Origin: a virus
Length of the DNA: 10,067 bases
UHGV virus genome: UHGV-1547097
Reading direction: 5' to 3' (one strand)
Shown here: piece after piece, positions 1 through 10,067 of the stretch
Position numbering within the stretch: the stretch's first letter is position 1
Layout: the number at the start of each line of letters is the position of its first letter
Position numbers and translations under genes: made by a program
The notes under the pieces: model-generated
What the model saw: only the letters and a program-made list of their open reading frames with translations
What the model was told of the DNA's origin: nothing
Databases searched by the model: none

Positions 1-206
1 GAATACTCCTCAGGTTTTTTCTGCTTCAGACGAGCAAGACAGTTTTCAATGATAAGTCCGTCATCATCGCAGCAGGCCGGACGTGGTTTAGTGGCAGATG
101 GTAAAAGTCCTTTGAATCCGGCAGCGATCGGAGAATAGTCCACCCCGGTGTTACCACTTGCAGCCCATGCCCCCCAGCGTTCAAGAACCATCTGAATATC
201 ACGCAT
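1..206 (-). CDS. Late-gene antitermination protein Q (QuuD/Q-family), N-terminal 68 codons; gene continues beyond window start
   Basis: Reverse-strand ATG at 206-204, preceded by GGAGA 6 nt upstream. Translation [68 protein letters not shown] stays open to position 1. The N-terminus matches my recollection of E. coli prophage Q (QuuD-type) proteins. Not in the ORF track because there is no stop within the window. Confidence 0.75.
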
Positions 207-223
207 CAACTTTCTCCACAAAA

Positions 224-478
224 TCAGGACAGCACACCAATCGCCAGCGCGCGATCGATAAAACGAAATATCAGCTCCAGTTGGGAGCCATACTTCTCTT
301 CAAATGCCACGGTATCCGCATGCAGTTCGTCATGGTGTTTTCTGCACAAAGGCAACACAAAAAGGTCATGCGCTTTTGTACCCATTCCACCCTGACCATG
401 ACCAATCAGGTGATGAGGATCGTCGGCTGGCTTACCACAACATGCACACGGCTGCGTCTTAACCCAGCGCGTGTACTT
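224..478 (-). pseudogene. C-terminal Cys/His-rich domain (DUF968-like) in the same frame as the upstream 246-aa ORF, cut off from it by an in-frame TAA at 479-481; no start codon or RBS of its own
   Basis: Translation directly after the TAA: [84 protein letters not shown], ending at TGA (226-224). The only internal ATG has no usable Shine-Dalgarno spacing. Confidence 0.5.
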
Positions 479-1219
479 TTAGTTAACCCAGCGGCGACGT
501 TTTGGGCGTAACATAAAAGACTCCGGCGACTCCGGATCCACTTTCAGCGCCAGCACCTTTTTCGCCTTATCCTGGATGATGCTGGTGGCAGGAACCGAAG
601 GCACAAGGTCACTTTCCCGGGTGACAGACGGCACAACAGGCTTCGGTAATCTCAGTGCCTTACGGGCTGCACTTTCCGGTAAGGCATCCGCCAGGTCATT
701 ACGAACCAGCCACCAGCACAGTTCCGGCATTGTCACAACGTGACTGTCATCAAAACCGAGATCCCGACGCACGACAGACAACACCCAGCGGGCACAGTTA
801 TCCGTTGCCATTGATTCCAGCCGTTCCGTGAATTGATCGCGCAGCTGGTTATCGCAGTGCCAGCACAGACGGATTGCGCCCGGAGCGTGTCGCATTGTAG
901 TCATGTTCTCGCTGTGCCAGTCGGAATGAGGCCACTGGCAGCCTTTTTCACGAAGTAACCAGCTTTCAAGACATTCCACGCCACCAGCACGACGGATCAC
1001 TGCCTCATTGCGGAACACGGCCCGAACGGCAGGATCATCCGCCAGCGGTTGTGATGCCGCCGGAACGGCACCACTGGCGAAAGATGAATAACGTTCCGGC
1101 TCAGGCTCCAGCAGGACACGCCCCTGCATAAACAGGGGCATCAGCTCTGAACCTGGTCTGAACAATACGATCCCCATACGCGGGGCAATTTCAGGGGGCA
1201 GTAGTGCTCTCACAGTCAC
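479..1219 (-). CDS. Phage protein, probable N-terminal body of a DUF968/YdfU-like protein (246-aa reading frame ending at in-frame TAA)
   Basis: ORF with GTG start at 1219 (alternative GTG at 1213 has GAGG 5 nt upstream). Contains a CWHC motif. Sits immediately upstream of Q, where DUF968 (YdfU-like) genes lie in E. coli lambdoid prophages as I recall. The family assignment is from memory and position, not a search. Confidence 0.55.
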   Translation of the reverse strand: MTVRALLPPEIAPRMGIVLFRPGSELMPLFMQGRVLLEPEPERYSSFASGAVPAASQPLADDPAVRAVFRNEAVIRRAGGVECLESWLLREKGCQWPHSDWHSENMTTMRHAPGAIRLCWHCDNQLRDQFTERLESMATDNCARWVLSVVRRDLGFDDSHVVTMPELCWWLVRNDLADALPESAARKALRLPKPVVPSVTRESDLVPSVPATSIIQDKAKKVLALKVDPESPESFMLRPKRRRWVN

Positions 1220-1220
1220 C

Positions 1221-2063
1221 TCAATGAACGGTATCGAGCAGCTTTAACAGCTCAGGGAATCGGGATTCGAAGAAATGCGGCTGCGTCTCGCGCGGATTTG
1301 CGGGACTGGTGATGTTCTTGCCGAACATGCAGCCTTTCGCTGTCAGCGACCAGAATTTTTTGATGTTGTTAATCGCGGTACGGCTGTATCGTTCGCGCTG
1401 CTCGACGATCCCCAGCTTCACCATCTGGTGATATGCCTGATTAGCCGTCAGGCGGATACCATACTTTTTCAGCAGTGCACTCAGTGACAGTGTCGGGCGA
1501 CTTGAGCCATCGTGTGCATCAGCAGGCGCATCAATGGCATAGCGCGGTGCCAGATTCGGTAAGCCAACAGCCTCCTGAAGTTTCTGACAGGCACCAAGCA
1601 CTGATGAGTTAGACAGATTTAACTCCCGGCGCATAAAGTCCAGCAGAATCACGCCAGCCTGCATCTTGTCAGCAGCCTGCCCGGATAATTTTTCCGGTGC
1701 GCTGGTTACCATGTCGAAAGTGCGGATCACCTTCAGATGGAATGACGGGCTGATCCACATTGCATAGGCATACACCAGTTCCTTACAGACATATGTTCCG
1801 CCATTCCGCCCTTCTATTTTACTGACAGGTTTACTACCCAAATTTTGGGTAGTTTCATTGAATGAACCGACACCCAGATTTTGGGTATCGATCAATTCCT
1901 GAACCAGCTCAGTAATCTGTTGGCTGGAAAGAAACTTTCCCGGCTCCTTGGTTCTGGCATTTGCACCAGATGCTACTGCTGCGCGATGCAGATCGTTCAG
2001 GCTATAACGTCCATAAGCATCACGACGAACTTCAATACCATCAATGACCATCAGATTATTCAT
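1221..2063 (-). CDS. KilA-N domain protein with antirepressor-like C-terminal region (Roi-like DNA-binding protein)
   Basis: 280-aa ORF, ATG at 2063, AGGAG 9 nt upstream. The N-terminal ~110 aa (MNNLMVIDGIEVRRDAYGRYSLNDLHRAAVASG ... KELVYAYAMWISPSFHLKVIRTFD) looks like a KilA-N fold. Position between rusA and Q matches roi-type genes. Confidence 0.6.
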   Translation of the reverse strand: MNNLMVIDGIEVRRDAYGRYSLNDLHRAAVASGANARTKEPGKFLSSQQITELVQELIDTQNLGVGSFNETTQNLGSKPVSKIEGRNGGTYVCKELVYAYAMWISPSFHLKVIRTFDMVTSAPEKLSGQAADKMQAGVILLDFMRRELNLSNSSVLGACQKLQEAVGLPNLAPRYAIDAPADAHDGSSRPTLSLSALLKKYGIRLTANQAYHQMVKLGIVEQRERYSRTAINNIKKFWSLTAKGCMFGKNITSPANPRETQPHFFESRFPELLKLLDTVH

Positions 2064-2082
2064 ACTTCGTTTCTCCTCTTAA

Positions 2083-2472
2083 TCAGGCGGCTGCACCCGC
2101 CGTTTTCTCGTACTTACTGATAGTGATCTCGACCTTCCCTTCCGGGATAACCGGTCCCCACTCCACCAGCATTCTTTTCACCTGACTGTCGTCTTCCCAC
2201 ACACCCGCGTGGGTCAGGGCGTCAAACAGCGCCTTGTTATAGTTGTCCAGATCGCGGATCCGGTTATCCGGAGGAAACAACACGATCTCCACTGAAGCAG
2301 GTGCCGACGTTGGTTTCGGCAGACGACGTAACTGCTCAACTATTGCTGCGCACGCCGCGCTCTGGAATTTGCGCCCCGCCGCGCTTATCAGGCTCTTACC
2401 AGCAAACGCCCCTTTGTTGGGGTGTCGCCAGTACGTGTTCACGCTGGGCGGAAAAGGCAGGATCAGCTTCAT
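2083..2472 (-). CDS. rusA: Crossover junction endodeoxyribonuclease RusA (Holliday junction resolvase)
   Basis: 129 aa. Motifs shared with E. coli RusA: LPxPPSxNxYxRH near the N-terminus, DxDNxxKAxFDALTxAGxWxDDxQV in the centre, LEITI-like C-terminus. Start ATG overlaps the upstream stop (ATGA). Confidence 0.85.
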   Translation of the reverse strand: MKLILPFPPSVNTYWRHPNKGAFAGKSLISAAGRKFQSAACAAIVEQLRRLPKPTSAPASVEIVLFPPDNRIRDLDNYNKALFDALTHAGVWEDDSQVKRMLVEWGPVIPEGKVEITISKYEKTAGAAA

Positions 2473-2795
2473 ACTTTCAGGCCCCTCTCATGTAACCAGT
2501 GGGCTGCACGCAGCCTGGCGTTTTCCTCACCGGCAAGCAGTGAGCGGATAATCCCGGCCGCCTCGCTGTCGTCGTCCTTCACCGCGGTATGAAGAGTGAT
2601 ACCCCGGGCCACGCCACGCTTTATCGTGATGACGCCTTTTTTCTCCAGTGCGCGAAGATGCTCCACCGCTGCATTCACTGAACGGTATCCCAGCATGGTT
2701 GCCACCTCCTGATTGGTTGGCGGAAAGCCACGCTCTTTCTGGTAAGAAATCAGCATATCCAGCACCTGCTGCTGGCATTGAGTTAACGTCGTCAT
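2469..2795 (-). CDS. LexA-like N-terminal DNA-binding domain protein with no S24 peptidase domain
   Basis: 108 aa. Residues 1-70 (MTTLTQCQQQVLDMLISYQKERGFPPTNQEVATMLGYRSVNAAVEHLRALEKKGVITIKRGVARGITL) align with the LexA winged-helix DBD (LTxRQQEVxDxIxxxxxxxGxPPTxxEIAxxLGFRSPNAAEEHLKALxRKGVIEI...RGI). The C-terminal 38 aa are unrelated to the protease domain. ATGA overlaps with both neighbours. Confidence 0.75.
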   Translation of the reverse strand: MTTLTQCQQQVLDMLISYQKERGFPPTNQEVATMLGYRSVNAAVEHLRALEKKGVITIKRGVARGITLHTAVKDDDSEAAGIIRSLLAGEENARLRAAHWLHERGLKV

Positions 2796-3445
2796 GCCGC
2801 CATCTCCCTGACCAATTTTTCTGCCTGCTGGCGAACCTGCGCCAGAAAGGCCTCACCACATGCCTCAAGTTCATCGCGCCCGATGTAGCTGATTGCCGCT
2901 CCCTTCCAGGTCTTATCGAAAACAGCAATAGCACCAGCGAAGAACGCTCCTGTCGGCACCTGCTTCTCATCCTTCGGGATAAACCAGACAGGCAGTTCAA
3001 AACCAATACGCCCGCGAATAAAAGCAATATGGTCCGCATCTTCCGGCCACCACACTTCGCTGGTGGCAGCTTTGATCAGGAAAACATAGCGCCCGCCCTT
3101 ATCACGCATGGAACTGGCATGTTTCATGATGTAACGCATGCCGGTGATGTATTGCCCCTCATGCTGACTGGCGCGGCTGTACGGGGGATTGCCAAAGGCA
3201 GCACCTTTAAGCTCCGCAAGACGTTCTGACCAGTCATGCGCCAGCGCATTGTCTTCCGCCGTGTAATACGCGGCACATTTGGCGTTATCACCGTCAGTAA
3301 ACAGATCCAGAACAAACGGGCCAAACAGGGTGTTAATTCCCCAGAAAATGTTGTCCGGCGTGCGCCACTGATCGCCCACTTCCTTCAGTTCATGGGCTGG
3401 TTTGTTCCGCAGTTCCACCAGCGCCTGGCAATATTTATTACTCAT
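2792..3445 (-). CDS. Phage N6-adenine DNA methyltransferase (Dam-like, small phage Dam family)
   Basis: ATG at 3445 overlaps upstream stop (TAATG); GGGGG 4 nt upstream. Contains the catalytic NPPY motif (FGNPPYS) and a WRTP motif. The ORF track extends to a GTG at 3478, which I consider less likely. Confidence 0.8.
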   Translation of the reverse strand: MSNKYCQALVELRNKPAHELKEVGDQWRTPDNIFWGINTLFGPFVLDLFTDGDNAKCAAYYTAEDNALAHDWSERLAELKGAAFGNPPYSRASQHEGQYITGMRYIMKHASSMRDKGGRYVFLIKAATSEVWWPEDADHIAFIRGRIGFELPVWFIPKDEKQVPTGAFFAGAIAVFDKTWKGAAISYIGRDELEACGEAFLAQVRQQAEKLVREMAA

Positions 3446-3933
3446 TAAGCCCCCACGTAATTCCCTGACAGATACCACTCTTCACCCGATGCAGCGCGCT
3501 TGCTGCTTTTCCGTAAGCACCGCTCACGACGCGTCAGAAAATTGTTTCGTTCTGGCTGGGAGTGGCTTTCACGGAATGCCGCCATCCACACGGTTGCAGC
3601 ACGACGGTATAAGCCCCTTGACTCCAGTTCTTCAGCCTGGCGGGTCAGGCACAAAATCACCCGGGGATCGTTAGTGCCGACATAGAAATTGCGCACAGGT
3701 CTGGTTTCTCGAACTGGTTGTGGTTCCGGCCCCTGCGCTCTCTCAGTCAGGCGCGGGAAATGTCTGCGTGTATCTCCTTCACAACGGTGAGCCACACGCC
3801 CACTCTGACGTAACTTGCTTGCTGACTGCAGAACGCGCTGCCGTGAGTAACCAGCAAAAGCATCCGCAATGTCTCCGGAAGTGCACCCCGGATGGGCTTC
3901 AATGAATTTCTGAACGTCATTTAACAGACTCAT
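3445..3933 (-). CDS. YfdN-like phage protein of unknown function, in the position usually held by a helicase loader
   Basis: ATG at 3933 with GGGGGTG Shine-Dalgarno upstream (the track starts at GTG 3939). Start overlaps the initiator stop; stop overlaps the Dam start. No Walker A motif visible. Resemblance to E. coli K-12 CPS-53 YfdN is from memory. Confidence 0.55.
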   Translation of the reverse strand: MSLLNDVQKFIEAHPGCTSGDIADAFAGYSRQRVLQSASKLRQSGRVAHRCEGDTRRHFPRLTERAQGPEPQPVRETRPVRNFYVGTNDPRVILCLTRQAEELESRGLYRRAATVWMAAFRESHSQPERNNFLTRRERCLRKSSKRAASGEEWYLSGNYVGA

Positions 3934-3935
3934 GA

Positions 3936-4877
3936 TCACCCCCTAAATCCTGCCGGGATCTGGCTGTAGTCCACGTTGTCGTAACTGGCTTTGAAGTACG
4001 GGTCTTCACGTTTTTGTGTGTGCGTGCTGACGGACGGCGATAAGCGCAGGGAAAGCTCATCCCATTTTTCCCGCAACTTCGACGGGCTGAGCACGTTACG
4101 GCACCAGAACGGATCGCGGCTGACGCGGCTGTACATCTCGCAGATTTGTTTGTGAGTACGACCATCCTGCACACACATCAGGCGAATTTCGTTTGCCCAG
4201 GCTGTCCAGTTAGGTTCTTTGGGACGAACCACCTCGCCGTCACATTCGGCGGCCTGCTCGTACAGGGCGATGATTTTTTTCCAAAGCCACTGTGCGCAGG
4301 TCAAATCATCCTGCGTCCCCCACTGGCACTTTTTAGGGCTGAATACAACCGCATCAGGATGGCGAGTTAAAAAATCCTGTTCATCCGTCTGCGTGTCCGG
4401 TTGCGAAGCGTCCGGACGAGAAGGTTTTTTATCTGACGGATCATGTTTTGATTTTACTGACGGATCCCCGCCAGATTCTGACGGGTGAAAACCCGCTTTT
4501 TTGCCAGATTTCGACGCATCAAATTTTGACGGGTCAGATTTTGATGCATCAGATTTTGACGGGTCAGAATCTGACAGTTGAGAAAATGCCGCTGCCTGAA
4601 GCTTCGCAACGTTAAGCTGATAAACATTCGACGCATTGCGGTTACCCTGGCGACGCGCCTTACGCGTTAACCAGCCTTCTGCTTCCAGCCGTGCGATAGC
4701 CGTTCTGACGGTACTCATCCCCGCGCCAATCTGGCGGGCAATGGTTTCAATCGATGGCCAGCACACACCTTCGTCATTACTGAAATCAGCCAGGCGGGCC
4801 ATAATTGCCACGCTGGATAATTTCATGCCTGACGCTGCGCAACCATCCCATACATAGCCGGTTAATTTAGTGCTCAT
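3936..4877 (-). CDS. Phage replication initiation protein (O-like): N-terminal winged-helix HTH, acidic Ser/Asp repeat linker, C-terminal domain
   Basis: 313 aa, ATG at 4877 with GAGG 6 nt upstream. N-terminal segment SSVAIMARLADFSNDEGVCWPSIETIARQIGAGMSTVRTAIARLEAEGWL is typical of replication-initiator HTH domains. The central linker SDSDPSKSDASKSDPSKFDASKS is encoded by the iteron array. Confidence 0.8.
   Translation of the reverse strand: MSTKLTGYVWDGCAASGMKLSSVAIMARLADFSNDEGVCWPSIETIARQIGAGMSTVRTAIARLEAEGWLTRKARRQGNRNASNVYQLNVAKLQAAAFSQLSDSDPSKSDASKSDPSKFDASKSGKKAGFHPSESGGDPSVKSKHDPSDKKPSRPDASQPDTQTDEQDFLTRHPDAVVFSPKKCQWGTQDDLTCAQWLWKKIIALYEQAAECDGEVVRPKEPNWTAWANEIRLMCVQDGRTHKQICEMYSRVSRDPFWCRNVLSPSKLREKWDELSLRLSPSVSTHTQKREDPYFKASYDNVDYSQIPAGFRG
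4446..4577. repeat. Iteron array (candidate replication origin) inside the initiator gene
   Basis: Tandem ~15-bp units on the + strand: AGATTCTGACGGGTGA (4473-4488), AGATTTCGACGCATCA (4506-4521), AATTTTGACGGGTCAG (4522-4537), ATTTTGATGCATCAG (4538-4552), ATTTTGACGGGTCAG (4553-4567), plus degenerate copies at 4446-4466 and 4568-4577. Each unit has a palindromic core (TGACGGGTCA or TGATGCATCA). Confidence 0.75.
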
Positions 4878-4886
4878 GACCGACCT

Positions 4887-5225
4887 CTATTTCCCTGAAT
4901 TTACGACAAAACTGTTCGAGCGGACTGAAGCACTCATGCTCATAGCCTTCGCGGAGGTAGATAACCCGTTGTGTTTCCGGTTCCCAACGAATGACTCTGA
5001 CGGGCACTCCGTAGTGATCTTTGAACCAGCGGTTAACTTGTCGCAAAGGACTGTCTCCTTCTGCCGGTTGAAATCACCCACAGCCCACTCAGCAAAGCTG
5101 TGGGTTACAATTTCCCTGTCACCTGGTACATTCACTGCATAGCAATATTCCACCTTCGCTTTTCCACCCGGTACAGGAAGCGCAATCAGTTGCGAGCGAC
5201 GGTAGTGTGTTGTTAAACTGTTCAT
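4887..5225 (-). CDS. Hypothetical early-operon protein (112 aa)
   Basis: ATG at 5225 overlaps upstream stop (ATGA), GGAGA 9 nt upstream; stop TAG lies 9 nt before the initiator ATG, giving a tight operon fit. No family recognised; the C-terminal third is Ser-rich. Confidence 0.5.
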
Positions 5226-5836
5226 GCGTTAGTTTCTCCACAACCAGAAGCAATCGACGCCACGACGCCCGGAGCTGCACACTCGCGGGCGTCATTACTT
5301 TCTGAAATGCAAAAGATTTTGTAGACAAGTGCTGCATGCTCCTGCAGCTTCGAAATTGAGAGATACAGCTCGTCGTTAATTGCTGTCTTCTCATGCGGTT
5401 CCACTACACCGTCTTCGATTGCTGAACGAATCTGTTTTGAATAACTGCCGATCTGTTCAATGACTTCCAGCAGACGCTGGTTAATATCGGCGTTGTCCAC
5501 ATCCTCGACGTCAGGAAGAGACACAAAGACGCCATTTGCAGACTGCGCCACAGCGTCAGCAATGAAGTGAGTTCCACCAGCACGTTGCAAAATCATTGCC
5601 CATCCCAGCGGGAAAATCTGATCGCCATCGGCACGAAGGCGGTTAAATAATGCGTTCTCTGTTACATCCAGCCAGTCAGCTGCTTCAGCGTAACCACCCG
5701 GCAACTTTGCGATAGTTTTTCTGACAGCTTTCACGTACCACTCAGGCTGTTTTTCTACTTTCCAGTGATGCTTACCCACGGTTAGCCTCATCGTTCTGTG
5801 GTTTCTGTTAATCGATTTATCCATTAGATTTTTCAT
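5222..5836 (-). CDS. Early regulatory protein in the cII position (possibly CII/YdaT-like); start uncertain
   Basis: Open frame from 5893 (GTG) to 5222. Candidate ATG starts at 5836, 5824 and 5791, none with a strong Shine-Dalgarno. First gene after cro in the early-right operon. Functional assignment is by position only. Confidence 0.45.
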
Positions 5837-6017
5837 AAAGCTCAGGTTTAAATGGCAACCGTCCGCAAGTTCTATATGCAGCTTCTGCTGCACGTCCTTT
5901 TGGAATTAACTGGCCCGGACGGTTTCGCCACTGATAAACGGCTTCAGTTGTTATGCCGAAAAAAGCAGCAACTTTCTCAATACTGCCGAAGTAGCTTTCG
6001 ATATCGTCAGTTGTCAT
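5817..6017 (-). CDS. cro: Cro-like HTH repressor
   Basis: 66 aa, ATG at 6017 with GGAGA 4 nt upstream. Transcribed divergently from the cI-like gene. HTH-like segment AAFFGITTEAVYQWRNR. Confidence 0.8.
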   Translation of the reverse strand: MTTDDIESYFGSIEKVAAFFGITTEAVYQWRNRPGQLIPKGRAAEAAYRTCGRLPFKPELYEKSNG

Positions 6018-6029
6018 ACGCTCTCCAAA

Positions 6030-6092
6030 CTAAGTTTTGTTAGATGCTAATTACAAATCTATCTTTGGTCAATAAAAACTAAGATTACTTAG
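6030..6092. promoter_or_regulatory. Right operator/promoter switch region: two 14-bp inverted-repeat operator candidates flanking a PR-like promoter
   Basis: Site A CTAAGTTTTGTTAG (6030-6043) and site B CTAAGATTACTTAG (6079-6092). On the - strand, -35 TTGACC (complement of 6067-6072), 17-nt spacer, -10 TAGCAT (complement of 6044-6049), directed toward cro. A PRM-like promoter for cI is presumably here too but not confidently placed. Confidence 0.55.
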
Positions 6093-6114
6093 CAATTAAA
6101 GAAATGGTGCTCCT

Positions 6115-6741
6115 ATGGAAACGGTTGGTCAGCGTATAAAAGCTCTGAGAAGAGTTACCAGAACGTCCCAGAAAGAATTGGGTAAATTTTGTGGAGTAAG
6201 CGACGTTGCTGTGGGGTACTGGGAGAAAGACATCAATACCCCTGGTGGGGAGGCACTTTCGAAATTAGCGAAGTTCTTCAATACGTCAATAGATTACATT
6301 CTTTATGGTGCTGAGTTTGAAGGCAAACTCGTCACAAACATGCGCAGAGTTCCTGTAATATCGTGGGTTCAGGCTGGGCAGTTTACTGAGTGCAGGGCAG
6401 CAGAAGTGTTTAGTGAAGTGGACAAGTGGGTAGATACATCATTAAAGGTTGGTGATAACTCATTTGCATTAGAGGTTAAAGGTGACTCCATGACTAACCC
6501 TAATGGCCTCCCAACAATACCAGAAGGCGCAACAGTGATTGTAGATCCAGATGCAGAACCTCGTCATGGAAAAATAGTCATCGCTCGACTTGATGGAACA
6601 AACGAAGCTACAGTAAAAAAATTAGTCATCGATGGCCCTCAAAAGTTTTTAGTGCCATTAAATCCTCGGTATCCCAACATCCCTATCAATGGTAATTGCC
6701 TTATCATTGGTGTAGTCAAAGGAGTTCAATACGAACTCTAA
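6115..6741 (+). CDS. cI: CI-like prophage repressor (XRE-type HTH plus S24 LexA-like autopeptidase domain)
   Basis: 208 aa. N-terminal HTH (QKELGKFCGVSDVAVGYWEK). Candidate Ala-Gly cleavage site in WVQAGQF. S24 catalytic Ser motif KGDSM and a downstream Lys (TVKKLV). Divergent from cro. Confidence 0.9.
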   Translation: METVGQRIKALRRVTRTSQKELGKFCGVSDVAVGYWEKDINTPGGEALSKLAKFFNTSIDYILYGAEFEGKLVTNMRRVPVISWVQAGQFTECRAAEVFSEVDKWVDTSLKVGDNSFALEVKGDSMTNPNGLPTIPEGATVIVDPDAEPRHGKIVIARLDGTNEATVKKLVIDGPQKFLVPLNPRYPNIPINGNCLIIGVVKGVQYEL

Positions 6742-6794
6742 GACCTCTCTTCTCTAACTAAGGCACCGAACTAAGAAAAGTTTGGTGTTTTCTC

Positions 6795-6823
6795 TTGCCA
6801 TAATAACTAAGTTAAGTTAGATT
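6795..6823 (+). promoter_or_regulatory. Candidate PL-like promoter overlapped by an operator palindrome (OL-like)
   Basis: -35 TTGCCA (6795-6800), 17-nt spacer, -10 TAGATT (6818-6823). Operator-type site C CTAAGTTAAGTTAG (6807-6820) overlaps spacer and -10. Further CTAAG half-sites at 6758-6762 and 6771-6775. Confidence 0.45.
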
Positions 6824-6947
6824 TTATATCAAAGATAACGAACAGGCAGGACGCCCACGAAGTAGCCGCCTGGGGCATATGAAGTCCAGGATGATTCGTT
6901 GAGTCATGTTGTGCCACTAGGCACTCATGTTAAAGCAGGTGTATGAA

Positions 6948-7223
6948 ATGAAAGTCCAGATTTTAAACAATAACTCTGAAGTCGTTTGGTCATACGACAT
7001 AGCCGCCCCTGTAGATCAGAGCGGCGATAGCTGGACCAATGGGAAACATCAGATTATGGCTGGAGTTGTGTTCTCTTTACGCCGTGCTTTGGAACAGGCT
7101 GAAGTATTTCCATCAGACCCTGAATGGAAATGGCCTTTTTCTATTTGTCCAAATTCGGAGAGCACATTTCAGAAAATTGGTCAGAAAGTCGCACTCGAAG
7201 AGCATCAGCCAACTGTTTCCTGA
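6948..7223 (+). CDS. Hypothetical small protein (91 aa), first ORF downstream of cI
   Basis: ATG at 6948 preceded by AGGTG with a 6-nt spacer (track starts at ATG 6927, in frame). Last 83 nt overlap the convergent ORF 7141-7386. No family recognised and no Arg-rich N-like motif. Confidence 0.4.
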   Translation: MKVQILNNNSEVVWSYDIAAPVDQSGDSWTNGKHQIMAGVVFSLRRALEQAEVFPSDPEWKWPFSICPNSESTFQKIGQKVALEEHQPTVS

Positions 7224-7386
7224 TTTTTTCAGGTAACTCGTCGGCATCGCAGAAACAACAACGCTCGATCATGTTGAAAGCCGATTCGTAGAACTGTTTC
7301 TGCTGAGTGTCGCTGAGACAGGAAAAGAGCGACGTTACGATGATTTTATTAATTGCATTATCAAGTTCTTTTTCATCAAAAGTCAT
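7141..7386 (-). CDS. Hypothetical small protein (81 aa), convergent to the preceding ORF
   Basis: ATG at 7386 with AAGGA 7 nt upstream. Protein-like composition (MTFDEKELDNAINKIIVTSLF...ERCCFCDADELPEK). No family recognised. Confidence 0.45.
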   Translation of the reverse strand: MTFDEKELDNAINKIIVTSLFSCLSDTQQKQFYESAFNMIERCCFCDADELPEKIRKQLADALRVRLSDQFSEMCSPNLDK

Positions 7387-7640
7387 TTGATTTTCCTTTT
7401 ATGTATACGGGCTTAAAAGGATACCACCGAGCCTGAAGTGGTGAAAAGACAGGCACATAACAGCTAAGTATTTTCAACCAGAGAGAATCCTTAGCGTTGT
7501 GGTGAATGCGGCTCAGCGCACGCGGGTTAAGGTTGAGGCTGACAGTCGACCTTCTGTGGATACCCACCCGCCTGGTGTGCAACCTTCGCCAGGCACCGGG
7601 AGGCACCCGGCACCACAACTTTATGCTGTGTGTAGTCCTG

Positions 7641-7686
7641 GCGGTACCAGTTTGTACCCTTGCTTCCGGCTGGTACCGCTCTTTTT
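7641..7686 (+). terminator. Intrinsic-terminator-like hairpin followed by a T-run
   Basis: GCGGTACCAG (7641-7650) pairs with CTGGTACCGC (7670-7679) over a 19-nt loop, followed by TCTTTTT (7680-7686). The loop is long for a classical terminator. Confidence 0.45.
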
Positions 7687-7823
7687 ACAAAACGGAGAAG
7701 AGCATCACCGGACGACGGGCTCATAACCCAATCCATCCGGGCGGCTGCCACCGCAGGTGTTCTTCTCTGTTTTGTGGAGAAACTAATCGGCCTTGCAGGG
7801 TCGATATGATGAGGAGTAGCAAA

Positions 7824-8186
7824 ATGGCTAGCGAACGCAGTACTGATGTGCAGGCATTTATCGGGGAGCTGGACGGCGGCGTATTTGAAACCAAAATCGG
7901 CGCAGTTCTCAGTGAAGTCGCTTCCGGTGTGATGAACACGAAAACCAAAGGGAAGGTCTCACTCAATCTGGAAATCGAACCGTTTGATGAGAACCGTGTG
8001 AAAATCAAACACAAACTCTCATATGTTCGCCCGACTAACCGCGGGAAAATTTCCGAAGAAGACACCACCGAAACGCCGATGTATGTCAATCGCGGTGGTC
8101 GCCTGACTATTCTGCAGGAAGACCAGGGACAATTACTGACTCTTGCCGGTGAACCTGACGGAAAACTCCGCGCAGCAGGTCGTTAA
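7824..8186 (+). CDS. yfdP: YfdP-like phage protein (120 aa), unknown function
   Basis: ATG at 7824 with AGGAG 7 nt upstream. The track's upstream extension to 7506 lacks an RBS and lies in the structured noncoding region. Matches my recollection of E. coli K-12 CPS-53 YfdP (MASERSTDVQAFIGELDGG...). Confidence 0.7.
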   Translation: MASERSTDVQAFIGELDGGVFETKIGAVLSEVASGVMNTKTKGKVSLNLEIEPFDENRVKIKHKLSYVRPTNRGKISEEDTTETPMYVNRGGRLTILQEDQGQLLTLAGEPDGKLRAAGR

Positions 8187-8251
8187 TATCGTTCTTAATA
8201 AACTGATTATTTATCTCATCACTGAATATCTTTATATAGTGAGGACTTATT

Positions 8252-9075
8252 ATGTCTCAGAACTTAGACGCAACCGCAATTAATCAAATCCATGCCCTTA
8301 TTTCTGCTCAGGGTGTTAATGAAATTATCAGTAAGATTGGTGCCGATGCTGTGGCATTGCCTGAGAATTACCGCATTCATGATCTGGAAAAATTTAATTT
8401 AAATCGTTTCCGTTTCCGTGGTGCGCTTTCCACTGCCAGCATCGATGACTTTACCCGTTATTCTAAAGATCTTGCAGATGAAGGCACCCGCTGCTTTATC
8501 GATGCCGATAATATGCGTGCCGTCAGTGTGCTTAACCTGGGTACTATTGATGAGCCAGGTCACGCAGATAACACTGCCACTCTCAAACTGAAAAAGACAG
8601 CACCGTTCTCTGCTCTGTTGTCTGTTAACGGCGAGCGTAACTCCCAGAAATCACTGGCAGAATGGATTGAAGACTGGGCCGACTACCTTGTGGGCTTTGA
8701 TGCTAATGGTGATGCCATTCAGGCAACAAAAGCGGCTGCGGCAGTCCGTAAAATCACGATTGAAGCAAACCAGACCGCTGATTTTGAAGACAATGACTTC
8801 AGCGGCAAACGCTCCCTGATGGAGTCTGTCGAAGCGAAGACCAAAGATATTATGCCTGTGGCATTTGAATTTAAATGCGTTCCGTTTGAAGGTCTGAAAG
8901 AACGTCCGTTTAAATTACGCCTCAGCATTATCACTGGCGATCGTCCGTACTGGTTCTGCGCATTATTCAGCTGGAAGCGGTGCAGGAAGATATGGCTAAC
9001 GAATTTCGTGATCTGCTTGTTGAGAAATTCAAGGACAGCAAAGTAGAAACCTTTATTGGTACTTTCACCGCCTGA
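8252..9075 (+). pseudogene. yfdQ: YfdQ-like phage protein with an apparent single-base deletion (-1 frameshift near 8945-8950)
   Basis: ATG at 8252 with GAGGA 6 nt upstream. The starting frame reads protein-like sequence to about 8946, then Trp/Cys-rich text to TAG 9046. The -1 frame is open from 8914 and reads ...[42 protein letters not shown] to TGA at 9073-9075. Total span is 824 nt, one short of a multiple of three. Confidence 0.65.
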
Positions 9076-9087
9076 TTTCATTACTGC

Positions 9088-9109
9088 AAATGCCCCTGCG
9101 GGGGCATTT
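9088..9109 (+). terminator. GC-rich hairpin (possible weak intrinsic terminator) between the yfdQ-like and yfdR-like genes
   Basis: AAATGCCCC (9088-9096) pairs with GGGGCATTT (9101-9109) over a 4-nt loop, followed by ATGGAAAC, which is a poor U-tract. Confidence 0.3.
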
Positions 9110-9202
9110 ATGGAAACGTAATTGACTCAATAATCGCCGGATGGTGAGGGCTTCCTTTTACCCGAATTCAGCGCGGTGCAGCGCATATACGTGGAGAACA
9201 AA

Positions 9203-9739
9203 ATGTCATTTATTAAAACTTTTTCCGGGAAGCATTTTTATTATGACAGGATAAATAAAGACGACATCGTTATTAACGATATCGCGGTTTCCCTTTCAAA
9301 TATCTGTCGCTTTGCAGGACATCTTTCACACTTCTACAGTGTCGCTCAACATGCGGTGCTTTGCAGCCAGCTGGTGCCGCAGGAATTTGCTTTTGAAGCT
9401 TTAATGCATGATGCAACAGAAGCATATTGCCAGGACATCCCCGCACCACTGAAACGACTTCTTCCTGACTATAAACGGATGGAAGAAAAAATAGACGCCG
9501 TAATCCGTGAGAAATACGGGTTACCTCCTGTTATGAGCACGCCAGTGAAATATGCCGATCTCATTATGCTGGCAACCGAACGCCGCGATCTCGGGCTTGA
9601 TGATGGCTCTTTCTGGCCTGTACTGGAAGGTATCCCGGCAACAGAGATGTTCAAAGTGATTCCACAGGCACCGGGCCATGCCTACGGGATGTTTATGGAA
9701 CGCTTTAACGAGTTATCGGAGTTACGCAAATGCGCATGA
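9203..9739 (+). CDS. yfdR: HD-domain phosphohydrolase (YfdR-like; 5'-deoxynucleotidase-type)
   Basis: ATG at 9203 with GGAGA 5 nt upstream (track starts at GTG 9176). HD-domain metal-binding motifs: H..H (GHLSHFYSVAQHAV), HD (LMHDATEAY), downstream D (YADLIM). 178 aa. Confidence 0.8.
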   Translation: MSFIKTFSGKHFYYDRINKDDIVINDIAVSLSNICRFAGHLSHFYSVAQHAVLCSQLVPQEFAFEALMHDATEAYCQDIPAPLKRLLPDYKRMEEKIDAVIREKYGLPPVMSTPVKYADLIMLATERRDLGLDDGSFWPVLEGIPATEMFKVIPQAPGHAYGMFMERFNELSELRKCA

Positions 9740-10067
9740 ATGTTTTCGAAATGGAAGGGTTTCTTCGTGGGAGATGTGTACCGCGAGATCTGAAAGTAAA
9801 TGAAACAGATGCTGAATACCTGGTGCGTAAATTCGATGCGCTTGAAGCTAAATGTGCAGCACAGGAAAACAATGTAATACCAGTGTCAGCTGAACTGCCG
9901 CCAGCAAATGAAAGTGTTCTGTTATTTGATGCTAACGGAGAAGGCTGGCTAATTGGCTGGCGTTCTCTCTGGTACACCTGGGGACAAAAAGAAACCGGAG
10001 AATGGCTGTGGACATTTCAGGTCGGGGACCTTGAAAACGTCAATATCACTCACTGGGCAGTAATGCC
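9730..10067 (+). CDS. yfdS: YfdS-like phage protein, 5' partial; continues beyond window end
   Basis: ATG at 9730 overlaps the yfdR-like stop; GGAG 8 nt upstream. Open to the window end: MRMNVFEMEGFLRGRCVPRDLKVNETDAEYLVRKFDALEAKCAAQENNVIPVSAELPPANESVLLFDANGEGWLIGWRSLWYTWGQKETGEWLWTFQVGDLENVNITHWAVM. Not in the ORF track because it has no stop. Confidence 0.7.
   Translation, partial: MRMNVFEMEGFLRGRCVPRDLKVNETDAEYLVRKFDALEAKCAAQENNVIPVSAELPPANESVLLFDANGEGWLIGWRSLWYTWGQKETGEWLWTFQVGDLENVNITHWAVM

Follow-up and report, generated by a model that had tools for sequence, protein, structure and literature searches.

The window, by which we mean the whole 10,067-nt stretch of viral DNA analysed here, carries on one strand a gene for an O-like replication initiator (P0001; Table 1). 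The protein is matched over its full length by phrog_391 ('replication initiation O-like', E = 3e-135). In phages SfII, SfIV, PhiR29 and Kati, a gene of 98% identity carries the annotation 'DNA replication protein O' or 'primosomal protein'. Identity is 98% over 3900-4900, both with SfII and SfIV, which are Shigella phages, and with several phages of E. coli. The window is the early region of a lambdoid prophage of the SfII/SfIV/e14/CPS-53 type. In SfII the genes run in the order cI, cro, cII-like (YmfL), small ORF, initiator, PerC-domain gene, methyltransferase, LexA-like, RusA and Q. The initiator gene occupies the lambdoid replication slot, after the cI, cro and cII-like genes, and the N6-adenine methyltransferase gene of the phage lies two genes downstream of it. 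No helicase-loader or P-like gene was found after the initiator, and no promoter-like site was found in 4200-5000.

A Pfam search of P0001 identified the domain HTH_36 (PF13730) over amino acids 23-70 (E = 4e-11), and the winged helix spans about amino acids 23-90. The N-terminal part also gave weaker matches to GntR, MarR, DnaD_N and RP-C, the last at E = 0.0047, which is sub-threshold for that family. There was no match to Rep_3 in this search and none to Phage_rep_O (PF04492) at E <= 0.01, HTH_36 being the best hit. Amino acids 167-278 align with amino acids 174-275 of phi80 gp15 (35% identity, E = 2e-25), which by homology makes the C-terminal domain one of the O/gp15 type.

Table 1. Coordinates of the initiator gene, its domains and the repeat units in the window
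Feature	Position	Strand	Description	Basis
O-like replication initiator gene (P0001)	3936-4877	minus	313 aa	ORF list and translation; phrog_391
N-terminal winged-helix DNA-binding domain, coding part	4584-4877	minus	aa 1-98	Pfam HTH_36
Tandem units	4509-4583	in minus-strand gene	five head-to-tail 15-bp units	TRF, repeat finder, weight matrix
Spaced unit B1	4476-4490		coding strand TTTCACCCGTCAGAA, then TCTGG	weight-matrix score 20.4
Spaced unit B2	4455-4469		coding strand GGGGATCCGTCAGTA; GATC at 4463-4466	codon conservation
Spaced unit B3	4431-4445		coding strand CATGATCCGTCAGAT; GATC at 4439-4442	weight-matrix score 10.9
Candidate unwinding element	4419-4458		40-bp stretch with the lowest stability (highest AT) in the gene; interleaved with B2 and B3	
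C-terminal domain, coding part	3936-4379	minus	aa ~167-313; exchangeable module	homology to phi80 gp15

The initiator gene holds eight direct copies of a 15-bp unit with the coding-strand consensus TCTGAYNNRTCARAA, which reads as the codons TCT GAY NNR TCA AAA and encodes S-D-x-S-K. The start-to-start spacings of the eight units are 15, 15, 15, 15, 33, 21 and 24 bp. In order on the coding strand, the tandem units are TCTCAACTGTCAGAT (weak), TCTGACCCGTCAAAA, TCTGATGCATCAAAA, TCTGACCCGTCAAAA and TTTGATGCGTCGAAA; they encode (S)DxSK pentapeptides and were placed at gene nucleotides 294, 309, 324, 339 and 354 by a weight matrix trained on relatives. This matrix found seven units in the gene, with B2 (GGGGATCCGTCAGTA) scoring just below the threshold. 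Together the eight units take up nucleotides 294-447 of the 942 in the gene (31-48%), which is the linker-coding part, the N-terminal domain ending at about amino acid 98 and the C-terminal domain beginning at about amino acid 167.

Tandem Repeats Finder, proposed as a check in the preliminary description of this DNA, recovered one array, at 4505-4568 (period 15, 4.3 copies, score 79; alternatively period 30, 2.1 copies, 91% matches, score 107), and no second comparable array in the 10,067-nt window. That description had reported tandem units of about 15 bp with two alternating cores inside the initiator ORF. The array indeed lies within this minus-strand ORF, and the units of about 15 bp are real by both Tandem Repeats Finder and the weight matrix, but only four to five of them are strictly tandem, the three others being spaced. 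The two cores were found where they had been reported: TGACGGGTCA at 4527-4536 and 4557-4566, and TGATGCATCA at 4542-4551. A degenerate core, CGACGCATCA, lies at 4512-4521, and TGACGGATCA is at 4434-4443; the degenerate copies at 4425-4500, which had been described as upstream, are downstream in the sense of the gene.

TGAYNNNTCA occurs 13 times in the window, compared with 3.1 expected, a count reached in none of 200 shuffles, and CCGTCA occurs 15 times (4.5 expected), with five copies within 4434-4562. In the whole SfII genome (41.5 kb), the array is the sole tandem repeat with a TRF score of at least 40, and four of the six copies of GAYCCGTCAR (0.28 expected) are inside it.

The anatomy of the unit was derived from 466 units in 75 genes, collected with the same weight matrix. 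Most of the information lies in T.TGA and TCA.AA and little in the centre, where positions 6-9 are the least conserved of all; Ser is encoded by TCT at its first occurrence in the unit and by TCA at its second, in 93% of the units each. The bases at the position pairs 1:14, 3:12, 4:11 and 5:10 complement each other in 370-408 of the 459 units (~80-89%), and the pair 6:9 is weakly complementary (242 observed vs 204 expected among the 459; odds ratio 3.1, p = 0.009). On these comparisons, the conserved element is a 14-bp dyad, T-TGA-N4-TCA-A, to which a winged-helix dimer could plausibly bind. In B2 and B3 the left half-site is present without a right-hand partner downstream, which favours the register TGAY-NN-RTCA, as first put forward, over GTCA-N5-TGAC.

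The alternation of TGACGGGTCA and TGATGCATCA had been suggested to reflect two half-site specificities. This idea is unsupported, because the central bases are the least conserved ones. Among relatives, the centres CCG, GCA, ACG, ACA, GCG, GGG and CCC occur in differing orders, such as ACA/ACG/ACG/GCG/GCG/CCC in phage 733R5, and the alternation in the window is what the duplication of a 30-bp block would give. We also considered TGAC..GTCA versus TGAT..ATCA as a compensatory change at two synonymous sites; this was given up as a main argument, the 6:9 pairing being weak and the commonest unit, TCTGACGCATCAAAA, breaking it.

We then compared the repeat block with the adjacent N-terminal domain in relatives of this domain, drawn from phage records and from one genome per species (the latter giving 80 loci), in the alignments A1, with 8 sequences, and A3. 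The set of 72 relatives ranges from Escherichia to Providencia, Rahnella and others. In five relatives with an N-domain identity of 81-89%, the codon is identical at 10 of the 13 degenerate codons with an invariant amino acid in the block B1-B3, but at only 5 of the 61 such sites in the adjacent N-terminal domain (Fisher p = 1e-6). Across the 72 relatives, the commonest codon at a site has an average frequency of 0.89 in the block and of 0.53 in the N-terminal domain (Mann-Whitney p = 8e-6), and among 72-75 Enterobacterales relatives the synonymous sites of the repeat block are nearly fixed, those of the adjacent domain close to saturated. Nearly every base of B1 is conserved in at least 90% of the relatives (72-77 sequences). 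The B2 codons GAT, GTA and TCA, of which GTA and TCA are rare, are 100% fixed in the 72 relatives, with the B2 region forming the invariant columns G412-A425 of the 8-sequence alignment, and GATCCRTCAG in B3 is conserved in most relatives.

The DNA motif is also present where the reading frame or the peptide is different. The B1 motif TTTGACCCTTCAGAATCTGG in phiP27 and the corresponding unit TTTCACCCGTCAGAA in the locus L081 are in another reading frame, and phiP27 carries TTTGACCCTTCAGAWTCTGG twice in two different frames, translated as FDPSDSG and LTLQNLD. A relative with 66% identity retains the DNA core TGACCCNTCAA, although its peptide now reads (V/I)DPS(T/N). From this pattern of codon use and frames, it is close to certain that the repeat DNA itself is under purifying selection beyond the coding needs. 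Part of the conservation of the tandem units could be at the protein level or reflect recent duplication, because, with a period divisible by three, they encode an SDxSK repeat.

Comparison of whole initiator genes revealed a mosaic. Citrobacter phage phiNP has the N-terminal domain and the whole array in common with the window gene (83% DNA identity), and its C-terminal domain, Phg_2220_C, is unrelated to that in the window. Phage mEp460_4F5 has only the C-terminal half in common; its N-terminal domain is different, and the matching place in its gene is taken by another array, made up of five copies of a 23-bp unit (GGTCA-N3-TGACC) and, after them, three AT-rich repeats of 12 bp. All of the 75 genes with the N-terminal domain of the window gene carry the 15-bp type of unit, domain and array are joined to at least five unrelated types of C-terminal domain, and the N/C mosaic junction is always just past B3. 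As far as these mosaics tell, the array is inherited with the N-terminal winged-helix domain, and the C-terminal domain is freely exchanged. This is the pattern familiar from lambdoid phages, for which hybrids of lambda, phi80 and 82 established that specificity resides in a unit made up of the origin and the N-terminal part of O, whereas the C-terminal part can be exchanged.

The candidate unwinding element (Table 1), the 30-40 bp of lowest stability in the gene, has a nearest-neighbour stability of -47.0 kcal/mol, compared with a gene mean of -57.1 (sd 3.3), which makes it 3 sd less stable, and the GC content at 4420-4459 is 32.5%. The element ranks only within the least-stable 3.4% of the 10-kb window; its 67% AT over 40 bp is modest, and the intergenic parts of the window are less stable. 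It lies on the downstream side of the iterons in the gene, which is the side expected for a lambda-type origin. For a DnaA box or an IHF site in the conserved block, the best matches by eye were poor (DnaA box 5/9). A terminator-like hairpin on the plus strand at 4482-4495 was dismissed, as it is not conserved in relatives.

The origin of lambda, like that of Stx phages, lies around the middle of gene O and combines iterons, six of them in the Stx variants, with an AT-rich tract (PMC7466680). In lambda the early rightward operon is transcribed through the site (PMC7466680). As in lambda, the dyad iterons here are located mid-gene, in the linker between a DNA-binding N-terminal domain and a C-terminal domain that in lambda recruits the helicase. 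The candidate unwinding element, modestly AT-rich, is on the downstream side. Unlike in lambda, the N-terminal domain is HTH_36 instead of Phage_rep_O and no P gene follows. Both the unit and its period are 15 bp, compared with iterons of roughly 19 bp at wider spacing in lambda, and the eight units fall into two groups, with an AT-rich part that is weaker and interleaved with the units.

In phi80 (GenBank JX871397), four gp15-binding sites are annotated at nucleotides 364-440 of the 909 in gene 15 (40-48%), followed by an AT-rich stretch. The C-terminal domains of gp15 and P0001 are homologous, and the repeats are at a similar relative position in the two genes. The phi80 sites, however, are 16-bp palindromes (TTCCCGAAAACGGGAA) with a 21-bp period, the N-terminal domain of gp15 is Phage_rep_O (PF04492, E = 6e-25), and the P-like gene 14 is directly downstream. 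The O-like initiators of mEp460 and Stx2c phages ('primosomal protein I') have the C-terminal domain and the gene neighbourhood in common with P0001, and their array is in the equivalent place. Their N-terminal domain is a distant relative (39% identity over amino acids 25-90), a homology that the GTCA/TGAC half-sites shared by the two arrays, though in different geometry, fit, but their 23-bp units and 12-bp AT-rich repeats are out of phase with the codons. The period of 15 bp is shorter than that in lambda, phi80 and mEp460, which is 20-24 bp, and turns neighbouring sites to almost opposite sides of the helix.

Iteron plasmids (pSC101, R6K, F and P1) also pair a winged-helix initiator with direct repeats of varying copy number; in these plasmids the repeats adjoin an AT-rich region. 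Plasmid iterons are about 17-22 bp in length, usually intergenic, and bound by Rep monomers. The repeats described here differ in that they are 15 bp long and inside a gene, and P0001 has no Rep_3-type match.

Taken together, the selection on the DNA, the linkage of the array to the N-terminal domain, its uniqueness in SfII and the precedents of phi80 and lambda suggest that the array is probably the initiator-binding part of a lambda-type replication origin inside the initiator gene. The preliminary description had likened the repeats to the lambda iterons between the two initiator domains, and this likeness gains support from the identity of the gene, the conservation at the DNA level, the linkage to the N-terminal domain and the mEp460-type array. 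A literature search found the precedents of lambda, Stx phages and phi80 and no published description of this origin. In the mechanism that we propose, dimers of the N-terminal winged-helix domain would bind each dyad unit, the tandem units would load many initiator molecules, and the duplex would open at the most conserved spaced units B1-B3 and the interleaved AT-rich 4419-4458. As no P-like gene comes after the initiator gene, the phi80-gp15-like C-terminal domain may recruit the helicase itself or through a loader supplied by the host. As in lambda, transcripts started at the early rightward promoter would pass through the site. Plasmids that use this initiator as their replicon were also considered; the small 'plasmids' turned out to be e14 in circular form and a circular 16-kb piece of a prophage, in which the initiator is frameshifted, and were not decisive.

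Could the array be nothing but a low-complexity, slippage-prone SDxSK linker, with no cis-acting role of the DNA and with the origin elsewhere? The period is exactly five codons, so that units can be gained or lost without a frame break; 462 of the 466 units are in frame, and the copy number among relatives accordingly ranges from 2 to 10, with a variant of +15 bp in E. coli p10A and with 4 and 6 units in two otherwise near-identical phages, as is typical of a tolerant linker. We nevertheless consider this very improbable. Synonymous positions are nearly fixed next to a domain in which they are saturated, the position-specific Ser codons (TCT, TCA) and the rare GTA and TCA are kept across genera, the motif is out of frame in phiP27 and L081, and the relative L093 retains the DNA core TGACCCNTCAA although the flanking peptide residues differ. 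In addition, the analogous mEp460 array, with its 23-bp period, cannot be a peptide repeat, and the tandem-repeat scan of the SfII genome showed no other array to act as the origin. An RNA or single-stranded-DNA structure in the initiator transcript, such as a translational pause or an interdomain coupling element, might account for the rare codons fixed in the block and for the fold of the coding-strand RNA of 4425-4590, which has -52 kcal/mol compared with -33.4 (sd 3.9) for shuffled sequences (z = -4.7). A strong fold, however, is automatic with repeated palindromic units, and no Rfam family was found in the window. Whenever the copy number changes, so do the partners predicted to pair over long range. 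Conservation is too high for covariation to show, and no RNA rationale is obvious for the copy that is out of frame or for the 23-bp array in the related family, leaving such a structure extremely improbable.

It is also quite unlikely that the repeats are bound by the initiator, or by another phage or host protein, for regulation and not for initiation, be it in autoregulation, as a transcription roadblock in the gene, in copy-number control or in Dam/SeqA control via the two GATC sites. The dyad-symmetric units do resemble operators, and iteron plasmids use one set of sites for initiation as well as for control. The GATC sites of B2 and B3 are 24 bp apart within the most conserved part of the array, the GAT codon of B2 being completely fixed, and the phage encodes an N6-adenine methyltransferase two genes downstream. 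Yet GATC is not enriched in the window (41 observed vs 38 expected), the B3 site is lost in several relatives, which have GAACCA instead, and the region 4200-5000 contains no promoter-like site. The tandem-repeat scan of SfII gave no alternative origin candidate in the phage genome, and the position and layout of the array match those of characterised lambdoid origins.

One further reading, which we regard as unlikely, builds on the lambda-type origin and comprises two possibilities. The origin and the linker might form a coupled, tunable element, in which case each iteron gained or lost would add or remove five linker residues, and the strength of the origin and the interdomain reach would change together. 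Alternatively, the GATC pair and the methyltransferase might provide an escape from SeqA, the phage enzyme letting the origin avoid SeqA-type sequestration.

The arrangement as such is textbook for lambdoid phages; what distinguishes this member is the different DNA-binding domain, the in-frame 15-bp unit and the two-part layout. Recognition of the origin would provide a defined cis element for replication studies of SfII/SfV/e14-type phages and a second, independent example, based on another DNA-binding domain, of the lambda plan in which the initiator gene contains the origin. It would also be a clean case of dual coding, one stretch of bases serving both as a protein linker and as a DNA array for protein binding. 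The finding leaves the general view of lambdoid replication as it was.

The module is widespread. The N-terminal domain and the array (4400-4877 of the window) have matches in 2,006 of 5,426 complete E. coli genomes, with 1,577 covering at least 80% of the query, and the module is also found in prophages of many Enterobacterales. In RefSeq, the gene is annotated only as 'helix-turn-helix domain-containing protein', with no origin annotated. K-12 strains have a truncated copy of the initiator gene that still includes the array, and one strain carries an additional 15 bp.

The C-domain of the initiator is homologous to that of the phi80 initiator gp15, whose partner in phi80 is the P-like gp14; the window has no such gene after the initiator. 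More broadly, no P-, DnaC- or DnaB-like gene was found downstream of the window initiator, and the gene that follows it carries only a PerC domain and a weak ANR-family match. In this respect the window also differs from phiP27 and the 16-kb element L093: their N-domains are related, and in both a DnaC-like ATPase gene lies downstream.

Features discussed in this section (window coordinates unless a record is named)
Feature	Location	Strand	Characteristics
Initiator C-domain	3936-4379	minus	homologous to phi80 gp15 C-domain
Gene following initiator	3445-3939	minus	PerC domain (E 6e-9); weak ANR-family match
Phage N6-adenine methyltransferase ORF	2792-3478	minus	TIGR01712 (E 4e-76)
GATC pair	4439-4442, 4463-4466		most conserved block of the probable origin; 24 bp apart
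Terminator-like hairpin	4482-4495	plus	CGGGTGAAAACCCG + T-run; antisense to initiator, between tandem units and B1
Repeats of other O-like initiator type	L003 (mEp460_4F5), 3031-3203		in linker-coding part
L092	OR902851.1		15,193 bp; circular e14 element (mcrA, invertase, icd fragment)
L093	NZ_CP148542.1		15,977 bp; circular lambdoid-prophage piece, immunity region to lysis genes

In the E. coli K-12 strain records (hits H122-H128), the match is limited to window positions 4400-4644, and the CPS-53 remnant therefore retains the array of repeats along with a portion of the N-domain; judged from these alignments, the rest of the initiator is missing from it. The same initiator type is present on two small circular 'plasmids' in PLSDB, L092 and L093. 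The L093 initiator is frameshifted, yet a 15-bp array is retained; the element could have arisen as a by-product of the lambda-dv kind, or through faulty assembly of the sequence.

Among the relatives, a second unit of the type of B1, a spaced unit of the array, occurs in a shifted reading frame in phiP27 (L004, ~1913-1962) and in L081 (gene nt 440), these copies encoding LTLQNLD or VFTRQNL. Different units are amplified in three more distant relatives (L082, L083 and L090), for example HPPESGG or 24-bp DPQVNSKH units. The array of mEp460_4F5 begins with five GGTCA-N3-TGACC units of 23 bp each, after which come three AT-rich repeats of 12 bp (TTACAGAGAATA-like); together these very probably represent the own origin of that initiator type. 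GTCA/TGAC half-sites are common to this array and that of the window.

The initiator is adjoined by, or lies close to, a methylase gene also in phiNP, LLS, 733R5, YeP2 and mEp460. The GAT codon of the spaced unit B2 is 100% fixed across 72 relatives, and GATC sites are not enriched over the whole window (41 observed versus 38 expected). That origin firing is tied to methylation is only a guess. The terminator-like hairpin is probably incidental, since conservation of its stem is absent among the relatives. The initiator of L057 (Rouxiella badensis) is frameshifted because one G is missing from the G-run directly preceding the B2 GATC (gene nt ~405-420; TCTGG-GGGGGATCC), a run that may be slippage-prone.

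Follow-up and report, generated by a model that had tools for sequence, protein, structure and literature searches.

The locus and its genomic setting

Directly downstream of the repressor gene of a viral genome (UHGV-1547097), two small open reading frames face each other and overlap at their 3' ends. Are both of them genes, do they belong together, and what might they do? We analyzed these questions in a stretch of 10,067 nt, referred to as the window, in which position 1 is the first letter. As judged from its sequence, the window covers the immunity region of a lambdoid E. coli prophage of the SfV/CPS-53 type; it is 99.5% identical to a prophage of E. coli ST540 and 99% identical to phage SfV. 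The context gene on the left is a cI-type repressor gene with HTH_3 and Peptidase_S24 domains (6115–6741, + strand; Pfam PF00717, 1.8e-27, and PF01381, 1.3e-9). In the ST540 prophage, PGAP labels this repressor 'LexA family protein'. On the right, past a structured RNA, the first conserved early-left gene is yfdP (7824–8186, + strand; PHROG 204), located by mapping the ST540 PGAP annotation onto the window.

ORF A lies on the + strand (6948–7223, 91 aa; SfV orf33, PHROG 3195, WP_021563905.1) and ORF B on the − strand (7141–7386, 81 aa; PHROG 3311). An earlier note on this DNA had described a 91-aa and an 81-aa ORF with a convergent overlap of 83 nt, each preceded by a good Shine–Dalgarno (SD) sequence, and we could reproduce these observations. 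The ORF list gives ORF A as 6927–7223 (+ strand, 98 aa), and the in-frame ATG at 6948 yields the 91-aa product. We take 6948 to be the true start, as MKVQ opens all homologues and 6946 is the point from which other prophages are homologous. The SD sequence of ORF A is AGGTG (6937–6941), 6 nt before the ATG, and that of ORF B, read from the sequence, is AAGGA (7398–7394, − strand), 7 nt before the ATG. AAGGA is kept in six of the seven ORF B loci, the seventh (L218) having AAGGG. SD-like motifs precede both ORFs in 6/6 diverged lineages, despite unrelated DNA upstream of ORF A.

The pair of ORFs, called the cassette below, is present in roughly 8–10% of complete E. coli genomes, O157:H7 strains among them, and also in the Shigella serotype-converting phage SfV.

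Both ORFs are protein genes

Each annotation pipeline marks just one of the two genes: ORF A alone is marked by PGAP and in the GenBank record of SfV, and ORF B alone in the vB_EcoM-720R4 record. This is what would be expected if a single ORF were a gene and the other a shadow on the opposite strand. Selection was analyzed in the non-overlapping majorities of the two ORFs (192 and 162 nt), using six lineages that are 50–70% identical and give 15 pairwise comparisons. The results showed that the ORF A-only part has a pS of 0.72 and a pN of 0.24, and the ORF B-only part a pS of 0.79 and a pN of 0.25. When the window was compared with locus L008, pS and pN were 0.85 and 0.19 for ORF A and 0.83 and 0.18 for ORF B, with the differences distributed over the three codon positions as 17/8/37 and 14/4/30, respectively. 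In the six-lineage comparison, the other five frames of the two segments carried no selection signal, save for a partial echo in the complementary frame, whose wobble positions coincide with those of the coding frame. SNPs among 50 population alleles were mostly singletons and gave a weak signal. On these comparisons, ORF A and ORF B are genuine protein genes; for each, purifying selection is confined to its own frame, with a pN/pS of about 0.3. Purifying selection on one ORF or on neither was the outcome that the earlier note had named as speaking against its reading, and we found it on both. Since each ORF in addition has its own conserved SD sequence and its own diverged homologues, it is extremely unlikely that one of them is a shadow ORF.

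The 83-nt overlap (7141–7223; codon phases A1/B1, A2/B3, and A3/B2) makes up about 30% of each gene. Within it the frame signal is flat, with variable sites by phase of 17/19/16, each of 27, and the nucleotide divergence is not reduced (0.343 versus 0.336 and 0.356). The wobble sites of ORF B are less variable inside the overlap than elsewhere (19/27 versus 50/54; Fisher p=0.017), and the frame of ORF A is open for at least 91 codons in 6/6 lineages, for which the product of the chance values is 0.017. Dual coding within the overlap is suggested by this sequence pattern.

The conserved core of ORF A comprises residues 1–66 (6948–7145), and the tail, residues 67–91, is antisense to the 3' end of ORF B. 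Homologues of ORF A are 49–68% identical and 91, 93, 107, or 122 aa long, the pN/pS of the tail is 0.76–1.1, and 32% of synonymous reshuffles of ORF B left the tail open for 25 codons or more. Going by these variable end points, tail ratios, and reshuffles, the tail is dispensable or variable, and past residue 66 it may largely be read-through into the antisense of ORF B. There are hints of constraint as far as about residue 86.

Families and predicted folds

Both proteins are acidic (pI 4.95 for A and 4.56 for B) and hydrophilic (GRAVY −0.4), with no membrane segment. The earlier note had recognized no family in either of them, and our database and fold searches likewise came back empty: Pfam, NCBIfam, and PADLOC gave no match to A or B, the two PHROG families are listed as 'unknown function', and profile searches against PDB sequences found nothing. 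The best match of the pair in PADLOC-DB v2 was SspC at an E-value of 0.035 and 10 bits, which is noise. A literature search by peptide and accession returned no match.

An AF2 model of ORF A from a 13-sequence alignment (pLDDT 63) showed a β-hairpin and helices at residues 34–53 and 74–85. Foldseek searches with this model against PDB and BFVD gave no match at E<0.3. For ORF B, a single-sequence AF2 model (pLDDT 58) predicted three helices, at residues 5–21, 26–44, and 53–75. Both models are of low confidence and too weak to trust. A conserved cysteine motif of ORF B (CCxC) was considered as a metal site and rejected, as it is missing in more distant homologues.

The family of ORF B is small, reaching down to 38% identity when all 1.84 billion representatives were scanned with HMMER. 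A profile scan of genome contigs with the ORF B alignment gave no match, and a viral-contig scan with ORF B found near-identical copies only. Distant relatives of ORF B occur alone, without ORF A, in the cargo slot between Q and holin genes, where they also oppose the operon.

ORF A as the predicted head of the early-left transcript

The earlier note had placed the pair in the slot that lambda rexAB occupies. The interval between cI and ORF A does not bear this out, because the two genes are separated by a terminator, a pL-like promoter, and three half-sites of an operator. These elements form the OL/pL region (6756–6830, + strand), for which the direct repeat D1 was also noted. The cI terminator hairpin, read from the sequence, is CACCGAAC..GTTTGGTG followed by TTTTCTCTT (6764–6795), and the SfV record annotates a terminator at the equivalent place. 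AACTAAG half-sites lie at 6756, 6769, and 6805; this motif occurs five times in 10 kb, versus 0.92 expected, and is confined to the OL/pL region and the cI–cro intergenic region. A promoter scan found the pL-like promoter TTGCCA(6795)-17-TAGATT(6823), with 9/12 hexamer matches. Since the cI terminator, the operators, and the promoter all precede it, the repressed early-left transcript begins, on this reading of the sequence, with ORF A, which takes the position of lambda N and is not cotranscribed with cI.

The pair and lambda rexA–rexB are alike in that accessory genes adjoin a prophage repressor gene; rexAB are candidates for protecting the lysogen. In lambda, however, rexAB lies between cI and OL/pL and is cotranscribed with cI from the maintenance promoter, whereas here the terminator, operators, and pL come before ORF A, and ORF B is read in the opposite direction. 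There is no similarity in sequence or size between rexAB and the two ORFs, and A and B are without a membrane segment. Although ORF A takes the place of N, it does not look like an N-type antiterminator: as the earlier note had stated, an N-like arginine-rich motif is absent, both proteins being acidic, and ORF A has only seven lysine and arginine residues in total. Moreover, phages that share the RNA and terminator downstream of the cassette lack ORF A, so that the conservation expected of an N-type antiterminator was not found.

Between pL and ORF A lies a conserved early-left leader segment (6837–6900, + strand), delimited by blastn. It is 93–100% identical in SfV, SfII, SfIV, and 689R6 and 82% identical in L008, and is common to phages with different repressors. 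In locus L212 the leader element is found on the opposite side of the cassette; thus, the regulatory geometry is not uniform. A leader hairpin (6858–6842) was considered as a terminator for ORF B and rejected, since the L212 element stands upstream of B.

A swap site bordered by a conserved box

The leader forms the left border of a swap site, and the right border is a conserved box upstream of ORF B (7418–7455, − strand), defined by sequence conservation. Related phages hold unrelated cassettes between the leader (6837–6900) and the box (7419–7455), in agreement with the earlier suggestion of a moron-like accessory insertion beside the repressor gene. Other cassettes share the architecture, a + strand ORF being paired with a − strand ORF, both unrelated to A and B. 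The mapping of this hotspot also identified further cargo genes plugged in with the same orientation, including a BssS-family gene.

On the minus strand, the box consists of a −35-like TTCACC (7445–7440), a 16-nt spacer containing a hairpin (7442–7423), TGG, and a −10-like TATCCT (7423–7418), the last about 30 nt before the start codon of ORF B. It is a candidate promoter of B, with 8/12 hexamer matches, which is under the threshold of the promoter scan. More than 120 IMG/VR contigs contain the 37-mer at 7419–7455 without a mismatch, and the box is identical in L008, whose cassette is only 70% identical. A TT(C/A)ACC-hairpin-TA(T/A/C)CCT element, with compensatory changes in the stem, is found at the same distance before all seven ORF B loci, including those in other slots; the hairpins were folded sequence by sequence, since loop lengths differ and MAFFT put the stems out of register. 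The same box also stands ahead of unrelated minus-strand genes in other cassettes, and because it would drive these as well, it is uninformative about B specifically. The hairpin at 7442–7423 was considered as a minus-strand terminator and rejected, as its U-run is not kept in L008 or L219.

According to the lambdoid moron concept of Hendrix and Juhala, a moron is a transcription unit of its own that has been inserted between conserved genes. The cassette resembles a moron in being a swappable insertion between segments that are adjacent in relatives; in addition, ORF B has a promoter-like element and opposes the operon, and its distant relatives sit in the classic Q–holin moron slot. It differs in being a convergent two-gene unit of fixed geometry, in which A appears to borrow the operon transcription from pL, and in having neither its own flanking terminator nor a GC anomaly, its GC content of 0.40–0.46 being comparable to that of the cI region and the surroundings.

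A structured RNA follows the swap site

Beyond the box lies an STnc100-like structured RNA (7466–7688, + strand; Rfam RF02076, 46.5 bits versus a gathering threshold of 47, E 2.9e-8), with a fold z-score of −3.7. Its intrinsic terminator is GCGGTACCAG..CTGGTACCGC followed by TCTTTTT (7641–7686; inverted repeat I7), and L008 and L221 likewise have STnc100-like matches downstream of their cassettes. The early-left transcript carrying A would end at this terminator unless it is read through.

It might be asked if the pair is a lysis–lysogeny switch module, in which leftward transcription from the box across the leader interferes with pL, and A or B then modulates CI, termination at the STnc100-like terminator, or the timing of early genes. 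The two promoter candidates face each other at a distance of about 590 nt with no terminator between them, and the cassette is embedded in the leader of the early-left transcript, with a structured RNA and a strong terminator following closely. SfV immunity has also been reported to be termination- and RNA-based (Roberts, Allison and Verma 2007, J Gen Virol 88:3187, as cited in PMC3475682). However, unrelated genes replace the cassette in otherwise near-identical phages, and a cassette that is replaceable cannot be a core regulator. The pair is also found in a lysis-cassette context, selection acts on both proteins and not on transcripts only, and the 'immunity region' of SfV is placed at orf37, across cro. 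We thus regard a switch module as improbable.

Two further ideas about the RNA were dropped. The STnc100-like RNA was considered as the immunity RNA of SfV, but the SfV record assigns the label 'immunity region' to orf37 on the other side of cro. A search for P4/P1-style complementarity of the RNA with the leader or the box found only direct repeats (D2) and one weak inverted match of 14/18 (I2).

The two genes move together

Loci L008, L212, L215, L219, and L221 all carry both ORF A and ORF B in the convergent, overlapping arrangement. The distance from the start codon of A to that of B is exactly 439 nt in 6/6 lineages, with no indels, at about 35% nucleotide divergence. Four different types of repressor gene were found in front of the pair; in L215 the pair adjoins a holin/lysozyme cassette and thus occupies a different slot, and it lies in the Salmonella locus L219 just upstream of kilR-gam. 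All three isolated phages that have one of the genes also have the other, and every examined homologue of ORF A is accompanied by ORF B. A invariably runs in the direction of the adjoining phage operon, and B invariably opposes it. By these sequence comparisons, A–B is a compact, horizontally mobile, tail-to-tail cassette of two protein genes.

The partnership is nevertheless not obligatory, since B is found without A in distant lineages and a widespread lineage retains B but has a frameshift in A. Alleles with a frameshifted A and an intact B occur in 137 blocks of the collection, and alleles in which B has a nonsense mutation or has lost its start codon while A is intact also exist. These natural knockouts of either partner make a classical toxin–antitoxin or abortive-infection pair, in which one product is toxic and the other its obligatory antidote, very unlikely. 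Two small co-inherited genes by an immunity region would suit such a pair, and their antisense layout recalls type I systems. The genes are not cotranscribed, however, which does not accord with types II and IV–VII, and neither protein is hydrophobic as in type I. The products are acidic and soluble, and match no toxin, antitoxin, or PADLOC model. The toxin–antitoxin-like pair proposed by the earlier note is therefore disfavored.

Another possibility is that two independent accessory genes lie side by side, A being an early-operon gene (for example, for anti-defense or host takeover) and B a moron with its own promoter, with linkage accounting for their co-transfer and incidental read-through for the overlap. 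The relatives of B that occur alone in the Q–holin slot and the many B-keeping genomes with a frameshifted A are in line with this, as are the A tail, which is without clear selection and of a kind commonly open by chance, and the unrelated + and − strand ORFs that are paired in other cassettes of the slot. On the other hand, the pair retains an exact spacing of 439 nt without indels at about 35% divergence, and has moved jointly to the L215 slot and behind at least four repressor types. All A homologues examined have B, and within the overlap the wobble positions of B vary less freely (p=0.017). We consider independence possible, although on the unlikely side.

Proposed roles of A and B

The best explanation, to which we give a probability evenly balanced between belief and disbelief, is a real mobile A–B cassette in which B is a lysogen moron and A its lytic-phase partner, their expression being made mutually exclusive by convergent transcription. 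A would be translated from the CI-repressed early-left transcript, and since this transcript is repressed, A would be made only on infection or induction. B would be transcribed from its own candidate promoter, of the extended −10 type, and could therefore be made in the lysogen. As no terminator was found between A and B in a scan of the window, the two facing transcription units would each run antisense through the other, so that expression of A and B would be mutually exclusive. Control by antisense or convergent transcription, as the earlier note had proposed, is plausible from the geometry.

B would then be an accessory protein acting in the lysogen, most plausibly in exclusion or defense or in modulation of the host, and A would be its partner in the lytic phase, e.g. 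a neutralizer that frees the phage's own development. The exclusion or defense function, which had also been put forward in the earlier note, is at this point purely inferred. A bolder version of the proposal is that the pair is an undescribed two-protein module: B in the lysogen blocks or senses phages or alters the host, A switches B off early in the lytic phase, and the arrangement is hard-wired by facing transcription and a true dual-coding overlap, the box being a portable expression platform for a hotspot of convergent cassettes in SfV/CPS-53/Rac-type prophages. We consider this version unlikely as a whole.

The proposed logic would resemble that of sieB–esc in P22 and lambda and that of the defense pairs in mycobacteriophage immunity cassettes. 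In lambda, P22, and Rac, the early-left region contains sieB, a gene for abortive infection, and the phage also encodes esc, which allows escape from it. The membrane protein SieB is larger than A or B, and the gene that encodes it also yields Esc, as an internal product in the same frame. The likeness, on the A–B side a proposed one, is that of a lysogen-active gene in the early-left region and a product that spares the resident phage. In Rac, sieB also lies just upstream of kilR-gam, as the pair does in L219. In contrast to SieB and Esc, A and B are separate, convergent, soluble acidic proteins, and there is no homology between the two systems.

For pairs of the Phrann gp29/gp30 type, located by the immunity cassettes of mycobacteriophages, defense has been shown experimentally. 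These are likewise small pairs of unknown families beside a repressor gene with one member active in the lysogen, as proposed here for B; they differ in their hosts and protein families. Antisense-overlapping pairs of protein genes have been claimed in E. coli O157:H7 in reports based on Ribo-seq. There, too, two ORFs on opposite strands share sequence, whereas A and B share only 83 nt and each gene has independent comparative support.

If A and B were two unrelated cargo genes, the finding would be one of ordinary prophage mosaicism. A–B is a possible new pair for lysogen protection and self-escape, and a rare well-supported case of antisense gene overlap. The selection on both genes, their co-mobility, and their opposite wiring make the cassette a concrete and cheap experimental target in SfV lysogens.

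Both ORFs are conserved as proteins

ORF A was listed at 6927–7223 (+, 98 aa) and ORF B at 7141–7386 (−, 81 aa). Because all ORF A homologues begin with MKVQ and homology with prophages of other immunity types starts at 6946, ORF A truly starts at 6948 (91 aa). The ORF list and the sequence confirmed the earlier note's description of a 91-aa plus-strand and an 81-aa minus-strand ORF, each with a Shine-Dalgarno sequence (AGGTG, 6 nt before the A ATG; AAGGA, 7 nt before the B ATG), in a convergent overlap of 83 nt (7141–7223). PGAP and the record of Shigella phage SfV annotate A alone (SfV orf33), and the vB_EcoM-720R4 record annotates B alone. Each protein has its own PHROGs family, 3195 (A) and 3311 (B), both of ‘unknown function’.

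A word-index search returned mostly near-identical copies and frameshift artefacts, together with one truly diverged A homologue, P0040, from locus L008 in a Rac-like prophage whose repressor differs from that of the window. An opposite-strand B homologue, missed by annotation, is also present at L008, and the two loci share ~70% DNA identity. Comparison of the window with L008 gave pS 0.85 and pN 0.19 for the non-overlapping part of A (codon-position differences 17/8/37), and pS 0.83 and pN 0.18 for that of B (14/4/30). None of the other frames equalled the A or B signal; the closest, the complementary frame with the shared wobble position, gave pN/pS values of 0.25 and 0.32. ORF B belongs to a small family reaching down to 38% identity, as an exhaustive HMMER scan showed, and a profile search found ORF A homologues of 49–68% identity. 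Four further diverged loci were added (L212, L215, L219 from Salmonella, and L221), and tblastn found A and B in all four, convergent and overlapping. Over the 15 pairs of the six lineages, pS was 0.72 and pN 0.24 in the A core, and 0.79 and 0.25 in B outside the overlap. Purifying selection acts on both ORFs in these lineages, and not on one at most, the outcome that the earlier note had named as speaking against its proposal.

Conservation of the A core stops at residue 66 (WPFS-I/L), exactly at the B stop codon. Past this residue the A frame runs 25 to 56 codons further into B antisense, giving total lengths of 91, 93, 107 or 122 aa among lineages. The phase of the overlap is A1/B1, A2/B3, A3/B2, and therefore a site that is synonymous in one frame is never so in the other. 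Dual constraint is favoured by the B wobble sites, of which 19 of 27 vary in the overlap vs 50 of 54 outside (p = 0.017), by the lack of an A stop before codon 91 in any of the six lineages (product of per-lineage chance values 0.017), and by a helix that AF2 predicts at A residues 74–85. Against it, the overlap shows no drop in nucleotide divergence (0.343 vs 0.336 and 0.356), pN/pS of the A tail is 0.76–1.1, A is plainly dispensable beyond residue 91, and an open A tail of at least 25 codons occurs in 32% of synonymous B reshuffles. We conclude that the overlap is mainly a read-through of A into B antisense, and that it may include a short segment with genuine dual coding.

Position of the pair in the immunity region

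The 1.1 kb around A and B is 99.5% identical to an E. coli ST540 prophage, integrated beside a tRNA-Thr gene that lies upstream of proA; its identity to SfV is 99% over this 1.1 kb. The gene set comprises a cI-type S24 repressor gene (6115–6741, +), a P22-Cro-like gene (5817–6017, −), a YmfL/CII-CP76 gene (5222–5893, −) and, downstream of the A-B cassette, yfdP, yfdQ (DUF2303) and yfdR (HD). These genes mark an SfV/CPS-53-type lambdoid prophage and its immunity region, with the early-left operon on the plus strand. The yfdQ gene (8252–9046) has one base fewer than in ST540 near 8946, which alters the last ~34 YfdQ residues (264 aa in the window vs 274 in ST540); the missing base marks prophage decay or else is a sequencing error. 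In the nin-like region, between a PerC-like gene and rusA, a 108-aa protein (2469–2795, −) is called ‘LexA repressor’ by PGAP; its length and sequence suggest a protein reduced to the LexA-like N-terminal DNA-binding part.

Five copies of the heptamer AACTAAG are present in the 10 kb, where chance would give 0.92: two in the cI-cro intergenic region and three just after cI (6756, 6769, 6805). Among the latter lie the cI terminator hairpin and a plus-strand sigma-70-like promoter, TTGCCA(6795)-17-TAGATT(6823), and these copies and the promoter-like site would be the expected OL/pL, the operator and promoter of the early-left transcript. The earlier note's likening of this slot to that of rexAB is not supported, since the cI terminator hairpin, the AACTAAG sites and the predicted pL precede A: ORF A would come first among the ORFs of the repressed early-left transcript and would not be a rex-like gene cotranscribed with cI.

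Between the cassette and yfdP lies an STnc100-like multi-hairpin RNA (RF02076; 7466–7688, +; 46.5 bits vs a gathering score of 47, E 2.9e-8) that ends in a strong intrinsic terminator (7641–7686), so that a pL transcript without antitermination would encode A only. Expression of STnc100 copies from EHEC prophages has been described (PMC5331693), and such copies are known prophage markers (bioRxiv 10.64898/2026.05.13.724894). The early-left genes lie past the terminator, without an N-like protein to explain read-through. A role of A as the dedicated antiterminator of this RNA was rejected, since phages with the same RNA lack A. The ‘frameshifted hypothetical protein’ that PGAP places over the RNA region in ST540 and FRIK944 is probably a mis-call. 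A 25-nt inverted repeat (7687–7711 / 7751–7775; 80% complementary, 39 nt apart) separates the terminator from the yfdP start.

The cassette occupies a variable cargo interval

A modular map, made by blastn against related phages, showed a leader common to different immunity types (6837–6900), a variable interval (6900/6946–7420) and shared sequence from 7420 onwards. The variable interval holds a 144-aa minus-strand gene (SfIV_36) in SfIV and 689R6, a 63-aa minus-strand gene with a convergent 68-aa plus-strand ORF in SfII and, in other contigs, a gene of the BssS family (Pfam 2e-15) or other unknowns; SfII_36 is also among its cargo. The minus-strand gene nearly always starts ~37 nt from the right border, often facing a convergent plus-strand ORF. 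The interval from the leader to a box at the right border (7419–7455) is a cargo hotspot, with equivalents at loci L004, L005, L006, L094, L130, L148, L191 and L206. The leader is 82–100% identical across phages with different repressors and may act as an RNA element or through a minus-strand G-U-rich hairpin (6858–6842); in L212 (about 3880–3950) it stands at the opposite side of the cassette.

The distance from the A start codon to the B start codon is exactly 439 nt in all six lineages, with no indel. The pair was found behind at least four different repressors (S24 type in the window and L212, RacR-like in L008, HTH repressors in L219 and L221) and, in L215, in quite a different place, directly upstream of a holin/lysozyme cassette. 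At every A-B locus A runs along the flanking phage operon and B opposes it; distant B relatives (38–41% identity), which occur without A in a Q-holin cargo slot, also oppose the operon. Of 50,697 phage records, no more than three carry A or B (SfV, vB_EcoM-720R4 and SKA5), and each of these has both genes. In complete E. coli genomes (5,426), the cassette was matched in 551, of which 425 contain 80% or more of its length. In the Salmonella prophage locus L219, a 384-aa HSDR_N-domain protein (2552–3706) lies between repressor and pair and is likely another cargo or defence gene of the same neighbourhood. L189 and the E. coli hits H57–H61 retain only the box and the first 67 ORF B codons, fused to unrelated sequence adjoining a phage tail gene, an arrangement that is a rearranged remnant.

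The 37-mer at 7419–7455 has identical copies in >120 IMG/VR contigs and in L008, where identity in the adjoining cassette is only 70%. Read on the minus strand, the box shows TTCACC, a 16-nt spacer with a hairpin (7442–7423), and TGG-TATCCT, with the B start ~30 nt on. The pattern TT(C/A)ACC-hairpin-TA(T/A/C)CCT recurs at equal distance in all seven B loci, other slots included, and a hairpin is predicted to fold at this position in each. The stems vary by compensatory changes (ACCAC/GTGGT, ACCGC/GCGGT, ACCACGC/GCGTGGT, ACCACA/TGTGGT), and L218 has a shorter CCCT/AGGG stem in the same place. We read the box as a putative promoter of the extended −10 type that would serve the minus-strand cargo gene; it agrees with the hexamers at only 8 of 12 positions and falls below the promoter-scan cut-off. 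In other phages the box, with its promoter-like element facing left, also stands ahead of unrelated cargo genes, and its first 22 nt form a 73% direct repeat within the RNA at 7558–7579. No terminator-like site was found between A and B; the pL and box transcripts would therefore cross each other's genes antisense.

Possible function of A and B

Both proteins are small, acidic and soluble. Neither matched Pfam, NCBIfam, PADLOC or PDB sequences, and the searched literature contained no mention of either. Low-confidence structure models suggest three helices for B and a beta-hairpin with helices for A, and had no Foldseek neighbours. The swap interval and the empty family searches support the earlier view of an accessory cassette of unrecognised family beside the repressor. 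The toxin-antitoxin-like pair also suggested there is disfavoured: a 1-nt deletion in a run of A at 7044 frameshifts ORF A (54-aa product P0046) and leaves B intact in a widespread lineage (L225–L228) that includes a 5.5-Mb genome, and less common alleles have nonsense (E50*, R66*) or start-loss (M1I) mutations in B. A classical toxin-antitoxin pair is thus unlikely. Roberts, Allison and Verma reportedly described termination-mediated immunity in SfV in 2007; we rejected its placement on the cassette, since the SfV record puts the label ‘immunity region’ on orf37, across cro from the cassette.

Prophage accessory or moron cassettes are a known kind; the convergent overlapping architecture is unusual and well supported. 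The anatomy would be explained most economically if B were a lysogen-active cargo gene driven by its own promoter, and A a lytic-phase gene physically and probably functionally coupled to B, with convergent transcription making their expression mutually exclusive. The pair may work like sieB/esc or the defence pairs beside mycobacteriophage immunity cassettes, a likeness of working and not of membership.

Follow-up and report, generated by a model that had tools for sequence, protein, structure and literature searches.

A probable small-RNA gene with an STnc100-type core, followed by a structured leader, in the early-left operon of an SfV-like prophage

Main

The 437-bp stretch at positions 7387-7823 of the virus genome UHGV-1547097 (the whole 10,067-nucleotide sequence analysed, hereafter the window) is probably a non-coding RNA locus of an SfV-like lambdoid prophage, situated within the early-left (pL) operon. 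It is likely to comprise a prophage small-RNA gene of about 190 nt that ends in a terminator and, behind it, a folded leader that we call module B. The small RNA is a new mosaic variant of known prophage small RNAs; the leader is a well-supported structured motif for which we found neither a description nor an Rfam match.

Genomic context and transcription

The phage region is 99% identical to phage SfV, and its genes run in the order cro (minus strand), cI, orf33, the 7387-7823 stretch, yfdP, yfdQ and an HD-hydrolase gene, followed in the SfV record only by xis and int. Several phage records annotate hypothetical proteins on the stretch. Parts of 7300-7900 occur in 2865 of 5426 complete E. 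coli genomes, and most of the stretch in 505. Homology between the window and CPS-53 of K-12 begins only at the yfdP ribosome-binding site, so that K-12 data sets are uninformative on this locus. No tRNA or tmRNA was found in the window with ARAGORN.

A promoter scan located a likely pL promoter on the plus strand (TTGCCA-17-TAGATT, 6795-6823). This promoter-like site is overlapped by repressor-operator-like repeats (AACTAAG..TTAG, 6755-6822) that are also present in the cI-cro intergenic region, and the direct-repeat families D1-D3 tie 6769-6830 to 6028-6092. We infer that 6795-6823 is pL and that its transcripts reach the small RNA. The scan detected no plus-strand promoter near P1, the closing helix of the core described below, and two sites inspected by eye as possible promoters of the RNA itself were discarded: GAGAAT (7483-7488) has no -35 element and is not conserved, reading GAGAAC in ST64B, and AAGACA-17-TATTTT (7447-7475) is weak and not conserved. 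With no good sigma-70 promoter directly upstream, the RNA may come solely from pL, which is repressed in the lysogen, and then be processed. The preliminary description of this DNA had noted the absence of an N-like protein, and we likewise saw none: orf33 has no Pfam match and is not arginine-rich.

Structure and non-coding status

The preliminary description had called the stretch GC-rich, structured and devoid of a convincing open reading frame (ORF), and our measurements agree. GC content is 0.53-0.58 across 7400-7800, above both flanks (0.39-0.47 over 6900-7500 and 0.36-0.50 over 7800-8700). Folding against shuffled controls, a check that the description had proposed, revealed strong structure in the plus-strand RNA of 7387-7823 (-179.8 kcal/mol, z = -6.2, 0 of 100 shuffles as good) but not on the minus strand (z = -2.6 only). 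The structure sets in only at about 7495, and 7387-7494 is not conserved in ST64B and phiES15.

RefSeq/PGAP places a 'frameshifted hypothetical protein' pseudogene over 7499-7809 in strain RM10466, an ORF in the yfdP frame (7506-8186) stays open for 226 codons, and three of the five overlapping ORFs (7660-7809 on the plus strand, 7376-7618 and 7527-7751 on the minus strand) match PHROG families, all of unknown function; these observations would favour a decayed protein-coding sequence. PHROG returned no match for 7499-7726 or for the yfdP-frame ORF from 7506, and none of the five ORFs matches a Pfam family. The preliminary description had named comparative alignment as the way to detect such decay, and comparison with relatives of 76-94% identity did not bear it out. 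Substitutions relative to ST64B (77% identity) are spread evenly over codon positions in the four longest frames (14/15/18, 23/25/27, 13/19/13 and 17/19/17), without a third-position excess, and a short minus-strand ORF gave 8/5/2. Insertions and deletions of 1, 1, 20 and 25 nt separate the relatives, four of the five candidate frames are interrupted by stops in homologs, the exception being 7660-7809, which stays open against ST64B or sal3, and the variable hairpin of module B shifts by 22-25 nt in length between relatives. The conservation is explained instead by compensatory changes and plus-strand G-U pairs. Substitution patterns and frameshifting indels thus refute the decayed-gene reading at the level available, and we give it practically no chance.

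An STnc100-type core

A scan with Rfam covariance models, another check put forward in the preliminary description, matched the STnc100 family (RF02076) over its full length (7466-7688, model positions 1-206 of 206), with 46.5 bits against a gathering cut-off of 47 and an E-value of 6.7e-9 (1.1e-7 over the whole window). The copy in SfV, different at a few bases, scores 39.5 bits. Fold and Rfam match together define a plus-strand core of 124 nt (7496-7619) with five helices and a pseudoknot. Scans of the window and of the whole SfV genome by Rfam E-value, which could miss divergent copies, found no second STnc100-like copy.

The core is closed in the minimum free energy (MFE) fold by P1, whose 5' strand GUUGUGGUG (7496-7504) pairs with CACCACAAC (7611-7619). 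The three outer variable pairs of P1 covary among 34 relatives (GC 18 / AU 13; CG 12 / UA 8 / UG 6), and 89% of P1 cells are paired versus 33-45% in slid controls. A conserved AAU junction (7505-7507) follows, the T of GTGAAT being conserved in at least 90% of relatives though not invariant, so that the closing helix with its UGGUGAAU junction is present as in STnc100. The next hairpin of the MFE fold, P2 (7508-7523), departs from the family: the canonical CCCCC..GGGG is absent, GCGGC..GC.CGC stands in its place and the Rfam alignment flags non-standard pairs. The same variant P2 occurs in ST64B, phiES15, the relatives L017 and L085, and Qin of K-12.

Behind P2, the strand AAGGUUG (7529-7535) pairs with CAACCUU (7580-7586) in the loop of P4 to form a pseudoknot, which we identified in the STnc100 family in this analysis and which the Rfam model does not contain. 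All 34 relatives keep a post-P2 strand that is complementary to the P4 loop of the same RNA, and the strand takes 27 different sequences among them; the median pairing score is 6.0 with the own loop versus 4.0 with the loops of other members, and scores of at least 6 are reached by 68% of own pairings versus 12.5% of cross pairings. In phiES15 the pair reads AAGGCUG/CAGCCUU, a double compensatory change. A small hairpin is predicted at 7555-7566.

The two adjacent stem-loops of the preliminary description, GCCTGG/CCAGGC at 7570-7594 and CCGGG/CCCGG at 7596-7610, are present with the single base A7595 between them; they had suggested an HK022 put site and are helices P4 and P5 of the STnc100-type core. 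P4 (stem 7570-7577/7587-7594) carries the 3' strand of the pseudoknot in its loop (7578-7586) and shows a compensatory change from C-G to U-A in ST64B and phiES15. P5 (CCGGG-AGGCA-CCCGG) lies within a 22-nt core, CACCGGGAGGCACCCGGCACCA, found exactly at 7594-7615 and in at least 120 viral contigs. Among more distant relatives its stem covaries while the AGGCA loop is kept, as CCUGG/CCAGG in K-12 Qin and GGUGG/CCACC in the relative L216. The core is retained in at least 35 sequence clusters from several genera.

Linker and terminator

The complete small-RNA unit, of about 190 nt (7495-7686, plus strand), joins the core to a single-stranded linker and an intrinsic terminator; folded alone, it forms a closed core, a largely unpaired linker and the terminator at -79.4 kcal/mol. 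The linker, UUUAUGCUGUGUGUAGUCCU (7620-7639, 20 nt), is U-rich and in this fold unpaired except for one 3-bp hairpin, and the motif TGCTGTGTGTAGTC recurs ahead of the terminator in many relatives. The linker is a candidate seed and Hfq-proximal region with a putative base-pairing role. Duplex energies between the linker and ftsZ, the downstream leader or the neighbouring antisense ORF were no better than shuffles, in a test without power, as it did not single out the known DicF-ftsZ pair either.

The terminator (7640-7686) consists of a 13-bp stem (7640-7652/7668-7680), a C and UUUUU (7682-7686), and its hairpin folds at -21.2 kcal/mol (z = -3.9). ST64B, sal3 and phiES15 have a terminator at the same place with a different sequence; a GC-rich hairpin with a U-run at a conserved position is what predicts intrinsic termination here. 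The preliminary description had placed a hairpin with a T-run at 7641-7686, which we also find, with the computed stem of 13 bp replacing its 10 bp. It had further offered a tL-type terminator and the 3' end of a small RNA as separate options. Both fit, and they name a single object: about 860 nt separate the hairpin from the upstream start inferred at the 6795-6823 promoter-like site, and the hairpin would end an RNA whose positional homolog, sRNA-17, has RACE-mapped matching ends. Inspection by eye of boxA-like readings of GCUCAUAAC in module B and CGCUCUUUUUACAA at the terminator, and of an ops-like reading of GGCGGTA at the terminator base, found the similarity partial or not conserved in each case, and a possible anti-terminator pairing between P4 and the terminator, present in the window, is not conserved.

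Relation to known prophage small RNAs

In the mEp460-like prophage of E. coli K1 RS218, sRNA-17 is a 193-nt RNA defined by 5'/3' RACE and northern blot and reported to have no Rfam homolog (PMC7719688). We took its ends from the RACE-derived full-length primers in the primer table of that paper, which read CGTTGTGGTGAATGCG... and the reverse complement of ...GGTACCGCTCTTTT (PMC7719688) and match window positions 7495-7510 and 7652-7685 with one mismatch, at 7658; the 3' RACE end falls in a U-run identical to that of the window. The two RNAs share the genomic slot between the repressor region and yfdP, the 5' end CGTTGTGGTGAATGCG, the P1 3' strand CACCACAAC, a terminator one base apart, module B downstream and a similar length (193 versus about 191 nt). 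They differ in an interior of about 100 nt (about 7511-7610), which is unrelated and cannot be aligned with mEp460: sRNA-17 has a P2 of its own plus a CCGG-AGAUCAGCA-CCGG hairpin and is not recognised by the STnc100 model, and its ArcA-binding upstream fragment has no counterpart in the window.

By position and by the sequence of its ends, the window RNA is the positional homolog of sRNA-17. Because only the ends are common to both, properties of sRNA-17 extend to it by inference, and it is by analogy with this relative that we ascribe to it the same putative ends and expression. In the lysogen sRNA-17 is low, with 4 RNA-seq reads (PMC7719688, Table S6). When it was deleted, yfdP went up from 0.49 to 47 reads and yfdR rose as well, a result confounded by the inserted resistance cassette, and the flanking homology of the construct keeps most of the terminator (PMC7719688).

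The PasD small RNAs of lambdoid prophages, related to STnc100 according to the Storz laboratory, were identified through Hfq RIL-seq, with confirmation by northern blot, and these relatives are abundant Hfq-associated RNAs with many RIL-seq partners; association of the window RNA with Hfq would follow by analogy. With STnc100, PasD1 and PasD2 it shares the full-length model match, the 22-nt core CACCGGGAGGCACCCGGCACCA, the closing helix with its UGGUGAAU junction, the P4 and P5 hairpins, the pseudoknot and a Rho-independent terminator in last place. It differs from STnc100 in its score, 0.5 bit under the cut-off, in the replaced P2 and in its setting. The literature places STnc100 and PasD among the late-region small RNAs linked to Stx phages, and the three canonical STnc100 copies that we inspected lie directly behind a strong promoter, either between Q and the lysis genes (Klebsiella, Fels-1) or after stx2B; the window copy follows cI in the early-left operon and has no strong promoter ahead of it. 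Early-type copies of the core have no obvious promoter of their own and would thus be parts of a longer operon transcript. With an STnc100/PasD-type core set between the ends, and in the position, of sRNA-17, the window RNA is a mosaic linking both named small RNAs.

A third parallel is DicF, encoded in dicBF of K-12 Qin, which likewise lies within an early-left-type lambdoid prophage operon downstream of the repressor gene and has a single-stranded seed followed by a terminator that starts GGCGGUA(U/C)CAGUUU. In Qin, DicF (its seed, then the GGCGGUAUCAG terminator) adjoins an STnc100-like element (34.4 bits) upstream of dicB. The order is reversed, however: there the terminator-bearing DicF precedes an STnc100-like core without terminator, whereas the window has the core in front, with the terminator attached to it. 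The two seeds differ in sequence, and the DicF model (RF00039) reaches 15.7 bits at 7627-7681, against a cut-off of 48 and 76.7 bits for K-12 dicF.

Module B and the yfdP leader

Downstream of the terminator lies a second conserved RNA, module B (7682-7780, plus strand), which the preliminary description did not see. A helix of about 25 bp (7682-7706/7756-7780) closes a three-way junction; branch 1 (7708-7712/7736-7740) encloses an invariant GGG-CUCAUAA-CCC hairpin (7717-7729), and branch 2 (7741-7744/7751-7754) is a variable hairpin whose length changes by 22-25 nt among relatives. The fold has an energy of -50.5 kcal/mol (z = -6.4). Among 20 distinct relatives 93.9% of cells are paired versus 35-52% in slid controls, nine pairs show changes in both partners, and covariation scores 0.179 versus 0.095, with 0 of 500 shuffles as high; its G-U pairs occur on the plus strand only. 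At E <= 10 Rfam returned nothing for module B except a chance-level minus-strand match to the Hairpin ribozyme (14.5 bits, cut-off 65, E = 5). The module B core is found in prophages of 14 Enterobacterales genera and in one Chryseobacterium-labelled assembly that is probably contaminated.

The 5' arm of module B starts inside the U-run of the terminator, so that its long helix can form only in read-through RNA. A T-run stands directly upstream in 91 of 93 distinct loci, and so regular a placement just behind a terminator suggests that the function of module B depends on read-through. In phage lambda the N-leader carries an RNase III hairpin, and sib/tI is a retroregulator. Module B resembles the N-leader hairpin as a long near-perfect helix in the leader of the first early-left gene, and sib in that the full helix exists only in transcripts that have passed a terminator; it has no sequence similarity to either, and lambda lacks the invariant GGG-CUCAUAA-CCC internal hairpin.

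Between module B and yfdP, a short hairpin with a UGCA loop (7787-7804, -11.4 kcal/mol, z = -1.2) lies just ahead of the ribosome-binding site and alone folds no better than shuffles; by eye, a GCAG-loop hairpin recurs there in relatives. The yfdP ribosome-binding site GAGGAG (7811-7816) and start codon (7824-7826) follow. The gene (7824-8186) encodes 120 amino acids without stops, matches phrog_204 at 1e-49 and is annotated as YfdP at the same place in RefSeq.

Alternative readings

The preliminary description had also raised a cis-acting antitermination RNA of the HK022 put type, in which the nascent core (7496-7619) would bind the transcribing polymerase and, in place of N, take it past the terminator 20 nt downstream and past later ones. 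The layout invites it. Like putL, this is a conserved, compact, cis-encoded structured RNA in the early operon of a lambdoid phage in which no N-like protein was seen, with two neighbouring stem-loops one base apart and a terminator shortly downstream; early-type copies lack an obvious promoter, and the pseudoknot, along with an AGGCA loop that stays invariant while its stem covaries, suggests that the core has a specific macromolecular partner and does not work by base pairing alone. A put covariance model that we built from HK022 putL and putR, and that scores them at 96.5 and 88.5 bits, nevertheless found nothing in 7387-7823 at E <= 10, and direct alignment gave chance similarity only. An HK022 put site measures about 70 nt with two stems, against 124 nt, five helices and a pseudoknot here, and stands at the transcript start of each early operon, whereas about 670 nt separate the window core from the pL start inferred at about 6830, and the core exists in one copy in the window and in SfV, with none in the rightward operon. 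Canonical members of the family have a strong promoter before them and lysis genes after them, in phages that also encode Q, where an autonomous antiterminator would express lysis genes in lysogens, and relatives accumulate as discrete terminated RNAs. Deletion of the sRNA-17 core moved yfdP RNA in the direction opposite to that expected of put RNA, which promotes read-through in cis in dependence on the beta-prime zinc-binding domain: up rather than down, again with the cassette as a confounder. Antitermination of the put type is accordingly not upheld, and we regard it as very unlikely.

A ligand- or factor-sensing attenuator, with the state of the core deciding whether the terminator forms and so controlling the early-left genes, would have its parts ordered as in a transcriptional riboswitch, with a closed, pseudoknotted multi-helix domain first, the terminator second and the genes last. 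It could also draw on 7 nt of the P4 3' arm, CGCCAGG, which in the window are complementary to CCUGGCG at the base of the terminator 5' arm. That pairing is lost in ST64B and phiES15, though, core-terminator distance and terminator sequence vary freely among relatives, and the K-12 Qin core before dicB has no terminator at all; downstream genes are unrelated from phage to phage, so that no common ligand logic is apparent, and an attenuator of this kind strikes us as highly improbable. The remaining possibility is that the locus is only a terminator with a spacer, the RNA being functionless and merely stabilising the 3' end of the pL leader while insulating the early-left genes. That yfdP and yfdR rise on disturbance of the region agrees with a barrier role, and no trans target was predicted; the low level of sRNA-17 in the lysogen (4 RNA-seq reads) points the same way. 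A spacer would not, however, retain the 22-nt core, covarying P1 and covarying pseudoknot in at least 35 clusters of several genera, or module B in 14 Enterobacterales genera, and the relatives of this RNA are abundant and Hfq-associated, with many RIL-seq partners. We therefore consider the spacer reading unlikely.

Proposed mechanism

For the small-RNA gene with its structured leader, which we prefer, we propose the following course. RNA polymerase moving rightward would transcribe the compact core (7496-7619) first, then the linker and the terminator, and termination at 7682-7686 would free a small RNA of about 190 nt. Its predicted layout is the usual one for enterobacterial regulatory small RNAs, with a structured domain protecting the 5' end, a linker that is accessible and a U-tailed terminator, and the RNA may act in trans through the linker. 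The terminator itself would be the first barrier that limits expression of yfdP, yfdQ, the HD hydrolase and the early-left genes beyond them. Polymerases passing it would make module B, which may control how the mRNA behind it is processed or how stable it is, the most plausible role being that of an RNase III-type target.

A more far-reaching version, to which we attach limited credence, holds module B to be an undescribed, widespread and read-through-dependent cis-regulatory RNA of lambdoid early-left operons and the STnc100-type core to bind a specific protein or the transcription complex instead of acting only as a base-pairing small RNA. If so, module B would tie the outcome at the terminator to how early genes downstream are processed, stabilised or translated, and the cassette as a whole would supply the RNA component of a control over early-left transcription that does without N.

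Implications

For annotation, these results mean that a RefSeq pseudogene label sits on what is probably an RNA locus. The window RNA joins small RNAs that had been described separately, STnc100/PasD, sRNA-17 and the element near DicF in K-12, which suggests that a modular RNA cassette heads early-left operons. For the STnc100 family, the covarying pseudoknot and the invariant AGGCA loop are testable features, and the link between module B and read-through may bear on delayed-early expression in lambdoid phages that lack N.

Genomic setting

The stretch at 7387–7823 lies within the early-left operon, as follows from the gene order cro (5817–6017, − strand), cI (6115–6741, +), orf33 (6927–7223, +), the stretch itself, yfdP (7824–8186, +), yfdQ (8252–9046, +) and an HD hydrolase gene, after which xis and int come next in the Shigella phage SfV. 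Window 7300–7900 shares 99% identity with SfV and up to 99.7% with E. coli prophages. Just past cI, a promoter-like site (TTGCCA-17-TAGATT, 6795–6823) is overlapped by AACTAAG..TTAG repeats (6755–6830) that recur between cI and cro (6028–6092). We infer that this site is pL with its operators; the repeats resemble OL and OR sets of operators flanking pL.

An 81-amino-acid open reading frame (ORF; 7141–7386) on the − strand, annotated neither in SfV nor in the RefSeq strain, matches phrog_3311 over its full length (1e-55) and has a good ribosome-binding site (AAGGAAAA) that precedes the ATG by 5 nt. This ORF converges on orf33, overlapping it by 83 nt, and if real would be antisense to pL transcripts passing through. 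A − strand terminator-like hairpin (7423–7442; ACCACTTCAGGCTCGGTGGT then ATCCTTTTAA) lies just upstream of its start, and SfV annotates a putative + strand terminator at the equivalent of window 7374–7406. Elsewhere, both strands of a ~75-nt stretch (4502–4576) inside the − strand ORF 3936–4877 match a microRNA-precursor model (29.9 and 27.8 bits), from which it follows that this stretch is a long and almost perfect palindrome. Adjacent isrK-like and C4 antisense RNA matches exceed the Rfam cut-offs in the rightward early operon of SfV (27603–27791 of its locus, L236), ST64B and mEp460; the sal3 locus has the isrK match only, the C4 position falling outside the locus taken. Together the two matches are reminiscent of an antirepressor control region of the P1/P7 type.

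A mosaic of sRNA-17 and STnc100

The preliminary description of the stretch as GC-rich and structured is borne out by a GC content of 0.53–0.58, against mostly 0.39–0.50 in the flanks, and by a + strand RNA fold with z = −6.2 relative to shuffles (− strand, z = −2.6). Its two adjacent stem-loops, at 7570–7594 and 7596–7610 as it had placed them, are P4 and P5 of the STnc100 family. In an Rfam E-value scan, 7466–7688 matched STnc100 (RF02076) over the whole model with 46.5 bits (cut-off 47; E = 6.7e-9), the sole credible Rfam hit in the window. The 22-nt family core CACCGGGAGGCACCCGGCACCA occurs exactly at 7594–7615 and recurs in 120 or more viral contigs, the matches listed forming 35 groups at 90% identity.

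The core (7496–7619, +) is closed by helix P1, GUUGUGGUG paired with CACCACAAC, which covaries across 34 relatives among the matches listed, 89% of cells being paired overall against 33–45% when pairing partners were shifted along the alignment. We additionally found a pseudoknot outside the Rfam model, predicted by covariation, between the strand after P2 (AAGGUUG, 7529–7535) and the P4 loop (CAACCUU, 7580–7586). Each of the 34 representatives has a corresponding strand complementary to the P4 loop of the same RNA; the strands come in 27 distinct sequences (the phiES15 pair is AAGGCUG/CAGCCUU), and pairing scores of at least 6 were reached by 68% of own pairings versus 12.5% with other members' loops. 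The P5 stem covaries in more distant relatives with its AGGCA loop kept (CCUGG/CCAGG in K-12 Qin; GGUGG/CCACC in L216, a distant relative of the core).

Two things set the window copy apart from canonical STnc100: the sequence of its P2 hairpin and its genomic location, the latter judged from three canonical copies with inspected annotation. Klebsiella (behind a strong promoter) and Fels-1 have theirs between Q and the lysis genes, VT2-Sakai after stx2B. TTGAC-type promoters also stand just upstream in several other clusters of the family. STnc100 and the related PasD, which was discovered through RIL-seq with Hfq and then verified on northern blots, are regarded as prophage sRNAs of unknown function (bioRxiv 10.64898/2026.05.13.724894).

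On the 3′ side of P1, 20 U-rich, largely unpaired bases lead into the terminator hairpin with T-run recognized earlier, which has a 13-bp stem (7640–7652/7668–7680) followed by UUUUU (7682–7686; −21.2 kcal/mol, z = −3.9). A terminator of different sequence likewise follows the core in ST64B, sal3 and phiES15. sRNA-17 of E. coli K1 RS218 is a 193-nt RNA from an mEp460-like prophage, with RACE at both ends and a northern signal; according to its full-length primers (supplementary Table S2), the RNA starts at CGTTGTGGTGAATGCG and ends in ...GGTACCGCTCTTTT (PMC7719688). Its mEp460 counterpart is the segment just upstream of yfdP. The window is identical to sRNA-17 at the RNA's first 16 bases (plus two upstream) and the P1 3′ strand, the terminators differ by one base, and the interiors of ~100 nt are unrelated. 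The STnc100 model did not detect sRNA-17, in agreement with its authors, who found no homolog in Rfam (PMC7719688). Since its ends are shared with sRNA-17 and an STnc100 core lies inside, the window RNA (7495–7686, +, about 191 nt) is, judged by sequence, a mosaic of sRNA-17 frame and STnc100 core, which at that level shows sRNA-17 and STnc100 to belong to one modular group. In mEp460 (L005 2854–2990, sRNA-17 type), the P2 loop GGCUGA is by eye complementary to the loop of a pre-P1 hairpin, AGAUCAGCA, which suggests a loop–loop contact in place of the STnc100-type pseudoknot.

A promoter scan and reading of the sequence gave no convincing sigma-70 promoter adjoining P1 in the window. The qRT-PCR amplicon for sRNA-17 (PMC7719688 primers) begins, in mEp460 positions, about 250 nt ahead of the 5′ end that was mapped, so longer precursors probably exist and the 5′ end may come from processing.

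In K-12 MG1655, the Qin sRNA DicF consists of a seed and then a GGCGGUAUCAG terminator resembling the window's GGCGGUACCAG. Between dicF and dicB lies an unannotated STnc100-like element (L237 2033–2242; 34.4 bits, E = 2.4e-5) that shares the variant P2 of the window copy; its pseudoknot is CAGUUAA/UUAACUG, and its P5, CCUGG-AGGCA-CCAGG, covaries. Lacking a terminator of its own, the element extends from directly behind the DicF terminator to the ribosome-binding site of dicB. By analogy, this arrangement supports the general sRNA/terminator picture of the window.

A leader structure behind the terminator

Directly 3′ of the terminator, module B (7682–7780, +) is a leader structure whose ~25-bp helix (7682–7706 with 7756–7780), its 5′ arm beginning in the terminator U-run, closes a three-way junction. 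One branch (7708–7712 with 7736–7740) encloses an invariant GGG-CUCAUAA-CCC hairpin; the other is a variable hairpin differing by 22–25 nt in length between relatives. The fold (−50.5 kcal/mol, z = −6.4) has an invariant core present in at least 120 viral contigs (33 clusters among the matches listed). In an alignment of 20 distinct sequences, pairing holds in 93.9% of cells against 35–52% with slid partners, nine pairs have both sides changed, and the covariation score is 0.179 versus 0.095, with none of 500 shuffles as high; G-U pairs fit the + strand only. A T-run lies directly upstream in 91 of 93 distinct loci among the matches listed, preceded by a strong hairpin in 84; upstream of that terminator stand the STnc100 core (25 loci), another P1-like element (19) or other sequences (49). 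The first downstream gene varies among these loci, YfdP-like being commonest, and other N-termini look RdgC-like or YfdR-like on reading the sequences.

Species-representative genomes with the module B core, almost all with the same fold, include Escherichia, Shigella, Citrobacter, Enterobacter, Kosakonia, Leclercia, Klebsiella, Phytobacter, Buttiauxella, Pseudescherichia, Pseudocitrobacter, Mixta, Erwinia and Pantoea. At E ≤ 10, Rfam gave one chance-level − strand hit and no other match (Hairpin ribozyme, 14.5 bits, cut-off 65, E = 5), and the literature on yfdP plus sRNA, the topic covered, yielded no description of the motif. In Mixta tenebrionis (L244), module B stands behind a promoter-like site, TTGATT-17-TATAGT, and not a terminator. 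In a Pantoea MAG (L259) it is reduced to the invariant inner hairpin within different helices; this hairpin may be its functional heart. The upstream terminators, otherwise different in sequence, nearly all start with GGCGG(T/C), often GGCGGTA (window 7640–7646; L237 1997–2003 in the DicF terminator). GGCGGTA equals the first seven bases of the RfaH ops element GGCGGTAG, the eighth being different, and the common start may simply come from shared ancestry.

Proposed function and alternatives

In the model that we favour, termination at 7682–7686 releases an sRNA of ~190 nt whose compact 5′ domain is followed by an accessible linker and then by a U-tailed terminator, and the terminator (7640–7686) would also limit transcription into yfdP and the genes beyond. 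Read-through RNA would form module B, which terminated RNA could not, and module B might then direct processing of the downstream message or control its stability or translation, by analogy with the lambda N-leader and sib hairpins. By extension from relatives or our own inference, the sRNA would act in trans through Hfq, and RNase III would cleave the read-through RNA.

That the stretch is terminator and spacer only is improbable, being hard to reconcile with the conservation of core and module B. Of the three readings offered by the preliminary description, a tL-type terminator and the 3′ end of a prophage sRNA both stand, and an HK022-type antitermination RNA does not: the model of the HK022 put sites has no match in the stretch, the element is single-copy in the window and in the SfV genome, and its relatives precede lysis genes in Q-encoding phages and build up as terminated RNAs. 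Deletion of the sRNA-17 core, in a construct confounded by an inserted cassette and retaining most of the terminator, took yfdP from 0.49 to 47 reads, with yfdR rising as well (PMC7719688). The yfdP rise fits a barrier or repressor role and is opposite to what an antiterminator predicts, leaving a put-like element very unlikely. The chances of a riboswitch-like attenuator are slimmer still, given no conserved alternative pairing, a Qin core without a terminator and downstream genes unrelated from phage to phage.

Least credible of all is a decayed gene, for which RefSeq's annotation of 7499–7809 as a frameshifted hypothetical protein might speak. In comparison with relatives 76–94% identical, each of the four longest candidate frames has its substitutions spread evenly by codon position (for example 14/15/18 and 23/25/27). 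The same relatives show no third-position excess in a short − strand ORF (8/5/2), indels of 1, 1, 20 and 25 nt, and stops in homologs of four of five candidate frames. The 7660–7809 frame is stop-free against ST64B or sal3 and has no third-position bias, with 1- and 25-nt indels in other relatives. A Pfam search of the candidate ORFs found no family match; three overlapping ORFs, on both strands, match PHROG families of unknown function, and these matches we take to be ORF calls on the same DNA in other phages. These comparisons rule out a decayed gene and uphold the earlier view that the stretch has no convincing ORF. In the yfdP frame, an ORF (7506–8186) has 106 open codons ahead of the real yfdP start; this extension, an artefact that stems from the GC-rich RNA region, could lead gene callers to an N-terminally extended YfdP.

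On present evidence the stretch is not a new kind of system; it joins known prophage sRNAs in a new mosaic variant and adds a well-supported leader motif without an Rfam match. It merits a correction of its annotation, and modest experimental follow-up is worthwhile.

Follow-up and report, generated by a model that had tools for sequence, protein, structure and literature searches.

The question raised by this locus is what four genes in the early-left region of a phage do for it, and whether they do so as a unit. The window analysed is the whole 10,067 nt stretch of the virus genome UHGV-1547097. As had been predicted, four co-directional genes are present at 7824–10067; all lie on the + strand when the RefSeq annotation of the closest Escherichia coli genome is mapped onto the window. 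Judged by sequence, this is the already described yfdP-yfdQ-yfdR-yfdS locus of an SfV/CPS-53-type prophage, and as a cluster it is largely ordinary. The features referred to below are as follows.

6795–6823, + strand: candidate early-left promoter with an operator-like repeat, from a promoter scan.
7466–7688, + strand: probable STnc100-family structured RNA in the operon leader (Rfam RF02076, 46.5 bits).
7687–7775, + strand: conserved long hairpin, located after the leader terminator and before the ribosome-binding site of yfdP.
7824–8186, + strand: yfdP, 120 aa, with a GAGGAG ribosome-binding site upstream.
8252–9075, + strand: yfdQ, DUF2303, 274 aa if intact (stop at 9073–9075); frameshifted here, with an open frame to 9046.
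8946–8947, + strand: site of the 1 nt deletion in yfdQ, from alignment with SfV and strain STS73-1-E.
9203–9739, + strand: yfdR, 178 aa, encoding an HD-domain metal-dependent phosphohydrolase.
9730–10067, + strand: yfdS, 112 of 120 codons; its start overlaps the yfdR stop and it is cut by the window end.

Overall protein identity to the CPS-53 copies of E. coli K-12 is given as 98–99%. By gene, 118 of 120 residues are identical in YfdP, 272 of 274 in YfdQ after repair of the frameshift, 174 of 178 in YfdR, and 106 of 112 in the part of YfdS encoded within the window. The cluster DNA is approximately 97–98% identical to that of phages SfV, SfIV, mEp460-type and Stx2c. No complete E. coli genome is more than 99.5% identical over 7400–10067, or more than about 97% identical over the whole window. 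The gene yfdT lies beyond the window end.

The original description of these genes as an early-left accessory cluster is supported by the region to their left. A promoter-like site, TTGCCA-17-TAGATT, is located at 6795–6823, directly downstream of a cI-like gene, and has embedded in it an operator-like repeat, ACTAAGTTAAGTTAG. Two more copies of its ACTAAG-N5-(C/G)TTAG motif are found in the cI-cro spacer, at 6029–6043 and 6078–6092, which suggests a repressor-controlled operon. The region immediately upstream of yfdP had been called noncoding; its position in front of the genes is as described, but it holds a structured RNA, probably of the STnc100 family, and a terminator. The leader at 7466–7688 covers the whole RF02076 model (1–206) at E 1e-7, its score of 46.5 bits falling just short of the gathering score of 47, and folding of 7430–7823 gives a z-score of -5.5. 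Comparison of six phage leaders reveals conservation of the STnc100-type core with compensatory changes, and phage ST64B has a partial STnc100 match at the same location. The 3′ end of the RNA forms a terminator-like hairpin, in which 7640–7650 pairs with 7670–7679, followed by TCTTTTT. With a terminator upstream of yfdP, expression of the genes requires either read-through or a further promoter, and no such promoter was found. For the long hairpin at 7687–7775, base pairing is preserved across five leaders and compensatory changes are few; mEp460-type and Stx2c phages carry this half of the leader along with yfdP. The idea that the STnc100-like leader is a put antiterminator RNA of the HK022 type was considered and rejected, as the PL/PR region of HK022 gave no STnc100 match at E values up to 1.

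The best explanation of the locus, to which a probability of about 0.5 is assigned, is that these are delayed-early accessory genes of an SfV/CPS-53-type lambdoid prophage that act in the shut-off of host replication. This is the best-supported role because of the binding of YfdR to DnaA and the inhibition of oriC by multicopy genes, both reported for K-12 (PMC4776307). Purified YfdR binds DnaA domain I, for which Phe46 of DnaA is important, and causes moderate inhibition of DiaA–DnaA and DnaB–DnaA binding (PMC4776307). Replication from oriC in vitro is inhibited by extracts with excess YfdQRST (PMC4776307). The minimal multicopy set for suppression and oriC inhibition is yfdQ and yfdR with either yfdS or yfdT, yfdP being dispensable (Noguchi and Katayama 2016; PMC4776307), and the authors propose a role in phage growth, pointing to the SfV homologues. 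Since the window proteins are near-identical to those of K-12, this DnaA-binding, initiation-inhibiting set should be directly transferable to the present phage.

Transcription would start at the repressor-controlled promoter downstream of the cI-like gene, and the transcript would cross the structured, STnc100-like leader with its terminator before entering yfdP, yfdQ, yfdR and yfdS. To judge from the near-identical K-12 proteins, YfdR may on induction bind DnaA domain I in competition with DiaA and DnaB and, jointly with YfdQ plus one of YfdS and YfdT, may block initiation at oriC. Host chromosome replication would then be stopped while the phage replicates. The original prediction had named host takeover and anti-defence as functions often carried by such operons: the first of these is backed by the K-12 DnaA binding and oriC inhibition, and for the second nothing supporting was found. 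In K-12, the replication effect is seen only on overexpression, and deletion of yfdQRST leaves initiation and hydroxyurea resistance unchanged (PMC4776307). Against host-replication shut-off, the range of phages that carry YfdR-type HD genes (337 records) would sit better with an enzyme of general nucleotide metabolism than with an inhibitor dedicated to DnaA.

The particular copy in the window is altered in one of the required genes. Aligned with its counterparts in strain STS73-1-E and SfV, yfdQ is one base short, the gap falling after 8946; the site reads CGTCC-GTACTG here, CGTCCGGTACTG in SfV and CGTCCTGTACTG in STS73-1-E. This 1 nt deletion stops the open frame at 9046: the conserved last 43 residues give way to 34 unrelated ones, and a conserved C-terminal helix and strand are removed. 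The intact allele of the nearest relative matches Pfam PF10065 (DUF2303) with 310 bits over model positions 2–269 of 269. None of 92 fetched loci carries the deletion allele, the intact sequence being present in 74, and the exact sequence of the frameshifted product is not on record in the databases searched. The deletion may be a pseudogene mutation private to this copy; otherwise it is a sequencing error. Within the window yfdR is intact, as is yfdS, apparently, up to the window end; the initiation-inhibitor set of intact yfdQ and yfdR with yfdS or yfdT is incomplete here, with yfdQ frameshifted. Because yfdQ is required in K-12, the cluster here has probably lost the ability to inhibit replication, provided that the deletion was not introduced by sequencing, and a broken yfdQ makes the locus unsuitable as a functional reference.

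The third gene had been singled out as encoding an HD-domain phosphohydrolase, the sole recognisable fold amongst the four, and this was correct. Residues H50, H69-D70 and D119 of YfdR are invariant in 17 sequences, including a Pseudomonas phage homologue at 39% identity, and in the same 17 sequences H40, D78 and E126 are likewise invariant. The H..HD..D residues line up with their counterparts in Atu1052 (PDB 2gz4), which is the nearest solved structure to YfdR (residues 19–175, E 1.5e-12). The more specific annotation as a 5′-deoxynucleotidase agrees with the RefSeq product name but not with the thresholds of the curated YfbR families, which are not reached. YfdR scores 24.5 bits against Pfam YfbR-like (PF12917), below the gathering score of 25.9, and 19.9 bits against the NCBIfam YfbR equivalog (NF003009), for which the cut-off is 122; the score against Pfam HD_3 is 17.1 bits. 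On these scores YfdR is a relative of YfbR and no orthologue. Weak 5′-dNMP phosphatase activity has been attributed to K-12 YfdR (Zimmerman et al. 2008, as cited in PMC4776307), and the conserved HD site suggests that the YfdR encoded here also hydrolyses nucleotides.

YfdR could on this basis be mainly a 5′-(deoxy)nucleotidase that reshapes dNMP pools in lytic growth, with DnaA binding a side effect of overproduction, although this is considered rather unlikely. The invariance of the H..HD..D site across the family points in this direction, as do the nearest families and structures (YfbR-like and Atu1052) and a match at E 4e-109 to phrog_318, which is annotated as dNMP phosphatase. The homologues in the 337 phage records are from unrelated hosts and occur independently of yfdP and yfdQ, including in large virulent phages that lack both. 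The Dmp deoxynucleotidase of phage T5 would be a comparable case. Counting against such a role, YfdR falls below the YfbR family cut-offs, and no phenotype ties it to nucleotide pools.

Treatment of the four genes as one unit around the HD enzyme, as had been suggested, is misleading; the conserved unit is yfdP-yfdQ, with yfdR and yfdS optional. In 80 close viral contigs, which are copies at least 99% identical only, yfdP, yfdQ and yfdR are always found together (80/80), and yfdS is replaced or absent in 30. More distant context was taken from tblastn matches in annotated phages. A YfdP homologue is situated upstream of a YfdQ homologue in all of 11 diverse phages, adjacent in 10 and separated by one small ORF in the other; the hosts are Enterobacteria, Vibrio, Halomonas, Pseudomonas, Psychrobacter, Acinetobacter and Xanthomonas. 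YfdR is encoded by three of these 11 phages and YfdS by SfV alone. From this distribution the cluster is best described as composite, made up of an old, widespread yfdP-yfdQ pair, yfdR, and a replaceable DUF551 'ea'-type yfdS. The presence of the pair in eight of the 11 phages without yfdR indicates that its core function is probably other than replication inhibition with YfdR. It is put forward tentatively that yfdP-yfdQ could be a new phage-encoded large assembly acting on host replication, phage DNA or host immunity, to which YfdR and YfdS are lineage-specific add-ons. The genes are not confined to prophage remnants, an outcome that the original prediction had allowed for: homologues are present in SfV, SfIV, ST64B, LLS, Stx2 phages and Xanthomonas phage CP2. 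The possibility that yfdQ is a plasmid leading-region gene was also considered and rejected, as it was found in 23 of 72,556 plasmid records, mostly of non-mobilisable plasmids.

YfdP matches phrog_204 at E 1e-49; PF27127 is precomputed for a 98%-identical YfdP cluster, and the Pfam copy searched directly contained no matching model. YfdQ has approximately 1,700 clusters at 50% identity, is about 270 residues long and shows no fusions among the best 150; its AF2 model has a pLDDT of 77. The earlier statement that the P- and Q-like proteins have no recognisable fold was borne out by fold searches with predicted models, which found no relatives in libraries without PDB 9o7m. In the same libraries, YfdQ resembled no known annealing protein, nuclease or DNA-binding fold. 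PDB 9o7m, entitled 'YfdQ Protein' and originating from a Xanthomonas CP2-like phage, is a DUF2303 member homologous to YfdQ (E 1e-44, about 37% identical over the full length), with 36 chains in the entry; no publication for it was found in the literature search. Chains A and B of this entry are not YfdP, because the CP2 YfdP homologue is absent from the PDB. The charge of YfdQ (pI ~4.9) was discarded as uninformative when considered as a hint of DNA binding. In YfdS an N-terminal linker module is followed by a C-terminal DUF551 domain; some phage annotations name the protein 'Eae/EaE'. Its full-length homologue in STS73-1-E matches phrog_583 at E 1e-82 and is borderline for DUF551 (PF04448; 22.2 bits, cut-off 22, residues 50–117).

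The 36 YfdQ chains of 9o7m, with an example chain 'C', hint that A and B may be another molecule, possibly nucleic acid. This would accord with yfdP-yfdQ serving the recombination, replication or end protection of phage DNA through a large assembly of YfdQ, replication inhibition being secondary; we regard this as unlikely. The pair lies in or beside Gam-RecT-Exo-SSB in VT2phi_272, and close to it are recombinase 'syn' and 'exo' genes and SSB in Vibrio phage 44E38.1, Erf, exonuclease, endonuclease and SSB genes in CP2, and NinB in Vibrio phage pA2SJ1. However, an early-operon neighbourhood is weak evidence in mosaic phages, and a 2025 survey found the genes to be neither restricted to nor universal in phages without a recombination module (PMC12315714). 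In favour of such an action, deletion of yfdQ is cited in PMC4776307 as giving weak sensitivity to methyl methanesulfonate (MMS). The acidic character of YfdQ (pI ~4.9) and the fold searches, with no annealing-protein, nuclease or DNA-binding similarity, also argue against a DNA transaction.

A counter-defence function, in which the HD enzyme destroys immune nucleotide second messengers or YfdP/YfdQ neutralize a defence system, is improbable. In its favour, the accessory region of temperate phages to which the genes belong is early, mosaic and non-essential; the genes are widespread yet dispensable, deletion from K-12 having no initiation or hydroxyurea phenotype; and the slot after yfdR is a gene-replacement hot spot, which would fit arms-race turnover. 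However, no link of any of the four genes to immunity emerged from the analysis or the papers, and nothing in either points to degradation of an immune signalling nucleotide by the phosphohydrolase, as had been speculated. Relatives of YfdR are mononucleotidases, with no cyclic-nucleotide phosphodiesterases amongst them. The length and sequence of yfdP-yfdQ are highly conserved across phages of Enterobacteria, Vibrio, Pseudomonas, Xanthomonas and Acinetobacter, unlike those of typical fast-turnover counter-defence genes, and YfdQ is nearly absent from plasmids (23/72,556 records). YfdP, YfdQ, YfdR, YfdS and YfdT gave no PADLOC match at E values up to 0.1; as the PADLOC models represent defence systems and not counter-defence proteins, this result bears little on the matter.

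A benefit to the lysogen, in which the cluster helps the host under stress through damped initiation or oxidative/alkylation tolerance and not lytic growth, is very improbable. In its favour, K-12 yfdQ and yfdS deletions are reported to increase sensitivity to H2O2, and yfdQ deletion that to MMS (Wang 2010, Rooney 2009, cited in PMC4776307); the cluster has persisted in CPS-53, itself a heavily decayed remnant, and 3045 of 5426 complete E. coli genomes contain it; and the host regulator SrsR is reported to activate yfdPQ in stationary phase (PMC9181523). Against it, the reported stress phenotypes are weak, CP2 and LLS are examples of virulent or lytic-growing phages with the same genes, and the genes should be silent in intact-prophage lysogens because they lie behind a repressor-controlled promoter and a terminator.

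Host-replication shut-off remains the preferred reading, and plaque-forming carriers of the module (SfV, LLS) allow it to be tested directly. The catalogue value of the locus is small, as its genes are named, are present in the majority of complete E. coli genomes, and encode proteins near-identical to those covered by the sole functional study. The four genes are not one functional unit, and work confined to the HD enzyme would leave out the conserved core, yfdP-yfdQ. This core is common and widespread and, with a solved structure of a YfdQ homologue, is a tractable target.

Amongst known systems, the yfdP-yfdQ-yfdR-yfdS-yfdT region of K-12 CPS-53 (KpLE1) has gene order and overlaps identical to those of the window. 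The two differ in that K-12 yfdP abuts a truncated O gene, yfdO, whereas the window keeps an intact immunity/replication region with cI, cro and O-like genes, which K-12 has lost; conversely, yfdQ is intact in K-12 and frameshifted in the window. YfbR and Atu1052 (PDB 2gz4) have the HD fold and H..HD..D metal ligands in common with YfdR, and YfbR has the same RefSeq product name. The nucleotide affinity of YfdR is reported to be much lower than that of YfbR (as given in PMC4776307), and YfdR binds DnaA, which is not described for YfbR.

Phage lambda P is an early protein that binds DnaA and inhibits oriC initiation, presumably favouring phage replication, and the analogy with YfdR was drawn by the authors of PMC4776307. 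The two are not homologous: the domain of DnaA bound by lambda P is III, and lambda P also serves as the helicase loader, whereas YfdR, a hydrolase of the HD type, binds domain I and depends in vivo on YfdQ plus one of YfdS and YfdT. In Xanthomonas phage CP2, a YfdP homologue (hhalign probability 99%) precedes a yfdQ-type gene, as in the window. CP2 has no HD or DUF551 gene downstream; instead there are Erf, exonuclease, endonuclease and SSB genes, and a weak DUF1351-like match follows the yfdQ-type gene (26.3 bits, below the cut-off of 27.8).

The closest parallel is phage SfV (orf32-orf29; likewise SfIV, SfII, mEp460-type and Stx2c), whose DNA is 97.8% identical over 7400–10067, leader included. 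The regions left of the leader differ between the SfV-group phages and the window, and SfV yfdQ is intact, unlike the copy described here. The SfV layout is otherwise that of the window, with cI, orf33, the leader and homologues of yfdP, yfdQ, yfdR and yfdS, followed by orf28, xis and int. This shared layout and identity indicate that the cluster belongs to functional phages.

The cluster comprises four plus-strand genes, identified from the ORF list and the sequence, their limits being those that RefSeq gives for the genes in the closest E. coli genome:
7824-8186, plus strand: yfdP
8252 (start) to 9046 (stop of the frame as it stands), plus strand: yfdQ
9203-9739, plus strand: yfdR
9730 (start, overlapping the yfdR stop) to beyond the window end, plus strand: yfdS

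The original prediction of this cluster was right in outline and requires three corrections: a frameshift in yfdQ, a truncated yfdS and a structured leader. The cluster itself is already known. In a Megablast search with positions 7400-10067, 3045 of the 5426 complete E. coli genomes gave matches, 2208 of them with query coverage of 80% or more; 63 phage records also match, with identity of up to 97.8%, including SfV (orf32-orf29), SfIV, mEp460-type and Stx2c-converting phages.

The presence of yfdQ was correctly recognized, but its frameshift was missed: alignment with strain STS73-1-E and SfV reveals one base absent after 8946. This removes the last 43 residues, a predicted helix and strand in which many positions are invariant in a 30-sequence alignment. 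None of 92 loci compared carries the deletion allele (74 have the intact sequence), and the frameshifted product has no record in the protein collection searched. Either yfdQ has been inactivated by a mutation private to this sequence or the missing base reflects a sequencing error. At 9088-9109, 13 nt 3' of the intact yfdQ stop, lies a perfect 9-bp hairpin, AAATGCCCC-TGCG-GGGGCATTT, that lacks a T-run. In Table 1 of PMC9181523 yfdPQ appears as an operon; a transcript end or stabilizer at this hairpin would fit that listing.

Upstream of yfdP, the following features were identified:
6029-6043, 6078-6092 and 6806-6820: operator-like motif ACTAAG-N5-(C/G)TTAG, three copies
6795-6823: promoter-like site TTGCCA-17-TAGATT, just downstream of the cI-like gene
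7466-7688, plus strand: putative STnc100-family structured RNA (Rfam, 46.5 bits, just under the gathering score of 47)
7687-7775, plus strand: long hairpin (7687-7709 paired with 7756-7775) that travels with yfdP

Two copies of the motif are in the cI-cro spacer and one is inside the promoter-like site, which, judged by its sequence, fits a repressor-controlled early-left promoter; the three copies may represent OR and OL/PL. The interval from the cI-like gene to the leader holds two ORFs that overlap in opposite orientations, 6927-7223 (plus) and 7141-7386 (minus), each with a full-length match to a PHROG family of its own (phrog_3195 and phrog_3311). A good ribosome-binding site precedes the minus-strand ORF; the SfV annotation includes the plus-strand ORF (orf33) only. 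Within the O-like replication gene, repeated TCAGATTTTGA-type units (4502-4576) look like origin iterons, and a mir-5880 match there is spurious, being produced by these repeats. In the K-12 yfdO/yfdP spacer, the same 11-mers are reported to be boxes bound by SrsR, a host regulator (PMC9181523).

The leader, originally described as noncoding, is strongly structured (z-score -5.5). The STnc100 match closes with a hairpin resembling a terminator (7640-7679) and, directly after it, the T-run TCTTTTT (to 7686). The core of this RNA, with compensatory base changes, is present in the leaders of ST64B, 118970_sal3, LLS, Kp4866-6 and phiES15; the genes after it in phiES15 are kil and gam instead of yfdP, and it is thus an early-left leader feature not tied to yfdP. 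The STnc100-like RNA might act as an attenuator or processing signal, or exist as a free sRNA. The put regions of HK022 were considered for comparison, and do not match the STnc100 family. The other half of the leader (7687-7823, plus strand) accompanies yfdP in mEp460-type, Stx2c and other phages without the STnc100 core, and a second, smaller hairpin lies within it, just before the yfdP ribosome-binding site.

The cluster is composite. Eleven annotated phages with YfdQ homologues of 26% to 99% identity were examined: the enterobacterial SfV, ST64B and Stx2 phage VT2phi_272, together with Pseudomonas phage pAN, three Vibrio phages, Halomonas phage H4907, Psychrobacter phage Psymv2, Acinetobacter phage Mystique and Xanthomonas phage CP2. 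A YfdP homologue (profile E-values 1e-18 to 1e-65) is directly upstream of YfdQ in 10 of these phages; the exception is Vibrio phage pA2SJ1, where a single small annotated ORF intervenes. Only three of the 11 encode YfdR: the gene is adjacent in both SfV and ST64B and lies three genes further downstream in pAN. YfdS and YfdT are encoded in SfV only. Genes of the YfdR HD type occur in 337 phage records, including large virulent Caulobacter, Bacillus and Stenotrophomonas phages. In 80 viral contigs with a YfdQ identity of 99% or more, yfdP, yfdQ and yfdR are found together without exception; 50 have a full-length YfdS, 13 share only its N-terminal third and 17 lack it, so that the position after yfdR is a gene replacement point. 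In those 13 close relatives (among IMG/VR contigs L004-L083) YfdS is kept over approximately the first 40 residues and the rest of the gene is different; this N-terminal module seems to serve as the joint at which recombination exchanges the 'ea'-type genes downstream.

The remaining interest is the uncharacterized yfdP-yfdQ pair, which in distant phages is often found amid recombination and single-strand-DNA genes. Clustering at 50% identity divides the YfdQ family into 1,733 groups; among the best 150, most are of 265-280 residues and none is a fusion. The family is almost missing from plasmids. According to a 2025 survey of lambdoid phages, yfdP, yfdQ and the HD gene occur commonly in early-left operons; yfdP and yfdQ are without known function, and the genes are neither confined to phages lacking a recombination module nor present in all of them (PMC12315714). 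The structure of a YfdQ homologue has been deposited (PDB 9o7m, 'YfdQ Protein'): 36 chains, with 'C' as the example chain, share one 274-residue sequence, 98.8% identical to that of the CP2-like Xanthomonas phage MET23-P3. To take chains A and B for nucleic acid would be a guess. A literature search found no paper describing this entry, and no PDB entry was found for the CP2 YfdP homologue. In CP2 (L003, 2639-3892) the pair comes first in an operon that also encodes Erf, an exonuclease, an endonuclease and SSB.

YfdQ belongs to DUF2303 (310 bits), YfdS has a borderline C-terminal DUF551 match (22.2 bits, cut-off 22), and YfdP is assigned to phrog_204 and precomputed PF27127, with no local Pfam match. 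The predicted HD fold of YfdR is borne out: its whole length aligns with the HD protein Atu1052 (PDB 2gz4; E 1.5e-12), and H50, H69-D70 and D119 are invariant among homologues down to 39% identity. YfdR matches HD_3 and YfbR-like only weakly, the latter at 24.5 bits where the gathering score is 25.9, and reaches 19.9 bits, with a cut-off of 122, for the NCBIfam YfbR equivalog. These alignments and sub-threshold scores indicate a putative HD hydrolase with an intact site, a relative of YfbR and not its orthologue. PADLOC returned no matches among the cluster proteins.

Of the two roles originally proposed, anti-defence or signal degradation is a less likely possibility that has no published support, whereas host takeover is directly supported by work on near-identical proteins. 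In the study by Noguchi and Katayama, yfdQRST was recovered because, in multicopy, it suppressed the overinitiating hda-185 mutant; the smallest effective set combined yfdQ and yfdR with either yfdS or yfdT, and yfdP was dispensable. Purified YfdR bound DnaA, with Phe46 of DnaA domain I important, and in vitro oriC replication was inhibited in extracts containing an excess of YfdQRST, while gene deletion left initiation and hydroxyurea resistance unaffected (PMC4776307). YfdR, with YfdQ and YfdS or YfdT, may shut off host initiation by acting on DnaA. This is the best-supported mechanism, its basis being wholly overexpression data, and it leaves the conservation of yfdP-yfdQ in phages lacking yfdR unexplained. 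By analogy with lambda P, the same authors suggest a role in phage growth (PMC4776307). Compared with E. coli K-12 CPS-53, identity is 118/120 residues for YfdP, 174/178 for YfdR, 106/112 for YfdS and, after restoring the one missing base, 272/274 for YfdQ.
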